The notes under the pieces: model-generated
What the model was told of the DNA's origin: nothing
Seen by the model: the letters and a program-made list of their open reading frames with translations, nothing else
Databases searched by the model: none
Shown here: in pieces, positions 1 through 59,099 of the stretch
How positions within the stretch are numbered: the first letter of the stretch is position 1
How the letters are laid out: each line of letters opens with the position of its first letter
Translations under genes and position numbers: made by a program
NCBI GenBank assembly: GCA_943348755.1
Contig: CALQYS010000004.1
Coordinates: 1-59,099 of the forward strand
Reading direction: 5' to 3'
Length of the DNA stretch: 59,099 nucleotides
From: Candidatus Nomurabacteria bacterium
GTDB taxonomy: Bacteria; Patescibacteriota; Minisyncoccia; Phycocordibacterales; UBA9973

Positions 1-21
1 ACTGTTCGTCCACAACTTGTT

Positions 22-738
22 ATGGCATTTGAAGCAAATAAAAAGTCTGAAACAGCGGAAACATCAAATATTAAATCAAAACCAAATGAACTTTTGGAAA
101 AATTACCAAAAGAAATACAAAATATCATCAAAGAATCAAATTACCAAGCCATGCTTTATGCTATCGCCAAGGAAAACAATTTGAATGTCGAACAAATGGG
201 CAGTCTAGAAAAGACAGTAACTGATTTGATGGTTGGCACTATCCATCCAGAAGAATTTGAAGATGCCCTAGAAAGTAATCTTAAGTTGCCATTAGAAAAA
301 ATCAGAAAATTAGTAAATGATGTAAATGAAAAAATATTTTTGAAAATTCGAGAATCGCTAAAATTGGTGAATAAACCAAAAAGTGGAGAGCCTTTAATTG
401 AAGAAGGGGTAGAAAATCAAAACAAAGAAGCAACGATATTAACCAAAGCTGGTATCAAAATGGTTGAACCTGCTCTTCCAACTAGGACTATGGACATAAG
501 GACCGAAAAACCGCAAGAAAGTAGAGAAGAGATGTTAAAAAAAATAGAGAAACCAGAACTTGTAGCAGAATCTAAGCCCACCGAAAAAATTAACCCGATA
601 TTATCACAAAAGTTACTTAGTTCCATTAAAATACCGGCAGTAAAGACGGATCATTCTCTACCAAATCTTCAATCGTCCCTGCAAAGTGATCCGAGTCTAA
701 AAAATAAGGCAGACCCTTACAGAGAAATACCAGAATAA
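22..738 (+). CDS. hypothetical protein (Lys/Glu-rich)
   Basis: ATG-initiated ORF packed directly upstream of the PrgI/VirB4-like genes. No motif recognised. Confidence 0.45.
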   Translation: MAFEANKKSETAETSNIKSKPNELLEKLPKEIQNIIKESNYQAMLYAIAKENNLNVEQMGSLEKTVTDLMVGTIHPEEFEDALESNLKLPLEKIRKLVNDVNEKIFLKIRESLKLVNKPKSGEPLIEEGVENQNKEATILTKAGIKMVEPALPTRTMDIRTEKPQESREEMLKKIEKPELVAESKPTEKINPILSQKLLSSIKIPAVKTDHSLPNLQSSLQSDPSLKNKADPYREIPE

Positions 739-742
739 AATT

Positions 743-1171
743 ATGCAATTTAAAGTACCACAATTTTTGGAAATAGAAGACAAGATATTTGGTCCTTTCA
801 CCTTCAAAGAATTTATTTATTTGGCGGGTGGAGCAGGGTTGTGTTTCGTGCTTTATAGACTGCTTGGATTACTCTGGGGTGCTATACCGATCTTGTTCAT
901 CGCCGGGCTTTCCATAGCACTTGCACGCTATAGACCAAACAACAAGCCTTTTCTTGATATGATAGAAGCGGGGTTTAGTTATATTATGCAAAGCAAGCTT
1001 TATATCTGGAAAAGACGAAAGAACAAAGTTAATCTTAGTGAGCAAAAAAAGGTGAAAAGTGAAAATAAAATAGCAGATAGGGAAACGGTTAGACTCGGTG
1101 GAAATAAGTTACGAGATTTAGCTTGGAGCCTAGATGTATTAGATTTAAATAAACATGTAGAGAATAAATAA
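743..1171 (+). CDS. PrgI-family-like small membrane protein (type IV secretion-like locus)
   Basis: N-terminus MQFKVPQFLEIEDKIFGPFTFKEFIYL followed by two hydrophobic helices. This layout is typical of PrgI/VirB3-like proteins next to VirB4. Confidence 0.55.
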   Translation: MQFKVPQFLEIEDKIFGPFTFKEFIYLAGGAGLCFVLYRLLGLLWGAIPILFIAGLSIALARYRPNNKPFLDMIEAGFSYIMQSKLYIWKRRKNKVNLSEQKKVKSENKIADRETVRLGGNKLRDLAWSLDVLDLNKHVENK

Positions 1172-1172
1172 T

Positions 1173-1811
1173 ATGGCATTAAACGCAAAAGCAACTCAAG
1201 AGTTCGTACCGATCAAGGAAGTCCGCGATGGAGTAATCGTGCTAAAAGACGGCGGCTTGAGGGCAATTGTGCTCGCGAACTCAGTCAATCTATCTTTGAA
1301 GTCGAGCGATGAACAAAAGGCGACGATACTTCAGTTTCAAAGTTTTCTCAACACACTTGATTTTACGATACAAATATCAGTCCAAAGCAGGAGGCTGGAT
1401 ATCAGACCCTATCTTCTGCTCTTAGAAAACAGAATGAAGGTACAAAATGAACCATTGCTGAAATTACAGACCAAAGAATATATAGAATTTATCAGAAATT
1501 TCACTGAGTCAGTGAGCATAATGACAAAAAGCTTTTTCGTAGTTATCCCGTATACACATACAGTATTGAAATCAGATTCAGGTATATTTAAGGGGTTTTT
1601 TTTGAGAAAAAATAAGGAGGAGGCAAAGTTGGCACAACAAGAAGACTTTGAAGAAAAGAGGTCCCAGCTTGAAGAGCGGGTGGGTGTGATACAGCAAGGA
1701 CTCGCTCGCTGTGGCATAAAGTCAGCTCAGCTGGGCACTGAAGAAGTTGTGGAAGTATTTTATAAAGTCTTCAACCCGGGAGAAGTGGAAGGTAAGATTA
1801 AGTTAGAATAA
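1173..1811 (+). CDS. hypothetical protein of the T4SS-like locus
   Basis: ORF sits 1 nt after the preceding stop and 13 nt before the VirB4-like gene. No catalytic motif recognised. Confidence 0.4.
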   Translation: MALNAKATQEFVPIKEVRDGVIVLKDGGLRAIVLANSVNLSLKSSDEQKATILQFQSFLNTLDFTIQISVQSRRLDIRPYLLLLENRMKVQNEPLLKLQTKEYIEFIRNFTESVSIMTKSFFVVIPYTHTVLKSDSGIFKGFFLRKNKEEAKLAQQEDFEEKRSQLEERVGVIQQGLARCGIKSAQLGTEEVVEVFYKVFNPGEVEGKIKLE

Positions 1812-1824
1812 AGATTAAAAAATT

Positions 1825-3735
1825 ATGGGAATTTTAAACAAATTATTTGGAAAGAAAAATAAACAGTTGGGTGGAATAAATACTTATTCTCCTAACGAGA
1901 CGCAAGCTTCAATTTTGGCGGTGTTGCCAGAGCAGATCTATGAATCAGCCAGTCTAGAACTTCAAGACGTGATAGCGCCTTCTGCGCTCAAAATCGAATC
2001 CAAAAACATAAACTTGGGTGATAAGATTGCTCGTACATTCTTTATAATATCTTATCCGAGGTTTTTGACTGATAACTGGTTTTCACCGATAATAAATTTA
2101 GACAAAGTTTTTGATATTTCAATTTTTGTTCATCCCATAGACACCTCAATAATACTTCGTCAATTCCAAAAGAAGGTGGCAGAAGTACAAAGCCAGATAA
2201 ATGCGCGCGAAGGCAAGGGTATGGTGCGTGACCCAATGCTTGATACAGCATACCAAGACCTGGAAGGACTCCGAGACAATCTGATCCAAGCGCAAGAAAA
2301 GATGTTTGATGTGGGTATTTACATAACGATATACGCTGACAATGATCTGGAGCTTTTCAAAGTAGAGAATGAGATCAAATCCATGCTCGAGTCAAAGTTA
2401 ATATATATCAAACCCGCGCTTTTCCAACAAGAAGCTGGTTTTAAAAGTGTCATACCGATAAACAGTGATCTATTAAACATCCACCAAAAGCTGAATTCTG
2501 AACCACTTTCGAGTGTTTTCCCATTTATTTCTTTTGACCTTACTTCCGACAAAGGAATACTTTATGGAATAAACAGGCATAACTCAAGCTTAGTGATCTT
2601 TGATAGATTTTCGCTGGAAAATTACAACTCAGTTATATTTGCCAAATCAGGTTCAGGAAAATCTTATGCGACCAAATTAGAAATCCTTAGATCTCTAATG
2701 TTTGATATTGATGTCATTGTAATAGACCCAGAAAAAGAATACGAATTTCTAGCAGAGGCGGTGGGTGGAAGATATTTCAATATTTCTCTTTCCTCAGACC
2801 ACCACATGAATCCGTTTGATTTACCAATACCACGTGAAGACGAGACAGCCGAAGATGTTTTGCGATCAAACACTATCAATTTAGTAGGACTTTTTAGATT
2901 AATGCTGGGCGGACTTACCCCAGAAGAAGACTCGATGGTGGATAGAGCTGTATCAGAAACTTACGCAATAAAAGACATAACCCCGGAATCAGATTTCTCA
3001 AATATTGAACCTCCGCTTCTTTCAGATTTTGAAATGGTTCTGATGGGGATGGATGGAAGTGACTCTATTGTGCAACGTTTAGCGAAATACACCCGAGGTT
3101 CTTGGGCAACATTCTTAAACAGACCAAGTAACGTAGACATTAACAAGAAGTTTATTGTCTTTTCAGTTCGCGACATGGAAGATGAATTAAAACCAGTTGC
3201 AATGTACATAATTATGCATTACATCTGGAATGCAATACGTAAAAATTTGAAAAAGCGCTTACTAGTTATCGATGAAGCTTGGTGGATGATGAAGTCCGAA
3301 GATACCGCCTCTTTCCTTTATTCTATGGCCAAAAGAGGCCGAAAATATTACTTGGGTCTAGCCACTATCACTCAAGATGCAGCGGATTTTATGAAGTCTC
3401 CGTATGGAGTACCGATAATTACTAACTCTTCGATCCAACTTCTGCTCAAACAATCTCCTAGCACCATTGATATCTTGCAAAAGACATTTAATTTAACAGA
3501 TGAAGAAAAATATCTTCTTTTAGAGTCCGGTGTCGGAGAGGGTATATTCTTCGCAGGATTAAAGCACGTCGCTATAAAAATTATTTCTTCTTATACAGAA
3601 GACCAGATCATCACCAGCGATCCCTCACAAATACTTTCGAACAGAAAAGCTAAAGAAGAGCAGGAGGCAGCAGAAGCGGCTGCACCCCAAAACCCTGTGA
3701 TGGGGGAGACCACAGGTCAAGTAGCAGGAAAATAG
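1825..3735 (+). CDS. VirB4/TraC-like type IV secretion ATPase
   Basis: Walker A AKSGSGKSY and Walker B LLVIDEAWW. 636 aa with a long N-terminal VirB4-type region. Confidence 0.8.
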   Translation: MGILNKLFGKKNKQLGGINTYSPNETQASILAVLPEQIYESASLELQDVIAPSALKIESKNINLGDKIARTFFIISYPRFLTDNWFSPIINLDKVFDISIFVHPIDTSIILRQFQKKVAEVQSQINAREGKGMVRDPMLDTAYQDLEGLRDNLIQAQEKMFDVGIYITIYADNDLELFKVENEIKSMLESKLIYIKPALFQQEAGFKSVIPINSDLLNIHQKLNSEPLSSVFPFISFDLTSDKGILYGINRHNSSLVIFDRFSLENYNSVIFAKSGSGKSYATKLEILRSLMFDIDVIVIDPEKEYEFLAEAVGGRYFNISLSSDHHMNPFDLPIPREDETAEDVLRSNTINLVGLFRLMLGGLTPEEDSMVDRAVSETYAIKDITPESDFSNIEPPLLSDFEMVLMGMDGSDSIVQRLAKYTRGSWATFLNRPSNVDINKKFIVFSVRDMEDELKPVAMYIIMHYIWNAIRKNLKKRLLVIDEAWWMMKSEDTASFLYSMAKRGRKYYLGLATITQDAADFMKSPYGVPIITNSSIQLLLKQSPSTIDILQKTFNLTDEEKYLLLESGVGEGIFFAGLKHVAIKIISSYTEDQIITSDPSQILSNRKAKEEQEAAEAAAPQNPVMGETTGQVAGK

Positions 3736-3757
3736 TGAAAAATGGTACAATAAAATC

Positions 3758-4750
3758 ATGAGATTTAAATTCTTATCATTATATTTAAACACGGGACTTT
3801 TGATATTTATGGTGGTAAGTTTGATTTTCGGATCAAGGGCTCTTGCCTCCTCTACTGACATATTGGTCAATGTGGTGCCCCCAAATCCAGCTCCATATGA
3901 GAACGTAAATATAACTTTAAACAGTTATGTGAATAATTTGGATACCGTTATGATATCTTGGTCTGTAGATGGCAAAACAGTCGCATCTGGGACCGGCAAA
4001 AAATCATTTTCCACTACAGCACCTGCAGCAGGTGGAGAGATGGGTGTCGTAGCCACCATATATCTGCCAGACGGCACAATAGAAACAAAAATACCAATAA
4101 AACCTTCTGTGATGATACTACTTTGGCAAGCGAATGATTCATACGTACCACCTTTTTATAAGGGTAAGGCTTTGCCAACACCAGACAGTGAAGTAAAAGT
4201 GGTGGCAATGCCTGAAATAAGAACGGGGTCGGGTTTAGCTGATAGCAAAAATATGACTTACTATTGGAAAAAGGACTATACTAACAACGTAGATGGTTCC
4301 GGCTATGGTAAGAATTCTTTTACTTATGTGAATGATTATTTAGAAGATTCAAACAATATATCTGTGACAGCATGGACAGTGGACCAAAAATATTCATCGC
4401 AAGCCAGTATAGACATAGGGACAACAGAGCCAAAAATATTATTTTACAAAAATAGCGGCAGTATGGGGACAATTTTAGAAAAGACACTTATGGATGGACA
4501 CAGAATTGAGGGTAGTGAAATAGTGGAAGCAGTGCCTTATTTTATTTCACCAAAAGAAATACAAAATCCAGCATTGATATGGAGCTGGTTCATAAATGAC
4601 AGCAGAGTAAGCTTGACCAGCTTCAAGAAAAATTTAATGCCGCTTAAAGTACAGAGTGGGGTTTCTGGAACATCCCAATTAAGATTGGAAATAAGAAATC
4701 AAGATAAAATTTTCCAGACAACAAGTAAAGAAATAAGTGTAGAGTTTTAA
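3758..4750 (+). CDS. secreted or membrane-anchored hypothetical protein
   Basis: N-terminal hydrophobic segment LLIFMVVSLIFGSRALA followed by a beta-rich sequence. Confidence 0.5.
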   Translation: MRFKFLSLYLNTGLLIFMVVSLIFGSRALASSTDILVNVVPPNPAPYENVNITLNSYVNNLDTVMISWSVDGKTVASGTGKKSFSTTAPAAGGEMGVVATIYLPDGTIETKIPIKPSVMILLWQANDSYVPPFYKGKALPTPDSEVKVVAMPEIRTGSGLADSKNMTYYWKKDYTNNVDGSGYGKNSFTYVNDYLEDSNNISVTAWTVDQKYSSQASIDIGTTEPKILFYKNSGSMGTILEKTLMDGHRIEGSEIVEAVPYFISPKEIQNPALIWSWFINDSRVSLTSFKKNLMPLKVQSGVSGTSQLRLEIRNQDKIFQTTSKEISVEF

Positions 4751-4754
4751 AAGA

Positions 4755-5735
4755 ATGAAATACATAAAATACATTTTAATAATTATTATGGTGTTGGGAC
4801 TTTTTAGCTCAACTGCAGTAGTAGATGCACAAACTGGTCCAGAGGGAATTTGTACTTATACTTTCAAATCCAGAGGTGGAAATATATCTACAAGCACAGA
4901 CACAAAGACTGAGGCAGATTGTAAAGCATATATACAGAGTCGGGGGTTTACAGGAATAACATGGACAACCTGTACTTACACTGTAAGATCTAGGGGTGGG
5001 AATGTCAGTACCGTAGTAGTCCCGGGTGATACGGAAACACAATGTAAGGCACGTCCCACAGGAACATGGATATCAAATGTAATAGGGAATACAGATGTGA
5101 CAAATCCAAACACTGGTACAACATTGACTAAGCCATACGTTCTTTTGGCACCATTACCTTGTGATAGCAGTAAAGATGGGGCTGGATGTAAAGACAATAA
5201 ACTTATAAACTTCGATCCAAGCACGGGTTTGGGCGTGTATTTAAATCTAATGATAAAAATATTTATCGGCATCTGCGCAGTTTTGTCCGTGGTCATGATC
5301 GTTACGGGTGGAATAGAATATATGACAAGCGAACTTTCTCATACCAAAGAGGCGGGTAAGGAAAGAATAACACATGCAATTCTGGGACTTTTGATAGCTT
5401 TGGGTGCCTACGCACTTCTTTTTACAGTGAATCCCGACTTGCTTAAATCTGATATAAATCCTCCATCTGCAACCATTACAACATCTAGTGGTATTGTAAC
5501 TAGCGATGTTAGCCAATTAACTGGAACTTGTAATGACACACAATTTAAAACACAAGAAGAGTGTGAATCACAAAGAGAAGGGAGGTGGATTCTTCCGGTT
5601 ACTTCACAAAATGGAGCATTAGGAAGTTGTGATTACTATAGTAATTCAAATATTAACAGCAGAACCATACTCAGAGACATTACCGAAACATACTGTTATA
5701 ACACACTAAAGGGAATACACTGGACTGTAAATTAG
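4755..5735 (+). CDS. pilin-like (TrbC/VirB2-like) membrane protein with Cys-rich extracellular modules
   Basis: Signal-like N-terminus. Two tandem Cys-containing modules (CTYTFKSRGGNISTS.. and CTYTVRSRGGNVSTV..). Two-helix hydrophobic hairpin IFIGICAVLSVVMIVTGG ... AILGLLIALGAYALLF. Confidence 0.5.
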   Translation: MKYIKYILIIIMVLGLFSSTAVVDAQTGPEGICTYTFKSRGGNISTSTDTKTEADCKAYIQSRGFTGITWTTCTYTVRSRGGNVSTVVVPGDTETQCKARPTGTWISNVIGNTDVTNPNTGTTLTKPYVLLAPLPCDSSKDGAGCKDNKLINFDPSTGLGVYLNLMIKIFIGICAVLSVVMIVTGGIEYMTSELSHTKEAGKERITHAILGLLIALGAYALLFTVNPDLLKSDINPPSATITTSSGIVTSDVSQLTGTCNDTQFKTQEECESQREGRWILPVTSQNGALGSCDYYSNSNINSRTILRDITETYCYNTLKGIHWTVN

Positions 5736-5747
5736 TAGTAAATAATT

Positions 5748-7088
5748 ATGTCAAAAAGAAATTTTATACTTTTAATAATAATCCTGGTCATCATAATATT
5801 TGCGGTTTTGGGTTTCTTATATTTCCAGAAGAGGTCAGTTAGCCCGACAGACAATGGGACAGGAACAAACTTTTTCTCGCCGTTTAATTCATTTAGTAAC
5901 AAACCGACGCCTCCAGCTGTCACACCCCCTGTTGATGTTTCTGGATATGTGCCACCTGCTGCACCAGCGCAAGCCAAGCTCATGAAGATCTCGACCATGC
6001 CTATAGCTGGGTTTGTAGCGTTCAGTAAAGAAAGACTAAAGGATGTGCCAGTAGTACCAGCAACACCTCCACCAGCTGAAACCACTCCAACACCAGCAAC
6101 CAAAAAATCAAAAAGGGTTGTTCCAACCCCACCACTGACCGAATTCGTAACAGCCTTGAGATACGTGGCAAAATCAAATGGGAATATTTACCAAACTTTC
6201 GCCGATAAAATACAAGAGAGAAAGTTTTCTACAACTGTGATCCCCAGAGTATACGATAGCTACTTCGGTAATCATGGAAACTCGGTAATTATGCGATATC
6301 TAAAACCAGATGGTCAAACCATCGAAACTTTTGTAGGGAATCTCCCAAAAGAGCTGCTGGGTGGGGATACAACTGAAAATAATGAGATTAAAGGATCTTT
6401 CTTGCCCAATAACATCAAAGATATAAGTATATCGCCTGATACTTTAAAGGCATTTTATCTATCAGAAACGGGGGACAGCATGATAGGTACAGCTTTAAAC
6501 TTTTCGGATAATAAGAAAGTTCAATTGTTGGACTCAACTTTCACTGAATGGTTGGCACAGTGGCCAAATAAAAATATTTTAACCTTTTCTACTAAACCTT
6601 CTGCGAATGTCCCCGGATACATGTATACGATAGACTCCACTGGCAAAAATTTAAACAAAGTTTTGGGTAATATAAATGGATTAACTACACTTGAAAGTCC
6701 TAATGGTAAAATGATCCTCTATGGAGACAGTGATTTATCTCTCTTTATTTACCATACGGATACTAGGAATTCAGATAAATTAGGAGTAAAGACTCTGCCA
6801 GAAAAATGTGTTTGGGGTGGAGTAAGTGATGTTATTTATTGTGCTGTACCAATATTAATCGATGGGAATTTATACCCAGATGCTTGGTATCAAGGAGAAG
6901 TATCTTTTAGCGACCAAATATGGAAGATAGACGTAAAAAGCGGCAACACCACAATGATTTCTGATCCAGCTACAGTCGCTGGGGGAGAGAATATTGATGG
7001 AATAAAGCTTGCCCTAGATGAAGGAGAAAATTACCTATTTTTCGTCAACAAAAAGGATTCTTTTCTTTGGAAATTAGACCTTAAATAG
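5748..7088 (+). CDS. membrane-anchored hypothetical protein (Pro-rich linker, beta-propeller-like C-terminal part)
   Basis: N-terminal TM helix ILLIIILVIIIFAVLGFLYF followed by Pro/Thr-rich linkers and a long beta-rich region. Confidence 0.5.
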   Translation: MSKRNFILLIIILVIIIFAVLGFLYFQKRSVSPTDNGTGTNFFSPFNSFSNKPTPPAVTPPVDVSGYVPPAAPAQAKLMKISTMPIAGFVAFSKERLKDVPVVPATPPPAETTPTPATKKSKRVVPTPPLTEFVTALRYVAKSNGNIYQTFADKIQERKFSTTVIPRVYDSYFGNHGNSVIMRYLKPDGQTIETFVGNLPKELLGGDTTENNEIKGSFLPNNIKDISISPDTLKAFYLSETGDSMIGTALNFSDNKKVQLLDSTFTEWLAQWPNKNILTFSTKPSANVPGYMYTIDSTGKNLNKVLGNINGLTTLESPNGKMILYGDSDLSLFIYHTDTRNSDKLGVKTLPEKCVWGGVSDVIYCAVPILIDGNLYPDAWYQGEVSFSDQIWKIDVKSGNTTMISDPATVAGGENIDGIKLALDEGENYLFFVNKKDSFLWKLDLK

Positions 7089-7566
7089 AACCTATATATT
7101 TGATTACCACTCGGCGAGAAGCTCCCATGCCCACTGACTCAGTTTTTAGGTCTGTCGCATCAGATAAAAATTCGTGAACGATCCGACGTTCAAAGGCTGA
7201 CATTGGGTCAACTTCTATGCTGGATTTAAAATATCGAGCCCTTTCTCCCATCATATGAGCAATTGCGCGAATATTTTCCACACGTTTCTTCTGGAAACCA
7301 TTAATGTCAATTAAAATATTGTTACTAGAACTATCATCTTTCAGAGCGTCTGCCCCCGGCATTTTACTTTCAATTATTCTCCGGACTAGATGATTCAAGG
7401 CATACAGAGCTTCACCATCGTGACCCATAAAAAAATGGGGTTCATTCACCTCGACAGAGAACCAAGTGTTATTTGGGCCGTCTTCTGTGATTGTGATTTG
7501 AGTCATTGTAACTCCAGTATGTTCAATCAACTTTCTGATTAAATTTTCTATTTCTGACTTTTTCAT
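7081..7566 (-). CDS. jag: Jag/KhpB-like RNA-binding protein (KH + R3H)
   Basis: C-terminal R3H-type motif ERRIVHEFL. Conserved position downstream of yidC. Confidence 0.75.
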   Translation of the reverse strand: MKKSEIENLIRKLIEHTGVTMTQITITEDGPNNTWFSVEVNEPHFFMGHDGEALYALNHLVRRIIESKMPGADALKDDSSSNNILIDINGFQKKRVENIRAIAHMMGERARYFKSSIEVDPMSAFERRIVHEFLSDATDLKTESVGMGASRRVVIKYIGSI

Positions 7567-7568
7567 GT

Positions 7569-8318
7569 TTATTTTTCCTTAATCAAAATATCTACTTCTT
7601 CGTCCAAGACCTTCTTTTCTGTCTTATTGACATAAACCTGTTGGGCTACAGCAAAAATATTACTCGTAATCCAATATAATGCAACCGCGCCGGAGATACT
7701 GTAAGCAATCCAAGTGATTAGAAAAGGGAAGAAATATTTCATCTGCATTTGCATATTTTTACCAAGACTTTCTGCAAAAGAGCCGGCGGAAGAATTATTG
7801 TTGGCCGGTTTTGGCATAAAGTGGGCTTGTAAATATTGAGATACACCTGCCAAAATCGCTAGCGGTAAACTCTTAGCACCGAGATTTATTATTCCCAGAA
7901 AAATCATATTCGTCTTTGCTGGTATATGAATAAAAGAATAAAGTAGGCTTTTGTCAAAATTTATACCTTTTAAAAAAACATAGTATAGGGCAAAAATGAT
8001 GGGTATTTGAATTAAAACTAAAAGACACCCAGAAAAAGGATTAGTCTTGTGTTTTTTATAAAGTTCAAACGTCAGCTTGGCTTGTTCTTCTTTGCTTACC
8101 CCGCTTTTTTTAATTTTATCGAGTTCAGGGGCAAGCATCGTCATGGCTGCCTGGTTTTTAATTGATTTTTGAGAGAAAGGAAAAAGCAACAATTTAACCA
8201 AAATAGTGAGCAATATAACGGCGATACCTACATCCCCGCCAGGGATGACTGAAACTAAAAAAGCCAGTGCGTTAATTAATGGCTTGTATAAAAGGGCGTT
8301 CCAAATATTATGAATCAT
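7569..8318 (-). CDS. yidC: membrane protein insertase YidC
   Basis: Multi-TM protein with PFSGCLLVLIQIPIIFALY. Sits in the rnpA-yidD-yidC-jag gene order. Confidence 0.85.
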   Translation of the reverse strand: MIHNIWNALLYKPLINALAFLVSVIPGGDVGIAVILLTILVKLLLFPFSQKSIKNQAAMTMLAPELDKIKKSGVSKEEQAKLTFELYKKHKTNPFSGCLLVLIQIPIIFALYYVFLKGINFDKSLLYSFIHIPAKTNMIFLGIINLGAKSLPLAILAGVSQYLQAHFMPKPANNNSSAGSFAESLGKNMQMQMKYFFPFLITWIAYSISGAVALYWITSNIFAVAQQVYVNKTEKKVLDEEVDILIKEK

Positions 8319-8348
8319 GAACCCATTCTATATGAAAATGGCTAAAAA

Positions 8349-8564
8349 TCAAAGAACGGGGTCAATTTGGTTCTTCTGCCATGGATGACAACGTAAAATT
8401 CTTAAGAATCCCAGCTTGCAGCCTTTCAATATTCCATATTTTTCTAAGGCTTGTTTGGTATATTCGGAACAACTAGGATAAAAATGGCAACCTGACTTTA
8501 TGAGAACAGAAATGTTTTTCTGATAAAAACTAATTAATTTTATTAAAAATGTTTTTAATTTCAT
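8349..8564 (-). CDS. yidD: membrane protein insertion efficiency factor YidD
   Basis: Motif CHFYPSCSEYTKQALEKYG ... LRILRCHPW. Internal Met at 8564 chosen as start. Overlaps the 3' end of rnpA. Confidence 0.8.
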   Translation of the reverse strand: MKLKTFLIKLISFYQKNISVLIKSGCHFYPSCSEYTKQALEKYGILKGCKLGFLRILRCHPWQKNQIDPVL

Positions 8565-8853
8565 CTTCAAGTATGGGGATATTGTCTTGGTACTTTTTAA
8601 AAATAAAGACACCCGTAAGCGCAAGAGGGGATAGATGGATATTCTTGCTTAGGGCACTATATCCGCGCCTTCTAAGTAAATTTCTTTTAACCGCTAATTT
8701 GACTATATTTTTAGGTGCAATAAAGGAAATTTTTGTTTTTCCGTCATCATTCTTCAAACAGCGAAAAGATAGACTGGGGGAACTAAAAGACTTACCCTCT
8801 CTAAAGATTTTATCGACTTCTTTGGTGCTTACTCTATTCTTTTTGGGTAACAT
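8530..8853 (-). CDS. rnpA: ribonuclease P protein component
   Basis: Basic 107-aa protein with KLAVKRNLLRRRG, immediately downstream of rpmH. Confidence 0.8.
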   Translation of the reverse strand: MLPKKNRVSTKEVDKIFREGKSFSSPSLSFRCLKNDDGKTKISFIAPKNIVKLAVKRNLLRRRGYSALSKNIHLSPLALTGVFIFKKYQDNIPILEDEIKNIFNKIN

Positions 8854-8863
8854 CGTAAAAAAA

Positions 8864-8998
8864 CTAAACAGTGAGCTTTTTTCTGCCTTTCTGGCGTCTC
8901 CTTTTTAGAACTTTTTGGCCTGTTTTAATCCTAGATCTGACTAAAAATCCATGTGATCTGGCTCTTTTTCTTTTTTTGGGTTTATATGTAAATGACAT
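8864..8998 (-). CDS. rpmH: 50S ribosomal protein L34
   Basis: Hand translation of the minus strand gives [44 protein letters not shown]. Too short for the ORF track. Confidence 0.85.
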
Positions 8999-9065
8999 GA
9001 ATTGTATTCTATAATATTATTAATAATAAATCAAATATAAAATAGGTGAAAAAGTTTTGCACAGT

Positions 9066-9074
9066 TTATCAACA
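9066..9074. promoter_or_regulatory. DnaA-box-like 9-mer TTATCAACA in the AT-rich rpmH-dnaA spacer (candidate oriC / dnaA promoter region)
   Basis: One mismatch to TTATCCACA. Surrounding spacer 8999-9122 is very AT-rich. Confidence 0.4.
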
Positions 9075-9122
9075 TAGTTAGTAAGTTTTTAAAGTTTTTG
9101 TTTATTGGACAAATAGTATAAT

Positions 9123-10487
9123 ATGGAACCAATGAATCCGAAACAACTTTGGAAAAATTGTCTGGCCGAAATCGAGACGGGTATATCAAAGGCAAATTTT
9201 AGTACTTGGTTTAAAAATACATCTATTATAAAGGAGGATACGGGTATTATCTATATTGGTGTACCTAATGAATTCGTTCGTGACTGGCTTATAAATAAAT
9301 ATCATAAACTTATTACAAAAACTATTGCTGATGCATATGAAAATATGCGTGCGGTAGAGTACACCATCACTAAAACAGAGGATGCAGCCGAACCTGAGAG
9401 GGAAGAAACGCCTACAACTAACGCAACATACGTAAACAAGGAGCTGCCATTAAAAGATCTGTATATAAACCCTGAGGACAACCTAAATCCACGCTACCAT
9501 TTTAATTCTTTCATCGTCGGAGCTTTCAATGAACTTGCTTATGCAGCATCGCAAGCAATAATAGACAGCCCTGGGACCAAATACAACCCATTTTTTATCT
9601 ATGGGGGCACTGGACTTGGTAAGACTCATTTAATCCAGGCAGTGGGAAACACAATTAAAGATAGATACCCAAATAAAAAAGTTCACTACATGACTCTGGA
9701 GAAATTTGCTACTGATTTTATCAGCTCACTACAAAGCAACAAGGCCAACTCTTTTAAAGAAAAATACCGCAAGTATGATCTTTTAATCATAGATGATATA
9801 CAATTCATCGGAAAAATGGAAAAGATCCAGGAAGAGCTTTTCCACACTTTCAACACCTTTCATGAAAACAACAAACAGATTATTTTTTCTTCTGATAAAC
9901 ACCCTAACTATATTCCGGAGTTGGCAGATCGTTTAAAATCACGTTTTGCTGCCGGAATGATAGTGGACATATCTCAACCAGAATACGAGTCCCGACTCGC
10001 AATTTTAAAGGTGAAATTAAGAGAGCTTAATATTGACCTAGATCCAGAAATAGTCGAGTATATCGCTTCGGCCGTAGATGGCAACATAAGGGAGCTTGAA
10101 GGAAGTTTAAACATCATAGTTTGCCAATATCGTTTGAAAAATAAGCCTTTAACACTGGCCGAGGTTAAAAACCTACTCAAAAATAACATGCGACCAAAGA
10201 AGAACATGGCGATAAAAGATATTGTAAAGATAGTAAGTGAACATTATAAGTTAGAAGAGGCTTCAGTGTATGAAAAAACAAGGAAAAAGGAGATAGTGAG
10301 GGCAAGACAAGTCGTGATGTACCTGCTCCGAGAGGATTTCAATGTATCCTACCCACTGATTGGGCAAAAACTAGGTGGAAAAGATCATACAACAGTCATA
10401 CATTCATGTTTGAAGATTAAAAACGATCTGAAAAACGACCCACAACTTTTACAAGAATTAGAGCAAATAAGAATTATGTTCAAGTAA
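9123..10487 (+). CDS. dnaA: chromosomal replication initiator DnaA
   Basis: AAA+ Walker A GGTGLGKTHL, Walker B LLIIDDIQF, and the C-terminal DNA-binding region KDHTTVIHS. Confidence 0.95.
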   Translation: MEPMNPKQLWKNCLAEIETGISKANFSTWFKNTSIIKEDTGIIYIGVPNEFVRDWLINKYHKLITKTIADAYENMRAVEYTITKTEDAAEPEREETPTTNATYVNKELPLKDLYINPEDNLNPRYHFNSFIVGAFNELAYAASQAIIDSPGTKYNPFFIYGGTGLGKTHLIQAVGNTIKDRYPNKKVHYMTLEKFATDFISSLQSNKANSFKEKYRKYDLLIIDDIQFIGKMEKIQEELFHTFNTFHENNKQIIFSSDKHPNYIPELADRLKSRFAAGMIVDISQPEYESRLAILKVKLRELNIDLDPEIVEYIASAVDGNIRELEGSLNIIVCQYRLKNKPLTLAEVKNLLKNNMRPKKNMAIKDIVKIVSEHYKLEEASVYEKTRKKEIVRARQVVMYLLREDFNVSYPLIGQKLGGKDHTTVIHSCLKIKNDLKNDPQLLQELEQIRIMFK

Positions 10488-10557
10488 TTAAAAGTTGTTA
10501 GACTTAAACCAGAAAATAAAAACAGGAAATGCCTTTATAAATCAAATATAAAAAAAG

Positions 10558-10574
10558 TTATACACTTATCAACA
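10558..10574. promoter_or_regulatory. two abutting DnaA-box-like 9-mers (TTATACACT, TTATCAACA) in the dnaA-dnaN spacer
   Basis: Seen directly in the sequence. AT-rich flanks, candidate oriC. Confidence 0.4.
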
Positions 10575-10616
10575 GACTTAGTAGTATTAATAAATTTAAA
10601 AATAAAAAATATAAAC

Positions 10617-11714
10617 ATGAAACTAGAATGCAAGGTGGAAGAAATTAAAAACAAAATTTCCCAAGTAGAAAGGATAACTGGTAAAAATCTTACCTTACCG
10701 ATTTTAAACTCTGTTCTTTTGATTGCTTCTGGTAAGTCATTAAAACTTAGATCTACCAATTTAAGTTTGGGTATTGAGGTGGAAATTCCTGCTAAAATAG
10801 AAAAAGAGGGTATTGTCGCTATTTCTGGATCAGTGTTGGGTGGCGTTTTTTCTAATGTTTTTCAGAATGAAAATGTGTTTCTTGAAAGTGTGGAGGGAAA
10901 TTTGGTAATTCAAACCAAAAAAAGTAAAATAAAATTAAAAGGACAACCACACGATGACTTCCCAACAATACCAAGAGTTTCTGGTACTAGTTTTGAGATA
11001 GAATCAAAAAAAATAATAGATGGTATAAAATCAGTCTATTATAGTTCGTCACCATCTGATATTAAACCTGAGATTTCAAGTGTTTTTATGTATACTAACG
11101 ATGACAATTTAGTGTTTGTTTCTACTGATTCTTTTAGATTAGCTGAGAAAAAAATAAGAACAAAAGGACTTCCAGAAATTACTGGGATACTTATTCCATT
11201 TAAAAACATTTCAGAAATTTTAAGAGTGTTTGGAGAATCTCCTTCCAGTATAAAAGTCTGTTTTAATAAAAACCAAATCTCCTTTTCGTCAGACGACACA
11301 TATCTGACTTCACGGGTAATAGACGGCGTTTTTCCAGATTATCGACAAATAATGCCAAAAACTTTGGGTACTAGTGCTATTGTCCTAAAGCAGGATTTAC
11401 TGAACGCACTCAAGCTTTCTAATATATTCTCAGATAAATTTAATCAAGTAAATTTAAGAATTTCACCAAAAGAAAAACTTTTTGAACTTTCTTCTACCCA
11501 CAATGATATTGGAGAAAATAAAACACATGTAGATGCTGCTCTAACTGGGGAAAACATCGAACTTAGTTTTAACTACAAATATTTTTTAGACTGTTTCCAA
11601 TCCATTATCACCGACAGCATGTCTATAAAGTTCTCTGGAGCCTCTAGCCCAATCATGATATCCGCAGTTGGGGATACTTCATTTACATATCTTATTATGC
11701 CGATGAACCGATAG
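10617..11714 (+). CDS. dnaN: DNA polymerase III beta sliding clamp
   Basis: 365 aa, directly after dnaA. C-terminal motif YLIMPM. Confidence 0.9.
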   Translation: MKLECKVEEIKNKISQVERITGKNLTLPILNSVLLIASGKSLKLRSTNLSLGIEVEIPAKIEKEGIVAISGSVLGGVFSNVFQNENVFLESVEGNLVIQTKKSKIKLKGQPHDDFPTIPRVSGTSFEIESKKIIDGIKSVYYSSSPSDIKPEISSVFMYTNDDNLVFVSTDSFRLAEKKIRTKGLPEITGILIPFKNISEILRVFGESPSSIKVCFNKNQISFSSDDTYLTSRVIDGVFPDYRQIMPKTLGTSAIVLKQDLLNALKLSNIFSDKFNQVNLRISPKEKLFELSSTHNDIGENKTHVDAALTGENIELSFNYKYFLDCFQSIITDSMSIKFSGASSPIMISAVGDTSFTYLIMPMNR

Positions 11715-11721
11715 ATAATTA

Positions 11722-14235
11722 CTACCGCACCTTAAACATGGTGTGTGTTTCACTTTTATTATAAACACTATCGTAAACCACGATTTTTAATTCATTATCT
11801 GTTTGTAGATTAACTAAAGAAGAAGGTATAAAAGAAAAGACGAAGGGAGTCTGAGAGCTTCCCACATAGTTTTCATTTATAAAGATATCCATTTTAAGTA
11901 AAGGATAAGGTCCGGAACTAGAAACCTTTAAGTTAATTTTTTGATTTGGTGAATATATTGTACCTGAGTTTGGTTCACTAATTGAAACAACTGGTTTTGA
12001 TAATTCAGTATGAATATCATCTATCAAAACCGGCTTGTCATTTGAGGTTATTATTCCGTATCTTGCACTATTTTGTGCCCACCAAGCCTGTATCGGTGTT
12101 TCCCAGTGGTCAAATTGTGAATCATTGGATGGGTTTAAGGGAATTGTCCCTGTTGGATCATTTTTGTCTACCCAATATAGGATTGAGTGCACGTTTGTCA
12201 CCACTTTTTCCACCGTTGTTTCTTTTGGGGTATTGGCAGTTGCTAATTTACCGGAAATTTTGTCAACGAAAAAGTTTTCATTGCCTTGCCAAAATCCACG
12301 AAGTGCTGGTTTTACTAATTTAGGATCAGTATCTAAATTAGGCTTCTCAAATCTTTCATCTGGTAAAGTTTTCAACGCTTCGTTTATAAATTTATTCCAA
12401 ATTGGTCCTGCCACAGCTGCTCCACCCTTTTTCATTGGTGTGTTTTCGTTATTACCAGCCCAAACTCCCACCACTAATGATGGAGTGTAGCCAATAGTCC
12501 AAGCATCTTTGTTATTGTTAGTTGTACCTGTTTTTACAGCCACGTCTTTCCCAGGTATATAGAGAACCGAATGCGTGCCGAAGGTAGGTTGTCGGGCTTT
12601 TTCATCGGATAAGATGTCTGTTATGGTTAAAGCCGTGTTTTTAGATAAAACTTCTTGAGAATTCTGGTTAAATTCTTCTAAAACCTTTCCACTAGAGTCT
12701 TCCACCTTTAGAATTCCAGTATATGGATTTCTTATACCATCATTCGCAAAAACTCCATAAGCTGAGGTCATGTCAAGCAAAGATACTTCTCCACCTCCTA
12801 TAACAAGAGTAAGCCCGTATTGATTACTATCCCCCAAGGTGCTTATACCCATGTCTTCCGCAGTTTTCAGTGAATTTGGCAATCCAGCTAAATAGAAAAG
12901 TTTTACTGCTGGAATGTTGATAGATTGTGCAAGAGCATCCCGTAATGACATTGGTCCGCGATATTTTCCATCATAGTCGTCCGGCATGTAGCAATCTTTT
13001 TGGTCGTGCCCAGGCAGGGCCTTGCCAGAAGCGTCACAGGTCGTTTGGAACTCGGTAGGCAGGTCGAAGAGCACTGTGTCGGGGGTAAAGCCCTTATTGA
13101 AGGCTGTAGCGTAAATAAATGGCTTAAAAGACGAACCCGGTTGCCTAGAAGCCGTCGCTATATTGAAATTCCCATCTATTTTTTTGTCAAAATAATCTCT
13201 TGAGCCCACCATTGTTAAAATTTGTCCTGTTTTTGGGTCTATTACTACCAAACTGGCATTCTTGCCGTCCCAGTCTTTTTCATTTTGTAACGCACCATCT
13301 TTTACAATTTGCTCTCCTTTTGTTTGCAGGTCATAATCTAGCGTAGTGGTGACTTTTAACCCTCCTCTCGTCACCATCTCACTACCATATTTTTGTTCAA
13401 GATAATCTTTAATGAAAAAAACAAAATGTGGCGCTTTAATTCCTGTGGTTGTCTGGGGAATAAAATTAACTATCTCTTCTTTTGCCTTTTTATAATCATC
13501 CTTGGAGATAAATTTGAGTTCTAGCATTCTAGAAAGTACTAAATTTTTCCTAGTCTCTAATTTGTCTTTATTTTTTCCGTATGGTGAGAGGGTGGTTGGG
13601 GATTGTGGGATCGCAGCCAAGTAAGCAGCCTCAGCCAATGTCAGATCAGCCGCATCTTTCTCAAAATAAGTTCTGCTGGCTTGTTCTATGCCATATATAT
13701 TACCCCCGTATGGATTTTCATTTAAGTAATATTCCAAGATTTTTTCTTTAGACATGGAGTTGTCTATTTTGATTGCGAGTACCCACTCCTTTATTTTTCT
13801 GGTGTAAGATTTTTCTTGTGTTAAAAGCGTGTTTTTAACTAATTGTTGAGTTATAGTTGAACCACCTTGTGTTTTACTACTACCAAAAAAATTTGAGAAG
13901 ATGGCTCGTACGATAGAAGTGAGTCTTATGCCCCCATGATTATAAAATTCCGAGTCTTCGATAGCTACTGTGGCGTTTTTTATATTTGCCCCCATTTCTT
14001 CAAAGGGTATGTAGGTTCTTTTGGTGTTTTGATGTATGTCGTAAAGCAAAACTTGCCCTGTTTTATCATAGATCTTTGTTGAGTTGGCGATTTTCCTATC
14101 TTCAAAAGAATGAAAATCCGGTATTTTGAAAGAAGAAAACCATATTAAAATCATTCCGGCAATTAGGGTAAAAATACCGGCGCATAACAAAGTCAAATTC
14201 TTCCATAGTCTCTTGTTCTTAAGAAATCCTTTCAT
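11722..14235 (-). CDS. ponA: class A penicillin-binding protein (transglycosylase/transpeptidase) with a long C-terminal extension
   Basis: GT51 motifs EDSEFYNHGGI and GGSTITQQL. Transpeptidase motifs SSFKP, SIN, KTGTT. Start set at the internal Met (MKGFLKNKRL). Confidence 0.85.
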   Translation of the reverse strand: MKGFLKNKRLWKNLTLLCAGIFTLIAGMILIWFSSFKIPDFHSFEDRKIANSTKIYDKTGQVLLYDIHQNTKRTYIPFEEMGANIKNATVAIEDSEFYNHGGIRLTSIVRAIFSNFFGSSKTQGGSTITQQLVKNTLLTQEKSYTRKIKEWVLAIKIDNSMSKEKILEYYLNENPYGGNIYGIEQASRTYFEKDAADLTLAEAAYLAAIPQSPTTLSPYGKNKDKLETRKNLVLSRMLELKFISKDDYKKAKEEIVNFIPQTTTGIKAPHFVFFIKDYLEQKYGSEMVTRGGLKVTTTLDYDLQTKGEQIVKDGALQNEKDWDGKNASLVVIDPKTGQILTMVGSRDYFDKKIDGNFNIATASRQPGSSFKPFIYATAFNKGFTPDTVLFDLPTEFQTTCDASGKALPGHDQKDCYMPDDYDGKYRGPMSLRDALAQSINIPAVKLFYLAGLPNSLKTAEDMGISTLGDSNQYGLTLVIGGGEVSLLDMTSAYGVFANDGIRNPYTGILKVEDSSGKVLEEFNQNSQEVLSKNTALTITDILSDEKARQPTFGTHSVLYIPGKDVAVKTGTTNNNKDAWTIGYTPSLVVGVWAGNNENTPMKKGGAAVAGPIWNKFINEALKTLPDERFEKPNLDTDPKLVKPALRGFWQGNENFFVDKISGKLATANTPKETTVEKVVTNVHSILYWVDKNDPTGTIPLNPSNDSQFDHWETPIQAWWAQNSARYGIITSNDKPVLIDDIHTELSKPVVSISEPNSGTIYSPNQKINLKVSSSGPYPLLKMDIFINENYVGSSQTPFVFSFIPSSLVNLQTDNELKIVVYDSVYNKSETHTMFKVR

Positions 14236-14330
14236 TGCTCGAATTATAACAACAAACGAGAAGCACAAACAAGTTAAACTCGCTTAGTATTTTACTTATC
14301 TTGATATATAATGGCGTTCTGGTGGTGTGT

Positions 14331-14359
14331 TTGACTTTTTTTGGTCTCTAGAATATACT
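14331..14359 (+). promoter_or_regulatory. sigma70-like promoter TTGACT-N17-TATACT upstream of tyrS
   Basis: Hexamers at 14331-14336 and 14354-14359 with a 17-bp spacer. Confidence 0.5.
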
Positions 14360-14441
14360 AATTTTAATTAAGTATGATTAAGAAAGACCGCAAATCCAAT
14401 CGAGAAATATCAAGTAACTCTTCTGAGTATTATTACTATAG

Positions 14442-14526
14442 CCACCCGGTGGATGGTTTTCTTTTTGCTAATTAACTCATTGAAATAAAGCAAAACAAGA
14501 ACCATCCACTGGGTGGTTTTTGTTTT
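14442..14526 (+). promoter_or_regulatory. leader attenuator: 17-bp stem hairpin plus U-tract between the promoter and the tyrS start (T-box-like position)
   Basis: CCACCCGGTGGATGGTT pairs with AACCATCCACTGGGTGG (one G-U), followed by TTTTTGTTTT. Confidence 0.45.
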
Positions 14527-14546
14527 ATTAAACACTTTAAAACTTT

Positions 14547-15971
14547 ATGAAAACACAAATAATAAATAGAAAAAACGAAGACGAAGGAAAAATAGATGAA
14601 TTACTAGACCGCGGAGTCGAAAAAGTTTATCCCTCTAAAGACATTTTAAAGAAAGTGTTACTTTCTGGTAAAAAGTTACGACTCTATCAAGGTTTTGATC
14701 CAACAGGAACCAAACTACACATTGGTCACATGGTTGGTTTACGCAAACTTGCCCAATTCCAGAAACTAGGGCACCATGTTATTTTCGTTATTGGTGATGG
14801 CACGGGACAAGCTGGTGATCCTTCCGGGAAAACCAAGAGCCGGCATCATTTACAATCTTTAACTCTAAGTACCCACAGCGATGAGCCCGGTGTTTTGCGA
14901 AGAATGCTGGAATCTTTTGGAAAAGAAGGTATTAACTTGGAATCTATCAAGTCTGAAAAAGTGGGAGAAGACGTTAAATTCAAAATTAAAATTGACGAGC
15001 ATAAATATAAACCGGAATTAATTTCTAAGGTGGTACACAGCTTAGTCAGCCAAGGTTTCTTTACTAATCAACAACTTAGGCAAAATGCTGAGAGCTATAT
15101 AGAACAAGCATCCAAAATTCTCGACTTTAAGGGTAAAAACAAAGTAGAGATTTTATATAACGGTGATTGGTTGAATAAACTCACCTTAATTGATATTTTA
15201 GAAATTGCTCAGCACTTTTCCGTTCAGCAATTAATCGAAAGAGATATGTTCCAGGAACGCCTGAAAACAGGTGAATCCATAAATCTTCGTGAATTTTTAT
15301 ATCCACTTCTCCAAGGATATGATTCTGTGGCTATGGATGTCGATCTAGAACTGGGTGGAACGGACCAAACCTTTAACATGCTTGCTGGACGCACCCTCAT
15401 GAAAGGAATGAAAAATAAAGAAAAGTTTGTGATGACTACGCCTCTATTATCTGATTCTAGGGGAGTCAAAATTGGTAAAAGTGAAGGCAACTTAATTGGA
15501 TTGACTGACGCTCCAAGCGATCTCTTCGGCAAGATTATGTCCTTGGGGGATGATGCCATCATTCCTATTTTCACGCTTTTGACTGATATTCCTACCCAAG
15601 AAATAGCCAAGTTTGATCTTAAAAAAGATGCGATGAATCTTAAGAAAAGAGCTGCTTCTTTAGTAATTGAACAACTTCATGGTAAAACAGCCAGCAAGGA
15701 GGCTGAAGAAGATTTTTCCAATATTTTCCAAAATAAAAAGATTCCAGAAATAATTGAGGAATTAAGAGCCAACGAAAAAGAATTATTGAGTGAAGTTTTA
15801 ATAAAAAATAAATTTCTCTCTTCAAAGAGTGAATGGAAAAGACTAGTTTTGGGTAATGCCGTTCGGGATTTATCTGAAAATAAAACTATAACTGACGTTG
15901 ACTTCAAGATCTCAGGAGACCTAACTCTCAAAATAGGCAAGAAAAAATTTATCAAAGTTTTATCAAAGTAA
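14547..15971 (+). CDS. tyrS: tyrosyl-tRNA synthetase with an inserted ACT-like domain
   Basis: HIGH motif (LHIGH), KMSKS-like KIGKS, GDPSGK, and a C-terminal S4-like domain. About 72 extra residues follow GDPSGKTKSR. Confidence 0.9.
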   Translation: MKTQIINRKNEDEGKIDELLDRGVEKVYPSKDILKKVLLSGKKLRLYQGFDPTGTKLHIGHMVGLRKLAQFQKLGHHVIFVIGDGTGQAGDPSGKTKSRHHLQSLTLSTHSDEPGVLRRMLESFGKEGINLESIKSEKVGEDVKFKIKIDEHKYKPELISKVVHSLVSQGFFTNQQLRQNAESYIEQASKILDFKGKNKVEILYNGDWLNKLTLIDILEIAQHFSVQQLIERDMFQERLKTGESINLREFLYPLLQGYDSVAMDVDLELGGTDQTFNMLAGRTLMKGMKNKEKFVMTTPLLSDSRGVKIGKSEGNLIGLTDAPSDLFGKIMSLGDDAIIPIFTLLTDIPTQEIAKFDLKKDAMNLKKRAASLVIEQLHGKTASKEAEEDFSNIFQNKKIPEIIEELRANEKELLSEVLIKNKFLSSKSEWKRLVLGNAVRDLSENKTITDVDFKISGDLTLKIGKKKFIKVLSK

Positions 15972-15980
15972 AAAACAAAA

Positions 15981-16005
15981 CACCCCCGTCGGGGGTGTTT
16001 TGTTT
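15981..16005 (+). terminator. intrinsic terminator after tyrS
   Basis: CACCCCC-GTC-GGGGGTG followed by a T-run. Confidence 0.7.
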
Positions 16006-16144
16006 AATGAAACCTGTTTTCTGGATCACTATCGTCATCATCATTTGGGAAGTCCACTGGCATGTCTTCTGGCTCTAGGGGATCATCTTCATCACCCCCA
16101 ACCTTAAAACCACCCTCTACTTCTTCCTCTTCATCGTAACTCAT
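16004..16144 (-). CDS. possible small acidic protein (46 aa)
   Basis: Hand translation MSYDEEEEVEGGFKVGGDEDDPLEPEDMPVDFPNDDDDSDPENRFH. No homology recognised. Confidence 0.25.
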   Translation of the reverse strand: MSYDEEEEVEGGFKVGGDEDDPLEPEDMPVDFPNDDDDSDPENRFH

Positions 16145-16342
16145 GTAAATAAAATTATTTTTTTAAACTTTATTAAGCGACCTACTGCTTATTACGACTA
16201 GCGAGGATCATGTGAACGAGTACTCTCGTTCACGATGTCCGAGTCGACGTCGTATCAAAAGGTTCGATACCTTTTATTGCCTCTTTTGTACCAAAATCTA
16301 AAAAGCTTCGCAATAGCCGAAAGACTTCTGGTGTGGATAAGT

Positions 16343-16822
16343 CTAAGAACGTATATGAGCAAAGGCTGTAAGTGCGATAGCTATAGCATCTAATTCATCA
16401 TCTGACTTCTTCGAGCTGTCTACATCTACCAATATTTTCACCATTTTAATCATTTGTTCTTTGTTGGCTCTTCCATAACCGGTAGTTGCTATCTTGATCT
16501 GCGGCGGGGAAGCTTCAAATACCTTGAGTCCAGCCTGCGCTGCCTCATATATAACCACACCACGTGCCTCGGCCACACGCATAACCGTTTTTTGATTCGT
16601 ATTTAAGAATAGAGTCTCAATGGAAAGGATTTCTGGCCGGTACTCTTTTATTATTCTTTGTATTTCTTCACCGATCAAGTTCAACCTTTCTGCAAAATCT
16701 AATTTTGCAGATGTTTTAAAACACTCAGAGAAAATTACACGCTCTTTCTCACCACTTTTATTCTTTTCTAGTATTGCAACCCCCAATCTTTCAAACCCGG
16801 GATCTATGCCCAATATTCTCAT
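16343..16822 (-). CDS. ruvC: Holliday junction resolvase RuvC
   Basis: MRILGIDPG N-terminus. 159 aa. Confidence 0.9.
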   Translation of the reverse strand: MRILGIDPGFERLGVAILEKNKSGEKERVIFSECFKTSAKLDFAERLNLIGEEIQRIIKEYRPEILSIETLFLNTNQKTVMRVAEARGVVIYEAAQAGLKVFEASPPQIKIATTGYGRANKEQMIKMVKILVDVDSSKKSDDELDAIAIALTAFAHIRS

Positions 16823-16988
16823 ACCGAAAGTTTACCATTTCTAAATATACTTATACACATAAACAAATTGACGTATGCGTATATAGGTTTATCATTTAAT
16901 TAAGCTGGCCTTGTAAGGGACAGTCCAAACATATCAAGGGGTTCATGTGCATCCAAGTGTATGTGATGCTCACAGGAGGGTGTTAACT

Positions 16989-17017
16989 CCTGGGGGCCCT
17001 TTTCAAGGGCCCCCAGG
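16989..17017. other. strong GC hairpin inside a GC-rich structured ruvB-ruvC intergenic island
   Basis: CCTGGGGGCCC-TTTTCAA-GGGCCCCCAGG. Flanking short hairpins lie between about 16900 and 17060. Confidence 0.3.
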
Positions 17018-17094
17018 CTTCCCAATCAAAGTCCGTTAAGACTTTCAATGAAAGAGCACTGGCGGCTTTTTCTATTTGTCTTTTTTATAAAAAT

Positions 17095-18135
17095 CTAGAG
17101 CAATTTCTCTTGCTTTTCTTTAAAATCGAAGTCTAGATGATCGTAAGCTTTTTTTGTCGCCACGCGGCCGCGGGCTGTGCGTTCGAGGAGTCCGAGCTGG
17201 AGCAAGTAGGGCTCGATGACTTCTTCTACTGTAGCTTCTTCTTCAGACATTGCCGCTGCCATCGTTTTGAGCCCCACCGGTCCGCCGTTAAATTTTTCAA
17301 TAAGTATTTCTAAGAATTTTCTATCAGAGGCATTTAGGCCGATGTCATCTACTGCGAGCATGTCAAGCGCTTCTCGCACTACTTTTTTATCCAAACTTTT
17401 TTTATTATCCTTTTTATTTACTTGTGCAAAGTCGCGAGCCCTTTTTAAAAAGTAGTTTGCCGTGCGGGGAGTGAATCGGCTTCTCTTGGCTATCTCTGCT
17501 AATGCTTCAGACTCGAGGGTTATGTCTAAAAGTTTCCCTGATCTCTCGATGATTTTTGCTATTTCTTCATTTGAATAAAATTCCAGACGAAAGACTCCGC
17601 CAGAGAATCGGGAGCGAAGGGGAGAGGAAATAAGGGCGACGCGCGTAGTGGCAGCGATGAGTGTAAAAGGTGGCAGATCTAATTGAATGGTCCGAGCTGA
17701 AGGACCTTTGCCTATGATGATGTCTAAAACACCGGACTCCATGGCGGGGTAGAGTATTTCTTCCACCATTTTGTTTAGTCTATGTATTTCGTCTATGAAA
17801 AGTATGTCGCCCGCGGCCAAATTGGTCAAAATAGACGCCAAATCACCCACTTTTTCAATCGCAGGACCCGAAGTTATCTTCATCTGCCTGCCTGTCTCTT
17901 TGGCGATGAGGTGGGCGAGAGTAGTTTTGCCTAATCCAGGGGGACCATAAAAAAGGATGTGTTCCGGGATGTGCCCGCGTTCTTCCGCTGCCCTTAAGAG
18001 GATTTTAACGTTGTCTTTTATGTGTTTTTGGCCGATATACTCATCCCAGCGGGTAGGACGCAGGGTCTGGTCTAGGACTACATCTTCAGATTTTTTTACC
18101 CCGCCTTGGCGTGGGTCTTTGGTTTCTTTGGGCAT
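17095..18135 (-). CDS. ruvB: Holliday junction branch migration ATPase RuvB
   Basis: Walker A GPPGLGKTT and Walker B LFIDEIHR. Confidence 0.95.
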   Translation of the reverse strand: MPKETKDPRQGGVKKSEDVVLDQTLRPTRWDEYIGQKHIKDNVKILLRAAEERGHIPEHILFYGPPGLGKTTLAHLIAKETGRQMKITSGPAIEKVGDLASILTNLAAGDILFIDEIHRLNKMVEEILYPAMESGVLDIIIGKGPSARTIQLDLPPFTLIAATTRVALISSPLRSRFSGGVFRLEFYSNEEIAKIIERSGKLLDITLESEALAEIAKRSRFTPRTANYFLKRARDFAQVNKKDNKKSLDKKVVREALDMLAVDDIGLNASDRKFLEILIEKFNGGPVGLKTMAAAMSEEEATVEEVIEPYLLQLGLLERTARGRVATKKAYDHLDFDFKEKQEKLL

Positions 18136-18142
18136 ATTTCGC

Positions 18143-18171
18143 TTGACTTTGATTTAATAATATGCTATACT
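18143..18171 (+). promoter_or_regulatory. sigma70-like promoter TTGACT-N17-TATACT upstream of the lysine operon leader
   Basis: Same hexamers and spacing as the tyrS promoter. Confidence 0.5.
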
Positions 18172-18254
18172 AGCGAAGTAGTGCATTTATTAACAGGCTA
18201 TGCACATAGCTATACACATTATAGCATTTGGTTTGTTTTCTTTATAGTAAAATA

Positions 18255-18432
18255 GTTTTAGAGGTTTTTGATCAAGAAGGCATTAATCTCTAAGCAATCA
18301 GCCACCGGTTATACGGATTTGCATAGGACGTTCTGGCGCTTTAATTAGTTGCTGGTGCTATCCTCTAATAATTTGTTACTCTTGGAGCCCAGCTTCAAAA
18401 GGATTGTTTAGAGATTAGTGCTTTTTTCTTTT
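18255..18432 (+). promoter_or_regulatory. structured 5' leader with a terminator-like element upstream of lysA (candidate riboswitch/attenuator, class unassigned)
   Basis: Two TAGAG and two CTCTA segments allow mutually exclusive pairings. GCATTAATCTCTA (18280-18292) pairs with TAGAGATTAGTGC (18409-18421), followed by TTTTTTCTTTT. Confidence 0.35.
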
Positions 18433-18477
18433 GTCTAAAAGTTTGACCTTGCCGGCCTCCATTGCTAGTCTGTATAT

Positions 18478-19653
18478 ATGGAAGTAAAAGGAAATAAACT
18501 ATGCCTAGGCAAATTTTCTGCTAAAGCTCTAGCGGATAAATTTGGTACACCTATATATGTTTATGAAGTTTCCATTATTCGTCGTAAATATTCAGAATTA
18601 GTAAAAAGCATCAATTATCCGAAGTTGGATATACATTATGCATGTAAAGCCAATACCAATCTTTTAGTCCTCAAGTTGCTGAAAAGTTTTGGTTCTAAAA
18701 TTGAGACAGTCAGCAAGGGAGAAATAATTTTAGCTTTAAAAGCCGGTTTTAGGGCCAAAGACATTATCTATACCTCTACCTCGGTGTCTAAAGAAGAAAT
18801 GACTTTTGTAGTGAAAAATAAAATAAGAATAAATCTAGATTCTCTTTCACAAATCGAACTTTATGGAAAATTAAACAAGGGAGCTGGCGTTGGTCTCCGA
18901 ATAAATCAGGGGATAGGCGCTGGGCACCACGATCATGTCATTACTGGCGGAGAGATGAGTAAATTTGGCATTTCGCTCGAGCATTTACCACGGGCCAGGA
19001 GATTGGCAAAAAAATACAATTTAAAAATTGTCAGCTTGCATCAACACATCGGTTCAAATATTTTAGATGTTAAGATTTTACTTAAAGCCTTTGATAAGTT
19101 GCTTGAGACGGCCCTTAATTTTCCTGATCTGGTATCTTTAGACTTCGGAGGAGGTTTAGGTGTGCCCTATTTATCGACAGAAAAAGAGTTAGATTTAAAA
19201 CTTTTCGGCCGAGAGATAACAAAAAGAATGAATGATTTTTGTAAAAAATACGGAAGAGAATTGACTATGGTTTTAGAACCCGGGCGTTTCTTGGTGGCTC
19301 AGTCAGGGGTGTTGATAACTACAGTCACGGAAATAAAGAAAAATCCAAAACGTACTTTTGTAGGAGTAGATAGCGGTTTTAACCATTTGATTCGCCCAGC
19401 GATGTATGGTTCTTATCACCAGATAGTTAATGCGAGTCAAATTACGGGAAGAAAAATAAAAGTCGATGTTGTCGGTAATATATGCGAATCGGGGGATGTG
19501 TTTGGAAGAGATAGAATAATTAGCAATCCCAGAATTGGAGATATTCTGATAATTCAAGATACCGGCGCTTACGGATACGTCATGGCTTCAAGGTATAATA
19601 GTCGATCTTTACCAGAAGAGGTTTTGATCGATGGCAGTAAAATTATAAGTTAA
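18478..19653 (+). CDS. lysA: diaminopimelate decarboxylase
   Basis: HYACKANTN (PLP lysine), GGGLGVPY, EPGR, CESGD. Confidence 0.9.
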   Translation: MEVKGNKLCLGKFSAKALADKFGTPIYVYEVSIIRRKYSELVKSINYPKLDIHYACKANTNLLVLKLLKSFGSKIETVSKGEIILALKAGFRAKDIIYTSTSVSKEEMTFVVKNKIRINLDSLSQIELYGKLNKGAGVGLRINQGIGAGHHDHVITGGEMSKFGISLEHLPRARRLAKKYNLKIVSLHQHIGSNILDVKILLKAFDKLLETALNFPDLVSLDFGGGLGVPYLSTEKELDLKLFGREITKRMNDFCKKYGRELTMVLEPGRFLVAQSGVLITTVTEIKKNPKRTFVGVDSGFNHLIRPAMYGSYHQIVNASQITGRKIKVDVVGNICESGDVFGRDRIISNPRIGDILIIQDTGAYGYVMASRYNSRSLPEEVLIDGSKIIS

Positions 19654-19696
19654 TATTGTTGATAAACAGAACCCATTCTGTTACTCTCTTAATATA

Positions 19697-20449
19697 ATGT
19701 ATCCAAAAATAATCAGCCGAATAATTGAACTTGGAGATACGCTGCCACCGCTTGCGGGGCACACGACCGACATCGGGAAAAGCAGGCAATGGCTGACACA
19801 AAAAGATATCGAGATAGAGACAGAACTTACCAATCTCATAAAAACTTTTCCCGGCAAGCATTCTGTCTATGCGGAGGAAATGCATAACACTTTTGTGGAA
19901 GATGAGAATGTCTGGATTATTGATCCAATTAGCAACACCATAAATTTTCTTCAAGGTATGCCGCATTATTCGGTAGTACTTAGTCATCTCTATAAAGGCG
20001 AAGTGCAATTTGCCGTCGTTTATGATCCTTCCAACAAAGAATTATTTACCGCCGAAAAAGGCAAGGGAACTTTTTTAAATAAAAAAAGAGTTTATGTTTC
20101 CAAGCGCGATGAAGATATGATTTTCATGATTGGCCCCTACGTTGTTTCTCCGCACAGAGAAAAGTTATTGAAGGTTATTTCTGTTATGTCGCAAAGTGGT
20201 AGCGTAATGCGAAATCTTGGTTCTCTTGGAGTACATTATGCTTATGTAGCCTGTGGTCGGGCCGATTTTGCTATTTCTTTTAATAAAGATACATTTCCTG
20301 AATTTGCCGGCAAGCTTTTGGTAGAAGAAGCGGGTGGTAAATTCACTGATTTTAATGGTGGCGTCTTAGGTCCGCAGACAGAAGGTATTATCGCAAGTAA
20401 TGATTTAGTTTATGATCAAATCCTGAAGCTTGTCGGGAGCGTAGTATGA
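19697..20449 (+). CDS. inositol monophosphatase family protein
   Basis: WIIDPISNTINF motif region. About 250 aa. Confidence 0.7.
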   Translation: MYPKIISRIIELGDTLPPLAGHTTDIGKSRQWLTQKDIEIETELTNLIKTFPGKHSVYAEEMHNTFVEDENVWIIDPISNTINFLQGMPHYSVVLSHLYKGEVQFAVVYDPSNKELFTAEKGKGTFLNKKRVYVSKRDEDMIFMIGPYVVSPHREKLLKVISVMSQSGSVMRNLGSLGVHYAYVACGRADFAISFNKDTFPEFAGKLLVEEAGGKFTDFNGGVLGPQTEGIIASNDLVYDQILKLVGSVV

Positions 20450-20459
20450 TCAAAATCAG

Positions 20460-21134
20460 ATGGCAAATAAAATTAAAATAGCTTTAATAGGTTACGGCAA
20501 GATGGGCAAGGAAATTGATACACTATGTCAAAATTCCAAGGATTTTGAGGTGGTTTCTATAAGTTTAAAAAATAAAAGTGAAAAGTTGGATTTGAAGGGT
20601 ATTGCTAAAGCAGATATTGCCATAGATTTTACTTCGAGAGACGTGGTACTTAAAAATATTGAAGAAGTCGCAAAGCTTGGAGTGAATATGGTGGTGGGTA
20701 CAACTGGCTGGTATGAAGATATAGATAAAGTTAAAAAAATAGTCGAGAAAAACAAGATAGGACTGATATATAGCCCAAATTTTTCAGTTGGGGTGAATGT
20801 CTTTTTCAAAATGATGGATGAGGCCGCTAAACTTTTTTCTAAGTTTCCAGAGTATGATACTTATGGTCTCGAAATACACCATAAGGCAAAATTAGATAGT
20901 CCCTCTGGTACTGCATTAAAAATTGCTGGTAAAATTAAAAACTTGAATTTTCATTCAGTACGTGCCGGCAGTAATCCTGGTTTCCACGAAGTGGTTTTTG
21001 ATAGTTTAGCTGACAAAATAACCTTTTCTCATCAAGCATACAATAGGATTGGGTTTGCGAAAGGGGTACTAAAGGCAGCAAAGATTATAAAAGGTAAAAA
21101 AGGGATTTATATTTTTGAGGACGTATTAAATTAA
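20460..21134 (+). CDS. dapB: 4-hydroxy-tetrahydrodipicolinate reductase
   Basis: N-terminal Rossmann GYGKMG and HHKAKLDSPSGTA. Confidence 0.85.
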   Translation: MANKIKIALIGYGKMGKEIDTLCQNSKDFEVVSISLKNKSEKLDLKGIAKADIAIDFTSRDVVLKNIEEVAKLGVNMVVGTTGWYEDIDKVKKIVEKNKIGLIYSPNFSVGVNVFFKMMDEAAKLFSKFPEYDTYGLEIHHKAKLDSPSGTALKIAGKIKNLNFHSVRAGSNPGFHEVVFDSLADKITFSHQAYNRIGFAKGVLKAAKIIKGKKGIYIFEDVLN

Positions 21135-22039
21135 TGAAAAAAATAAATTTTTTTGGCTCAATACCCGCAATAGTTACACCCTTCAAGAAAAATGGCGATT
21201 TAGATTTACCGGCGCTAGAAAAAATAGTTGATTACCAGCTTTCAGGCGGTGTTGATGCCATGGTGGTAGCTGGTTCTACTGGTGAAGCTGCCACTTTAAA
21301 CGAGGAAGAATACATAGCTGTTATAAAAACAGTTGTAAAAAGGGTGAATGGTAAAGTACCAGTGATTGCCGGAGCTGGATCGAATGACACCAAAAAAGCA
21401 GTTCATTTTTCTAAATTAGCCAAATCAGCCGGGGCAGATGCTCTGCTTCATGTGACTCCTTACTACAACAAGCCTACTCCAAACGGTCTTGTTCTCCATT
21501 ATAAAGAAATAGCCAAAGCAGTGGATTTGCCGATCATTATGTACAATGTTCCTGGCCGTACTGGATCCAATGTTTTACCAGCAGTTGTCTTACGTATCGC
21601 GAGAGAGGTGCCGCAGGTGGTAGCGATTAAAGAAGCTTCTGGTTCCATAAATCAAATGATGGAGATCATAAATGAAGTAGAAAAAAACGGTCCAAAGGAT
21701 TTTGTGGTTTTAGCGGGGGATGATGCTATGACCCTGCCACTCGTCGCACTTGGGGGAAAGGGGTGTATTTCCGTGGTTTGCAACGAAGTGCCGAAATTAT
21801 TTTCTGATATGGTCCATCTTGCTCTAAAAGGAGAGATGAAAGAAGCAGAAAAATTACACTACAAAATGCTTGAACTGATGAATGTAAATTTTATCGAATC
21901 AAATCCAATCCCAGTCAAGACTGCCATGTCCATGATGGGGTTTATCGAAGAGAGTTTAAGATTGCCGTTAACTAATATTGAAGAAAAAAACCGGATTTTA
22001 GTAGAAAAAGCTCTGAAAGGATTAAAATTAATCAAATAA
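21134..22039 (+). CDS. dapA: 4-hydroxy-tetrahydrodipicolinate synthase
   Basis: GSTGEAATL, YNVPGRTG, IKEASG. Confidence 0.9.
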   Translation: MKKINFFGSIPAIVTPFKKNGDLDLPALEKIVDYQLSGGVDAMVVAGSTGEAATLNEEEYIAVIKTVVKRVNGKVPVIAGAGSNDTKKAVHFSKLAKSAGADALLHVTPYYNKPTPNGLVLHYKEIAKAVDLPIIMYNVPGRTGSNVLPAVVLRIAREVPQVVAIKEASGSINQMMEIINEVEKNGPKDFVVLAGDDAMTLPLVALGGKGCISVVCNEVPKLFSDMVHLALKGEMKEAEKLHYKMLELMNVNFIESNPIPVKTAMSMMGFIEESLRLPLTNIEEKNRILVEKALKGLKLIK

Positions 22040-22043
22040 AAAT

Positions 22044-23267
22044 ATGGCTAGCATTAATAAAAATTACGACAAACTACAGGGCGCATATCTGTTTTCAGAA
22101 ATAGCCAAACATGTGGCAGATTTTAGAACTAAAAATCCAACTTTGGAAATTATGCATCTTGGCATTGGCGACACTACACAACCCCTAACCCCTACAGTCA
22201 TCAAGGGATTATCCAAAGCGGTAAAAAAACTTGCAAAAGCAAAAACTTACACTGGCTACGGAAATGCGCAGGGAGATGTGCGGTTACGAACTGCTCTTTC
22301 TGACTTTTATAAAAAAAGAAATGTAAAGGTAGGGGTAGAAGAAATTTTTATCAGTGATGGGGCGAAATCAGATTCTGCCAATATCCAATCAATTTTTGGA
22401 TTAAAAAATGTGGTAGCTGTCGCGGACCCTGTCTATACAGTTTATGTAGATAGCAATGTTATTGCCGGAAGAACTGGGGAATTTAAACATGGGGGGTATG
22501 AAGGTTTGGTATATATGGGATGTAATGTTAAAAATGATTTTATGCCATCTGTCCCAGACCAGAAAACTGACATAATTTACCTATGTAGTCCAAATAATCC
22601 GACGGGCGCTGTCATGACCAAGAAAAGACTGAAGGAATTCGTAGATTATGCGTTAAAGAATAAAGCGGTGATTATATTTGATGCTGCTTATGTTGAATAC
22701 ATCTCCGATCCATCTTTACCTAAAAGTATTTATGAGATAGAGGGGGCTAAGAAATGTGCCATAGAAATAAATAGCTTCTCTAAATGGGCTGGCTTTACGG
22801 GTGTTCGGCTTAGTTTCGCTGTGGTGCCGATCGATTTGGTTGTAGAAGACACGCAAAGGGGTAAGATTAACAGTCTCTGGTCTAGACGCCAGAGCACTAT
22901 GTTTAATGGTGCCTCTAATATTTCCCAGGAAGGCGCTTTATCCGTTTTATCATCTGCTGGTCAGAAAGAAAACAAAAAATTAATTGCTTATTATATGAGC
23001 AACGCTAAATTAATTAAGAAAAATCTCTCCGCTCTTGGTTTCCAAGTTTTTGGTGGAGAACATGCTCCCTATATTTGGCTTAAAACCCCAGAAAATTTAA
23101 GTTCTTGGGAATTTTTTCATAAGTTATTACAAGAAGCACATGTTGTATCAACTCCGGGCTCAGGATTTGGTAAACAAGGCGAAGGATTTGTTCGCCTAAG
23201 TGCTTTTGGAGACAAAAAAACTGTTCAAAAGGCCCTCAGAAGTATTAAAGATAATTTAAAGTTATGA
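22044..23267 (+). CDS. dapL: LL-diaminopimelate aminotransferase
   Basis: NKNYDKLQGAYLFSEIAK N-terminus and PLP-lysine region SFSKWAGFTGVRL. Confidence 0.8.
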   Translation: MASINKNYDKLQGAYLFSEIAKHVADFRTKNPTLEIMHLGIGDTTQPLTPTVIKGLSKAVKKLAKAKTYTGYGNAQGDVRLRTALSDFYKKRNVKVGVEEIFISDGAKSDSANIQSIFGLKNVVAVADPVYTVYVDSNVIAGRTGEFKHGGYEGLVYMGCNVKNDFMPSVPDQKTDIIYLCSPNNPTGAVMTKKRLKEFVDYALKNKAVIIFDAAYVEYISDPSLPKSIYEIEGAKKCAIEINSFSKWAGFTGVRLSFAVVPIDLVVEDTQRGKINSLWSRRQSTMFNGASNISQEGALSVLSSAGQKENKKLIAYYMSNAKLIKKNLSALGFQVFGGEHAPYIWLKTPENLSSWEFFHKLLQEAHVVSTPGSGFGKQGEGFVRLSAFGDKKTVQKALRSIKDNLKL

Positions 23268-24157
23268 AAATATTAAAATTTGGTGGTTCATCGGTAGCTG
23301 ACGCCAAAAATATCAATAAAGTTTTAGACATTATCCTAAAATTACAAAAAACAGGGGAAAATATAATTGTAGTAGTTTCTGCCTTAGGTGGTGTAACTGA
23401 TGATCTCCTTACTATTATTTCTCTCGCTTTAAATGGAGAGAACAAATACAGGAAAATTTTTGATGTTATGTGTGATCGGCACAACCAAGTTATACAAGAA
23501 TTAATTAATCTAGAAGATAGAAAAAGAGTATCGAAACAAATTGGAAAGAAATTTAAGGAGTTAGAAGAAGTAGTACAAAGTATTTTCTTCGCTACAAATG
23601 CGCCCCCTCATTTACGTGATACAGTTGTGAGCTTTGGTGAACAATTGTCAGCTTATTTAATAAGTGAAGTCATTAAAAGCAGAGGCATCGAATCTAACTT
23701 TGTTGATGCCCGTGCGCTTATTAAGACAGATGAAAATTTCGGTGAAGCAAATGTAGATATAGGAGATTCTTATAAGCTTATTTCAGAATACTTTACCAAG
23801 AACCGTGCTCTTTCTGTCATGGGTGGGTTCATTGCTTCTACTAAAGAGGGAGTGACCACCACTCTTGGTAGAGGAGGGTCTGATTACACTGCTTCTTTGG
23901 TGGGTGCAGCCCTCAATGCGGGGGCGATCGAGATTTGGACTGATGTAGATGGTCTTATGACCGCTGATCCGCGAAAAGTTAATAATGCTATTATAATTCC
24001 AGAAATTTCTTATGAAAAAGCGGAAGAAATGGCCAATGCAGGTGCAAAAGTTATTCATCCAAAAACGATGAAGCCAGCCAAATTAAAAAACATACCCATT
24101 TATATTAAAAACACTTTTAATCCAAAGAGTAAAGGAACCAAAATAAGCAATGACTAA
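23264..24157 (+). CDS. lysC: aspartate kinase, catalytic domain only (no ACT domains)
   Basis: MKILKFGGSSV N-terminus and GRGGSDYTAS. The ORF ends at 297 aa, right after the kinase fold, and overlaps the asd start. Confidence 0.8.
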   Translation: MKILKFGGSSVADAKNINKVLDIILKLQKTGENIIVVVSALGGVTDDLLTIISLALNGENKYRKIFDVMCDRHNQVIQELINLEDRKRVSKQIGKKFKELEEVVQSIFFATNAPPHLRDTVVSFGEQLSAYLISEVIKSRGIESNFVDARALIKTDENFGEANVDIGDSYKLISEYFTKNRALSVMGGFIASTKEGVTTTLGRGGSDYTASLVGAALNAGAIEIWTDVDGLMTADPRKVNNAIIIPEISYEKAEEMANAGAKVIHPKTMKPAKLKNIPIYIKNTFNPKSKGTKISND

Positions 24158-25244
24158 AAATAAAATTCCAGTTGGTATACTAGGCGCAACAGGTACAGTG
24201 GGGCAGCGTCTCATCACTCTTCTGCAAGACCATCCGTGGTTTGAGGTAGTTTGCGTGGCTGCTTCAGATAAGTCTGCAACTAAAACATACGGTGAAGCGG
24301 TGAAAGGACGCTGGATACAAAAGGAATTGATACCAAAGAGCGTAAGTCCTCTAAAAGTTTTATCTGTAGAGAAAGACATTGAGACAATCACAAGACAAGT
24401 CCGATTAGTTTTTTGCGCTATAGATGCGGATAAAGAATTTATTAAAAAGATCGAAGAAGAATACGCAAAGGCTGGTCTTGGGGTAGTTTCCAACAATTCA
24501 GCTCACAGGTGGACTCCGGATATCCCAGTGATTATGCCGGAAATAAATCCGGAACATCTAGAAATTATTCCTATACAGAGAAAAAATCGTGGCTGGACCA
24601 CTGGATGCATCATTACCAAGCCAAATTGCTCGATTCAGTCCTATGTGCCTTTGCTTAATGCGTGGAAGGACTTCAATCCGCAAAAAATAATTGTTTCGAC
24701 TTATCAAGCCGTCTCTGGCGCTGGAAAAACTTTAGAATCTTGGCCGGAGATGGTTGATAACGTCATGCCTTTTATTGATGGGGAAGAAGAAAAATCCGAA
24801 AAAGAGCCCTCGAAAATTTTAAGCAAAATAAATAAGAGAAAAAATGGCGAATTTGTTCTGAATAATGAAATAAAAATTTCTTCTAATTGCATACGTGTGC
24901 CAGTGTCCGACGGACATATGGCTGCTATCAATATTCAGTTTAGCCCAAAAGTTTCTAAAGAACAGCTTGTAAAAGCCTTGGTAAATTTCAAAAATCCCTT
25001 AGATATATTAGATCTACCTTCAGCTCCCAAGCCATTTTTAAAATATTTTGAAGAGAAAAATAGACCACAAACTAAACTAGACAGAGACTTAGGTAATGGT
25101 ATGACTATTAGTATTGGTCGTTTGAGAGAGGACCTAGTTTTGGGTTGGAAATGTGTTGCATTATCCCACAACACTATCCGAGGCGCGGCAGGGGGAAGCA
25201 TACTAAATGCTGAATTGTTGGTCAAAAAGGGTTATATAAGCTAG
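24150..25244 (+). CDS. asd: aspartate-semialdehyde dehydrogenase
   Basis: GILGATGTVGQ and active-site region KPNCSIQ. Confidence 0.9.
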   Translation: MTKNKIPVGILGATGTVGQRLITLLQDHPWFEVVCVAASDKSATKTYGEAVKGRWIQKELIPKSVSPLKVLSVEKDIETITRQVRLVFCAIDADKEFIKKIEEEYAKAGLGVVSNNSAHRWTPDIPVIMPEINPEHLEIIPIQRKNRGWTTGCIITKPNCSIQSYVPLLNAWKDFNPQKIIVSTYQAVSGAGKTLESWPEMVDNVMPFIDGEEEKSEKEPSKILSKINKRKNGEFVLNNEIKISSNCIRVPVSDGHMAAINIQFSPKVSKEQLVKALVNFKNPLDILDLPSAPKPFLKYFEEKNRPQTKLDRDLGNGMTISIGRLREDLVLGWKCVALSHNTIRGAAGGSILNAELLVKKGYIS

Positions 25245-25254
25245 ACTTAATTAT

Positions 25255-26073
25255 ATGGGTGAATTCTATAAATATCACGGTGCTGGAAATGACTTTATTA
25301 TCACGGATAATCGTGATAAATCTTTCGACATCAAAAAAGTAAAAACTTTATGTGATAGGCACTTCGGCATAGGCGCAGACGGGCTAATACTTGTCGAACC
25401 TTCCGAAAAGGCAGATTGTTTTATGAATTATTACAACGCTGATGGCGGGGTAGCAGAAATGTGCGGTAATGGCGTAAGGTGTACAGCTGGATTTTTCCTT
25501 GATCATATTAAACCTGGCGAGAGGGAACTGTCCATTGATACTAGAGCAGGGATAAAGAAAGTAGTGCACAACCAAGACGATAGTTTTTCTGTAAATATGG
25601 GAATTCCCGTATTTTCACACACAGATTTTCCAAAAAATTCTCTTACTTTAGAAAATATTTCGCTCGAATTTGTTTCTATGGGTAATCCGCATGCCGTTGG
25701 GTTTGTAAAAGATGTTTCGAAAATAAATATTTCACAAATTGGTCCTAAAATTGAAAATGATTCGCATTTTCCAAATAAAATAAATGTGGAATTGGTGCAA
25801 AAAATTTCAGACAATCATTTTAAAGTTAAAGTCTGGGAGCGAGGTTCAGGAGAAACTCTAGCCTGTGGCAGTGGCGCTTGCGCTGTTTACGCGATACTTA
25901 AAAAACAAATTAAAAGTTTGGGACCTGCCCGCAATGCTTTCAGCATAGCTGATGCAGGCGGGGAAATAACTCTCGAATTCCCCGGTGGCAACCTGTATCT
26001 ATCAGAAAACAAAAATGGCGAAATAATCCTCCGTGGTGAAGCGGTCTCTGTATTTAGGGGAGAAATAAATTAA
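25255..26073 (+). CDS. dapF: diaminopimelate epimerase
   Basis: HGAGNDFII, CGNGVRC, MGNPH, ERGSGETLACGSGA. Confidence 0.9.
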   Translation: MGEFYKYHGAGNDFIITDNRDKSFDIKKVKTLCDRHFGIGADGLILVEPSEKADCFMNYYNADGGVAEMCGNGVRCTAGFFLDHIKPGERELSIDTRAGIKKVVHNQDDSFSVNMGIPVFSHTDFPKNSLTLENISLEFVSMGNPHAVGFVKDVSKINISQIGPKIENDSHFPNKINVELVQKISDNHFKVKVWERGSGETLACGSGACAVYAILKKQIKSLGPARNAFSIADAGGEITLEFPGGNLYLSENKNGEIILRGEAVSVFRGEIN

Positions 26074-27771
26074 TTACTCCTCATTCAAGTCCACCACACT
26101 CTGCACTTCTTCGAGTGAAGTGGTGCCGTTTAATATTTTTACAATACCATCTTGGCGCATTGAAAGTATTCCTTGATTATGAGCTACTTTTTTGATTTCT
26201 CGCTCGCTTGGATTTTCTGGCATGATTTTTTCTATTGCTTCATCGGTCATAATTGCCTCAAAGATACCTATTCGTCCTTTGTAACCGATTTTATTACATT
26301 TATCACAACCAACCGGAGAGAAAATTTTAAAAGATTTATCGACTTTAATATTGTATTTTGATAGATCTTTTCCCTCCTCTTTCATACCATCTAGGACTAA
26401 TTTTATAATTTCCATTTCCCTAGGACTAGGTTCCTTCTCTTTTTTACAAAATTGACAGAGCTTACGAACCAAACGTTGAGCAATAGAAAGAGACAAAGCT
26501 GAAACAAGAATCTTCGGATTTACTCCGAGATTAATTAGTCGGGGGATAACACCAGCAGCATTGTTCGTATGTAAGGTTGAAAAGACTATGTGGCCAGTCA
26601 ATGAAGCTTGCACAGCGGTTCCTGCTGTTTCTCCATCACGTATTTCTCCGACCATCACCACATCTGGGTCTTGGCGCAAAGCTGAGCGCAATCCTTCTAA
26701 GAAATTGTAGCCTTTTTCATCGTTCGTTTGGGTTTGAGTCACACCAGTTAAATGATATTCTACTGGGTCTTCAATGGTTATTATTTTTATTTCTGGAGAA
26801 TAAATTTTTCGTAGGAAAGCATAGAGAGTGGTTGTTTTCCCGGAACCAGTTGGTCCAGTAACCAAAATTAATCCGTTTGGTTTCCCGATTTCTTTTTCGA
26901 TTATGGAGAAGAGGTAAGGTTCTATGCCCAATTCTTCAAGTTTTACTTGAATTGATTTTGGGTCCAAAATACGCATAACTATTGATTCACCGTATGCCCC
27001 AGGGATGGCTGAAGTACGCACACTTAGTTCATCTTTTTCCTCCATGATGCTAAAACGTCCATCTTGCGCTATCTTGGAAGTTAGTTTCATGCCAGAAAGA
27101 AGTTTGATGCGTGAATTGAGTAAACGATATACATCAAGCCCGAAAAAGTTGATATCTTGAAGCACTCCATCGAGACGCATACGAAGTCTTCCTCGATCCT
27201 TTTCTGGTTCTATGTGTATGTCTGAAGCATTGATGGCTATTGCCCCAGCTAAAATGATTTCAAGTAAGCGAGAAATTTTATGAATTTTATTTCCTTCCAG
27301 CGCTTCTCGTACTAGTCCCTCAATATCCTGCATATGCTTTATATTTTTTGCTGTATCTCTTAAAACCTCAGGAGAAATGTCCAACCCTCCGATTTTGGTG
27401 TCTTCTGCCATTGATATTTCTTTATATCTATCCCAAACTTTATTTAAACTTGCCGCTGAGGCCATATAAAAAGTGGGAACTAGATTTTTCCTTCCCATGT
27501 CATCTTTTAATGCTTGCATAAGCTCATCTGACGGAGAACGTACAGCAATAAAAATATTTTTCCCAAAAAGTTTAAAAGGTGCCACGTTCATTTTCATAGC
27601 ATCTTCTTGTGATATTGCTCGAAGCGCTTCATTGTCTATGCCAAGGCGGTATAGATCGATATAAGGAAGACCATATTTTGACTCCGCTAAAGTTGCTACC
27701 AATTGTTCTTCTTCTTCTTTACGAAGGTCTTCGAGTTGCTTGTTTTGTTTTTCTTCGTCAAATAAAGCCAT
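26074..27771 (-). CDS. pilB: GspE/PilB-family secretion or type IV pilus assembly ATPase
   Basis: Walker A GPTGSGKTTTLY, Asp/His boxes, and a C-terminal Cys cluster CQFC...CDKC. Confidence 0.85.
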   Translation of the reverse strand: MALFDEEKQNKQLEDLRKEEEEQLVATLAESKYGLPYIDLYRLGIDNEALRAISQEDAMKMNVAPFKLFGKNIFIAVRSPSDELMQALKDDMGRKNLVPTFYMASAASLNKVWDRYKEISMAEDTKIGGLDISPEVLRDTAKNIKHMQDIEGLVREALEGNKIHKISRLLEIILAGAIAINASDIHIEPEKDRGRLRMRLDGVLQDINFFGLDVYRLLNSRIKLLSGMKLTSKIAQDGRFSIMEEKDELSVRTSAIPGAYGESIVMRILDPKSIQVKLEELGIEPYLFSIIEKEIGKPNGLILVTGPTGSGKTTTLYAFLRKIYSPEIKIITIEDPVEYHLTGVTQTQTNDEKGYNFLEGLRSALRQDPDVVMVGEIRDGETAGTAVQASLTGHIVFSTLHTNNAAGVIPRLINLGVNPKILVSALSLSIAQRLVRKLCQFCKKEKEPSPREMEIIKLVLDGMKEEGKDLSKYNIKVDKSFKIFSPVGCDKCNKIGYKGRIGIFEAIMTDEAIEKIMPENPSEREIKKVAHNQGILSMRQDGIVKILNGTTSLEEVQSVVDLNEE

Positions 27772-27807
27772 TACGTAAATTATATCTTAAGTGGTATTAT
27801 TTACATA

Positions 27808-30270
27808 ATGTCTAAGGACCTAAAAATGCTTGTTTTGCTTGATGCCCACGCTATAATTCACCGTGCATATCATGCTTTGCCAGAGTTTTTGTCATCCAAG
27901 GGGGAGCCGACAGGAGCCCTCTATGGCCTTTCCTCTATGATTATGAAGATAGTGACTGATTTAAAGCCAGACTATATCGTGGCTTGTTACGATTTGCCCG
28001 GAAAAACATTTCGACATGTCGCTTATGATGCTTACAAAGCGGGCAGAGCGAAAGCAGATGATGCGCTGATCACACAATTAAAAAAATCTCGGGCTATTTT
28101 TGAAGCTTTTAATATTCCAATATATGACAGTACTGGTTTCGAAGCAGATGATGTACTTGGAACCATATGTGAAAAATATAAAAAAGACAGAAATCTAAAT
28201 ATTATCATTGCATCGGGTGATATGGACACCATGCAGCTCGTAGATGATAAAAAGGTACAGGTGTATACCCTCAAGAAGGGGATCAATGATGTTATTTTAT
28301 ATGATGAAGACGCAGTAGTGACACGTTTCGGATTTAAACCGGTGCTTTTACCAGACTATAAAGGGCTCCGTGGCGACACTTCGGATAACATCAAGGGAAT
28401 CAAAGGCATAGGAGAAAAAACAGCTACTACTTTGATCACTACTTTTGGAACAATCGAAGAAATTTATAAAAAAATAAAAAGAGACGAGGAATCTTTTAAA
28501 AAAGCTGGCATAACTCCCAGAATTATAGAATTAATCAAAAACAATGAGGAAGAAGCGCTGTTTTCTAAGACTTTAGCCAAAATTCGCACTGACGCACCGA
28601 TTGATTTTAAAATTCCCGAAAAAACTTTCTGGGAAAATGCTGATCCGAAAAAAATAGAAAAAGTTTTTTCTTTATTTGAATTCAGGAGCTTATTTATGCG
28701 TTTGAAAAGTTTTTTTGCATTACACCAGAAGCCCCCTCAGGAGAATCCTCTCGAGGGAACCCTTGGTAGGAGCGGCGGCGACGGACAGAGAAAATTTTCG
28801 GGAGAATTTTGGAGTGGTGAGTCCGAGAGGATTCTTCCTGAGGGGGCTTCTGAAAGAAATATCGACCCCACCAAGCTCCAAGAAGCCAGCATCGCTCTCT
28901 GGCTCGTGAACTCAGATATTTCCAATCCCCAGCTAGAAGACATGTTGCTATTCGCGAGCACGGATTCTTTCGAAACTGCTTACAAATATATTTTTGAACA
29001 GCTTAAAGCAAACAAACAGACGCTGGTGTATGAAGAGATAGAACGTCCGATCATGCATATTGTCAAAGAAATGGAAGATCATGGAATATTGGTAGATAAA
29101 AAATATTTTGAAAATTTATCCAAGGAATATCATAAGGAATTAGATAAATTAACAGCCAAAATATATCAGATGGCTGGTACTGAGTTTAATATCAATTCGC
29201 CGAAGCAGATGGGGGAAGTACTTTTTGAAAAGATGGGCATGAAATCTAGTAAGAAAAAAAGCGCAAGTGGATCTTTTTCAACTAAAATTTCCGTTTTGGA
29301 AGAGCTGGAAGAAGAAAATCCAATCATAACTGAAATTATGGCTTATAGAGAATTACAGAAGTTGCTTTCCACTTATATCGACGTAATTCCTAAAATGGTC
29401 GGTCCAGATAATCGTTTACATGCCAAATTCCTGCAAAATGGCAGTACCACGGGGCGATTTTCTTCTCAGGATCCCAATTTGCAGAATCTACCCATTAAAA
29501 CAGAGCTGGGTAAAAGGATTCGCAATGGTTTTATAGCACCTAAGGGTTACAAACTTTGCGCATTTGATTATAGTCAGATCGAATTACGGGTGGTAGCCAT
29601 GCTTTCCGGAGACAAAAAAATGACGCAGATATTCCGCGAGCAGAAAGATATTCATTCAGGAGTGGCCTCCTTTGTTTTCGGTGTACCGATGGAGAAAGTA
29701 GACAGTGAAATGCGTAGACAAGCGAAAGTGATAAATTTCGGCATCATTTATGGTATGGGGGTCTCAGCTTTACGTAAAAATCTTGGCGGTACACGTGAAG
29801 AAGCACAAAAATTTTACGACAATTATTTTAATCAGTTTTCTGGAGTGAGGAGTTATCTCGAAGAAGTGAAAAGGTTTGCTCTGAAGAATTCTTTCACCGA
29901 AACACTATTTGGCAGACGTAGGTATTTCCCGAATATAAACTCCAGAATTCCATTTTTGAAAAACATGGCCGAACGTACCGCTACTAATGCGCCAGTTCAA
30001 GGTACAGCCACAGCAGATATTATTAAGCTTGCCATCAGATATGCTGAAGAGGATTTAAAACAAGCGGGGCTACTCGATAAAGTTCACCTTGTGCTTCAGA
30101 TACATGACGAATTAGTGTATGAAGTAGAAGAAAATGTTTTATCAAAAGCAGATGAAATAATCAAAAATTCCATGCGGGGTGTATTGAACAGGTCTTATTT
30201 GCATTATAAGACAGACATTCCACTCGAAGTACATGTGGGTTACGGAGACAATTTTGGAGAGGTAAAATAA
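27808..30270 (+). CDS. polA: DNA polymerase I
   Basis: 5'-nuclease domain (LLDAHAIIHRAYHA) and Pol A motifs DYSQIELR, QIHDELV. Confidence 0.95.
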   Translation: MSKDLKMLVLLDAHAIIHRAYHALPEFLSSKGEPTGALYGLSSMIMKIVTDLKPDYIVACYDLPGKTFRHVAYDAYKAGRAKADDALITQLKKSRAIFEAFNIPIYDSTGFEADDVLGTICEKYKKDRNLNIIIASGDMDTMQLVDDKKVQVYTLKKGINDVILYDEDAVVTRFGFKPVLLPDYKGLRGDTSDNIKGIKGIGEKTATTLITTFGTIEEIYKKIKRDEESFKKAGITPRIIELIKNNEEEALFSKTLAKIRTDAPIDFKIPEKTFWENADPKKIEKVFSLFEFRSLFMRLKSFFALHQKPPQENPLEGTLGRSGGDGQRKFSGEFWSGESERILPEGASERNIDPTKLQEASIALWLVNSDISNPQLEDMLLFASTDSFETAYKYIFEQLKANKQTLVYEEIERPIMHIVKEMEDHGILVDKKYFENLSKEYHKELDKLTAKIYQMAGTEFNINSPKQMGEVLFEKMGMKSSKKKSASGSFSTKISVLEELEEENPIITEIMAYRELQKLLSTYIDVIPKMVGPDNRLHAKFLQNGSTTGRFSSQDPNLQNLPIKTELGKRIRNGFIAPKGYKLCAFDYSQIELRVVAMLSGDKKMTQIFREQKDIHSGVASFVFGVPMEKVDSEMRRQAKVINFGIIYGMGVSALRKNLGGTREEAQKFYDNYFNQFSGVRSYLEEVKRFALKNSFTETLFGRRRYFPNINSRIPFLKNMAERTATNAPVQGTATADIIKLAIRYAEEDLKQAGLLDKVHLVLQIHDELVYEVEENVLSKADEIIKNSMRGVLNRSYLHYKTDIPLEVHVGYGDNFGEVK
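28730..28847. repeat. GC-rich palindromic element inserted in frame in the polA inter-domain linker
   Basis: Terminal inverted repeats GCCCCCTCAGGAGAATCCTCTCG / CGAGAGGATTCTTCCTGAGGGGGC. The core is about 85 percent identical by eye to a segment inside uvrB. Confidence 0.65.
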
Positions 30271-30296
30271 TGAATTTTGTGCTAGAATGAGTAAAT

Positions 30297-30785
30297 ATGA
30301 TGTTAGATCAAGCCAAAGTCTCTATAGAAAAAGCCCCGAATCATAAACATGAGATACATCGGACCCTAGCCCACTCTTATACTTTTTACTTCACCTTTCT
30401 TCTTCTTGGAATTTTAATGGATTTTATTTTTCCAATAAAAATTTTTACTACCTCTTTTACATTACCAACGGGCTTTTTATTTTTAGTGTTGGGGACTGTC
30501 ATCATATTATGGGCACAACTTTCTTATGTAAATGTAGATAGTAAAGAGATTGCAAAAGAACATTTCTGCAAAGGGCCATATTGCTACACCAGGAATCCCA
30601 CCCATTGGGGACTTTTTCTTTCTATATTAGGATTTGGTTTAATTGCAAACGGATTTTTCATTGTTCTTTTCACAGTTTTATCACATTTACTTGCTAAATT
30701 AACTTTTATTAAGAAATATGAATCTGTAATGTTGCATCACTTTGGGGCTCCTTATGAAGAATACAAAAAATCAGTTAAGATTTAA
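30297..30785 (+). CDS. ICMT/PEMT-like membrane methyltransferase family protein
   Basis: 4-5 TM helices with TRNPTHWGLF in the position of the family RHPxY-type motif. Confidence 0.45.
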   Translation: MMLDQAKVSIEKAPNHKHEIHRTLAHSYTFYFTFLLLGILMDFIFPIKIFTTSFTLPTGFLFLVLGTVIILWAQLSYVNVDSKEIAKEHFCKGPYCYTRNPTHWGLFLSILGFGLIANGFFIVLFTVLSHLLAKLTFIKKYESVMLHHFGAPYEEYKKSVKI

Positions 30786-30787
30786 AT

Positions 30788-31435
30788 ATGATTTATCTTT
30801 TTTTGGGCGATGATACTAAAAATAAACTTTTCAATTATGAAAAATTTATTAAATCTTTTCCAGCCAAGGTGGAGTCTTTTTTTATAAGCAGAAATAACTT
30901 CGACGTTACTCAAATAGAAAATTTATATTCGGGTTCCAGCCTTTTTGCTGCTTTATCGACAACGATCTTTCAAAATATTTTTGAACAGGAAGAAGCAAGA
31001 GATTTTGTTTTAGACAAATTGCCATTAATGGCCGAATCAAGCAATTCCTTCATCTTTTTAGAAGGTAAATTAAATAAACCAATACTTGATGCTTTTAAAA
31101 AGTCTGGCTCTCAAATAAACATTTTTGAACTGCCTAAGGAAAAAAAGGAGAAATTCGATAATTTTCTAGTAGCTAATGCATTTGGGCAAAAAGATAAATT
31201 AAATCTTTGGATTTATTTTCGGGAGGCCTTAGATAAGGGGGTGATGATGGAAGAACTTATCGGAGTTCTTTTTTGGAAAATCAAAGATATGATTCTAAAA
31301 AAAGATTTTCGTAAATTTTCACTTACGGAACTTCAGAATTCGATCTCTCGTCTTTCTTATCTTTTGCCGGAAGCCCGCAAAGAGGGACGAGACGCCGAGT
31401 CAGCTTTTGAGCAATTCTTATTGGAGGCTTTTTAA
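30788..31435 (+). CDS. possible DNA polymerase III delta subunit-like protein
   Basis: MIYLFLGDD N-terminus and size are reminiscent of short HolA proteins. Weak call. Confidence 0.3.
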   Translation: MIYLFLGDDTKNKLFNYEKFIKSFPAKVESFFISRNNFDVTQIENLYSGSSLFAALSTTIFQNIFEQEEARDFVLDKLPLMAESSNSFIFLEGKLNKPILDAFKKSGSQINIFELPKEKKEKFDNFLVANAFGQKDKLNLWIYFREALDKGVMMEELIGVLFWKIKDMILKKDFRKFSLTELQNSISRLSYLLPEARKEGRDAESAFEQFLLEAF

Positions 31436-31442
31436 AAATTAT

Positions 31443-32078
31443 ATGAAAGAAATCACCACGATCCTTTTGGACATAGATGGGACGGTTTTAGACACTCGTG
31501 ATTTTATTATGGAGGCTGCGGAATACACCCTTCTTAAATTTGGGCACAATGTACCAACACGTTCTGTTATAGCAAAAAATGTCGGTAAAAAATTTCCAGA
31601 TTTCCACTTTGCCCTGACGGGTTCAAATAAAGATGTTGATAAATTTATCGAGGTATACCGAAATTTTCAGATTAAGAATTATCATTTATCTAAGATTTTC
31701 CCAAATTGTCTCGAGACTCTAAAAAAATTAAAGAAAAAAGGATATAAAATAGGAGCTGTTACCAGTCGTTCTAAGAAGACATCATATCAGACTCTAGCAA
31801 ATTCGGGAATTTCTGATTTTTTTGATGTAGTTATTTCTGCTGAGGATACTAAAGAGTTAAAACCTGACCCTGCGCCGCTTTTAAAAGCTCTGGAATTTCT
31901 TAAAGAGATCCCCGAAAGGGCAGTGATGATTGGCGATTCTCATTTTGATATTGAAGCAGGCAAAAATGCGGGGACAAAGACCATTCGTGCCACTTATGGT
32001 TTTCACACAGATGATCTGCATAAACCGGAGCCAGACTTTTTCATTGATGATATAAAGGATTTATTGAAGTTCTTTTAA
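31443..32078 (+). CDS. HAD-superfamily hydrolase (phosphoglycolate phosphatase/PpaX-like)
   Basis: Motif I LLDIDGTVLDT, motif II VTSR, motif IV GDSHFD. Start moved to the internal ATG. Confidence 0.7.
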   Translation: MKEITTILLDIDGTVLDTRDFIMEAAEYTLLKFGHNVPTRSVIAKNVGKKFPDFHFALTGSNKDVDKFIEVYRNFQIKNYHLSKIFPNCLETLKKLKKKGYKIGAVTSRSKKTSYQTLANSGISDFFDVVISAEDTKELKPDPAPLLKALEFLKEIPERAVMIGDSHFDIEAGKNAGTKTIRATYGFHTDDLHKPEPDFFIDDIKDLLKFF

Positions 32079-32145
32079 AAGATAGTTTCTAAATGTCTTG
32101 ATTTTTAGCCTTATTTCATATATATTTTAGATTCAAATCAAGCAT

Positions 32146-32218
32146 GCGCCCATAGCTCAGCTGGTAGAGCAGATCCCTTTTAAGGATAAGGTCGTTGGTT
32201 CGATTCCAACTGGGCGCA
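32146..32218 (+). tRNA. tRNA-Lys (anticodon UUU)
   Basis: Hand-folded cloverleaf: acceptor GCGCCCA/TGGGCGC, anticodon loop CTTTTAA, T-loop GGTTCGATTCC. No encoded CCA. Confidence 0.9.
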
Positions 32219-32231
32219 CAGAAAGAAAATA

Positions 32232-32252
32232 ATCTCCCTGCGGAGATTTTTT
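32232..32252 (+). terminator. intrinsic terminator after tRNA-Lys
   Basis: ATCTCC-CTGC-GGAGAT followed by TTTTTT. Confidence 0.6.
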
Positions 32253-32255
32253 CGT

Positions 32256-32400
32256 TTCTGTGCGGACCGCAGCGATGTTTTGCGAGTACGCAAAACCGCG
32301 AGGGGCGGGTTGCGAAAATCTCGAGTGACGACGAGGGATTATTTGTAGCCACACGTGCGAATCACGGGCACGACAGTGCGAGCCCGGGCCTGGGAAGGTT
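32256..32400. other. GC-rich structured segment of unknown function downstream of tRNA-Lys
   Basis: Perfect hairpin GTTTTGCG-AGTA-CGCAAAAC and other short GC stems. Composition contrasts with the flanks. Confidence 0.25.
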
Positions 32401-32524
32401 TCAGTAGAAAACTATTCCTGACCACAACGTTTCCAACCACTCTTTTTAATACACCAGTTGAAAAAGAACCCCATTAGTGATATGATAATAATCATTATAA
32501 ATAATCTAAAAAATAATCAAATCT

Positions 32525-32794
32525 ATGAATGAATCTCGAGAACCCCTAAATCCAACTTTTGTTGTTCCAGCCGAACTAAAAGTAAAATGGAAGAAACTTT
32601 CGGAAGAAGGAAGAAAAAGGATATTTACCGAAACACTAATAAAACAACCTCGCAGGTCTATAATACTTCCGGAAGCTTTCATAGCTGACAAAGCTGATGA
32701 ATATAAAAATGCGCCTCTTGAAGTGTGTTATTTTGTAAGCGACCCCAATTTCCAAAAAGATCTCTGTGCTGCAGTAGAAGCCTATCCAGGCTAG
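32525..32794 (+). CDS. hypothetical protein (89 aa)
   Basis: Isolated ATG ORF. No motif recognised. Confidence 0.35.
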   Translation: MNESREPLNPTFVVPAELKVKWKKLSEEGRKRIFTETLIKQPRRSIILPEAFIADKADEYKNAPLEVCYFVSDPNFQKDLCAAVEAYPG

Positions 32795-33045
32795 GATTCT
32801 TTATCCAACAAACAATTTTACAGTCAGAAAATATTGTTATAGTAATGCACTCTTTTCCGCACATTATTTTAAATGCTACAATTTAACGATGCATCGTATT
32901 AATAAAACACTAGTTTATTTTCTAATATTTACTGTGATAAGTTCAGCATTAGCTTACCATCTTGTGGTAAAGGCCTACGATAGTGTTTTAGAGGTTGGCT
33001 ATTATGGCGAGTAAACAATTTATCTATTTGTGCTAGGATGAATCA

Positions 33046-35295
33046 ATGTTAAAAAAAAGAGTGGGCAGTGTTTTTAAATTACACAAACCATGGGAGCCGA
33101 GTGGGGATCAGCCAGTAGCTATTTCGGCATTGGTGCAAGGCTTAGATAAGGGGATGGTAAAGCAAACATTACTCGGCGCTACAGGCACAGGTAAGACTTT
33201 TACCATGGCGAATGTAATCGCCGAGTACAACAAGCCGACGCTTGTAATAGCGCACAACAAAACCCTGGCCGCTCAGTTGGCCCAAGAATTTAGACTATTT
33301 TTCCCAGATGCCGCAGTACATTATTTTGTTTCATACTATGATTACTACCAGCCAGAGGCTTACATGCCGGCTTCCGATACATATATTGAAAAGGATGCTT
33401 CTATTAACAAAGAGATAGACATGCTCCGCCACGCTTCCACTCAAGCTCTGCTCACTCGGCCGGATGTCATTATCGTGGCTTCCGTCTCTTGTATTTACGG
33501 TTTAGGTTCTCCAGAAGAATATGAAAAAGTAAATTTAAAACTAGAAGTTGGGCAGAAAAGAGACCGTATGGAATTAATGAAGTCTCTCATTCAAATTCAT
33601 TTTGAACGCACAAATGCAGATTTAACTCCAGGAACTTTTCGTTCCATTGGTTCTCGAGTAGAATTTATGCCTGTTTCTGAGACGGTAATGTACCAGATAG
33701 AATTACAGGGAGGGTTAATACAAAAAATTATTAAAGTTGACCCGATATCTTCAAAAATTATTAAAGAAGAAAACAACCCACGCCAAGGCGGGGCAAGTAT
33801 TTTTATTTTTCCAGCGAAGCATTTTATTACTGAAGATGTGAAAAAGAAAAAAGCGCTAGTTGATATTAAAAAAGAGTTAGAAATACAACTAAAAAAATTT
33901 AAAAAAGAAGGAAAGCTTTTAGAAGGGGAGCGTATCAAACGCCGGACGAATTATGATTTGGCAATGATCAAAGAAGTAGGTTATTGCAACGGCATTGAAA
34001 ACTATTCACGGCACCTTTCGGGTAAAGATGAAGGTGAACCGCCAGAAACACTACTTTCATATTTTCCAAAGACTGGTTTTCTGACTATTATCGATGAATC
34101 ACATGTCACATTACCCCAGCTCCAAGGCATGTATGCCGGTGATGCTTCACGCAAAAATACCCTTGTAGAATATGGCTTCCGCCTGCCTTCAGCCAAAGAC
34201 AACCGGCCTCTAAAATATGAAGAATTCAAAGAGCGTATTGGACAGGTGGTGTATGTCAGTGCCACTCCGAGCGAACAAGAAAGAACAGAAAGCGCACAAG
34301 TCGTAGAGCAAATCATTCGCCCGACCGGGCTGGTAGATCCAGAAATTGTTTTGCGTCCGGTTTCTGCAGGACGGAATACTCTCGAGCGAACCCTTGGTAG
34401 GAGTGGCGACGACGGACAGAGAAAATTTTCAGCAGAAAATTTTCGTGGTGAGTCCGAGAGTATTTTTTCCGCAAGAAACTACAAGGGTCAAATTCAGGAT
34501 TTCATAGGAGAAACAGAAAAAACAATCAAAAAAGGTTTCCGTGTTTTGGCGACCACGCTGACCAAAAAAATGGCCGAGGACCTTTCTACTTATCTAAAGG
34601 ATAAAAAAATAAAAGCGGAGTATCTTCATAGTGATATCAAGACCATTGAAAGAATAAAAATACTTACTCAATTCCGTAAAGGGGAATTCGATGTCTTGGT
34701 GGGGGTAAACTTGCTCCGTGAGGGGTTGGATTTGCCAGAAGTCGCGCTGATTGGTATTTTAGATGCTGATAAGGCTGGCTTTTTGCGTTCTGAGACATCA
34801 CTTATCCAAACTATTGGTCGTGCTGCACGTAATAGTGAGGGACGAGTAGTACTCTATGCGGATATCATGACTAATGCTATGGATTACGCCATAAAAGAAA
34901 CGACTCGCCGCCGAAACATTCAGCTTGCCTACAATAAAAAACATGGCATCACTCCAAAAACTATTATGAAAAAGATCAAGGATATTACCGAAGAGCTGGA
35001 AAGTGAGCATGGCAAGGTGGTGAATGCAGAACTCGCTCTAGATGTTGAATTATTTAAAAAAGTTTTTGCAAAAGAGAAAAACAATAAAGGAAAAAATGAA
35101 TCGGATTCAATTAAAAATTTAATGTTGTCTGATGAGGAAAGAAATAAGGTTGTCTACGATAAAATAATAAAAATGAAAGAAAAAGAAATGAATAAAGCAG
35201 TTAAAGAGCTTGATTTTGAGACAGCGGCTATATTGAGGGATGAGATTGGGGTGCTAAAGGTCCGCTTAGAAAAGAAAGATTCAAAAGAAAAATAA
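33046..35295 (+). CDS. uvrB: excinuclease ABC subunit B
   Basis: GATGTGKTF, DESH, helicase motifs, and a C-terminal UVR domain. Confidence 0.95.
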   Translation: MLKKRVGSVFKLHKPWEPSGDQPVAISALVQGLDKGMVKQTLLGATGTGKTFTMANVIAEYNKPTLVIAHNKTLAAQLAQEFRLFFPDAAVHYFVSYYDYYQPEAYMPASDTYIEKDASINKEIDMLRHASTQALLTRPDVIIVASVSCIYGLGSPEEYEKVNLKLEVGQKRDRMELMKSLIQIHFERTNADLTPGTFRSIGSRVEFMPVSETVMYQIELQGGLIQKIIKVDPISSKIIKEENNPRQGGASIFIFPAKHFITEDVKKKKALVDIKKELEIQLKKFKKEGKLLEGERIKRRTNYDLAMIKEVGYCNGIENYSRHLSGKDEGEPPETLLSYFPKTGFLTIIDESHVTLPQLQGMYAGDASRKNTLVEYGFRLPSAKDNRPLKYEEFKERIGQVVYVSATPSEQERTESAQVVEQIIRPTGLVDPEIVLRPVSAGRNTLERTLGRSGDDGQRKFSAENFRGESESIFSARNYKGQIQDFIGETEKTIKKGFRVLATTLTKKMAEDLSTYLKDKKIKAEYLHSDIKTIERIKILTQFRKGEFDVLVGVNLLREGLDLPEVALIGILDADKAGFLRSETSLIQTIGRAARNSEGRVVLYADIMTNAMDYAIKETTRRRNIQLAYNKKHGITPKTIMKKIKDITEELESEHGKVVNAELALDVELFKKVFAKEKNNKGKNESDSIKNLMLSDEERNKVVYDKIIKMKEKEMNKAVKELDFETAAILRDEIGVLKVRLEKKDSKEK
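34373..34470. repeat. GC-rich palindromic element inserted in frame in uvrB
   Basis: Shares CTCGAG.GAACCCTTGGTAGGAG.GGCG.CGACGGACAGAGAAAATTTTC...GGTGAGTCCGAGAG with the polA copy. Central hairpin AAAATTTTC-AGCA-GAAAATTTT. Confidence 0.65.
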
Positions 35296-35392
35296 TTAAA
35301 GACTTTTCTGATTTTTCTGCTATACTCAAATTAGTCTAATTAATATTGATATACACCCCCTAAGAGCACGGCGGGGTGTCATTGCGTTGTAT

Positions 35393-37987
35393 ATGAGTAA
35401 ATCAGAAAAAAACATAGACATAATAAGGGTAAAGGGGGCACGGACCCACAACCTAAAGAACATAAGCGTAGAAATGCCACGTAATAAGATGGTGGTTATT
35501 ACCGGCGTTTCTGGGTCCGGAAAGTCATCTCTCGCTTTCGACACTATTTTTGCCGAGGGGCAGAGACGGTATGTGGAATCCCTTTCTTCTTATGCGCGAC
35601 AATTTCTAAACCAAATGCCAAAGCCGGATGTGGATGAGATCACAGGACTTTCTCCAGCTATTTCTATCGATCAAAAGTCTCGTTCAAACAATCCGCGTTC
35701 CACAGTGGCTACAATTACAGAAATTTATGATTACTTGCGTGTCATGTACGCCCGGATTGGGCATCCACACTGTCCAACATGTGGAGAGGAGATAAAAAAG
35801 CTTTCGAATGAAGAAATTTTGAATTTTGTTCTAGAAAAAATAAATATTCTTACAAAAAATGCAAAGAATAATAAAAAAATAATGGGTGTGGAGTGGAACG
35901 ATATAGAAATAAATATATTTTCCCCGGTAGTGCGTGGGCGTAAGGGGGAATACTATCAATTACTCTATGATCTGCTCGGAAAAGGTTTCTCGCAGATACG
36001 TCTCGATGGCGTAATTAAAAAATTACGCGAACAAATAACTCTTTCAAAGAATAAAGCTCACAACATAGATATATTGGTCGACCATTTTGCTTTACATGAA
36101 TTTACGGATAACAAGGAAAGTAGCCGGACCCGACTTTCTGAAGCACTTGAACGTGCGCTGGTTGAGTCTGATGGGTTGGTTGCTATAAAAATAAGGGAAG
36201 AGGAGTTTATCATGTCAGCAAAATTTGCCTGCAAGAATGATGGTTTTTCTTTTCCAGAAGTCGAGCCTCGTTTATTTTCTTTCAATTCTCCTTATGGTGC
36301 TTGCCCTGTGTGTAATGGTTTAGGCTCAAAGTATTTCATGGGTGATGAGCCTTGCGACGCTTGTAAGGGGGCTCGGTTACGTCCTGAAGCTTTAAATGTT
36401 TTTCTGACTGATCATAATAAGAAAGTAAATATTCTAGATCTAGCCTCACTATCGATTCAAGATGCTCATGAATTTTTCAAAAATCTAAAACTTTCTGAAC
36501 AAGAAAAGGAAATATCAGTGCCAGTGGTACGGGAGATAGAAGCAAGGTTACAATTCATGCTCGACGTCGGACTTGACTATTTACAGCTTTCTCGCAAGGC
36601 AAACACTCTCTCTGGTGGAGAAGCGCAGAGAATTCGCTTGGCTTCTCAGCTTGGTTCTAGGCTTGTCGGTGCTTTGTATGTTTTGGACGAGCCTACTATC
36701 GGCCTACATCAGAGGGACAATGATCGCCTGATCAAGACATTGCAGAATTTACGTGATCTGGGAAATACAATATTGATCGTAGAACATGATGAAGACACCA
36801 TTTACGCTTCAGATTACATAGTAGACATCGGTCCAAAAGCTGGGGTGCATGGTGGGGAAGTGGTTGTAGCTGGAGATTTGTCGGATTTACTGACTGCCAA
36901 GAAAAATATGAGTGGTTCTAGGACACTTTCTTATTTGCGTGATGAGGTAAAAATAGAAGTTCCAGAAAAACGTCGTGAGGCTAAGGGTGCTCTTCGTATT
37001 GCAGGTGGAAAAGTTTTTAATATAAATAATTTGAACGTAGAAGTGCCTCTCGGGGTTATGACTTCTATTACTGGAGTGTCTGGTTCTGGTAAAAGTTCTT
37101 TTATGTATGAAATTTTGTATAAAAATCTACAGGCTCGATATGAAAGAAAGTATAGAACTGCACAAGTTTTCAACTGTTCCTCATTTACTGGTACCGAATA
37201 CCTTTCTCGAGCTATTTTGATCGACCAATCTCCAATCGGGCGAACCCCGCGTTCAAACTTGGCGACATATACTGGTGCTTTTACTCACATCCGAGACCTT
37301 TTTGCGACAACTGAGGAGGCGAGACTGCGTGGCTGGAAATCAAATAGATTCTCTTTCAATGTGAAGGGCGGACGCTGTGAGGCTTGCGAGGGAAATGGCG
37401 AAATTGCCGTGGAAATGCACTTCTTGCCGACTGTGTATGTGACTTGCGATGTTTGTAATGGTAAACGTTTTGATAAAGAGACGCTCACAGTAAAGTATAA
37501 GAAGAAAAATATTTATGAAGTACTTCGTATGACAGTAGATAATGGTTTAACTTTTTTCAAAGACATTCCAGCTATTTCTGATCGTCTTCAAACTCTTTTT
37601 GATGTGGGTCTTGGTTATCTAGAACTTGGCCAATCAGCTACTACTCTGTCTGGTGGGGAAGCTCAACGTGTAAAAATATCGAGTGAGCTGTATCGTCCGC
37701 ACTTAGAAAAAACTATTTATCTTTTAGACGAGCCGACTGTGGGCTTGCATTACGATGATGTAGCTAAACTCCTTGAAGTTCTAAACAAGCTTGTTTCTAA
37801 AGGCAACACTGTGGTTCTTATCGAGCACAACCTAGATATAGTTAAAAGCTCAGATTACATTATAGATATAGGTCCTGAAGGAGGAGTAAAAGGTGGCAAT
37901 CTGGTGGCCAAAGGCACTCCAGAAGAAGTGGCGAATAATACGAAAAGCTTTACTGGAAAGTATCTTAAAAAGGCTTTAAGAAAATAA
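35393..37987 (+). CDS. uvrA: excinuclease ABC subunit A
   Basis: Two ABC modules (GVSGSGKSS twice, LSGGEAQR twice) and zinc-finger Cys clusters. The ATG at 35393 is preferred over the TTG at 35387. Confidence 0.95.
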
Positions 37988-37993
37988 AAAATT

Positions 37994-39223
37994 ATGAAAA
38001 GTGAATCTTTCAAAAAAATAAAACTACCTGATACGCCCGGAGTGTACTTTTTCCGCAAGGGAAAGGATATTTTATATATCGGCAAAGCGACTTCATTGCG
38101 TGAGCGCACCAAAAGTTATTTTGCAAAGGATTTATTCAATACTCGTGGGCCGCTCATTATTGATATGGTTGTCAAAGCGGGCAAACTCGACTGGCAAGAA
38201 ACAGAAAGCGTGCTCGAAGCTCTTATCTTAGAAGCTGAACTTATAAAAAAGCATCAGCCCTACTACAACACTAGAGAAAAAGACAATAAAAGCTTCAATG
38301 TCGTATGTATTACAAAAGAAGTCTTTCCAAAAGTATTAGTTTTAAGAGAAAGGGGGCTAAGGTTTGGATTGCAAGAAGAAAATGCTACAAAATTCCAAGC
38401 AAAATATGGGCCATTTACGAATGGTTTACAGCTCCGAGAAGCAATGAAAATCATTCGTCGCATTTTTCCTTATCTTGATTCAAAATCTGCCCAGCCTGAC
38501 AATTTTGAGTTTTATCGACAGATAGGTCTCGCGCCAGATATAGGGACAAAGGAAGCGCAAATTGCCTATGGCAACAACATAAAAAATCTGAAGCTGTTTT
38601 TTCAGGGCAAGAAAAAAAGAGTTGTTTCTAATTTTAAAAAAGAAATGGTGGCGTATGCAAAAAATAAAGAATTCGAGTTGGCGAATGAGATGAAAAAAAG
38701 AATTTTTGCACTCACTCATATAAATGACATCGCTCTTTTGAAAAATGATGTTCAGTTGAATAAAAATTCATTCCGAATTGAAGCTTATGACATCGCTCAT
38801 ATGGGAGGAAAAAATATGGTGGGGGTTATGACGGTGGTGGAAGACGGAGAAGCTGTAAAAAGCGAGTACAAGAAATTCAAGATCAGGACTCAATCTGATG
38901 CAAATGACACTGGGGCGCTCAGGGAAGTTCTGGAGAGGCGTTTGGCACATACAGAATGGCCCTATCCAGCTCTTATCGTCGTGGACGGCGGTACGGCTCA
39001 GATAAACATTGCTAAAATGTCCCTAAAGATTGCGGATGTTAATATTCCCATTGTTTCTGTGTTGAAAGATGAGACACATAAGCCGAAGGACATTATGGGC
39101 GATAAAGATTTTGCAGTAAAATATAAAAGAGAAATCTTGCTCGCAAATAGCGAAGCGCATCGTTTCGCCATCGCTTATCATAAAAAAATGCGGAATAAAA
39201 ATTTCTTAAATATTGAAAAATGA
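37994..39223 (+). CDS. uvrC: excinuclease ABC subunit C (short form, no evident C-terminal HhH2 domain)
   Basis: GIY-YIG (GVYFF...ILYIGKA), UVR motif, endonuclease region YDIAHMGG ... VVDGGTAQ ... EAHRFAI. Only 409 aa. Confidence 0.85.
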   Translation: MKSESFKKIKLPDTPGVYFFRKGKDILYIGKATSLRERTKSYFAKDLFNTRGPLIIDMVVKAGKLDWQETESVLEALILEAELIKKHQPYYNTREKDNKSFNVVCITKEVFPKVLVLRERGLRFGLQEENATKFQAKYGPFTNGLQLREAMKIIRRIFPYLDSKSAQPDNFEFYRQIGLAPDIGTKEAQIAYGNNIKNLKLFFQGKKKRVVSNFKKEMVAYAKNKEFELANEMKKRIFALTHINDIALLKNDVQLNKNSFRIEAYDIAHMGGKNMVGVMTVVEDGEAVKSEYKKFKIRTQSDANDTGALREVLERRLAHTEWPYPALIVVDGGTAQINIAKMSLKIADVNIPIVSVLKDETHKPKDIMGDKDFAVKYKREILLANSEAHRFAIAYHKKMRNKNFLNIEK

Positions 39224-39699
39224 AAACCACCAAACAAAACATTTTAATACTGCATGACATACGAAGCGTGGAAAATGTGGGCGCGATGTTTCGCACGGCT
39301 GATGCTGCGGGGATAGATAAAATTTATCTGACGGGCTACACACCTGCACCACTCGATCGTTTCGGCAGAAAGAGGGGAGATTTAGCAAAGTCAGCTCTTG
39401 GTGCTGAAGAATTTGTGCTTTGGGAACAAAAGAAAAGTACTGCTACGCTTTTGAACAACCTAAAAAGAGACGGTTTTTATATTATTGCCATAGAACAAGA
39501 CGAAAAATCTATGGATTACAAGAAAGTTAAACTAGGTCCCAAAAATGTTTTCATCGTTGGTACAGAAGTCACGGGTATACCTAAAAATATTTTAAAAAAG
39601 TGCGACATCATCGCCGAAATTCCAATGCGAGGAAAGAAGGAATCGCTCAATGTCTCTGTGGCTTGCGGTGTGGCACTATTTAGAATACTAGATCTATAA
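39220..39699 (+). CDS. SpoU/TrmH-family RNA 2'-O-methyltransferase
   Basis: NVGAMFRTADAAG and the C-terminal knot region ESLNVSVACGVALF. Confidence 0.7.
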   Translation: MKTTKQNILILHDIRSVENVGAMFRTADAAGIDKIYLTGYTPAPLDRFGRKRGDLAKSALGAEEFVLWEQKKSTATLLNNLKRDGFYIIAIEQDEKSMDYKKVKLGPKNVFIVGTEVTGIPKNILKKCDIIAEIPMRGKKESLNVSVACGVALFRILDL

Positions 39700-39733
39700 A
39701 AAGAGAAATATCAAAATTTATAAAGCAATCTGT

Positions 39734-39802
39734 CTGGCGAAGCTTCGCCAGCGAACTGCTCGTCTCTCAAGAAAATAATAGTAGGATTACCTACTTTATT
39801 TT
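39734..39802. terminator. two hairpins between the convergent trmH-like and fpg genes (bidirectional terminators)
   Basis: Perfect 18-bp palindrome CTGGCGAAGCTTCGCCAG, plus AAAATAATAGTAGG-ATTA-CCTACTTTATTTT. Confidence 0.5.
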
Positions 39803-39845
39803 CTAAGCTCCTGCGCAAGGCTTTCTAAATCTTATATTTCCTTTT

Positions 39846-40745
39846 CTATTTCTGGCATTTAGGGCAAAATATAGTCGTTCTGGTTTGAATTATTATTTTT
39901 TGAAGTGGTTTGCCGCAATTCTCGCACATTTTTCCTGCTTTGCCATACACTTTATGTTCTCTGGCGTAGTTGCCACGTGTTTCATCCAAAAGTCTATAAG
40001 TAGCCACAGAAGAACCGCCAACTTTTATTGCTCGCTTCATAATGCGAATTATTGCCTTGTATAATTTTCCAGTCTCTTCACTAGAGAGGGAAGATGCACT
40101 TCTGTCTGGGCGGATGTGCGCTTCAAATAAACTTTCATCCGCATAAATATTCCCTAAGCCAGTCACTATTTTTTGATCCATTAATACTGCTTTTATTTTA
40201 CCTCTTTTGTTTTGCAGAGCATTAAAAAAGTATTTAGGAGTAAATTCATGCGAGAGTGGCTCAACACCCAATAAACCAAAATGATTTTTAGACTCAAACA
40301 ATTTTATGTCTTTATAATAGAGAAGATAACCAAACATGCGGGTGTCATTATAGAAAAGATTTCCACGCTCAAGTTTAAAAAGCACGTGCGTGTGTTTATT
40401 CGGAAGTCTTTTTTCAGAAAGTTCAATGGGGTGACCGCCTTCAACTATTTTCTTACTGTCATTTGCCTGATACACAAATTGTCCAGACATTTTTAAATGT
40501 ACCAAGATAATTTTCTCGTGGCTTAATTTAAAAATAAGATTTTTAGCGCGTCGTTCTACTCCTGTAAAATGTTCTCCTATAATGCCTTTAATAAATTCTG
40601 ATTTCTTTTTCTCTGATGCTGTGCGCAGAGTCCCATTTCCGGAAACAAGTTTTGGTTTCTTCACTTCTACTCGAAGAATTTTTTGTTCGACTATTGCTCG
40701 TTCAAGACCTCGTCTCAAGTTTTCTACTTCAGGAAGCTCAGGCAT
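39846..40745 (-). CDS. mutM: formamidopyrimidine-DNA glycosylase
   Basis: MPELPEVE N-terminus and a C-terminal zinc finger CENCG...CPKCQ. Confidence 0.9.
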   Translation of the reverse strand: MPELPEVENLRRGLERAIVEQKILRVEVKKPKLVSGNGTLRTASEKKKSEFIKGIIGEHFTGVERRAKNLIFKLSHEKIILVHLKMSGQFVYQANDSKKIVEGGHPIELSEKRLPNKHTHVLFKLERGNLFYNDTRMFGYLLYYKDIKLFESKNHFGLLGVEPLSHEFTPKYFFNALQNKRGKIKAVLMDQKIVTGLGNIYADESLFEAHIRPDRSASSLSSEETGKLYKAIIRIMKRAIKVGGSSVATYRLLDETRGNYAREHKVYGKAGKMCENCGKPLQKIIIQTRTTIFCPKCQK

Positions 40746-40746
40746 T

Positions 40747-41319
40747 TTATTTTCTCCCTAGTATTTTTAACGCCTCTCGGATTTTGGTGTTGGTGTCTGC
40801 ACTAGGAGAGACTTCTTTTAGTGCATCGCGTGCATCATTTTGTGAGTAGCCAAGAGCTTTCAGGGCTTCGAGTGCATCTAGTTCATCTCGGAGTGAACCC
40901 TCTCTATTGTTATTTTCTTTGCCTACTTTGTCGCGGAGTTCGATGACTATCTTTTCCGCCGTCTTTTTACCTATGCCAGATATTTTTGTTAAATATGAAG
41001 TGTCTCCAGTACCTATTGCCTTGCGGAGTGTCTCTATCGAGGTGACTCCGAGGATAGTCAAAGCTCCCTTTGGCCCGATACCGGACACACTGATAAGCAT
41101 TTCGAAAAATTCTAGTTCCGCGTATTCGAGGAAACCGTATAAGTCTAAAGCATCTTCACGTACATGGGTATGAATCCATAGCATTACATCTTCACCCACT
41201 TTTTTCGCCTTAGAAAGTGTGTCAGTGGATGCGTTTATTTTGTATCCAACTCCAGCTGCTTCCACAACTAGGAATTTATCCTTTTTAAGGACTATTTTGC
41301 CTTTTATGCTTCCGATCAT
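40747..41319 (-). CDS. ruvA: Holliday junction DNA helicase RuvA
   Basis: MIGSIKGKIV start and HhH motifs SGIGPKGA / ISGIGKKTAEKI. Start moved to the internal Met. Confidence 0.9.
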   Translation of the reverse strand: MIGSIKGKIVLKKDKFLVVEAAGVGYKINASTDTLSKAKKVGEDVMLWIHTHVREDALDLYGFLEYAELEFFEMLISVSGIGPKGALTILGVTSIETLRKAIGTGDTSYLTKISGIGKKTAEKIVIELRDKVGKENNNREGSLRDELDALEALKALGYSQNDARDALKEVSPSADTNTKIREALKILGRK

Positions 41320-41560
41320 GCTTTTATTGTACAGTAATATGGACATTACAGTGATTGACAAAAAGCACTAATAGGTGTATAATTTAAAGATAAGTTCTTT
41401 TAAATTGCGATTTCGCCATAGCAGAAAGTAGCTTGATTTAGTTACGCTATTCTCTGCTACGGCGAAACACTTAATTCTTCAACAATCTTTGGCGGGCTCA
41501 ATTTTAATTGGGGCGTACAAAGAATGAGGAAAAAAGTGCGTTAACCCGCAGTAAACTAAC

Positions 41561-42322
41561 ATGAGCACTAACACACAGGCTGCGATGGTGGCGATCCTTC
41601 AAGGGGTTAACCTGAATGACTCGCGCATGGACACACAAACGCTTCAAGCAATTGTTGATGCGCAAAAGCAAGGTCGGCTCAAGGGCCCTTTAACGGACTG
41701 GTTCGCCACGCAACAGTGGAATCAGGGCAAGTTCTCTGCCCGCGCCAAGTTCGTCGTCAACACTGGTTCCAAAGCGAAAGTGAAGATCTCATGTCTGGGA
41801 GACAACTTCCAGGCATGGCATCTTAGTTCCGTCGAGGAGTATATCCCGACGGAAGAACTCACCTACTTCATCTTGGAAAACGCCATGGATGACAGTGAAA
41901 TCATCGCCAAGCTTGGCGGTGTCGCCAAGTCTATCACCTCGCTCGGCGAGATTTACCTCAGGATGGAGCATCAGCCGCACGGGCCGAAAAGCCCCGCCGG
42001 CGATATGCTCACTGATGGTTCCGCCAACATCTTCTACGTGCCTCAGGCCGTGGATAAGGTGGATGACAACCATTTCAGTTACGTCGGTTCCGACGGCCAG
42101 ACCACCAAGATCATCCACGAGGAGTTGAAAGACTCCCAATGCCTCTTCAAGGTCGGTGATCAGTGGTTCGTGCTCCGCGCGGTCCGCGTCTTCTGGCATG
42201 TCGACGGTTGGTACGTCCTTGCCTTCTCCGTTGAGTTTCCGTACGGTTGGTATGCCGGCTCTCGGGTGTTCTCTCGCAATTCACTCAAATCCTCAGTTCC
42301 TCAGGAAAAAGCTGTAAGCTGA
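41561..42322 (+). CDS. DGR target (variable) protein
   Basis: 253-aa ORF, visibly GC-richer than its neighbours. The C-terminal approx 38 codons form the VR. Confidence 0.8.
   Translation: MSTNTQAAMVAILQGVNLNDSRMDTQTLQAIVDAQKQGRLKGPLTDWFATQQWNQGKFSARAKFVVNTGSKAKVKISCLGDNFQAWHLSSVEEYIPTEELTYFILENAMDDSEIIAKLGGVAKSITSLGEIYLRMEHQPHGPKSPAGDMLTDGSANIFYVPQAVDKVDDNHFSYVGSDGQTTKIIHEELKDSQCLFKVGDQWFVLRAVRVFWHVDGWYVLAFSVEFPYGWYAGSRVFSRNSLKSSVPQEKAVS
42167..42279 (+). repeat. DGR variable region (VR)
   Basis: Aligns without gaps to 42657-42769. By my count all 20 mismatches fall where the template has A. Confidence 0.85.
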
Positions 42323-42344
42323 TCCTTGGAAACTGGGAAACTTT

Positions 42345-42385
42345 GACACTTTGTTCGCTTCGGCGGGCCGAGTGTCTTTTGTTTT
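42345..42385 (+). terminator. hairpin plus T-run downstream of the DGR target gene
   Basis: GACACT...CGC-TTCG-GCG...AGTGTC followed by TTTTGTTTT. Confidence 0.5.
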
Positions 42386-42656
42386 AAATTACTAATTTAG
42401 TATAATCTTTTCAAATCATGCATTACACGATGGTTACGGCTCTTGTGTCATGGTTTCAAGAAATTTTTTATGAGAGTTGTGTCGGACCCAGTGTTTTTTA
42501 TCTTACACAAGAGTATAAATATTTTCTTCAAAAAATAACAATAATTGGTGCATGAGACTGGTGGATTTTTAGGTCTTAAATAAAATACAGCACGATCTTT
42601 TATATTAATGTGTTCAGATCGGCAGTGGCACTGATGGTCTCATGTACGATAACGCT

Positions 42657-42769
42657 TTCGTGCTCCGCGCGGTCAACGTCAACTGGAATGACGACGGTTG
42701 GAACGTCAATGCCAACTCCGTTGAGAATCCGAACAGTTGGAATGCCGGCAATCAGGTGTTCTCTCGAAA
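42657..42769 (+). repeat. DGR template region (TR)
   Basis: Adenine-rich copy of the VR (many AAC/AAT codons in the VR frame), 490 bp downstream of the VR. Confidence 0.85.
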
Positions 42770-42785
42770 CTATTGTTTTTCTCCT

Positions 42786-43163
42786 CTACGAGCGTGGAGG
42801 AGTTTTCTTTTCCAGTCCTTTCTTCCAGCCCCCAAGCATTCTGCCGATCTCATCTAAGTGTCCTGAAAGGGTAGAGTATTTTTCATTTGGAACACATTTA
42901 TTTTCCCATGCTATCTGTAGAAAGAATTTAATACCATCAAGTTTAGAGATTGCTATGACGAGCCGAGGTATTTTGGTTTCCGGCGGGAGATAAATCGAGA
43001 TAAATATGTTTTCTAAAAGACCGAGAAAATAATCTTCTATTTTTCCTCCCAAAACATAGCGATGAGCCTTTGGGAAATCATTATATATTTTAAACCAAAA
43101 AGAGTAGGCGGTTTTTGTTTTTAGAAGCGCTGAAGGCGCTGTGGGGGGGGGTCCGGGAATCAT
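42786..43163 (-). CDS. avd: Avd-like four-helix-bundle protein (23S rRNA intervening-sequence protein family)
   Basis: KTAYSFWFKIYNDFPKAHRYVLGGKIED ... LDEIGRMLGGW pattern. About 125 aa, adjacent to TR and RT. Confidence 0.7.
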   Translation of the reverse strand: MIPGPPPTAPSALLKTKTAYSFWFKIYNDFPKAHRYVLGGKIEDYFLGLLENIFISIYLPPETKIPRLVIAISKLDGIKFFLQIAWENKCVPNEKYSTLSGHLDEIGRMLGGWKKGLEKKTPPRS

Positions 43164-44196
43164 GAAACAATTTATTCATACATACGATACTATCATAACC
43201 ATAGAAAAACTGCTTAAGGCTTGGCAGGAATTTTTGCGTGACAAGAAAAACAGAAAAGATGTGATACTTTTTCAAGCTAGATTGATGGATAATATATTTG
43301 ATCTCTTTAATGACTTAAAAAACAAAACTTACAAACATGATGGATACTTCGCTTTTAACATATCCGACCCGAAACCGAGACAAATACACAAGGCGACCGT
43401 CCGGGATAGGCTCCTTCATCATTTGATATATCAAGAACTATACGAATATTTTGATACTAAATTTATTTTTGATTCTTACTCCTGCCGAATAGACAAAGGC
43501 ACCCACAAAGCCATAGACAGATTCCGATATTTCTTCCGTAAAGTCTCCAAAAACAATACAAAAACGTGTTTTGTCTTAAAATGCGACATCAGAAAATTCT
43601 TTGCGAATATTGACCATGCCATCTTAAAGAAAATACTATCAAAGGGCACCTTTGACACAGATACGCTTTGGCTATTAGAGCAGGTGATAGACAGCTTTTC
43701 TAGTAACCCCATAGGCAAGACCTATGGGGTACAGCCAAATGTTACAAACTCTGCTATCGCAGAAAATGTAACAAAAGGTTTACCACTAGGGAATCTCACT
43801 TCTCAGCTTTTGGTAAATATCTACATGAATGAATTTGATCATTTTATGAAAAGAGAGCTGAAAGTGAAATATTACATAAGATACGCGGATGATTTTGTTA
43901 TATTAAGCGATAGTAAAGATTATCTTGAAGAATTACTGCCAAAGATTTCTTTGTTTCTGAGCGAAAATTTAAAACTATCTCTGCATCCCGATAAGGTTTT
44001 CATTAAGACTTTTGCCTCGGGTGTAGATTTCTTGGGTTGGGTGCATTTTCCAGAGCATCGAGTTTTGCGGACGAGCACCAAAAGGAGAATGATGAAGAAT
44101 ATAAGCAAAGATTCGAAACCAGAAACTATACAATCGTATCTAGGGTTAATTAAGCATGGGAATGGGTATAAATTAGGAGAAAAGATAAAAAGTTGA
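43162..44196 (+). CDS. DGR-type reverse transcriptase
   Basis: LPLGNLTSQLLVNIYM (I/LGxxxSQ motif) and IRYADDFVIL. The ATG at 43162 is preferred over the GTG at 43141. Confidence 0.9.
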   Translation: MKQFIHTYDTIITIEKLLKAWQEFLRDKKNRKDVILFQARLMDNIFDLFNDLKNKTYKHDGYFAFNISDPKPRQIHKATVRDRLLHHLIYQELYEYFDTKFIFDSYSCRIDKGTHKAIDRFRYFFRKVSKNNTKTCFVLKCDIRKFFANIDHAILKKILSKGTFDTDTLWLLEQVIDSFSSNPIGKTYGVQPNVTNSAIAENVTKGLPLGNLTSQLLVNIYMNEFDHFMKRELKVKYYIRYADDFVILSDSKDYLEELLPKISLFLSENLKLSLHPDKVFIKTFASGVDFLGWVHFPEHRVLRTSTKRRMMKNISKDSKPETIQSYLGLIKHGNGYKLGEKIKS

Positions 44197-44227
44197 TTTT
44201 TTAAAGGTTTTCTGTTAGATTATATCC

Positions 44228-44479
44228 ATGCCAATTACACAATCAGCTAAAAAAGCAGTCCGAGGTTCCTTGCGAAAGAAGGCTTTTAATGACAGCCGCA
44301 AGCGAGCTATGAAGGAAGTAATCAAGAAAATCGAGAAAATCTCTAAGACAGACAAGAAAGAAGCTCTAAAGATGCTTAGTTCTGCTTTTGCTATTATCGA
44401 CAAAGCAGCTCAGAAGAACGTCATCAAGAAAAACAACGCTGCTCGCAAGAAAGCTCGCTTGGCCAGATTAACTAAGTAA
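44228..44479 (+). CDS. rpsT: 30S ribosomal protein S20
   Basis: MPITQSAKKAVRGSLRKKAFN... Basic, 83 aa. Confidence 0.9.
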   Translation: MPITQSAKKAVRGSLRKKAFNDSRKRAMKEVIKKIEKISKTDKKEALKMLSSAFAIIDKAAQKNVIKKNNAARKKARLARLTK

Positions 44480-44482
44480 ATA

Positions 44483-44755
44483 ATGAGCCACCTTTTAGAA
44501 TTTTATGGAACAGAATGCCCACATTGTGTGAGTATGCATGAACTCGTGGAGAAGTTAGAAAAAGAAGAGGGAATAAAAATAGAAAGTATTGAAGTCTGGC
44601 ACAACAAGGAGAACGAAAAGCGTCTATTAGAAATCGATAAGGATATGTGTGGCGGAGTGCCTTTTTTCTACAATACAGAAACCAAGAAATTCATCTGCGG
44701 ATCAGACAGCTACTATAATCTAAAGAAATGGGCGAAGGGTGAACCGTTTAGCTAA
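44483..44755 (+). CDS. thioredoxin-fold (glutaredoxin-like) small protein
   Basis: CPHC redox motif near the N-terminus and GGVPFF later in the sequence. Confidence 0.6.
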   Translation: MSHLLEFYGTECPHCVSMHELVEKLEKEEGIKIESIEVWHNKENEKRLLEIDKDMCGGVPFFYNTETKKFICGSDSYYNLKKWAKGEPFS

Positions 44756-44761
44756 TAAAAT

Positions 44762-44789
44762 AAAAAACCACCCATAAGGGTGGTTTTTT
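44762..44789. terminator. bidirectional intrinsic terminator
   Basis: AAAAAACCACCC-ATAA-GGGTGGTTTTTT between convergent genes. Confidence 0.7.
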
Positions 44790-44802
44790 ATTGAAGTCAG
44801 TA

Positions 44803-45000
44803 TTACGCGCGTTGCACGTTTACTGCATTCAAGCCTTTTGGAGATTGCTCTGTTTCGAAAGAAACAGTATCACCTTCCTTAAGCTCGTCAAAAGTTACGC
44901 CAACTAGAGAGTTGCTATGAAAGAATAAATCTTTCTGTAGTCCTTCTCCAGTAATGAAGCCGAAACCTTTATCAGTGAGTCTTTTTATTGTACCAGTCAT
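44803..45000 (-). CDS. cspA: cold-shock protein
   Basis: KGFGFI (RNP1) and FFHSN (RNP2-like). 65 aa. Confidence 0.9.
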   Translation of the reverse strand: MTGTIKRLTDKGFGFITGEGLQKDLFFHSNSLVGVTFDELKEGDTVSFETEQSPKGLNAVNVQRA

Positions 45001-45123
45001 TGATTTGATTAGTTAAGTTGTTAAATTACAAATAAGTTATATAAGAAATCGACTCTTTTCGCACCTACTTTGTCTCATAAGTATATCATAAAGTGACCTA
45101 TTTTGTCAACTCAACCTGAATTT

Positions 45124-45570
45124 CTATTCTGGGATCTCAGCATCCGTCTGTTCTTGTTCTGTAACTGGTTTTGGAAATTTAGCTCGGCAGTCAGCCAAGA
45201 GGTTCTGGGTATAAGGAAGAATCCCTGGATCTACTGTAAGCTTATAAATTGCTTTTTCCATATGCGGTATTGAAGGATCTCCTGGTGCATCTATTTTCAT
45301 CTCATCCAATGAGTTTCTTAATTGCCTGACCACATCCTCTAAACGATCAACTTGGGCTTGTAATTTTGCACACTTGTCTTCTGCCTCAGTGGCAGTGTTT
45401 TTCACTTCAGGAGCTTTAGATGAAAATAATTTTGTAAAAAAGGACGAAACTGCCGAACTTTGATTGTTGTAATTTCCGTCAGGTAAGGTTTTTCTACTGA
45501 TTTGGAGACCAACTAACACAAGAAGAACTATAACCACTACGATTGTTAAAAGTGTCTTTATGTTTTTCAT
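45124..45570 (-). CDS. membrane-anchored hypothetical protein (coiled-coil)
   Basis: N-terminal TM helix LLTIVVVIVLLVLVGL. Confidence 0.5.
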   Translation of the reverse strand: MKNIKTLLTIVVVIVLLVLVGLQISRKTLPDGNYNNQSSAVSSFFTKLFSSKAPEVKNTATEAEDKCAKLQAQVDRLEDVVRQLRNSLDEMKIDAPGDPSIPHMEKAIYKLTVDPGILPYTQNLLADCRAKFPKPVTEQEQTDAEIPE

Positions 45571-45686
45571 ACCCCGTATTATAACATATCGATTGAGTGT
45601 TTAATAGCCAGTTTTGTCTATAGCGAGACAATTAAAACATTACATCAATCTTTTTACTTTCTATTTTAGCTCAAATAAGCTAGTCT

Positions 45687-47189
45687 ATGACAATGTCTAA
45701 AGAAGTTAAGGATAATCAAAAAACCCAAGAAACTATAGTCAGATTTGAAAAGGTCTCATTTGAATGGGGCGTGAATAAACCCATTTTAGACAGTGTCAGC
45801 TTTACTGTTAGACGTGGGATGAAGTTCACTTTGATGGGTCAAAATGGGGCGGGCAAGAGTACTATTTTTGGGTTAATTTCTGGTACTAATAAACCCGAAT
45901 CTGGAACTATCAACGTTGTTCAAGGAGTTAGCATTGCTTCAGCAAGGCAGGTTATTCCGCGCGGAGAGCTTGATCTAACTGTACGAGAATTTTTCGAAAA
46001 ATGTTTTACCAAAAAGGTTTATGATATTGATCCACGTATCGATGATGTACTTGAGGTGGTCAATCTGAAAGGTCACACCAAGATACACGATAAAATAATG
46101 CGTACTTTTTCTGGCGGACAACAAGCTAGACTGCTTTTAGCCTCGGCGCTTATTCAAGACCCTGACCTTCTTCTTCTCGACGAGCCCACAAACAATTTGG
46201 ATAAAGCGGGTATCGCACATCTCACTAACTTTTTAATCAATTACAAGAAAACTGTCTTGGTTATTTCCCACGATGCGGAATTTTTGAATGCTTTTACTCA
46301 CGGAGTCCTTTATCTAGATGTATATACGAAAAAAATCGAACAATACGTGGGCAATTATTTTAATGTGGTCAAAGATATTACCGCTCGCGTCGAAAAAGAA
46401 AATATGAAGAATGCTCAGTTGCAGAAAGAAATACAGGCAAAGAAAGATCAGGCGAATGTGTTTGCTTATAAGGGTGGTGGTCTGCGCCTTGTCGCAAAAC
46501 GTATGCGCGAAAAAGCGGAAGAGCTCGAAGAGCAAATAGTGGAAGTCCGCAAAGAAGACCGTTCTATTAGACCTTTTACCATCCCGAGTCAGCCAGACTT
46601 GATAGGAGAGATCTTACATATCTCTTCTTTTGAAACTCTTAAAAATGGCAAACTGGTGAAGCATAAAGCAAAAATTTCTTTAAATAAAAATGAACATTTA
46701 TTACTTCAAGGTCCAAATGGAATAGGCAAGACGACTTTACTCGAAAGGCTTGCTTCCGGTCATGCCGAAGGTGAAAAGGTGAGAGAGGGAATACGTATTG
46801 GATATTACAGGCAGGATTTCTCTACGCTCAACTTTGACGATACCGTTTACCAATCTCTCTCTAGTGCGATGCTTGCAGGTGGCGAGAGGCTCGATGAAGA
46901 GAGGATGCGTTCTGTGGCAGCAGGATTCCTCATCACTGGGGAATTTATTCGTACCAGAATTGGTGACCTGTCAGAAGGGCAGAAGGGGCTAGTGGCTTTT
47001 GCAAGGCTTGTTCTCATAAAACCGGGGCTTCTCATTCTCGATGAGCCCACGAACCATATAAACTTCCGTCATCTACCTATCATCGCCGAAGCGTTAGATA
47101 AATATGCTGGCGCGATGATCCTCGTCTCCCACGTGCCTGAATTTGTTAAGCAGATTCGTATAGACGAGGTGCTGGATTTAGAAAAATAA
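45687..47189 (+). CDS. ABC-F family ATPase (two ABC domains, no TM domain)
   Basis: GQNGAGKST / FSGGQQARL / LLLDEPTNNLD in the first domain, and GPNGIGKTT / LSEGQKG / LILDEPTNH in the second. Confidence 0.85.
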   Translation: MTMSKEVKDNQKTQETIVRFEKVSFEWGVNKPILDSVSFTVRRGMKFTLMGQNGAGKSTIFGLISGTNKPESGTINVVQGVSIASARQVIPRGELDLTVREFFEKCFTKKVYDIDPRIDDVLEVVNLKGHTKIHDKIMRTFSGGQQARLLLASALIQDPDLLLLDEPTNNLDKAGIAHLTNFLINYKKTVLVISHDAEFLNAFTHGVLYLDVYTKKIEQYVGNYFNVVKDITARVEKENMKNAQLQKEIQAKKDQANVFAYKGGGLRLVAKRMREKAEELEEQIVEVRKEDRSIRPFTIPSQPDLIGEILHISSFETLKNGKLVKHKAKISLNKNEHLLLQGPNGIGKTTLLERLASGHAEGEKVREGIRIGYYRQDFSTLNFDDTVYQSLSSAMLAGGERLDEERMRSVAAGFLITGEFIRTRIGDLSEGQKGLVAFARLVLIKPGLLILDEPTNHINFRHLPIIAEALDKYAGAMILVSHVPEFVKQIRIDEVLDLEK

Positions 47190-47211
47190 AAAAACTTGCA
47201 CTAAAAGTTCA

Positions 47212-47247
47212 AAAACCGGCCAACTTTTTGTTTGTGTTGCCGGTTTT
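47212..47247. terminator. hairpin terminator after the ABC-F gene
   Basis: AAAACCGGC ... GCCGGTTTT. Confidence 0.6.
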
Positions 47248-47300
47248 CGTGAGAGTTGATCAGTACTCTCGGACTTTTACTCAAAGAACGTTGAGTGCGT

Positions 47301-47550
47301 TTAGCGGGAGATGGAAGCAATGAAGCCTACTCCACCGCCGATTGCAATAAGTATTCCCCAGATCAGAACTGCCTGGGTTACCCTGAATACTTTCAGAAAA
47401 TCACCCCCCTGCTTTTTCGGTCAGGTGGTCGATGTATGCCCTTGCTTGGCGGTTGCCAAGGTCAGACAATACCATCTGATACTTGTTGTAGGCGCCCAAG
47501 AGGGTAAGTAACACTCCAAGCGCAGTGACAGTGAAGAAGAATAGAGTCAT
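47301..47550 (-). pseudogene. small two-TM membrane protein ORF interrupted by a frameshift at a G6 tract
   Basis: MTLFFFTVTALGVLLTLLGAY...EKAGG stops at 47401. Removing one G from the tract at 47404-47409 continues into DFLKVFRVTQAVLIWGILIAIGGGVGFIASISR. Confidence 0.35.
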
Positions 47551-47766
47551 AGTCTCTCTTTCGTTTCTGCATTTTGCACGTCTTGGTCTTCCCGGTCTCC
47601 TCGAAAGGAGATAGAAGATTGTCCTGAGATGCACGCTGTTTTTTGTGTTACAGCGTTCTTTTAAGGTCTTAAAGAGGCTCCAAAAGAACACTGCAACTAA
47701 AATTAAAAGAACTTATGTATTCTTTTTACACTTCGTAACTATTTTTGTCAACATAGAAAATCACTC

Positions 47767-48411
47767 TTAAAAACTAATAGATTTCAAGAAAGTAGCCAAT
47801 TCTTCACCTTTTATTTCTCTCAGCCCACCCTTTTTAAGGGTGCCGAGCTTGATGTTCATTATTCTTTCGCGTTTCAGGTCGGCGACTTCTTGGAAGAGGG
47901 CGGAACACATACGGCGGATCTGGTGTTTCTTGCCTTCGGTTAATGTTATTCGGAAATTAAAATCATCTATAATCTTCACCTTACATTTTTTGGTTTGATA
48001 TCCTTCGATGTTTACCCCTGCTTCCATCTTTGATTTAAAACTGGAGCGAAGTTTGTTCAAGGTTCGTACCACATATTCTTTTTCGTGGGCAAATTTTGGA
48101 TTTAGAAGTTGATCCGTAATACGTCCGTCGTTGGTGACGATGAGGAGTCCATGAGAAGCCTTGTCGAGCCTGCCGAGAGGGAAGAGCCCTTTTTCTGGAG
48201 AGTCAGTTTCTATACCTACTGGCTTATTATAAGCATAGTATTTATATTCTTTCTTTTCTGCGCCTTTTACTTCCACTTTATCTTTTTCTGTGACTTTACT
48301 GCCGAGCACTGCCAATTTACCATTGATGAAAACTTTCTTATTTTTTACCAACTCATCAGCACCCCTCCGTGTAGAGATCTTTTTAAGCGCTAGGTATTTA
48401 TTTATACGCAT
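47767..48411 (-). CDS. RsuA/RluB-family pseudouridine synthase
   Basis: N-terminal S4 domain (MRINKYLA) and catalytic GRLDKASHGLL. Confidence 0.8.
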   Translation of the reverse strand: MRINKYLALKKISTRRGADELVKNKKVFINGKLAVLGSKVTEKDKVEVKGAEKKEYKYYAYNKPVGIETDSPEKGLFPLGRLDKASHGLLIVTNDGRITDQLLNPKFAHEKEYVVRTLNKLRSSFKSKMEAGVNIEGYQTKKCKVKIIDDFNFRITLTEGKKHQIRRMCSALFQEVADLKRERIMNIKLGTLKKGGLREIKGEELATFLKSISF

Positions 48412-48449
48412 CGGGAAGGAATTTCCCCCATTATCTTGCATAAAATATT

Positions 48450-49484
48450 TTATGCGTGTCCGTGTTCCGTAGCAGGTAGTGTTTTCTTACCTGATAAGTT
48501 GCGGTGTAAATGCTTAGTTAAAAATATTAAGAATAGTATAAGATCAATTAAGATCAACCAACCAATTATATTTATCGGCAAGAAAGAACCAGATGATCCA
48601 ATAACACTTGCTCCAAGCGCAGATCCGACAGGTTCTATTACACTTGTATTAGTGACCTTTTCCTTACCCATATTTGTGTCGTCAGTTTTTTCTATGGTAT
48701 TACTTTGTATTGTGGCAGCTCTATTTGTGGTGAAGCTTAAGGTAACCCCGTTAATTTTAGAAGAAGAATTTTGTAATACCGCTCTGAAATAATAAGTGGT
48801 CCCGGGATCTAATCCAGTGATTGTGTTTATGTGTTTAGCAGAAGCTAGTGTCCCAAGGGGTATGATCGTTGTTGTATTTCCCAACGTTGGAACTGTGCCC
48901 CACTCAAACCAAGTAGTTCCCGGATTGTCTACCGAATTTGTTATGAGAGAGTTCAGCTTTGCGCTAGTGCTTCCGACTGACGTAGCTGGATTAGTCACAA
49001 TACTTGGGTTCGTGACGTTAACAGTTTCTGTATTATTTGTATTTACAACATTACCAAAATTAGTTCGAAATGAATTGGTGCTTCCGTAGACGATCCCTTG
49101 TGGGCTTTGTCCAACTGCACGGAAATAATAGATGGTGTTAGAACTTAAGTTTGCAACATTCGAACTAAAAACAGCATATCCCGAATTAGAATTAATATGT
49201 GCTGTAGAATATCCGAAATTAGTATTTACTCCATACTCAAACCAAGTCTCTACATTATAAGTACTATATAAATTGTTGCCATTTACTAAGCCGTTCAATG
49301 TTACTCCGGCACTGGTTATATTAGTTGCATTCGTCGTCGTGATATAGAGTGGAGTGTAGTTATAACCATAGTAATTGCTATTATAACCATAATAATACTG
49401 GGCATAACTAACAATAGGGGAACAAGCTAATAAAGTAGTTCCCACAAGGATTATTCCAGAAAGTTTGATTATTTTATTCATCAT
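48450..49484 (-). CDS. secreted repeat protein with C-terminal membrane anchor (FN3-like repeats)
   Basis: Signal peptide. Two similar modules (TWFEYG...IYYFRAVG and TWFEWG...TYYFRAVL). C-terminal TM helix WLILIDLILFLIFL. Confidence 0.6.
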   Translation of the reverse strand: MMNKIIKLSGIILVGTTLLACSPIVSYAQYYYGYNSNYYGYNYTPLYITTTNATNITSAGVTLNGLVNGNNLYSTYNVETWFEYGVNTNFGYSTAHINSNSGYAVFSSNVANLSSNTIYYFRAVGQSPQGIVYGSTNSFRTNFGNVVNTNNTETVNVTNPSIVTNPATSVGSTSAKLNSLITNSVDNPGTTWFEWGTVPTLGNTTTIIPLGTLASAKHINTITGLDPGTTYYFRAVLQNSSSKINGVTLSFTTNRAATIQSNTIEKTDDTNMGKEKVTNTSVIEPVGSALGASVIGSSGSFLPINIIGWLILIDLILFLIFLTKHLHRNLSGKKTLPATEHGHA

Positions 49485-49523
49485 CCTTCTATTATATCAC
49501 TTTGGGAGATAAAAGTCAACTAG

Positions 49524-49595
49524 TGCTCTTGGCAGGAATCGAACCTGCATCGCCAGCTTCGCAGGCCAGCATTCTATCCATTAAACTACAAGAGC
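49524..49595 (-). tRNA. tRNA-Arg (anticodon GCG by hand fold)
   Basis: Acceptor GCTCTTG/CAAGAGC, anticodon loop CTGCGAA, T-arm GCAGG-TTCGATT-CCTGC. The anticodon stem needs two G-U pairs. Confidence 0.75.
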
Positions 49596-49679
49596 AATTT
49601 CCCAGTTTTGCCCCGCAAGGCGAGTCAAAGTCGTGGATATATTTAGACTAGCAGTTTTCTATAAAAAACAAAAGTAAAA

Positions 49680-50153
49680 TTAAAATCCCAAAGACTCCAT
49701 TATCTTTTGAGATGCGTGCTCCTTCATTTCTTCTTCGGTGACGTTTTTCGAGAGCATAATAGAACGGATGTCTTCTGCTACAACGTAATCAATGGGTATT
49801 GATAAGATTGGCATGAATAATCTTTCTGCTTTTATAAAAAGCAACGGTTTTAATTCGGTTTCTCCGGTATTGTCTATTTGCACCCAGAAAGATTTTATAT
49901 TTTCATAAGGATAAAGTTGTTTCCTTATTTTTAATCCTTTACTATTTAGCTCGTAGAAAATTATTTCTGGTTTCTTAATTGCAAAAAATCCTAAAAGAAC
50001 TCCGCTTAACACCAGAAGAGCTCCAAAAAAATAATTTCCGTAAATGATTGCGGCCACAGAGCTAGTAACTACGATGATACCAAGTGCCCAGAACCAATCA
50101 GGGCTACGTTCTTTTTCTTCATACTCCAAAGCAGACCACTCGAGTTTCTCCAT
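49680..50153 (-). CDS. hypothetical membrane protein (two TM helices plus soluble domain)
   Basis: Hydrophobic hairpin WFWALGIIVVTSSVAAIIYGNYFFGALLVLSGVLLGFF. Confidence 0.5.
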   Translation of the reverse strand: MEKLEWSALEYEEKERSPDWFWALGIIVVTSSVAAIIYGNYFFGALLVLSGVLLGFFAIKKPEIIFYELNSKGLKIRKQLYPYENIKSFWVQIDNTGETELKPLLFIKAERLFMPILSIPIDYVVAEDIRSIMLSKNVTEEEMKEHASQKIMESLGF

Positions 50154-50234
50154 ATGGTAATTTTACCATGTGATGGTGGATTTTAGCAAAGTGATATAAT
50201 ATACCTCTTAAAGAATTTTTCGATAAATATCAAA

Positions 50235-51668
50235 ATGAATGATCCACTGACATTTATTATTTTTGGAGCAACCGGAGATTTGTACCAAAACAAGCTTTCT
50301 GTAGCACTTTGGAATCTATTTTCGTTGGGTTTTTTGTCTACAGAATTTAGAGTGGTCGGATTTGCGCGCAGGCCTATGACGCACGGAGAATTCCAAAATT
50401 TTACCAGACATACGATTTTAAGAAAAACTAAAAATATAGATCAAAATAAGCTTGAAGATTTTCTTAAGTGTTTTACTTATATCCAAGGAGATCTGGAAAA
50501 TTTTCAAAGTTTTCAAAATTTGGGTCGAGAACTGATGGAGGAAGATGCGAGAATAGGATTTTGTACTAACAAACTTTTTTACCTTGCAGTGCCTCCTACT
50601 TTATATGCTTCTACATTTAAGAACATAGCTGGAGCGGGGCTAACCGTTCCTTGCGCTCCATCTGTAAAGTCTAGGGCGAATGCCTGGACACGTGTTTTGG
50701 TCGAAAAGCCATTTGGTAAAGATATTACAGAGGCCAAGCGACTTGATAAAATGCTTGGTGAGCTTTTTGAAGAATCACAGATATTTCGTATTGACCACTA
50801 TTTAGCCAAAGAAACTATGCAAAATCTTCTAACCTTTCGTTTTTCAAATGGAGTTTTTGAATCACTTTGGAATAATAAAAATATTGAACACGTTCGTATC
50901 ATTTTTCATGAAAAAAATGTGCCCGAAGACACTTTGGCAAAGCGCGGTGCCCTTTACGACGGAATCGGGGCGCTCAGGGATGTGGGGCAAAACCATATGC
51001 TACAAATGCTTGCTCTCATAGCCATGGAAAACCCAAAAATTATGAATGCAGAAAATATCCAAGATGCCCGCAGCAAAGTTTTAGAAAAGGTTTCTTTGCT
51101 TAATAAGTATAGCCTCTTGCGAGCTCAGTACAAAGGATATTTAAGTGAACCAAACATAAAAAATGATTCCACTACGGAGACATTTTTTAGAGTGATTTTG
51201 GGTATCAATAATAAAAGATGGCGAGGTGTTCCATTTGAAATGGAAAGCGGCAAAGCCTTAAACAAAGAAGAAATGTCGATCGAAGTGTTTTTTAAGAAAT
51301 CGTCCTTACCTTTGATGAAAGATTCTCATGCTGAGGGCAACCAGAATGTTTTAAAGTTTATAATTCAGCCAAACGAAGGTATAAAATTTAGATTTTGGTT
51401 TAAACGTCCTGGTTTTGATTTTACTCTTGTTCCACAAGAACTTTCTTTTAATTATTCAGATATTTTAATTTCTAATAACAAACCAGAAAAGTTACACGAT
51501 GCATATGAGAGGGTTCTTTATGATTGTATTTTAGGGGATCAAACTCTTTTTACAAATACTAAGGAAATAATGGCAGAGTGGAAATTGGTAACGGATATTA
51601 TAAAATTATGGCAGGAAATACCTTTGATTGTATACAAAAAAGGATCGGTTGCTGAAGATATAAAATAA
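50235..51668 (+). CDS. zwf: glucose-6-phosphate 1-dehydrogenase
   Basis: FGATGDL and RIDHYLAKE motifs. Confidence 0.9.
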   Translation: MNDPLTFIIFGATGDLYQNKLSVALWNLFSLGFLSTEFRVVGFARRPMTHGEFQNFTRHTILRKTKNIDQNKLEDFLKCFTYIQGDLENFQSFQNLGRELMEEDARIGFCTNKLFYLAVPPTLYASTFKNIAGAGLTVPCAPSVKSRANAWTRVLVEKPFGKDITEAKRLDKMLGELFEESQIFRIDHYLAKETMQNLLTFRFSNGVFESLWNNKNIEHVRIIFHEKNVPEDTLAKRGALYDGIGALRDVGQNHMLQMLALIAMENPKIMNAENIQDARSKVLEKVSLLNKYSLLRAQYKGYLSEPNIKNDSTTETFFRVILGINNKRWRGVPFEMESGKALNKEEMSIEVFFKKSSLPLMKDSHAEGNQNVLKFIIQPNEGIKFRFWFKRPGFDFTLVPQELSFNYSDILISNNKPEKLHDAYERVLYDCILGDQTLFTNTKEIMAEWKLVTDIIKLWQEIPLIVYKKGSVAEDIK

Positions 51669-51671
51669 ATT

Positions 51672-52604
51672 ATGAAAAAACAAATTGGTTATATTGGGCT
51701 TGGGAAAATGGGAAGGAATATGGTTTTGGGGTTGCTTCTTAAAAAATGGGGTATTGTTGCGTATAATAGGAATTTGGAAAAAGTAAAAGAGGTTGTCGAA
51801 CAAGGAGCAGTCGGCACATCCAGTATAAAAGAATTAGTTTCTAAACTTTCCGCTCCTAGGGTGGTGTGGGTGATGGTGTCACATCAGGCAGTGGGGGAGA
51901 TTATAGATGAATTGGCACCCTTACTTCATAAAGGAGATCTTATTATTGACGGCGGGAATTCACCGTATCAAGATTCAAGAAAAAGATCGAAAGAACTTTC
52001 GAAAAAGGGGATTGAATTTTTAGATATCGGTGTTTCTGGCGGTCCTGGAGGAGCGCTTCAGGGTGCTTGTATGATGGTAGGTGGTAAAAAGGAGTTATAT
52101 GAAAAGCTTAATAAAAGTGGATTTTTTGCTGACACCTGTGTAGAAAAAGGCTATGGCTATATGGGCGGTTCAGGGTCAGGCCACTTTGTGAAAATGGTTC
52201 ACAATGGTGTCGAATATGGGATGATGCAGTCTATTGCTGAAGGGTTTGACCTTATGCGTCATTCAAAAGAATTTGAATTGGATCTTTTAAAAGTTGCAGA
52301 TGTATATTCGCATGGAAGTGTTATTACATCTCGCCTGGTCTCTTGGATGCAAAATGGTTACAAAAAATATGGTAAAGATCTAAATGAAATTTCCGGTCGC
52401 GCTTCGGCGTCTGGCGAAGGCAAATGGACTGTGGAAGCAGGTAAAAGAGAGAACATATCTATGCCGGCCATTCAAGCTTCTCTCGATAGCAGAGCAGCAT
52501 CACAGAAAAAACCTTCTTATCAGGGGAAAGTAGTTTCCACTATGCGTGGTGAGTTTGGCGAGCATCCAGTGAAAAGAGGTGAAGATGAACCGGAGATTCT
52601 TTAA
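51672..52604 (+). CDS. gnd: 6-phosphogluconate dehydrogenase, short (about 300 aa) form
   Basis: GYIGLGKMGRNM Rossmann fold, GGNS, and HFVKMVHNGVEYG. Confidence 0.8.
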   Translation: MKKQIGYIGLGKMGRNMVLGLLLKKWGIVAYNRNLEKVKEVVEQGAVGTSSIKELVSKLSAPRVVWVMVSHQAVGEIIDELAPLLHKGDLIIDGGNSPYQDSRKRSKELSKKGIEFLDIGVSGGPGGALQGACMMVGGKKELYEKLNKSGFFADTCVEKGYGYMGGSGSGHFVKMVHNGVEYGMMQSIAEGFDLMRHSKEFELDLLKVADVYSHGSVITSRLVSWMQNGYKKYGKDLNEISGRASASGEGKWTVEAGKRENISMPAIQASLDSRAASQKKPSYQGKVVSTMRGEFGEHPVKRGEDEPEIL

Positions 52605-52619
52605 TATACAAAAAATATT

Positions 52620-52697
52620 TCTATGGCAGACTTGCGCAGGCCGACTGGGCCGAGCACAGCAAAAATTCAGCAGAATTTTATGCGTGTCTGTCAGAGA
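52620..52697. repeat. intergenic palindromic element related to the polA/uvrB in-frame repeats
   Basis: Imperfect outer stem TCTATGGCAGAC / GTCTGTCAGAGA. The core CACAGCAAAAATTCAGCAGAATTTTATGCG resembles the uvrB copy GACAGAGAAAATTTTCAGCAGAAAATTTTCG. Confidence 0.4.
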
Positions 52698-52723
52698 AAT
52701 GATTTTTGGTATATTATGTATGT

Positions 52724-53353
52724 ATGAAAATTATAGACATATCGCTTCCTCTAAATAACCAGACTCCTGTGTACCCAGGCAATGTTTCGCTTTCCGTCAG
52801 TATTCATCATGCGATACCGGAACATGCAACCCAACTTTCCACTATTACTATGGGCTCTCACACAGGTACACACATAGATGCACCGGCTCATGCAGTGGCT
52901 GGTGCTATGACTCTTGATAAAATTCCTCTTGAAAATTTTATTGGGCCATGTAGAGTCTTTGATCTTTCAAAAGAGGACGATGAAGCTGTTACGAAAAAAA
53001 TGTTAGAAGACAAAAATGTAAAAAAGGGAGAACGAATCCTTTTAAAAACCAGAAATTCACTGCGTGGTCTTAAAGAATTTTATGATGATTATGTTTATTT
53101 AGATGGCGATGCGGCTGATTATCTGGCGGGTATCAGTGTGATGCTCGTCGGCATTGATGCTTTATCTATAAAAAAGAGGGGAGGTGATGATCATCGCCCG
53201 CATACCTCACTTCTTTCAAAGAATATTCCTATTATCGAAGGATTAAATCTTACCAACGTTTCCGAGGGGAGCTATGAGCTCTTTTGTCCACCCCTTAATT
53301 TTACCAACATAGATGGAGCGCCTACCCGAGCTGTGCTCATCCAACATGCGTAA
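52724..53353 (+). CDS. cyclase-family protein (kynurenine formamidase-like)
   Basis: HTGTHIDAPAH metal-binding motif. Start at the ATG at 52724. Confidence 0.7.
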   Translation: MKIIDISLPLNNQTPVYPGNVSLSVSIHHAIPEHATQLSTITMGSHTGTHIDAPAHAVAGAMTLDKIPLENFIGPCRVFDLSKEDDEAVTKKMLEDKNVKKGERILLKTRNSLRGLKEFYDDYVYLDGDAADYLAGISVMLVGIDALSIKKRGGDDHRPHTSLLSKNIPIIEGLNLTNVSEGSYELFCPPLNFTNIDGAPTRAVLIQHA

Positions 53354-53951
53354 AAGTATTTTGATAAATTGGTTAGTTGAATTTGGTCCGCTGGTGACTT
53401 TTTTCACTTTACTTTTCATACTTGATCCAGTTGGCAAAAATCCAAAGGGATTTATTTTCTCCACTGGGGTATTTGTAGTTCTTACACTTATTGCAATTTT
53501 AGTGGGTTATATAAAGGATAAAAGTACAACCCTTTTTCCACTCATTGCCGCTCTGGCCATAGTGAGTTTTGGTACAGCCACAGTGATATTTAAAAACCCA
53601 ATGATATTTATCATCAAAGATACCGTCTATAACGGGCTTTTTAGTGTTTTTCTTTTTGGCGGAGTAATAATTTCTGGTAAAGGTTTCCTCAAACCGCTTT
53701 TTAGACCATTGTTTGATATGCAAGATAGGGGTTGGTACATTCTTTCAATACGCTGGGCGCTTATGTTTCTTATTCTGGCAGTTTTGAATGAAATAATTTG
53801 GCGTGGGGCGATCGACTGGTGGGTGCGTTACAAATTCCTCGCCACCCTTGCGACATTTATTTTTGGATTTTATCAATTCACTCTTGCGCGAAAATATAGG
53901 AACCCCTCTGCTTCTCCTTGGGGGATGAGGATAGATAACAAAAAAATCTAA
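53346..53951 (+). CDS. YciB/IspZ-like inner membrane protein
   Basis: MRKSILINWLVEFGPLVTFF N-terminus and 5 TM segments. Confidence 0.45.
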   Translation: MRKSILINWLVEFGPLVTFFTLLFILDPVGKNPKGFIFSTGVFVVLTLIAILVGYIKDKSTTLFPLIAALAIVSFGTATVIFKNPMIFIIKDTVYNGLFSVFLFGGVIISGKGFLKPLFRPLFDMQDRGWYILSIRWALMFLILAVLNEIIWRGAIDWWVRYKFLATLATFIFGFYQFTLARKYRNPSASPWGMRIDNKKI

Positions 53952-54511
53952 TTTTCCTTTTTCTGTGATGCGACAAACTCAGATAAGTGAGTACCCACAA
54001 GGACTGCGTCTGCTCCACTTTTTATATCTGTCACAGTTTTAATATTACTGGCTTGGCACATCCATCCCCCGAATATTTTTCGTGCTTCTTCAAAAGTTTC
54101 CTTCTTTATTCCGCCATCCGATAAATCCCTACTGTTCCATACCACCTTCAGATTCTCGGGAATTTTTTTGAGTTCGGACAAGGTGGTAGGTTCTATTAGG
54201 CACTTGTCTTGATGAATATTTGGGATACGGCCAACTACAAGAACGTAGTCAGCTCCGGCATCAATGGCTTGCTGTACTTCTTTATCTGTCGCATGAATGC
54301 CTTTTGCCAAAATTGGTTTTTTGGTCAGAGATTTAGCTTTTTTAATTAAATCAAAGGAACCCGCCCAACGAGGGTCGGTATGAATAGAAATAATATCTCC
54401 AACTGTGTTTGCGATCTCAAAAAGCTCGTCCCAACTTTTGTCAGATCGAAACCCGAAAGGAGATCGTGTTTTCACTTCTGCGATTAATTGAATCTTCTTT
54501 AAAGTATTCAT
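53948..54511 (-). CDS. indole-3-glycerol-phosphate synthase-like TIM-barrel protein (short)
   Basis: IAEVKTRSPFG, SIHTD, PILAKG, GADYVLVV resemble TrpC motifs. Only 187 aa, and no other trp genes are nearby. Confidence 0.45.
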   Translation of the reverse strand: MNTLKKIQLIAEVKTRSPFGFRSDKSWDELFEIANTVGDIISIHTDPRWAGSFDLIKKAKSLTKKPILAKGIHATDKEVQQAIDAGADYVLVVGRIPNIHQDKCLIEPTTLSELKKIPENLKVVWNSRDLSDGGIKKETFEEARKIFGGWMCQASNIKTVTDIKSGADAVLVGTHLSEFVASQKKEN

Positions 54512-54539
54512 GGGTTAAATACCCAGTTTTTGGTTGGGC

Positions 54540-54866
54540 TTAAGACACCTCTTCTTCTTTTTCTGTTCTAATTAATTTTTTTACTACAATAAAGATCAAA
54601 AAGGCGAGGATCAGGAAGTTTATAAGCTCAGCCAAGAATGATCCGTAAGATATCGTTACTGGTCCAGCAGTAAAAACTGCCTCCTTCCAGGTCTCAGCCG
54701 ACATTAACGGCGTAAAAATAGGTAGGATAATATCCTTTACGAGAGAATTTACCAGGTTGGTGCTAGCTTGGCCCATGACGAAAGCAACAGCCAAAGACAC
54801 GACCTTGTATTCTCTCAAGAAAAATAGGAATTCCTTTAAAAAAGTTTTCTTAGTATCTTCCATCAT
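54540..54866 (-). CDS. mscL: large-conductance mechanosensitive channel
   Basis: FLKEF..FLREYKVVSLAVAFVMGQA...VKDIILPI. Two TM helices, 108 aa. Confidence 0.85.
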   Translation of the reverse strand: MMEDTKKTFLKEFLFFLREYKVVSLAVAFVMGQASTNLVNSLVKDIILPIFTPLMSAETWKEAVFTAGPVTISYGSFLAELINFLILAFLIFIVVKKLIRTEKEEEVS

Positions 54867-54891
54867 AAAATGATTTTACAAGGGAATTATA

Positions 54892-55335
54892 TCATACTAT
54901 TTCTCCGGTATCAGTTTTAACTCGTATTACCGAATCATCATATAAAAGTCTCATTCTGAAATCTTTGACGCTTACCACATCTATCTTTCTGCCGATATTT
55001 TTTTCACACCATTTATGAATAAAGTGTCGAGCGACTACTGCATCGTAAATAGAATGGATTGTCCCATTTGTGGAAACGCGTGCGGTAAATATCTTCACTT
55101 CTTTTCCTTCCTCAATATATTTTCGCAAAAGCGCGATCATTGATGGGATAGGGGAGCCGATTTCTTTCGGATTAAATATGCCGTTGTAATTCATCGCCAA
55201 TGTTCCATCTAGATCGAACCCAATCCAGCCCTTTTTCTGTTTTTTTAAAAAGCTGTGAAATCCAAAATAATATCTAAAAAGCTCTGTGAGTGTGAAGGTA
55301 ATTATGGAGATCAAGATTATATTCAGTGCATTCAT
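54892..55335 (-). CDS. membrane-anchored HAD-like protein
   Basis: N-terminal TM helix followed by a GFDLDGTLA (DxDGT) motif. Confidence 0.4.
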   Translation of the reverse strand: MNALNIILISIITFTLTELFRYYFGFHSFLKKQKKGWIGFDLDGTLAMNYNGIFNPKEIGSPIPSMIALLRKYIEEGKEVKIFTARVSTNGTIHSIYDAVVARHFIHKWCEKNIGRKIDVVSVKDFRMRLLYDDSVIRVKTDTGEIV

Positions 55336-55367
55336 TGGTTGGTGTATTATTGGAAAATAAGAGTAAA

Positions 55368-55688
55368 TTAAATACTAATCAATACCAAAGCTATGACAGC
55401 CAAGACTAGTCCAATTCCGTTAGTAAGAGACAAAGGTTCTTTAAATATTACAAACCCCAAAAATGAACATCCTGCCACAGTAAAGATGGCATAAAAAGTA
55501 ATAGCCGTGGCTGATTCGATACCTTTTTTCATGGTATACATCCAAACAATTGTCGCTATATTTAATAAAATTATTCCAATTATTGCTGACCATATTGGGT
55601 GGTTTACCCTTTTTGCCCACCAGACAAAAAGCATATCTGCGACAACTGCGACTGCACAGGAAGAAATTAGAAGAAATTTATTCATCAA
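55368..55688 (-). CDS. small four-TM transporter-like protein (SMR/EamA-like)
   Basis: 106 aa with four hydrophobic helices. The canonical SMR glutamate is not evident. Confidence 0.4.
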   Translation of the reverse strand: MMNKFLLISSCAVAVVADMLFVWWAKRVNHPIWSAIIGIILLNIATIVWMYTMKKGIESATAITFYAIFTVAGCSFLGFVIFKEPLSLTNGIGLVLAVIALVLISI

Positions 55689-55704
55689 ACAATTATATCA
55701 AATT

Positions 55705-56006
55705 AAATTGCGGTATTCATTGTACAAAATTCGAACTTATTTTGAAAGCAATCCTGATGATACCGACTACTAGCGTTCCCCGCGCGCTACGCGCCTCTGT
55801 GCAAAGCACAGAGCTTTCCCAAAGGGAAAGTGCGGGAAACGCTAAATGCAAATGCGGACTCGGTTTTGCGAAGCAATTTTGCGGGAGGAGGATCCGCAAA
55901 ACCGAGACTAAAGTTTTTGAAATTCGGCGGGATTTGGGCTTCCGCCCCGCATTCCTCCCGCACCCTCCTGCGGGGCGAGGCTTTGCTTTTTTGGCGGGCG
56001 CGGGCT
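55705..56006 (+). repeat. left copy of a 302-bp GC-rich structured inverted repeat
   Basis: Reverse complement of 58491-58793. The outer approx 168 bp are identical by manual alignment. Confidence 0.85.
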
Positions 56007-56029
56007 TAAAAAGAAAAACTTATCTGAGT

Positions 56030-56605
56030 TTATTCAAGTACTTTTAGATTGTTCGAAAATGAATTAAACTCATTTAGCATTTCATCGAAAAGCTTTTTCT
56101 TTTTTACAAAACTCATTTTTTGTCTTTTGTTAAAAAGAGAATCGTCAGCTCCAAAATCTATTCGTGCAACACCATCCTCAAATTGAGTAAGTTGTAGTAT
56201 TGGATTTTTTCTTTTCTTATTAAATTTAGAAATTAAGGAGTGAATATATCTAACTTTCTTCTGATTATTTTCTCTCCATTTTTTATACTCTCGTGTTTCA
56301 CCGTTTTTTACAGAAGAAAAAATATAATCAATATATTCACGATTATCCATTTCTTTGATTTTCTTTTTACCAATTTTAGTCAGGTATGATTTAAGGAATT
56401 TATTTTCATTCAAAAATCTTAATTTTGGCTTTTTTGATAATTCAAAAACTATACAGGGCTCAATCAAACTTTCTTTATCAAGAATTCCGTCTGATATTTG
56501 TATAGTTAAACCGAAATCTTCTAAAAATAGACCAGCTGTTAAAAGACCAATATTTTTGACCTTAAATTTTCTCTCTAATTGTTTGATTTTTGAATTTATT
56601 TTCAT
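56030..56605 (-). CDS. hypothetical protein (191 aa, Lys-rich) inside the IR-bounded cassette
   Basis: ORF only. No motif recognised. Confidence 0.5.
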   Translation of the reverse strand: MKINSKIKQLERKFKVKNIGLLTAGLFLEDFGLTIQISDGILDKESLIEPCIVFELSKKPKLRFLNENKFLKSYLTKIGKKKIKEMDNREYIDYIFSSVKNGETREYKKWRENNQKKVRYIHSLISKFNKKRKNPILQLTQFEDGVARIDFGADDSLFNKRQKMSFVKKKKLFDEMLNEFNSFSNNLKVLE

Positions 56606-56654
56606 AATTATTAATTACTTTTCTTGATTTTTAAAATATAAAGATATTCACAAA

Positions 56655-58469
56655 TTATTCTGGCAATTTAACAATGCCATCTGTAGAAATAGTGGAGTAT
56701 GCTAAGGTTTTTTCAATACTCACCCCTTCATTTTTATAGACACTTCTATCAATAGAAATTATTGGAAGATCAGCAAACCCTTTAATGGCAGCATTTTCAT
56801 CACTATGTCCGTGTGTGATAATATTAATTCCTGAATCTTTTAAAAACTTTTTTAGATTATCTTTTTCTTCACTAGAAATAGAATTCGATTCAGAGAAATT
56901 TTCTCTCGAATACGAGGATGTAGAAATAAACTCATCTCGCAAAACATTAAAATAATTTTTTTCTTGATCAGTTAATTTATTTTCAGGATTATCATTTTCT
57001 AAGTATATACGTAAGACTTTTTGATAAAACGCATTTATCTTACCCACACCTTCTTTTATTGAAGAATCTTTAGAAAAATCTTTGATAATTCCCACCATTC
57101 GTGGAGTTAGATTTGTATGTGTATATAAACTATCATCATGAAGCGTAATTAATTTTTGATTAACAAAAGCATCTTTAAACAAAGCATGTTCTTGTTTATT
57201 GTTTATACTTTCCTTAATTACACTTCTATTTGCAATAATAGTACTCCCAATTTGGTTTTGATATTTTTTATCAAGAGTATCTATAAAAGTAAACAGGATT
57301 TTTTGCGCTTCTTCATAGTTGTTATTTTCAAGTAAAGTGCAAAATTTTTCTAAACCAATTTGCTTATCCAGCATATCTTGATAACCTCCTTCGTATGCTT
57401 CTATTACATTTGGAGGATAATCAGGGTTGTTTCTAATTCTATCTAAAGTAGCCTTCTTTTTTTGAACATTCTTTTGAAAATCTAACCCAAAGACTTCATC
57501 TTTATTTTTTTTAATGTTTTCGTATAACTCTCTTATACTTTCAAATGGTAAGAATTTTAGAAGCTCAAGATTTCCTGTATATCCAGACAATCTATACGCC
57601 ATGTCTTCTTCTACTGATTTACCTTGTTCTGTACTAAAACCACAAAGCACAGCATTGAACATATTTTCATGATTCCCTGAAATCCACTCTATGTTACCAC
57701 CTTGTATTTTTGCTTGGTTCTTTAATTCTTGAAGTTTTCCATACACGTCCATTCCTTCCGGTGATCGATCTCCTAAAATGTCTCCAATAAAAACAACACT
57801 TTCATTACCTCCCCTCCAAACAATATTTCCATTTTGGTCATTTGAAATAAGATTTTTATATTTTAGGTGCTCTATAAAACTTTTATAAGAACCATTCAGG
57901 TCTCCAATTGCAGTAATATTTGTAGATCGCTCCATAGTTGGTAATGTAATTTCTTTTTCTTTAATACTTTCGGCAGATGAAAAAATCTCGGGACGTTCTG
58001 GGGTTTCTATACTTTCTTCAGTTTTTGCGACCTTACTTTTAACATGTTCTTGTGCGTATGCTAGTCCGCGTGCTTTCCATGCTTTGAGCCTCTCATGTTC
58101 TTTTTCATTAACAGGAATTGCAAAGGTCCACATCTCTTCAAGAAGTTCGGGCTCATTTATTAGTGATGACCACTTTGAAGGAATCATCGGCATATCAGAA
58201 AGGTCAACAGGTTTCTCATTTTTAGGCAAACCTAAATTTCCACGGATTTCTTTAATCTTCTTTTCGTCTTCTACTTTTCTTTTTTCTCCGACTTGTTCTG
58301 CCAGTCTTTTCTCAACACTAGATTTGAATGATTCTGGCAAATCTTGGAAAATGGAATCTTTAGATTCTCCGCTTTTTATACGATTTACATATTCTTCAAT
58401 TTTTTGCTCTCCGCCAGTGAGAGGTTTGTTGTTATCTAAAGATTCCATAAAGTATTTATACTTTATCAT
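56655..58469 (-). CDS. metallophosphoesterase (PPP/ApaH-like) domain protein with long N-terminal and inserted regions
   Basis: IGDLNGS, FIGDILGDR, SGNHEN, and a late THGHS motif. Start moved to MIKYKYF because the upstream part of the ORF lies in the repeat. Confidence 0.65.
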   Translation of the reverse strand: MIKYKYFMESLDNNKPLTGGEQKIEEYVNRIKSGESKDSIFQDLPESFKSSVEKRLAEQVGEKRKVEDEKKIKEIRGNLGLPKNEKPVDLSDMPMIPSKWSSLINEPELLEEMWTFAIPVNEKEHERLKAWKARGLAYAQEHVKSKVAKTEESIETPERPEIFSSAESIKEKEITLPTMERSTNITAIGDLNGSYKSFIEHLKYKNLISNDQNGNIVWRGGNESVVFIGDILGDRSPEGMDVYGKLQELKNQAKIQGGNIEWISGNHENMFNAVLCGFSTEQGKSVEEDMAYRLSGYTGNLELLKFLPFESIRELYENIKKNKDEVFGLDFQKNVQKKKATLDRIRNNPDYPPNVIEAYEGGYQDMLDKQIGLEKFCTLLENNNYEEAQKILFTFIDTLDKKYQNQIGSTIIANRSVIKESINNKQEHALFKDAFVNQKLITLHDDSLYTHTNLTPRMVGIIKDFSKDSSIKEGVGKINAFYQKVLRIYLENDNPENKLTDQEKNYFNVLRDEFISTSSYSRENFSESNSISSEEKDNLKKFLKDSGINIITHGHSDENAAIKGFADLPIISIDRSVYKNEGVSIEKTLAYSTISTDGIVKLPE

Positions 58470-58490
58470 TTTTAGAGTATTTTTTCCAGT

Positions 58491-58793
58491 AGCCCGCGCC
58501 CGCCAAAAAAGCAAAGCCTCGCCCCGCATTCCTCCCGCACCCTCCTGCGGGGCGGAAGCCCAAATCCCGCCGAATTTCAAAAACATTAGTCTCGGTTTTG
58601 CGAATCCTCTCTCCCGCAAAACTGTTTCGCAAAACCGAGTCCGCATTTGCATTTAGCGTTTCCCGCACTTTCCCTTTGGGAAAGCTCTGTGCTTTGCACA
58701 GAGGCGCGTAGCGCGCGGGGAACGCTAGTAGTCGGTATCATCAGGATTGCTTTCAAAATAAGTTCGAATTTTGTACAATGAATACCGCAATTT
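58491..58793 (-). repeat. right copy of the 302-bp GC-rich structured inverted repeat
   Basis: See the left copy. It lies directly upstream of, and in the same orientation as, the two cassette genes. Confidence 0.85.
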
Positions 58794-58991
58794 TTCGAAA
58801 ATGGTTTCCGAACCAAAAATATGGTCGGCGCGAAGCGCCGTCTGTTCCGAATTCCCCCCGCCGAATCCAGAATCCAAAAGGGTTTTCCACGCTCCGCGTG
58901 GCTCTTCGTTTGCCAATGCAAATCAAAAAATGGTAATATTGAAGTGCACCAACATCATATAGACCCACAGAGCTATTTTTATTTTTGAGTA

Positions 58992-59064
58992 CCAAAATGG
59001 CTAACTGTGTTCAATGTCGCTCTTGGGTGATGTTGGTGCAACATGGTTAGCCATTTTGGTTTTT
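58992..59064 (+). terminator. long hairpin plus T-run with a competing upstream pairing (attenuator-like) at the window end
   Basis: CCAAAATGGCTAAC ... GTTAGCCATTTTGG followed by TTTTT. GTGCACCAACATCA (58944-58957) can instead pair with TGATGTTGGTGCA (59028-59040). Confidence 0.4.
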
Positions 59065-59099
59065 AAACTTATGAATCACACCAGAAAATTTTTCATATA

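What the first reader, a model, noticed from the sequence alone, without database searches (positions are those of the whole stretch)
28730..28847. GC-rich palindromic repeat inserted in frame in DNA polymerase I
polA carries an approx 118-nt segment with approx 23-nt terminal inverted repeats: GCCCCCTCAGGAGAATCCTCTCG ... CGAGAGGATTCTTCCTGAGGGGGC. It also has a central AAAATTTTC / GAATTTT hairpin. The segment is translated as ..PPQENPLEGTLGRSGGDGQRKFSGEFWSGESERILPEGA.. in the linker between the 5'-nuclease and polymerase parts. Almost the same DNA (and peptide, LERTLGRSGDDGQRKFSAENFRGESES) occurs inside uvrB. Two unrelated essential genes sharing an approx 80-nt nucleotide-level repeat means a mobile palindromic element that tolerates, or selects for, in-frame insertion. 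This is analogous to Rickettsia palindromic elements. I do not recognise it as a described family.
Basis: seen in the sequence. Interest (0 to 1): 0.7.

Follow-up and report, generated by a model that had tools for sequence, protein, structure and literature searches.

The report
In-frame palindromic repeat family in Nomurabacteria
A roughly 100-130-base hairpin-forming repeat sits, translated in frame, inside DNA polymerase I and UvrB of an uncultured Nomurabacteria (CPR) bacterium. It belongs to a dispersed, apparently undescribed family that behaves like the Rickettsia palindromic elements, but its best-conserved part is the tip of the hairpin, not the ends.

Summary
polA (28726-28852) and uvrB (34361-34478) carry the same element on the + strand in the same reading frame. 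A covariance model finds a third, diverged, intergenic copy at 52596-52724.

Scans of public genomes and metagenomes gave 121 distinct copies, all in Nomurabacteria/Paceibacterota and none in viral contigs:
- 64 lie in long ORFs in one frame (peptide LGRSxxDGQRKFSAENFR).
- 6 lie antisense in ORFs.
- 51 are intergenic or at contig ends.
- The coding copies fall in 16 site clusters, including PolA, UvrB, UvrC, UvrD, RecG, RnhA, Fmt, KsgA, TsaD, Dus and MetK.

Each copy is a long hairpin (median 29 bp) that covaries strongly. It encloses a 54-nt, near-constant core with two small hairpins. The constraint acts on nucleotides, not on the peptide. Orthologous sites are filled, empty, flipped or occupied by other palindromic families.

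Best reading (confidence 0.7): a selfish, non-autonomous palindromic element, RPE-like, that survives only where its hydrophilic frame lands in a permissive loop. The mobilising machinery is unknown. No Rfam family and no paper found describe it. I class it as a new variant of a known kind.

The parts
28726..28852 (+). Element copy 1: the full hairpin inside polA, read in frame as QKPPQENPLEGTLGRSGGDGQRKFSGEFWSGESERILPEGAS
   Evidence: CM R1 scores it 93.9 bits.
28726..28753 (+). Copy 1, 5' arm of stem P1 (CAGAAGCCCCCTCAGGAGAATCCTCTCG)
   Evidence: Self-complementary blastn hit of 29 nt at 96.6%. Seen in the MFE structure.
28762..28815 (+). Copy 1, conserved 54-nt core (CTTGGTAGGAGCGGCGGCGACGGACAGA - P2 - GAG), alignment A3 columns 37-90
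28792..28811 (+). Copy 1, inner hairpin P2. This is the variant GAAAATTTTCGGGAGAATTTTGG, also found in uvrC copies L045 and L119
28824..28852 (+). Copy 1, 3' arm of stem P1 (CGAGAGGATTCTTCCTGAGGGGGCTTCTG)
34361..34478 (+). Element copy 2: the full hairpin inside uvrB. UvrB residues 441-479 (AGRNTLERTLGRSGDDGQRKFSAENFRGESESIFSARNY) have no counterpart in solved UvrB
   Evidence: CM R1 scores it 119.2 bits.
34393..34446 (+). Copy 2, conserved 54-nt core; P2 lies at 34423-34442
52596..52724 (+). Element copy 3: diverged 'B-type' core (CTTGCGCAGGCCGACTGGGCCGAGCACAGC + P2) inside a 27-bp stem. It is intergenic, between a 310-aa ORF (51672-52604) and a 215-aa ORF (52706-53353)
   Evidence: CM R1 50.9 bits, E 2.2e-9. 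Sequence and ORFs. Fold -44.5 kcal/mol.
27808..30270 (+). Host gene polA (820 aa). The insert lies after the 5'-nuclease domain, in a linker that is hypervariable among relatives
33046..35295 (+). Host gene uvrB (749 aa). The insert lies between ..LRPVS and KGQIQDF..
38741..38776 (+). Empty site in the window's uvrC (..KNDVQLNKNSFR|IEAYD..). Eight other genomes or contigs carry the element here. The site is not palindromic

Best explanation
This is a family of small, non-autonomous, hairpin-forming repeat elements that spread and turn over in Nomurabacteria/Paceibacterota genomes. It is selfish DNA of the Rickettsia-palindromic-element kind.

Anatomy. The unit is a 54-nt core flanked by inverted arms. 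Arms of about 12-24 nt are shared within a subfamily. The whole element forms a long hairpin with a three-way junction at its tip.

How copies survive in genes. Copies land both in intergenic DNA and in genes. Inside genes they persist only where three conditions hold: the length keeps the frame, the frame read is stop-free, and the site is a permissive surface loop or interdomain linker. The frame is almost always the one giving the very hydrophilic peptide LGRS(D/G)(G/D)DGQRKFSAENFRG. There the element is transcribed and translated as an extra 27-40 residues.

What happens after insertion:
- The arms stay complementary, and pairing extends beyond the arms shared within a subfamily. This is inferred to come from intrastrand template switching or selection on the hairpin.
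- Cores stay alike within a genome, inferred to reflect gene conversion or fresh copying.
- The element can be deleted between its arms, leaving a small palindrome behind.
- It can appear in the opposite orientation at the same site.

Shown: the anatomy, the distribution, in-frame residence, covariation, nucleotide-level constraint, and filled, empty and flipped alleles.

Inferred: mobility itself, the mechanism that keeps the arms paired, and the reason the core is conserved. I take the core to be the part recognised by an unidentified mobilising or processing protein.
For: Distribution:
- The core pattern has 65 exact matches in 64 loci from species-representative genomes. All are Nomurabacteria/Paceibacterota/Patescibacteria MAGs, with up to 5 in one 813-kb contig.
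- There are 82 more loci in metagenomes and none in viral contigs.
- The CM finds about 12 extra diverged copies in 0.5 Mb of those loci and a third copy in the window.

Context and frames:
- Of 121 distinct copies, 64 are in long ORFs in frame +0, 6 are antisense in ORFs, and 51 are intergenic or at contig edges.
- Coding copies fall in 16 site clusters in unrelated housekeeping genes.
- Four of six frames of the core are stop-free, yet usage is 64:0:5:1. The frame used is the most hydrophilic, GRAVY -1.47 against -0.10, -0.92 and -0.08.

Structure:
- P1 has a median of 29 bp.
- 92.6% of cells are paired, against 41-54% when the partner is slid by 1-3 columns. 24 of 35 pairs show compensatory changes. 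0 of 500 shuffles reach the observed values.

The constraint is not on the peptide:
- Core identity is the same in non-coding copies (0.852) and coding copies (0.855).
- Variation is highest at codon position 2 and lowest at position 3.

Turnover:
- The window's uvrC is empty where 8 other genomes or contigs are filled. The window's uvrB is filled where L056 and L045 are empty and L001 and L002 hold a different palindromic family.
- polA alleles L150 and L151 equal the filled allele L003 minus exactly 84 nt. They retain the outer palindrome.
- The same site holds opposite orientations in Dus, TsaD and UvrD. All three antisense sites also hold sense copies in other genomes.
- Same-genome, different-site cores differ less (3.3 of 33 columns) than unrelated copies (5.0; p = 6e-4). 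They are at least as alike as orthologous copies (4.2).

Insertion relative to solved homologues.
Against: - No mobilising enzyme, autonomous parent or general target-site duplication was found. All 121 cores are intact and contiguous.
- The termini are the least conserved part, the opposite of classical MITEs.
- Orthologous copies in genomes whose PolA proteins are only about 80% identical keep cores at 87-94% identity while flanking CDS is at 70-78%. This comparison is inflated because 21 of the 54 core positions were fixed by the search pattern. Pure selfish drift does not predict it. It needs either a sequence-specific partner or a host function.
- The + strand hairpin is systematically better paired than the - strand: G:U 137 against 63, A.C mismatches 15 against 39. 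That hints at selection on one strand.
- Mobility is inferred from distribution only. No recent, near-identical filled/empty polymorphism within one population was seen.
Confidence: 0.7

Rival explanations
1. The hairpin is a functional structured RNA carried inside mRNAs and UTRs and kept by the host. It could be a cis-regulatory element, a processing signal such as an RNase III site, a protein-binding module or a small ribozyme. The in-frame peptide would be only a by-product.
For: - Covariation is strong in P1 and P2, and one covarying pair lies inside the core (48:53, CG 38 / UA 20).
- The core is under nucleotide-level constraint, not peptide-level constraint.
- The + strand is more stable than the - strand in 60 of 61 copies, with an excess of G:U over A.C.
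- The core is conserved beyond the flanking CDS.
Against: - Orthologous genes do equally well without it, with other families in its place, or with it flipped.
- Intergenic copies are mostly antisense to the neighbouring genes: 16 '-,-' against 5 '+,+'. Coding copies are sense. No single transcribed strand is therefore shared.
- No Rfam family matches at gathering score or at E <= 10, apart from generic hairpin (miRNA-precursor) models.
- Inverted-repeat DNA gives the same covariation without any RNA function.
Confidence: 0.12
2. It is a single-stranded-DNA hairpin element moved by a structure-specific recombinase or HUH/tyrosine enzyme, as with integron attC sites, IS200/IS605-type ends or REPIN/RAYT. 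Only the + strand hairpin would be the active form. This is a mechanistic sub-version of the mobile-element reading.
For: - Structure is conserved rather than arm sequence, and the pairing is strand-asymmetric.
- No TIR/TSD signature of a DDE transposase was found.
- The core holds GGTAGG, which resembles the GTAG motif of REPs. That resemblance is from memory only.
- The DNA fold is also highly stable, z = -6.7 and -4.5.
Against: - No such enzyme gene was seen next to any copy.
- The conserved part is the loop and junction, whereas in attC sites and REPINs it is the stem or its base.
- Most copies are intragenic, unlike REPs.
- Orientation relative to replication could not be tested on 8-kb loci.
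Confidence: 0.2
3. The segment is a protein module: a short peptide domain or linear motif recruited by several DNA-repair proteins, or an ancestral part of the PolA linker.
For: - The same peptide appears in PolA, UvrB, UvrC, UvrD, RecG and RnhA, always in one frame.
- The peptide is hydrophilic and low in complexity, like many interaction motifs.
Against: - Non-coding copies conserve the core equally well, and variation peaks at codon position 2.
- Antisense copies at the same protein sites encode an unrelated peptide.
- Hosts also include Fmt, KsgA, TsaD, Dus and MetK.
- A profile of the peptide finds only 9 proteins among 1.84 billion cluster representatives.
- Only 6 of the 120 closest PolA proteins have it, and solved UvrB and Taq polymerase lack it.
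Confidence: 0.03

Closest known systems
Rickettsia palindromic elements (RPE; Ogata et al. 2000, 2002, as summarised in PMC10969869)
   Same: - About 100-150-bp palindromic repeats, dispersed and found in both intergenic DNA and genes.
- A large share is inserted in frame in unrelated housekeeping genes, encoding a conserved peptide in one preferred frame.
- Insertions lie at positions compatible with protein function.
- Several families occur per lineage.
- No transposase is known.
- Restricted to one reduced-genome lineage.
   Different: - Different phylum (Patescibacteria/CPR rather than Alphaproteobacteria).
- No sequence relation was detected: no match to the core pattern outside Patescibacteria in 185,579 species genomes.
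- The best-conserved part here is an apical 54-nt three-way-junction core, while the stem varies and covaries.
- Sense and antisense copies occur at the same protein site, and different palindromic families occupy the same sites.
Bacterial MITEs (for example Correia, ERIC, BOX, RUP, Nezha, QMITE)
   Same: Small, non-coding, multi-copy, hairpin-forming and occasionally intragenic with open frames (PMC10969869).
   Different: Classical MITEs have conserved terminal inverted repeats matching a parent IS, and a target-site duplication. Here the termini are the least conserved part, no general TSD is seen and no parent element was found.
REP/REPIN elements mobilised by RAYT transposases (PMC3116915, listed; the features used here are from memory, the paper was not read)
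   Same: Long hairpins built from inverted repeats, with within-genome families and presumed single-strand hairpin recognition.
   Different: REPINs are extragenic. Their arms (the REPs) are the conserved part and the loop is variable. Here 58% of copies are in ORFs and the loop and junction are the conserved part.
Quasi-palindrome template-switch mutagenesis and arm-to-arm conversion in palindromes (established knowledge, from memory)
   Same: It would explain why the arms stay nearly perfect and why pairing extends beyond the shared arms. That extension is 6.1 of 9 positions paired against 4.3 expected by chance. The net insertion (81-114 nt) is mostly shorter than the hairpin (108-127 nt).
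   Different: It is a mutational process, not an element family. Its role here is inferred, not shown.

Membership tests
Rickettsia palindromic elements (RPE-like class) | A 100-150-bp repeat able to form a stable long hairpin | tested here: met
   Hairpins of 118-127 nt, z = -5 to -6. Median P1 is 29 bp over 58 copies.
Rickettsia palindromic elements (RPE-like class) | Many dispersed copies per lineage, in both genes and intergenic DNA | tested here: met
   121 distinct copies, 70 in ORFs and 51 intergenic or at contig edges. There are 3 copies in this 59-kb window.
Rickettsia palindromic elements (RPE-like class) | Intragenic copies are in frame and share one reading frame and peptide | tested here: met
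   64 of 70 coding copies are in frame +0 (LGRS..DGQRKFSAENFR). All 16 site clusters hold +0 copies.
Rickettsia palindromic elements (RPE-like class) | Insertions sit at surface or linker positions compatible with function | tested here: inconclusive
   The UvrB insert has no counterpart in solved UvrB and sits between two aligned blocks. The PolA insert follows the 5'-nuclease domain in a hypervariable linker. No 3D model was made.
Rickettsia palindromic elements (RPE-like class) | Sequence homology to RPE-1..10 or presence in Rickettsia (membership proper) | tested here: not met
   The core pattern matches only Patescibacteria among 185,579 species genomes. RPE consensus sequences were not compared directly.
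Classical MITE | Terminal inverted repeats conserved among copies | tested here: inconclusive
   Inner arms are shared within subfamilies, for example GGRCAAWATGTTCTCGAG. The outer stem differs between copies, and the core is the most conserved part.
Classical MITE | Target-site duplication | tested here: not met
   No general direct repeat flanks the copies. The exceptions are a 9-nt imperfect repeat at the polA indel, which is itself a palindromic arm, and GAGCGA repeats in one intergenic subfamily.
Classical MITE | A related autonomous IS carrying the same ends | tested here: not met
   None of 121 copies has the core halves separated by coding sequence. Whole genomes could not be searched.
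REP/REPIN-RAYT | Extragenic location; conserved arms with a variable loop | tested here: not met
   58% of copies are in ORFs, and the loop and junction are conserved while the arms vary.
REP/REPIN-RAYT | A RAYT gene in the same genomes | not testable with these tools
   Only loci of up to 22.5 kb around matches were available.
Described RNA families (Rfam 15, including small ribozymes and riboswitches) | A match to a covariance model | tested here: not met
   No hit at gathering score in the window or in 12 loci. At E <= 10 only generic miRNA-precursor hairpin models hit.
Intein, intron or translational-bypass element | Removed from the RNA or protein, so no need for an open, in-phase frame | tested here: not met
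   All 70 copies scored as intragenic are stop-free and in phase with the host ORF. A copy was only scored as intragenic if an ORF ran through it, so copies that break a gene would have been counted as non-coding. At 27-40 aa the insert is far too small for an intein. Removal was not tested experimentally.

The most novel reading that the evidence does not exclude
The near-constant 54-nt three-way-junction core is an active nucleic-acid module. It would be the recognition or catalytic centre of an unknown hairpin-based mobility or processing system specific to CPR bacteria.

Such a system would act on one strand, maintain and extend its own stem, and be able to flip in place. On this reading the family is a new class of element rather than a MITE-like relic. 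The same machinery might also serve the several other palindromic families that occupy the very same protein sites.
Probability: 0.2. Interest if true: 0.8.

Novelty: new variant of a known kind. Interest (0 to 1): 0.62.

Why it matters
- CPR/Patescibacteria have tiny genomes with few recognised mobile elements. Here their core replication, repair and translation genes (PolA, UvrB/C/D, RecG, Fmt, KsgA, TsaD, MetK) are repeatedly colonised by translated palindromic DNA. At least five or six families share the same permissive sites.
- It is a second, independent case of the 'protein-coding palindrome' phenomenon so far tied to Rickettsia, another reduced-genome lineage. This supports a general link between genome reduction and in-frame selfish DNA.
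- It explains hypervariable linkers and length variation in CPR proteins, and probably some split or mis-called genes in MAGs.
- It gives a compact marker (covariance model R1) for the clade.
- The inverted conservation pattern (constant tip, compensated stem) and the filled, empty and flipped alleles make the family a tractable system. It could be used to study how long palindromes are created, maintained and tolerated inside essential genes.

Tried and rejected
The next found no candidates, although relatives with the peptide exist. This is a limit of the word index.
- Peptide profile against 1.84 billion representatives: only 9 short hits. Insert-bearing proteins are represented by insert-free cluster representatives. 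The result is useful only as evidence against a widespread domain.
- Exact look-up of the window's PolA: not on record, because a different start codon was called.
- Rfam at gathering and permissive thresholds: nothing specific.
- Viral contigs: no match.
- Search for an unoccupied 'ACT..GAGCGA..CCTTTAC' target of the intergenic subfamily: none in 149 loci, and only chance-level matches in the window.
- The 300-nt inverted repeats at 55.7-58.8 kb as a possible parent transposon: no similarity to the element, and I saw no transposase among the ORFs by eye; they were not searched against any library.
- NER-specific regulon idea (polA, uvrB, uvrC): dropped after Fmt, KsgA, TsaD, Dus and MetK copies were found.
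- A pre-existing palindromic target at the uvrC site: the window's empty site is not palindromic.
- Simple symmetric flip as the sole origin of antisense copies: most antisense copies are read in a frame that an exact flip would not give, so this stays unresolved.
- Near-identical filled/empty population variants: none closer than about 80-90% flank identity was found.
Full report
**1. The observation**

polA (27808-30270, +, 820 aa) runs through the segment and translates it as ..HQKPPQENPLEGTLGRSGGDGQRKFSGEFWSGESERILPEGASE...

- The inverted repeat is longer than reported. 28726-28753 pairs with 28824-28852, 29 nt at 96.6%.
- The 127-nt stretch 28726-28852 folds into one long hairpin: RNA -66.9 kcal/mol, z = -6.0; DNA z = -6.7.
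- A second copy lies in uvrB (33046-35295, +). 34374-34467 matches 28743-28836 at 86-87% identity, E 1.5e-19. It is on the same strand and in the same frame..SAGRNTLERTLGRSGDDGQRKFSAENFRGESESIFSAR... It is also a hairpin, -43.7 kcal/mol, z = -4.9.
- A 35-nt probe hits these two places only, with none expected by chance.

**2. Organism and the polA site**

- The closest PolA proteins (77-86% identity) come from Candidatus Nomurabacteria, Paceibacterota and Parcubacteria MAGs.
- In 120 homologues the stretch between RSLFxRLKxFF and KLQEASIALW is hypervariable.
- The same peptide is present in P0001 (the window's own protein), P0004, P0005, P0013, P0104 and, as a variant, P0086.
- Many others carry other recurrent peptides: EFSRVLGSPAQSSLEERAQPDQLENSL, ESFGAGLAGVGDPENRGPEKTLLS, ALRHSHSILEGQ.., GSLSPRARGALPLGPSACE...
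- Some have a short linker (792-800 aa).
- Against Taq polymerase, the 5'-nuclease domain aligns up to residue 308 and the polymerase domain from residue 397. The insert therefore lies in the interdomain region.
- In UvrB, solved structures align contiguously across the site: chain residue 428 aligns with both query 440 and query 480. Residues 441-479 are thus a clean insertion.

**3. A dispersed family**

- DNA of three PolA relatives (L001-L003) shows the element at the same polA position. A further copy lies in uvrC of L001.
- An exact scan for CTTGGTAGGAG-N4-8-CGACGGACAG over one genome per species (185,579 species) gave 65 matches in 64 loci. All are in Nomurabacteria, Paceibacterota or Patescibacteria MAGs, with five in one 813-kb contig.
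- The same scan gave 82 loci in JGI/ENA metagenomes and none in viral contigs.
- After removing duplicates there are 121 copies: 64 in long ORFs in frame +0 (CTT GGT AGG AGx = LGRS), 6 antisense in long ORFs, and 51 intergenic or at contig edges. None is in the other frames.
- Coding copies fall in 16 site clusters. By their motifs these lie in UvrD/PcrA (two sites), PolA, UvrB, UvrC, RecG, RNase H, Fmt, KsgA/RsmA, TsaD, Dus, MetK, an HD-domain protein and others.
- The element is therefore not specific to excision repair.

**4. Anatomy**

An ungapped alignment of 60 copies (A3) and their individual folds show a common plan.

- **Core.** A 54-nt core reads CTTGGTAGGAG-YGRCGR-CGACGGACAGA-[P2: GAAAATTTTC AGCA GAAAATTTTC]-GTG.
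- **Stem.** The core is enclosed by a long stem P1, median 29 bp, range 14-36.
- **Consensus fold.** RNAalifold draws a three-way junction of P1, an imperfect hairpin over the GGTAGGAG..CGACGGACAG part, and P2.
- **Pair counts.** 92.6% of cells are paired, against 41-54% for slid partners. 24 of 35 pairs have changes on both sides. No shuffle in 500 reaches the observed values. All 16 scored P1 pairs covary, P2 covaries (CG 37 / UA 18 at its closing pair), and one pair inside the core covaries (C:G 38, U:A 20).
- **Subfamilies** differ in their arms:
  - Type A is mostly coding: GGRCAAWATGTTCTCGAGSGAACC..GGTGAGTCCGAGAAYATWTTGYCC.
  - Type B is AGTTCTTTTTAAAAGCC..GCTTTTTAAAAGAAGCT.
  - There is a Fmt type.
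  - An intergenic type carries GAGCGA on both sides.
- **Diverged copies.** A covariance model built from A3 (R1) finds a third window copy at 52596-52724, 50.9 bits. It also finds about a dozen more in the fetched loci. Many of these carry a diverged 'B-type' core, CTTGCGCAGGCCGACTGGGCCGAGCAGAGC.., in which the second hairpin is a proper covarying GGCC/GGCC stem.
- **Nested inserts.** Some copies hold a small GC-rich hairpin inside the core.

**5. What is under constraint**

- The core is as conserved in non-coding copies (0.852 mean pairwise identity over the 33 columns not fixed by the search pattern) as in coding ones (0.855).
- In coding copies, variability is highest at codon position 2 (0.54 bits) and lowest at position 3 (0.23 bits).
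- The constraint is therefore on the nucleotides, not on the peptide. Antisense copies at the same protein sites encode unrelated peptides.
- Among orthologous copies the core is 87-94% identical, the arms 61-82% and the downstream CDS 70-78%. This comparison is inflated by ascertainment, since 21 core positions were required by the pattern, and the CM shows that more diverged cores exist.
- Cores of different sites in one genome differ by 3.3 of 33 columns. Orthologous sites in different genomes differ by 4.2, and unrelated pairs by 5.0. This points to copying or conversion within genomes as well as vertical descent.

**6. Frame use**

- Four of the six frames of the canonical core are stop-free, yet use is 64:0:5:1.
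- Every one of the 16 site clusters has +0 copies.
- The +0 peptide is by far the most hydrophilic, GRAVY -1.47.
- I read this as a filter. Only insertions that add a soluble, probably disordered peptide to a loop of an essential protein survive. This is the RPE pattern as summarised in PMC10969869.

**7. Turnover**

- uvrC is empty in this window and in L002 but filled in eight other genomes or contigs.
- uvrB is filled here and empty in L056 and L045. In L001 and L002 it is occupied by a different palindromic family (GSLSPRARGALPLGPSACE..) at the same position.
- ksgA and uvrD also show filled alleles, empty alleles and alleles holding other families.
- The net insertion is 27-38 aa (81-114 nt). 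The hairpins are 108-127 nt, usually longer than the net gain.
- The nine positions outside the shared type-A arms are more complementary than chance, 6.1 against 4.3 (site-level p = 2e-4). The empty uvrC site itself is not palindromic. Either the arms are longer and diverged, or the palindrome has grown into the flanks.
- The clearest allele pair is polA. L150 and L151 equal the filled L003 minus exactly 84 nt, bounded by GAATGTTCT and GAATATTCT, and they keep the outer palindrome AAGACACA..TGTGTCTT. I read these as deletion footprints.
- In Dus, TsaD and UvrD the whole element, including the asymmetric inner arms, is found in either orientation at the same site in different genomes. All three antisense sites are also sense sites. 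This favours inversion in place, or very strong site preference. The two could not be separated.

**8. Strand questions (unexplained)**

- The + strand folds better than the - strand in 60 of 61 copies.
- P1 holds 137 G:U and 15 A.C on the + strand, against 63 and 39 on the - strand.
- This would fit selection on one strand, RNA or ssDNA. But intergenic copies are mostly antisense to their neighbours (16 against 5), often directly after the stop codon of a gene on the other strand. No single transcribed strand is therefore shared by coding and non-coding copies.
- Shared ancestry of orthologous copies and mutational bias are not excluded.

**9. Comparison with what is known**

- No Rfam 15 family matches.
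- Three full-text searches found no description of such elements in CPR, Patescibacteria, Parcubacteria or Nomurabacteria.
- The closest known phenomenon is the Rickettsia palindromic elements. The shared traits are size, hairpin, dispersal, in-frame residence in unrelated housekeeping genes in one frame, several families, no known transposase and a reduced-genome host.
- It is not a member of the RPE families by sequence or taxon.
- It departs from RPEs, MITEs and REPINs in having its conservation concentrated in the apical core while the stem is free to vary with compensation. No conserved termini, general target-site duplication or autonomous parent were found.

**10. Verdict**

- Most likely (0.7) this is a selfish, non-autonomous palindromic element family of Nomurabacteria that is translated where tolerated.
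- The mechanism of spread and the reason for core conservation are inferred, not shown.
- A functional RNA or ssDNA role for the core remains possible (0.1-0.2).
- Novelty: new variant of a known kind. Interest: 0.62.

Noticed in passing
window 33775-33796 (uvrB, +) and 18096-18118 (ruvB N-terminus, gene on - strand): A roughly 20-nt GC-rich mini-palindrome, CCCACGCCAAGGCGGGG, is inserted in frame in two genes and encodes PRQGG in both. It is absent from solved UvrB and from the UvrB of L001. It looks like a second, much smaller in-frame palindromic family.
   Followed up: partly
window 55705-56006 and 58491-58793: Roughly 300-nt inverted repeats (97-100% complementary, themselves holding GC-rich palindromes) flank a low-GC (26-31%) 2.5-kb segment. 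The segment carries a 665-aa and a 191-aa ORF on the - strand. I saw no transposase by eye; the ORFs were not searched against any library. It may be a foreign cassette.
   Followed up: partly
window 42167-42279 and 42657-42769: A 113-nt direct repeat at 82% identity, 490 nt apart, lies in a region of raised GC (0.45-0.46). It overlaps the 3' end of a 253-aa ORF.
   Followed up: no
PolA homologues P0002-P0120; L001:16015-18441 and L002:4531-6654 (uvrB); L030 and L034 (uvrD): At least four or five other recurrent, probably palindromic, in-frame insert families occupy the same polA linker, uvrB and uvrD sites in relatives. Their peptides are GSLSPRARGALPLGPSACE.., EFSRVLGSPAQSSLEERAQPDQLENSL, ESFGAGLAGVGDPENRGPEKTLLS, ALRHSHSILEGQ..SSEDSSEH and RGVSQADEPRGSAP... 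The closest relatives of the window's PolA (P0002, P0003) carry a different family at the same spot.
   Followed up: partly
L054:1878-2045; L030:7516-7668; L006:6598-6750; L055:6057-6217: Copies of the element itself carry nested 24-39-nt GC-rich hairpin insertions inside the conserved core. Two of them remain in frame in ksgA.
   Followed up: partly
L005, L024, L033, L041, L042, L046, L061, L062 (intergenic copies): One intergenic subfamily has GAGCGA direct repeats on both sides of the hairpin and conserved flanks (CACTWRAGCGAG .. CGAGCGANCCTTTAC). It sits immediately after the stop codon of a gene on the opposite strand. No unoccupied version of this motif was found.
   Followed up: partly
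L002:4531-6654: uvrB of this groundwater contig is called as two genes because of an in-frame TAA (..ATPSE*ERT..) upstream of the element site. This could be a pseudogene, a sequencing error or read-through.
   Followed up: no
window 28792-28811; L045 and L119 (uvrC copies): The unusual P2 variant of the window's polA copy (..TTTTCGGGAGAATTTTGGAG, peptide FSGEFWSG) recurs in uvrC copies of other genomes. The variant has therefore moved between genes or been spread by conversion.
   Followed up: no

Follow-up and report, generated by a model that had tools for sequence, protein, structure and literature searches.

What kind of genetic element places, beside a reverse transcriptase gene, a copy of a gene's end that departs from the gene only where the copy has an adenine? 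This question is raised by positions 41561-44196 of the window, by which we mean the whole 59,099-nucleotide stretch of Candidatus Nomurabacteria DNA that was analysed. The best explanation, in which we have high confidence, is a chromosomal diversity-generating retroelement (DGR) of the Patescibacteria (CPR) lineage. The locus is a complete DGR of a type common in ultra-small Patescibacteria, and it rewrites 15 codons near the end of one small protein. The DGR itself is of a known kind; the new part is a structured leader RNA component 5' of the template repeat (TR). The genes and repeats are the following.

41561-42322, plus strand: target (variable-protein) gene, 253 aa, of a large unannotated Patescibacteria family
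42167-42279, plus strand: variable repeat (VR), mutagenised at positions within 42185-42264, as given by the computed repeat alignment
42657-42769, plus strand: TR with 28 adenines, from the same computed alignment
42786-43163, minus strand: avd accessory gene, 125 aa, convergent with the TR, Pfam bAvd
43162-44196, plus strand: DGR reverse transcriptase (RT), 344 aa from the ATG at 43162, with LPLGNLTSQ and YADD

The repeat pair carries the identification. A preliminary description of this DNA had aligned the two copies by hand, and the computed alignment reproduced the pair: 113 nt without gaps, an offset of exactly 490 nt and 82% identity, recovered independently by a repeat search as well. 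TR adenines account for all 20 mismatches (P = 3.9e-16, hypergeometric, with mismatches placed at random); 20 of the 28 TR adenines differ in the VR and 8 are kept, and none of the 85 non-A positions differs. The earlier statement that no other base changes before the homology ends likewise proved correct, the first non-A difference on the 3' side lying at 42280 (T in the VR, C in the TR), and the 5' limit is at 42166. The VR makes up the last ~38 codons ahead of the 14-codon tail of the target ORF, and 19 of the 20 mismatches occupy codon position 1 or 2 of its frame. Read in that frame, the TR is rich in Asn codons, as had been proposed: it counts 10 AAY codons, accompanied by two GAC and one each of GAG, AGT and CAG, and a stop codon is impossible from any A-to-N change. 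No further VR-like copy was found on either strand of the 59-kb window.

The number of mutagenic changes is nevertheless smaller by one, as the ends of the repeats reveal.

42265-42280, plus strand: IMH-like VR end GGTGTTCTCTCGCAAT, with C at 42277 and T at 42280, unlike the TR end
42755-42770, plus strand: IMH*-like TR end GGTGTTCTCTCGAAAC, the counterpart of the VR end

Position 42277 is the last VR/TR mismatch (TR CGA, VR CGC), and the ends differ in the same way family-wide, with TCYCGCAAY closing the VR in 59/77 targets and TCYCGAAAC closing the TR in 30/40. This mismatch is therefore a fixed IMH/IMH*-like difference and not random mutagenesis, which leaves 19 mismatches owed to mutagenesis. 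Of the 20 adenine-only changes first reported, the confinement to TR adenines stands in full, whereas their attribution to mutagenesis stands for 19. The VR end may function as an IMH and take part in homing, as the IMH of Bordetella does (PMC5758913).

How typical is this arrangement? Of 85 related loci, about 40 have the order target(+)-TR(+)-avd(-)-RT(+), with avd likewise on the minus strand, and the spacings are near-constant: 304-344 nt from target stop to TR, mostly 0-22 nt from TR to avd stop and mostly 0-40 nt from avd to RT. Most of the ~40 loci sharing the architecture have A-specific VR/TR mismatches, and in remote paralogues compared with their cognate TR the mismatches are also mostly at A (16/17, 23/29 and 14/17). 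The records of these relatives are mostly Paceibacteria, Nomurabacteria, Taylorbacteria and other Patescibacteria MAGs, together with many 'uncultured Saccharibacteria' and a few filed under other phyla. The setting is cellular and not viral, with 194 relatives in species genomes vs 1 weak IMG/VR match. The suggested CPR context is thus borne out by the records of the relatives, mostly Patescibacteria MAGs, and by a gene order that fits the published CPR architecture (PMC5758913).

As far as the available portions of the two source texts go, the locus resembles the B3 and 'unknown VR' classes of CPR DGRs (PMC5758913) and 'DGR clade 2' (PMC8144416) in its Patescibacteria host, in a core of avd, TR and RT whose order and orientation are unlike the prototype (the match to B3 resting on the text of PMC5758913), in being encoded by cells and not viruses, and in a target without recognisable domain or transmembrane segment, as in Roux et al. 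2021 (PMC8144416). In the same portions, B3 makes up 90% of CPR DGRs (Wu et al. 2018, PMC5758913), and CPR/Patescibacteria genomes are described as carrying DGRs significantly more often than those of most other lineages (PMC8144416). Membership in the B3/clade 2 DGRs is supported, and nothing in these portions contradicts it.

But does this copy still rewrite its target? The locus could be a DGR by descent and now an inactive fossil, whose VR became fixed after one or a few rounds of writing, with no ongoing mutagenic homing. The VR is identical in a second, independent assembly of the same region; the JGI metagenome contigs scanned contain no target variant of this locus, nor does a collection of 5.8 billion proteins, where the 90% cluster of the target has a single member; and the VRs are static in three clusters of relatives (P0021, P0018 and P0103). 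Against a fossil, however, all parts are intact: the RT and avd ORFs are full-length, the RT has its catalytic YADD, none of the seven leader helices is lost (nhmmer, 181 bits) and the TR keeps its 28 adenines in the AAY design. The VR is in frame and without non-A drift from the TR (0/85), evidence that the copying was recent. Variation in nature is seen in other close relatives: within clusters P0029 and P0091, members differ at 10-14 VR positions and nowhere else; since these relatives vary only inside the VR, the family is active in nature. We therefore consider a fossil unlikely, though worth serious attention.

The part of the locus that sets it apart is the RNA around the TR, for which we find these elements on the plus strand.

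42401-42406, plus strand: -10 box TATAAT just 5' of helix P0 (TGnTATAMT in relatives)
42412-42656, plus strand: structured leader RNA (~245 nt) directly 5' of the TR, seven helices with covariation
42413-20/42449-56, plus strand: leader helix P0
42425-34/42439-48, plus strand: leader helix P1
42467-71/42515-19, plus strand: leader helix P2a
42477-86/42501-10, plus strand: leader helix P2b
42548-59/42636-47, plus strand: leader helix P3
42563-66/42573-76, plus strand: leader helix P4
42590-94/42619-23, plus strand: leader helix P5
42781-42811, plus strand: 9-bp hairpin with a tetraloop, then the U-run TTTTCTTTT; overlaps the last avd codons

The leader structure is comparative. Compensatory changes occur in 43 of its 52 pairs, 95.3% of the alignment cells are paired vs 41-50% with the partners slid, and both-side changes number 326 cells vs 97 +/- 11 in shuffled alignments, a value reached in 0 of 500 shuffles. 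A single-sequence MFE fold fails to reproduce this structure (z = -2.2), and a 45-aa ORF called within the leader is not conserved. The leader is present in 40/40 TR loci, once each, and the window also has one copy (nhmmer); its spacing to the TR is fixed across loci. Remote targets are without it by the same search, and seven loci in which no TR was detected keep a complete or partial leader, some of them at contig ends or degraded-looking. The -10 box falls in alignment columns 12-21, with invariant T/A positions, and may be the promoter of the DGR RNA. On the other side of the TR, the hairpin begins 12 nt behind the repeat and is conserved, with covariation in its stem, in all TR loci; it could be the intrinsic terminator of the DGR RNA, the counterpart of the Avd-binding stem-loop, or both. 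A hairpin and U-run directly behind the TR suggest that the RNA scaffold lies upstream of the template, in contrast to its 3' place in the Bordetella prototype. RNA antisense to avd, from the stretch behind the TR, may still have a role, since coding constrains that stretch as well.

This leader has a relative among known RNAs. The full-length RT-9 model (Rfam RF03080) matches the plus strand at the same place of the leader in three loci, with 26.7 bits in the window (42423-42546), 30.4 in L034 and 30.3 in L049, against a gathering score of 46.1; at Rfam gathering thresholds, RT-9 had no match in the 12 related loci scanned. The likeness comprises a hairpin capped by GGUUACGGCU, CAUG, GAGAGUU, an inserted hairpin and AAAcACA..AAcAAug. 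The differences are that our leader is ~2.7 times longer, that P0 encloses P1 and that P3-P5 lie 3' of the RT-9-like part. The leader is a relative of RT-9 that falls outside the family by the Rfam criterion. RT-9 is an orphan motif near RT genes with no function assigned (Weinberg et al. 2017, PMC5737381), and its authors linked only RT-10 to a DGR; the present locus gives it a likely biological context. The available portions of the texts of PMC5758913 and PMC8144416 mention neither the leader RNA nor the terminator-like hairpin, nor the unusual GC content of the targets described below.

Set beside the DGR of Bordetella phage BPP-1 (mtd-avd-TR-brt), the locus shares TR/VR adenine-specific substitutions at AAY codons, a VR at the 3' end of the target ORF, an Avd accessory protein and an RT that we place in the same clade from the alignment of its I/LGxxxSQ and YxDD motifs to bRT. 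In both, the VR end and the TR end differ in a fixed way (IMH vs IMH*), the VR is followed by a hairpin, and the TR stands between a ~12-bp duplex just upstream and a hairpin just downstream. In BPP-1, however, the essential scaffold Sp is a 140-nt spacer 3' of the TR, and upstream only 20 nt are needed, whereas here a ~245-nt RNA of seven helices stands 5' of the TR. The P3 duplex forms from two upstream segments here and from upstream and downstream RNA in BPP-1; here a U-run follows the 3' hairpin; avd is inverted onto the minus strand; the hairpin behind the VR is ~66 nt downstream instead of a few nt; and the element is that of a cell chromosome and not of a phage, with a small target that has neither a detectable C-type lectin fold nor a tail-fibre context.

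How might such an RNA work? From sequence conservation and analogy we infer the ends of the RNA, its promoter, its termination at the hairpin and the roles of P3 and the hairpin. An RNA of ~400 nt (about 42412-42811) would be transcribed from its own promoter, and its folded leader and 3' hairpin would be bound by RT-Avd, which would copy the TR into cDNA with misincorporation opposite adenines; the 12-bp P3, ~10 nt 5' of the TR, would probably stop polymerisation. The cDNA would then replace the VR, targeted via the fixed VR end GGTGTTCTCTCGCAAT and perhaps the conserved hairpin behind the gene. The output could reach 5.9e14 protein variants, never with a stop codon. Our tentative proposal, short of an even chance, is a permuted Patescibacteria DGR ribonucleoprotein, in which a 5' RT-9-related scaffold that binds RT-Avd would replace the 3' spacer, P3 would act as the stop, a 3' hairpin would close the RNA and priming would be unlike Sp-A56. 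It would serve a huge, strongly promoted, GC-rich family of small cytoplasmic proteins with a variable beta-sheet face and a fold absent from the PDB.

The leader could instead stand outside the RT machinery, as a cis-regulatory 5' UTR, riboswitch-like, or as a separate sRNA that controls the TR RNA or the RT, with the scaffold lying downstream, antisense to avd. BPP-1, with its downstream Sp, is the precedent for such an arrangement, nucleotide conservation is good beyond the hairpin, and RT-9 comes without an assigned function (PMC5737381). Yet the downstream conservation is explained by the Avd C-terminus on the other strand, and the hairpin and U-run directly behind the TR resemble the end of a transcript. 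The one-to-one co-occurrence of leader and TR in 40/40 loci, with the leader running into the TR at fixed spacing, also speaks against regulation, as does its absence from remote targets, although the seven loci without a detected TR that keep complete or partial copies weaken this point. We regard a purely regulatory leader as improbable.

To our knowledge, all that is known of the priming, processivity and termination of DGR RNA comes from one phage element, whose scaffold is downstream of the template. A compact and testable RNA module emerges from the locus and its 40 relatives: promoter, seven-helix leader, TR and hairpin, with the scaffold apparently upstream of the template. This module is a concrete construct for the reconstitution of a CPR DGR.

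What does the element diversify? Two signals flank the target gene.

41355-41383, plus strand: sigma-70 promoter upstream of the target gene, TTGACA-17-TATAAT, 12/12 consensus
42345-42385, plus strand: conserved hairpin (42345-42376; 14-bp stem, UUCG loop) and T-run downstream of the target stop

The promoter leaves a 5' UTR of ~170 nt, and promoters of the same near-consensus form precede target homologues at at least 49 of 86 loci. The hairpin behind the stop codon is preceded by a conserved CTTTGAC motif and kept at both DGR-adjacent and remote targets, and a CTTTGACCC-like motif is found in 48/77 targets; the hairpin may serve in termination, in target recognition or in both. The family comprises at least 3,878 clusters at 50% identity, and its genes are consistently far GC-richer than their genomes. 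The protein itself is small and looks cytoplasmic, and just ahead of its VR it carries a 38-aa insertion common only to its closest relatives.

The preliminary description had anticipated a C-type lectin fold for the target, which our fold comparison and profile searches did not confirm, neither giving a detectable match. The target has no Pfam, NCBIfam or PDB sequence match, and the family profile, even at permissive thresholds, matches no PDB chain and neither the Pfam FGE-sulfatase nor the lectin families. Two AF2 models are confident (pLDDT 84 for the window target and 86 for the second), and the variable residues are predicted to alternate along two adjacent beta-strands. At E <= 0.001, Foldseek returned no match in the PDB for either model or in BFVD for the first, the one searched there. 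The best TM-scores were 0.34-0.36 with E > 1, and the human C-type lectin 3whd recurred as a weak match to both models at TM 0.34-0.36.

The solved DGR variable proteins Mtd, TvpA, AvpA and TaqVP, all with the C-type lectin fold, share with the target a C-terminal VR and a similar spacing logic (W-x3-A ... P ... G-x-x-V-F-S-R in the target), but none of them is among the Foldseek matches listed for the target models. C-type lectin VRs end in IGFR. The order of elements in the C-terminal half (a strand, two helices and four strands) would fit a minimal C-type lectin domain. We know of no scaffold other than the C-type lectin fold established so far for DGR variable regions. The fold is a typical trait of DGRs rather than a strictly defining one. 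A very large unannotated protein family is hereby flagged as DGR targets, and its fold could test the view that these regions always sit on C-type lectin scaffolds.

Finally, the proteins of the element fit the same identification. The gene proposed to encode an Avd-like four-helix bundle passes the Pfam bAvd threshold (52.3 bits vs a cut-off of 40, 9e-14) and stays below that of NCBIfam DivGenRetAVD (63.5 vs 80, 1.9e-17); Avd has no PDB sequence match. Its ATG overlaps that of the RT within CATG at 43161-43164, and an in-frame GTG at 43141 precedes the RT ATG. The LGNLTSQ and YADD motifs reported for the RT are present in its translation, the former being of the DGR type I/LGxxxSQ that stands where group II intron RTs have their QG motif, with LPLGNLTSQ aligning with IPIGSLTSQ of bRT and YADD with YMDD, and L209, Q215 and D243/D244 align with bRT I181, Q187 and D215/D216. 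According to the bRT paper, I181 and Q187 contact the incoming nucleotide, and D215/D216 are among the catalytic aspartates.

The nearest PDB match of the RT is the Bordetella phage DGR RT (8ub7, 126.8 bits, E 1.2e-35, phmmer), vs ~50 bits for group II intron or retron-type RTs (2e-12 for group II), and each refutation test set in the preliminary description that could be run favoured a DGR. A group II intron is rejected because the window has no such intron RNA (Rfam) and the RT scores 134.8 against the group_II_RT_mat cut-off of 300 in NCBIfam. A retron is rejected with retron_St85_RT at 52.4 against a cut-off of 235, no retron RNA family in the window, and an adjacent RNA whose TR recurs, mutagenised at A, inside a gene. 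That a partial gene duplication or pseudogene fragment of normal divergence lies by chance beside a retron, group II intron or defence RT has a negligible probability and is refuted, because, for all the 'retron-type' and 'group II intron' names of RT homologues and the weak NCBIfam matches to Drt2, Drt3a and retron RTs (all far below cut-offs), all 20 mismatches hit the same base in the same copy (P 4e-16), the same A-specific pattern recurs in dozens of loci and the best structural relative is a DGR RT. In public records, close homologues of the RT are labelled 'retron-type' or 'group II intron' reverse transcriptase; the RT of this locus should carry neither label.

The element in the window is a genuine and complete DGR of the type described for CPR. 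What it offers beyond annotation is the leader RNA and the hairpin that frame the TR, together with an unannotated target family that has a base composition of its own; both the TR-framing RNA and the target family are conserved across the lineage and accessible to direct experiment. A computed alignment pairs the VR (42167-42279) with the TR (42657-42769) along 113 gap-free nt, offset by exactly 490 nt, and the pair is also the top family in a repeat search of the window. All 20 mismatches fall on TR adenines and none of the 85 non-A positions differs (P = 3.9e-16 for 20 randomly placed mismatches all on A), so that the gap-free repeat, its offset and the adenine-only mismatches are confirmed just as the preliminary description had worded them. 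Of the 28 TR adenines, 8 are unchanged in the VR and 20 are replaced, by T (12), C (5) or G (3); 19 of the 20 mismatches affect position 1 or 2 of a codon in the VR frame. Read in this frame the TR, described earlier as rich in AAC and AAT, holds 10 AAY codons in addition to GAC (twice), GAG, AGT and CAG. A-to-N changes in it never introduce a stop codon, and they give access to 5.9e14 protein variants. Neither a further VR-like copy nor a second family member was found in the 59-kb window.

One of the mismatches stands apart. Across the family, the VR ends in TCYCGCAAY in 59 of 77 cases and the TR in TCYCGAAAC in 30 of 40. VR ends and TR ends thus differ consistently, which marks the mismatch at 42277 as a fixed, IMH/IMH*-type difference that did not arise by random mutagenesis; 19 mutagenic differences remain once it is set aside.

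The protein components fit the same assignment. ORF 43162-44196 (+) encodes an RT (Pfam RVT_1, 2.4e-24) and carries both the LGNLTSQ and the YADD motif named in the preliminary description. Its best PDB sequence match by far is the DGR RT of Bordetella phage (8ub7 chain A; 126.8 bits, E 1.2e-35), compared with about 50 bits for group II intron and retron-type RTs in the PDB, and its matches to the NCBIfam models of group II, retron and Drt RTs all lie far under the cut-offs. Within the alignment to the Bordetella phage enzyme (bRT), I181 and Q187, which touch the incoming nucleotide, and D215 and D216, which are among the catalytic aspartates (bRT paper), correspond to L209, Q215 and D243/D244 of the window RT, located in LPLGNLTSQ and YADD. 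At least 8,000 proteins are homologous at E <= 1e-20; those with names are called 'retron-type reverse transcriptase', 'group II intron reverse transcriptase domain-containing protein' or 'reverse transcriptase/maturase', and none of the homologues listed at this threshold is named as a DGR RT. The 'retron-type' and 'group II intron' labels on the close homologues are misleading. The nearest RT relative (P0281) is 86% identical, and its contigs end inside avd. As a separate observation, the window RT has an insertion of ~29 residues relative to the Bordetella phage RT (residues ~176-204, 43687-43773; IDSFSSNPIGKTYGVQPNVTNSAIAENVT...), placed immediately ahead of the LGNLTSQ motif.

The neighboring gene previously called Avd-like, ORF 42786-43163 (-), scores above the Pfam bAvd threshold. 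The start codons of avd (-) and RT (+) overlap in a palindromic CATG (43161-43164), and relatives mostly have 0-40 nt between the two starts. With no intergenic room for divergent promoters, either the promoter of avd must be located within the RT gene and that of the RT within avd, or RT expression depends on read-through from the TR RNA.

The 253-aa target (41561-42322, +) has no Pfam or NCBIfam match. A collection of 5.8 billion proteins holds 133 homologues, all unnamed or 'hypothetical', and those that bear a taxon belong to Patescibacteria. The family as a whole comprises 3,878 clusters at 50% identity (E <= 0.001), 1,013 of them at E <= 1e-30. With 194 relatives in species-representative genomes versus a single weak partial match in 2.9 million viral contigs, the target family is cellular. 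In the family alignment, the conserved core ends in VLRAVxVxWxxxGWxVxAxSVxxPxxWxxGxxVFSRNS, where x marks exactly the adenine-bearing TR codons. About 40 of the 85 related loci fetched from other genomes share the order target (+), TR (+), avd (-), RT (+), with 304-344 nt from target stop to TR and mostly 0-22 nt from TR to the avd stop, and the mismatches at most of these loci are confined to adenines or dominated by them. The window DGR and its relatives agree with clade 2 of Roux et al., characterized in their description of that clade as restricted to Patescibacteria and as having targets without a recognizable domain (PMC8144416).

But what about the remaining half of the loci? These are remote targets that lack an RT within 6 kb, and in the genomes of relatives several such paralogues lie on other contigs. 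For remote loci L016, L051, L053 and L076, DGR loci of the same assemblies were available for comparison (L023, L049 and L044), and the mismatches between remote VR and TR fell on A in 16/17, 14/17 and 23/29 cases. Since remote VRs match a single TR with mostly adenine mismatches, one DGR cassette serves several paralogous targets. The target at L076 is more diverged and may be decaying, and more targets may exist in the genome of the window beyond these 59 kb. The homologue closest to the window target (P0002, at loci L002-L005) shares 59% identity and a 38-aa insertion with it; the gene is flanked by map and ndk, next to the ribosomal protein/secY cluster of a genome with high GC (0.58), and retains the VR-end sequence and the conserved downstream hairpin, with no TR, avd or RT within 8 kb. 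Target domains also occur in tandem, with five matched stretches in P0121 (926 aa) and two in P0122 (379 aa). At one locus (L046), a LOOT RNA (RF03000, 82 bits) at 4250-4380, ~1.4 kb upstream of the target gene, is probably coincidental.

The spacer from target stop to TR is near-constant in length and strongly conserved across loci. Along the strand of target and TR (+), the following elements surround the coding sequence and the TR:

41355-41383: sigma-70 promoter of perfect consensus, ~180 nt upstream of the target ATG
42345-42385: 14-bp hairpin with UUCG loop and T-run, preceded by a conserved CTTTGAC motif; found also after remote targets
42401-42406: conserved -10 box, a putative promoter element
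42412-42656: leader of ~245 nt, ending directly at the TR
42781-42811: 9-bp hairpin with a tetraloop, followed by TTTTCTTTT, 12 nt after the TR; a match in the terminator scan

Of 86 related loci, at least 49 have a promoter similar to the first, of the form TTGACA-N17-TGTATAAT. A hairpin in the 5' UTR of the target (41415-41463, arms GCCATAGCAGA and TCTGCTACGGC) seems to covary in the few relatives viewed by eye.

The leader is a structured RNA. RNAalifold predicts 44 pairs from a 38-locus alignment, 35 of them with compensatory changes, and we completed the structure with one visible outer helix (P0). In the full structure 95.3% of cells are paired, compared with 41-50% after shifting the partners by 1-3 columns; both sides are changed in 43 of 52 pairs, and the 326 double-change cells (97 +/- 11 in shuffles) were reached in 0 of 500 shuffles. 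The comparative structure is not reproduced by a single-sequence MFE fold of the DGR RNA. It includes P3, a long-range helix of 12 bp, the 3' strand of which stops ~10 nt short of the TR. With nhmmer the leader was found once in the window and once in each of the 40 loci with a detected TR, and it is absent from most remote targets; complete or partial copies occur in seven loci without a detected TR, some of them at contig ends or degraded-looking. A search of IMG/VR with a leader motif gave 27 matches, all due to chance, none having nhmmer or tblastn support. A 45-aa ORF (42418-42555), annotated as a gene on an ENA contig, is almost certainly spurious judging from its position inside the structured leader and its interruption in most relatives, where stops appear after 1-13 codons.

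No Rfam family matches the leader at curated thresholds. At permissive thresholds RT-9 RNA (RF03080) matches the leaders of three loci, full-length and on the right strand, with 26.7-30.4 bits against a gathering score of 46.1. The resemblance to the RT-9 consensus is plain at the level of sequence: a hairpin capped by GGUUACGGCU, then CAUG, then GAGAGUU. In the account of these motifs by Weinberg et al. (PMC5737381), RT-9 is one of 19 found near RT genes, and RT-10 alone is tied to a DGR; we found no link of RT-9 to DGRs in the literature searched.

Downstream of the TR, the 9-bp hairpin is kept with stem covariation in all loci with a detected TR, and overlaps the last codons of avd on the opposite strand. 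In BPP-1, the prototype DGR, synthesis of cDNA depends on 20 nt upstream of the TR and on a downstream spacer of 140 nt; from the spacer come the priming adenosine, a stem-loop bound by Avd and one of the two strands of a stop duplex, the other being an upstream segment (bRT paper). The large scaffold thus lies downstream of the TR in BPP-1, whereas in the window DGR it would lie upstream, and the RNA after the TR consists of one stem-loop and a U-run. Likewise, the BPP-1 stop duplex joins upstream and downstream RNA, whereas P3, of the right length and just 5' of the TR, is formed by upstream RNA alone. Judged by conservation and by analogy, the RNA arrangement of the window DGR looks permuted relative to BPP-1. 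RNA antisense to avd may also have a role. A covariation search for duplexes between the leader and the TR or 3' hairpin gave only promiscuous G-rich pairings, which we do not trust, and no priming site was found.

The scaffold that displays the variation is less easily placed. AF2 models of the window target (pLDDT 84, pTM 0.75, core confident) and of a short family member (105-sequence alignment, pLDDT 86, most of the core >95) gave no Foldseek match at E <= 0.001 to the PDB, nor did the window-target model to BFVD. The human C-type lectin 3whd recurs among the weaker matches (TM 0.34-0.36, E > 1); solved DGR variable proteins are absent from the matches listed. A family profile searched against PDB and Pfam found no match even at permissive thresholds. 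The modeled C-terminal half, with a strand, two helices and four strands in that order, is compatible with a minimal C-type lectin domain, and the variable residues occupy alternating positions on two strands predicted to lie side by side. The target would be either a very divergent C-type lectin variant, such as Roux et al. anticipated for CPR targets in their treatment of these proteins (PMC8144416), or a different scaffold. Its sequence has no obvious signal peptide or membrane segment.

The targets also stand apart in base composition. At GC 0.54 and GC3 0.68, the window target ranks first in GC3 among the 46 ORFs that reach 150 aa (median 0.34; RT 0.38). With the VR left out, family targets have a median GC of 0.53 and GC3 of 0.69, compared with 0.38 and 0.40 for the RTs and a background GC of 0.43; the target is more GC-rich than the background in 28 of 30 DGR loci, as are 38 of 40 remote targets. 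RT composition tracks host GC (r = 0.89), whereas that of the target does not (r = 0.34). The strong consensus promoters upstream suggest that the targets are highly expressed; ribosomal and cold-shock genes in the window are without the GC bias of the target. A one-off horizontal transfer into this genome fails as the sole cause, the excess being family-wide and not tracking host GC. Nor is adenine-specific erosion by off-target reverse transcription the cause: third codon positions are poor in T as well as in A (A 0.14, T 0.18 in the target versus 0.24 and 0.33 in the RT).

The origin of the window target can be approached through the closest complete DGR (L058), with RT and Avd 75% and 86% identical to those of the window. 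Nucleotide homology between the two (76%) sets in exactly at the VR and extends through leader, TR, avd and RT (42170-44164), and a further 57-nt block is shared in the 5' region of the target (41374-41430). The target body between these blocks is unrelated as DNA and 37% identical as protein, and the best relative of the window target (59%) is a remote target in a GC-rich genome. As homology to L058 flanks a non-homologous body, the window target looks chimeric, its body having been exchanged upstream of the VR.

Finally, DGR activity is visible for the family: members of the P0029 and P0091 protein clusters vary at 10-14 positions within the VR and nowhere else. Other clusters of relatives have static VRs. 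The 90% cluster of the window target protein has one member and thus no near-identical variant, a second assembly (ENA, 6,886 nt) matches the window at 100% identity, also in the VR, and a JGI metagenome scan for VR variants with the TR carrying N at adenine positions gave 0 matches. At the window locus every DGR part is intact, and the VR has not drifted from the TR at any non-adenine position; both observations speak for recent copying.

Follow-up and report, generated by a model that had tools for sequence, protein, structure and literature searches.

The window analyzed here, a stretch of 59,099 nucleotides from Candidatus Nomurabacteria, contains near its end two minus-strand genes enclosed by a pair of long, GC-rich inverted repeats, and the arrangement raises the question of what these repeats are and whether they serve to move, invert or regulate the enclosed genes. 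Patescibacteria have tiny genomes, and few mobile elements of this phylum have been characterized. Comparison with related loci leads us to favor, with some reservation, the explanation that positions 55705-58793 represent the cargo module of a small, tRNA-targeting integrative element found in Patescibacteria. The element would be moved by a large serine recombinase (LSR), the gene for which starts at position 59072.

The repeat pair is as originally predicted: a repeat search and MAFFT alignment recover 55705-56006 as the reverse complement of 58491-58793, with no differences between the outermost 168 nt of the two arms. The arms differ by four substitutions (at 55873, 55876, 55894 and 55912 in left-arm coordinates), one indel (after 55887) and one flipped 17-nt loop, that of the hairpin CGCCCCGCA/TGCGGGGCG, the plus-strand sequence of which is identical in both arms. 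No third copy of the repeat is present within the 59-kb window. The features of the locus, with arms, promoters and hairpins denoted as in the rest of the text, are the following.

55705-56006, minus strand: left (recombinase-distal) arm, IR_A', read outward; junction between the element and host DNA, attR-like
55705-55713, minus strand: core CCGCAATTT, common to the left- and right-arm junctions
55719-55746, minus strand: outward promoter P_out' (TTCAAA, 16 nt, TACAAT)
55772-55843, mirrored at 58655-58726: four-way junction, three hairpins closed by an outer stem
55859-55906, mirrored at 58591-58639: 12-14-bp hairpin CTCGGTTTTGCG / CGCAAAACCGAG
55943-55992, plus strand: inward terminator-like hairpin (CGCCCCGCA, 17-nt loop, TGCGGGGCG, then GCGGGGCGAGGCTTTGC and T6), mirrored on the minus strand at about 58505-58554
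56030-56605, minus strand: cargo gene 2, 191-aa protein, no family assigned
56655-58448, minus strand: cargo gene 1, calcineurin-like metallophosphoesterase of 597 aa (PF00149, E = 1.3e-7)
58460-58488, minus strand: predicted inward cargo promoter P_in (TGGAAA at 58488-58483, 17 nt, TG-n-TAAAGT at 58468-58460)
58491-58793, plus strand: right (recombinase-proximal) arm, IR_A, read outward, from repeat search and alignment
58752-58779, plus strand: outward promoter P_out (TTCAAA, 16 nt, TACAAT)
58785-58904, plus strand: module X (proximal arm of a second inverted repeat, IR_B), about 120 nt; core CCGCA and a trailer of about 115 nt with hairpins GGCGCGAAGCGCC and CCACGCTCCGCGTGG
58910-58939, plus strand: proximal promoter of the LSR gene (TTGCCA, 18 nt, TG-n-TAATAT)
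58945-59059, plus strand: interleaved stems of the LSR leader, A (58945-58957) with A' (59028-59040) and B (58995-59008) with B' (59046-59059)
59072-59099, plus strand: first 28 nt of the LSR gene (MNHTRKFFIY...), codons 1-9, aligned with complete genes and cut by the window end

The original prediction was correct in that no recombinase is encoded between the arms, but an LSR gene begins outside the right arm, 279 bases past the repeat, and was missed because the window ends there. Positions 58640-59099 are about 90% identical to the closest relatives, L056 and L057, both of which have the full LSR gene; L048, L049 and L066-L069 also provided full-length genes. The encoded proteins consist of 516-560 aa, with 534-549 aa for complete genes with Resolvase, Recombinase and Zn_ribbon_recom domains, and their best PHROG match is an integrase (phrog_95, 5e-75), with a weaker, partial match to DNA invertases; the family includes more than 7690 members, many of them on contigs of about 2 kb. 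The repeated material on the right side runs past 58793 as module X, which is multi-copy with a very high depth and, together with the end of IR_A, makes up an intact attP-like site. The extended -10 boxes of the LSR promoter are aligned in L027, L016, L040 and L049, and the interleaved stems of the leader, which form a pseudoknot or alternative structures, are retained with a different sequence in L049-type loci.

A search with a 25-base pattern from the four-way junction matched 40 loci, nearly all in metagenome-assembled genomes (MAGs) of Patescibacteria and many at contig ends. The repeat unit, about 200-430 nt in size, is almost always found twice, in inverted orientation, on either side of 1.2-4.3 kb of unrelated cargo (pairs in the orientation of the window: L020, L023, L025, L032+L027, L053+L035, L043, L016, L057 and L066-L069), and in each pair one arm is followed by X and then by the LSR gene. 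A second inverted pair, X and X' (80-171 nt), brackets the LSR gene in nine loci, so that the family layout reads host DNA, IR_A', cargo, IR_A, X, LSR gene, X', tRNA gene. Each IR_A unit has a strong outward promoter at its outer end, with the start point at a core of 4-9 nt that repeats the 3'-terminal sequence of the target tRNA, GC-rich hairpins in the middle, and an inward terminator followed by an inward cargo promoter at its inner end. Metagenomes from lakes, sludge, wastewater, sediment and estuaries contain modules of this kind, and in L069 three of them form a tandem array adjoining tRNA-Ser.

The connection with tRNA genes is visible at the far side of the recombinase. In 7 of 7 loci, the start of the distal X' falls within the final 4-5 nt of a tRNA gene that faces the LSR gene in convergent orientation. 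The targeted tRNAs are those for Ser, Leu and Glu, and the core at the end of IR_A follows the tRNA: CCGCA or CCGCC for Ser, CACCA for Leu and TCAC for Glu. The CCGCA within the left-arm core of the window equals the 3' end of the tRNA-Ser gene found beside the element in the closest relatives. Such short cores are common to the tRNA-X', IR_A-X and IR_A'-host junctions, of which the window shows only two, and in the family loci the element is bounded by two junctions in direct orientation with a target-matching core. On the host side, the element is missing from the SMR-like gene loci of relatives, which are homologous to the window only up to 55700, 5 nt short of the arm; these relatives are only 70-79% identical, and the upstream DNA varies among the loci. 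Neither an empty attB nor an excised form was found among these SMR-gene loci or in the unitigs of the runs from the source study.

The observed anatomy and its conservation, the match between core and tRNA, the variable cargo and the covariation of the hairpins (see below) are compatible with the following scheme for the integrative element. The tRNA-X' junction would be attL-like and the junction of the left arm with host DNA attR-like, whereas the internal IR_A-X junction (the right arm and 58785-58904) would represent an intact attP-like site in inverted orientation. The free form would contain two inverted copies of the attP region flanking the LSR segment and would integrate via one of them; the observed arrangement of junctions is the one expected from such a two-attP form. 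The LSR would both integrate and excise the element, and the LSR gene of the window would be followed by X' and a tRNA gene. The arms most likely duplicate sequence adjoining the recombination core beside the LSR gene.

Several observations count against this scheme. The window includes no more than 28 nt of the LSR gene and neither X' nor the tRNA gene, no empty attB or excised form was detected, and an integrated element with an intact attP inside departs from the textbook LSR arrangement. The LSR gene takes only one orientation with respect to the tRNA (7 of 7 loci), although both would be expected if the attP copies were equivalent. The roughly 230 nt of junction and hairpins in each arm far exceed the needs of an LSR site; X and X' of L056 are only about 85% alike; and the distal side of L057, L066 and L068 contains a tRNA-like remnant but no tRNA. 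An attP of an LSR, about 50 bp in size, would be expected to have imperfect dyad symmetry about the crossover; across 17 loci, the best dyad score around the core is 11-14 of 28, no better than in shuffled sequences.

The transcription signals suggest what the arms might do for the element. The outward sigma70-type promoter is kept across 30 aligned repeat copies, and homology ends there; the predicted start of P_out falls at the end of the repeat, and P_out' is aimed at the host SMR-like gene and the next minus-strand genes (55688 down to 53948). At the inner end, the terminator is followed by an inward promoter, likewise in L031, L034, L040 and L053, and P_in sits just inside the interior, with homologous TGGAAA-17-TGnTAATAT promoters in L031, L040 and L053. 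The right copy had been described as lying just upstream of the cargo operon; its position is better rendered as a terminator and then a separate inward promoter. The arms probably would shield the cargo from outside transcription via the inward terminator, and they probably re-supply promoters outward, to the LSR gene on one side and to displaced host genes on the other.

The interior, initially taken to be host-like in composition, is not: its GC content is 26-31%, versus about 38% for the window. The assignment of the larger gene to the metallophosphoesterases stands, with the motifs GDLNG, GDILGDR and GNHE, but its length is 597 aa rather than approximately 605 aa, with a start at 58448 that matches 597-aa homologs. 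For the 191-aa protein, no family could be assigned, in agreement with the initial description, and only 20 relatives were detected among 1.84 billion representative proteins. No homolog of the cargo of the window is present in the 40 loci, where the cargo includes ART-PolyVal proteins, a DpnII restriction-modification system with AAA_13, and HTH+Fic proteins.

A bolder extension of the integrative element, to which we assign a rather low probability, is that these loci constitute a cassette platform specific to Patescibacteria. The conserved LSR gene, a standing, intact attP-like docking site and a promoter would lie beside a cargo slot with long, near-identical inverted arms that are conserved across many species, and the cargo would be swapped in either orientation through homologous recombination after natural DNA uptake or through the two-attP free form, which would resemble the 2-micron plasmid. 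Such a platform, if real, would explain the unrelated cargo next to recombinase regions that are about 90% identical (the window versus L057), the abundance of the arm modules in lake and wastewater metagenomes, 10-30 times that of any single genome, and the residence of the orphan LOOT RNA motif.

Another reading, which we regard as unlikely, is a programmed invertible segment of the Gin/G-segment or shufflon kind, in which the serine recombinase or RecA flips the cargo and, separately, the LSR segment, creating heterogeneity in the population. The inverted repeats do directly adjoin a serine recombinase gene, there are two neighboring segments bracketed by inverted repeats, and the arms are more alike within a locus (95-100% identity) than between loci (75-94%), which implies ongoing exchange between arms. 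Furthermore, a 202-aa cargo gene common to L025 and L057 has opposite orientations relative to the LSR gene, and in gene maps read by eye the cargo points away from the LSR gene in six loci and towards it in two. The orientation of the cargo does differ between genomes, and the cargo may invert. However, no orientation isomers were seen among the assembly unitigs, which end at the repeat; a flip would change no link between promoter and gene because the outward promoter is the same on both arms and the inward promoter moves along with the cargo; the enzyme is an integrase-type LSR of 520-560 aa, compared to about 190 aa for invertases; the arms are tenfold longer than invertase sites; and the orientation of the LSR gene relative to the tRNA is fixed.

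The hairpins themselves invite a reading at the RNA level, namely, that each arm is a copy of a gene for a large, structured non-coding RNA, or of a cis-regulatory leader, and that the pair controls the enclosed genes. The four-way junction, the 12-14-bp hairpin and the GC hairpin drawn in the original prediction are all recovered in the predicted fold, which is stronger than that of shuffled sequences (z-scores of -4.2 for one strand and -6.5 for the other). The restriction of the differences between the arms to loops had been taken as a sign of selection on structure; with five differences, this is a weak argument by itself, but the covariation among homologs does support structure, with compensatory changes in 14 of the 40 consensus pairs, in the four-way junction affecting the outer stem and the closing pair of one hairpin. 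Judging from these changes, the hairpins are under structural constraint. The inward-reading strand is the better folder in 18 of 21 copies and ends in the terminator-like hairpin, and the hairpin modules show a very high word depth in wastewater metatranscriptomes and are abundant in metatranscriptome contigs, which would also fit a role as RNA. Nevertheless, we find regulatory RNAs distinctly improbable here, and the proposal that paired structured RNAs control the enclosed genes is not borne out. An Rfam 15 covariance-model scan of the window yielded only two tRNAs at the gathering score, and a scan of 55500-59099 at E <= 10 gave nothing relevant. We found no promoter from which such an RNA could start; the two conserved end promoters are directed away from the unit. 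The enclosed cargo is unrelated among the loci and therefore offers no shared target of regulation. The G-U versus A-C counts (3 versus 6) indicate no choice of strand, and the depth profile of the RNA runs, which resembles that of the DNA runs, carries no strand information.

That the locus is a non-autonomous transposon, either a MITE pair or a mobile insertion cassette with 302-bp terminal repeats and a transposase encoded elsewhere, appears highly improbable. Long terminal inverted repeats around cargo without a transposase inside, and the multi-copy state of the repeat in metagenomes, would agree with it, but there is no target-site duplication (left flank, AAATT... / ...ATCAAATT; right flank, TTCGAAAA / TTCGAAAATGG), the window contains just two copies, the junction core is the 3' end of a tRNA, and, where context is available, the repeat adjoins the LSR gene rather than being dispersed, copies in other genomes occurring as pairs beside this gene or at contig ends. 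The earlier suggestion of a mobile cassette came close, inasmuch as the segment belongs to a recombinase-borne family as its variable cargo module, but it is not a foldback or IS-type element bounded by terminal repeats of its own. Finally, a chimeric or collapsed contig, which the original prediction had named as grounds for its rejection and which the proximity to the window end and the breakage of short-read assemblies at the repeat might suggest, is effectively refuted: the arms are distinguishable at defined positions, an independent Logan unitig contains the interior (2544 nt = 2484 + 2x30), unitig depth is equal at the host-repeat (18.1) and repeat-X (17.4) junctions, and the architecture recurs in dozens of independent assemblies, long single-contig genomes such as the 742-kb OZ246398.1 included.

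The LSR element family is very common, with its more than 7690 recombinase homologs and its presence in several types of metagenomes. It carries restriction-modification, Fic, ADP-ribosyltransferase-like and unknown genes and is therefore a plausible main route of accessory-gene turnover in Patescibacteria. Given that the repeats break short-read assemblies and that many recombinase and cargo genes lie on contigs of about 2-3 kb, the MAGs of this phylum will under-represent such cargo. For a large number of serine integrases, the junctions yield candidate attP/attB pairs with tRNA 3' ends; these enzymes are of interest as tools for genome engineering. The family also places the orphan Rfam motif LOOT in a genomic setting.

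Among known systems, the phiC31, Bxb1 and A118-type LSR elements and prophages and the LSR islands have the same combination of Resolvase, Recombinase and zinc-ribbon domains, a short core common to the junctions, the recombinase gene at one end beside the target gene, variable cargo, and tandem accretion at one target; tRNA-proximal islands that carry an LSR include the minority of tycheposons (bioRxiv 10.1101/2020.12.28.424599). Unlike textbook LSR elements, the present family when integrated keeps an intact, inverted attP-like site, consists of two segments bracketed by inverted repeats with arms of 80-430 nt, has its recombination core where transcription from a conserved outward promoter would start, and comprises sub-lineages that differ in the tRNA whose very 3' end they target.

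The serine DNA invertases (Gin, Hin, Cin, Pin) are proteins of about 190 aa with a C-terminal helix-turn-helix that act on sites of 26-34 bp, and the inversion swaps gene expression. The Gin/G segment of phage Mu and its like resemble our locus in that inverted repeats enclose a segment of 2.5-3 kb and a serine recombinase is encoded directly beyond one of them, but the family enzyme is of the integrase type, the arms are 302 bp long, and no change of expression is predicted. FLP of the yeast 2-micron plasmid is a tyrosine recombinase that acts on repeats to flip the plasmid; the free form that we infer would likewise consist of two unique segments and long inverted repeats containing the recombinase target, with one segment encoding the recombinase, whereas the family enzyme is an LSR and the element itself is found integrated.

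The integron platform (intI, attI, Pc and cassettes) similarly combines a conserved recombinase gene beside a standing site and promoter with highly variable cassettes, and its structured sites show covariation rather than sequence identity. It differs in using a tyrosine enzyme and an array with one attC per cassette, in place of a serine enzyme and one cassette between two long inverted arms, and the family loci contain no evidence of cassette excision. The REP/BIME palindromes are also intergenic, GC-rich hairpin modules that are multi-copy and mosaic and can terminate or insulate transcription, but they occur in hundreds of dispersed copies, whereas the modules described here are tied to one element and its recombinase, at about 2-4 per genome.

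Segments 55705-56006 and 58491-58793 are reverse complements of each other, in agreement with the original prediction. A repeat search and pairwise alignment show that the outer 168 nt of the two arms are identical, and that the inner parts show four substitutions and one indel, as well as a change in the hairpin CGCCCCGCA/TGCGGGGCG, whose 17-nt loop has the same plus strand sequence in both arms; a search across the window yielded no third copy. The four-way junction and the hairpins proposed for each arm were recovered as well, and both strands fold far better than shuffles. The features considered here are:

55705-56006, left arm (IR_A')
58491-58793, right arm (IR_A)
55746-55719, minus strand, outward promoter of the left arm
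58752-58779, plus strand, outward promoter of the right arm
58488-58460, minus strand, predicted inward promoter, just within the interior
between the arms, minus strand, 597-aa calcineurin-like phosphoesterase (PF00149, E = 1.3e-7; motifs GDLNG, GDILGDR and GNHE)
between the arms, minus strand, 191-aa protein, no family assigned
58785-58904, X, a module adjoining the right arm
59072-59099, first 28 nt of a recombinase gene (MNHTRKFFIY), at the end of the window

The possibility that the repeats are an assembly artefact, which had been named as a potential refutation, is effectively excluded by two observations: the interior is covered by an independent Logan unitig of 2544 nt (2484 + 2x30), as expected where a de Bruijn graph breaks at a genuine repeat, and the junction unitigs are equally deep (18.1 for host to repeat and 17.4 for repeat to right flank). 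In a source-like run, the flanks have a depth of ~18 and the interior of ~24, compared with 130-630 for the repeat and 230-670 for the 110 nt past the outer end of the right repeat. The repeat modules are also present in sludge, wastewater, sediment and estuary metagenomes; together with the high depth, this indicates that the GC-rich pieces belong to a widespread repeat family. In wastewater metatranscriptome assemblies, word depth is in the hundreds to thousands for the modules and 20-50 for the recombinase leader; with a strandless depth profile that resembles that of the DNA runs, the abundance of the hairpin modules is suggestive only as regards a role as RNA.

Members of this family were identified by a search of related genomes, a check that the original prediction had proposed: 40 loci in a collection of species-representative genomes match a 25-base four-way-junction pattern, nearly all of them from Patescibacteria (Paceibacteria, Nomurabacteria and relatives) and many at contig ends. 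The copies are 75-94% identical over 200-330 nt (BLAST) and are arranged in inverted pairs, oriented to each other like the two arms of the window and 1.2-4.3 kb apart (loci L020, L023, L025, L016, L043 and L054 and, across consecutive 8-kb blocks, L032 with L027 and L053 with L035). Rfam gave no match to the repeat, either for the whole window at the gathering score or for 55500-59099 at E <= 10, and a short hairpin pattern produced only chance 19-nt matches in viral contigs.

Alignment of 30 copies reveals the anatomy of a unit. The outer ~45 nt comprise a conserved outward sigma70-type promoter (TTGAAA-17 nt-TG-n-TACAAT/TATAAT), and homology ends ~7-10 nt past its -10 box. At the inner end, reading inward, a terminator-like hairpin with a T-run is immediately followed by a conserved inward promoter (TGGAAA-17-TGnTAATAT), so that the two promoters diverge, with the GC-rich hairpins between them. 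The covariation analysis called for in the original prediction (RNAalifold, 21 distinct copies) detected compensatory changes in 14 of the 40 consensus pairs, indicating that the hairpin structure is under selection. As for the choice of strand, the G-U and A-C counts are 3 and 6, respectively, and the inward strand folds better (by minimum free energy) in 18 of the 21 copies, which are interrelated; the three exceptions include the left arm of the window and L026, both with a flipped C-rich/G-rich loop, and the folding preference follows the G-rich loop. This terminator-hairpin loop, of 17-19 nt (TTCCTCCC...CCTCC; 55952-55968 versus 58529-58545 in the window), is flipped in these two copies relative to all other aligned ones, which implies that the sequence between the 9-bp stem arms has inverted locally more than once; an anti-Shine-Dalgarno-like CCUCC is presented in one orientation and AGGAGG in the other.

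Just inside the inner end of the unit, four loci encode the inward-reading LOOT RNA (RF03000, an orphan Rfam motif; 81-89 bits), which is missing from the window:

L031, 1161-1282, minus strand
L034, 3567-3693, minus strand
L040, 4980-5101, plus strand
L053, 5957-6082, plus strand

In L031, LOOT begins ~17 nt past the predicted start of the conserved inward promoter, and L040 has the same promoter and spacing. Given this position, LOOT appears to be the first 'cargo' transcript of these four elements.

The genes between the arms are different in every locus. None resembles the window cargo, for which tblastn detected no homologs in the 40 related loci, and searches of PADLOC (defense) and PHROGs (phage) gave no match either. 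The cargo of other loci includes ART-PolyVal-domain proteins, a DpnII-type restriction-modification system with AAA_13, separately HTH+Fic, and many unknowns. In the window, the interior is not of host-like composition, as had been claimed, with 26-31% GC over its 2484 nt compared with ~38% for the window; the 191-aa protein has only 20 relatives among 1.84 billion representative proteins. Relatives of the phosphoesterase occur in other contexts. L071 contains a 73%-identical homolog, alone, between the two copies of a 194-nt direct repeat (7707-7900 and 9949-10142) at the 5' end of a Flavodoxin_2 gene; in L072, a 2347-nt contig with the same phosphoesterase unit, terminal overlaps of 105 nt (1-105 and 2243-2347) point to a circle or a tandem repeat of a 2242-nt unit. 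The gene is solitary in L074 and L075 as well, with no recombinase nearby. In L071 and L072, it seems to move by another route.

Each pair has one arm that leads into the conserved X module of ~120-170 nt, and then into a proximal promoter, a leader with interleaved stems and an ORF starting M..KKFFLYARKSTD..Q..SI..Q. Where complete, this gene encodes a large serine recombinase (LSR) of 516-560 aa with Resolvase, Recombinase and zinc-ribbon domains, for which the best PHROG is integrase. L056 and L057, in which the gene is complete, are ~90% identical to window positions 58640-59099; a contig with the recombinase of the window lineage was sought through the candidate protein P0018, which is not on record. 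Homologs of the recombinase number more than 7690 (E <= 1e-20), and many of them are on 1.7-2.7-kb contigs as a consequence of assembly breaks at the repeats. Right before the start codon, the leader (58945-59059 in the window; 548-617 in L049) contains stems in the order A-B-A'-B', predicted to form a pseudoknot or alternative structures; this arrangement is retained in L049-type loci despite a different sequence and may suggest translational control of the recombinase. A perfect 19-21-nt complement of the first codons lies ~140 nt upstream in L049 (470-490 versus 631-651) and L040 (4265-4283 versus 4421-4439) and could sequester the translation start. Contigs in several runs skip 58911-59073, joining ~58904-58921 straight to ~59069-59075, indicating that other family members lack the ~160-nt leader segment or have it replaced.

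In L040, L048, L049, L053, L057 and L066-L069, X is found a second time, inverted, at the recombinase gene's 3' end (X'; 80-171 nt, 82-100% identical). In seven loci, the distal copy begins within the final 4-5 nt of a gene for tRNA-Ser(gct), Ser(tga), Leu(gag), Leu(caa) or Glu(ctc) that is convergent with the recombinase gene, and in three others it abuts a degenerate tRNA-like remnant. The terminal bases of IR_A match the tRNA end and vary with it (CCGCA/CCGCC for Ser, CACCA for Leu, TCAC for Glu), and IR_A', the far arm, also terminates with this core, after which unrelated host DNA follows. Both arms of the window have the core CCGCAATTT; past it lie X on the right and, on the left, the start of an SMR-like gene with its native promoter. 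In other metagenomes, relatives of this gene occur without the element and are homologous to the window only as far as 55700, 5 nt from the arm. The exact empty site was not found in a protein-guided metagenome scan, in which the relatives were too distant, and the unitig graph of the source study's runs contained no empty-site unitig. The dyad symmetry that would mark an attP scores no better around the core than in shuffles, and a 52-bp quasi-palindrome at the core was accordingly dropped.

These junctions are best described as those of an integrative element. With IR_A read outward as P, X as P', the tRNA as B and host DNA as B', the two extremes, B-core-P' and P-core-B', are in direct orientation and would be equivalent to attL and attR, as left by LSR integration into a tRNA 3' end; the inverted P-core-P' junction between them is an intact attP-like site, and the 302-bp repeat would be only its P arm. 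Under the simplest history, the free form would have carried the attP region twice, in inverted orientation, with ~420-470-bp inverted repeats separating unique cargo and recombinase segments, and would have integrated through one copy, and the empty site would read tRNA joined straight to ...ATTTAATTTGATATAATTG. The layout of promoters and terminator in the P arm suggests an insulator of the cargo that also gives promoters back to the recombinase and to displaced host genes, in the window the minus strand genes from 55688 down to 53948; we infer these functions, as well as excision. Besides the dyad scores, other observations fit the proposed element poorly: the recombinase has a single orientation relative to the tRNA in all seven loci, which counts against two equivalent attP copies, for which both orientations would be predicted, and in L056 the distal X copy, which adjoins a tRNA, is only ~85% identical to the proximal one. 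To our knowledge, no known LSR site needs as much sequence as the conserved hairpins occupy (230 nt).

It is plausible that the cargo inverts, given that the two arms of a locus are 95-100% identical and that a shared 202-aa gene is oppositely oriented in L025 and L057; such an inversion would have no obvious regulatory effect. An interpretation as a MITE was set aside, with no target duplication and no dispersed copies, as was one as an integron or casposon, with neither a tyrosine integrase nor Cas1.

In L069 (1-10600), three LSR genes alternate with repeat-bracketed cargo in a tandem array that ends at tRNA-Ser(gct), with a second tRNA, called Ser(act), back-to-back with it; the array fits repeated integration at one target. 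L067 (3050-3135) carries a 3' fragment of a tRNA-Ser-like gene with a terminator hairpin, ~45 nt outside the distal arm and pointing towards the element, that is, inverted relative to the expectation for simple integration. Elsewhere in the window, a GC-rich region of ~220 nt (54%) that contains hairpin-like palindromes (32220-32440) directly follows tRNA-Lys (32146-32219) and precedes AT-rich DNA; it may be a further tRNA-trailer module or the scar of an integration. An ORF at 41561-42322, with 55-57% GC compared with 38% for the genome, has ~120 nt of its 3' end repeated at ~75% identity 490 nt downstream (42650-42770); it is probably of foreign origin and partially duplicated.

The Patescibacteria element is of moderate to high interest for the biology of both mobile elements and Patescibacteria; in the literature, of which our coverage is incomplete, we found no description of a serine-recombinase element with inverted repeats in this group, or of its link to LOOT. 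Among known systems, LSR integrative elements share its recombinase and core logic. The similarity in layout to the Mu G segment beside gin is superficial: the enzyme class and the site length differ, and no switching is predicted here. The 2-micron plasmid is an analogy only, to the putative free form, and so is the integron platform, in which a conserved recombinase and site likewise lie beside variable cargo.
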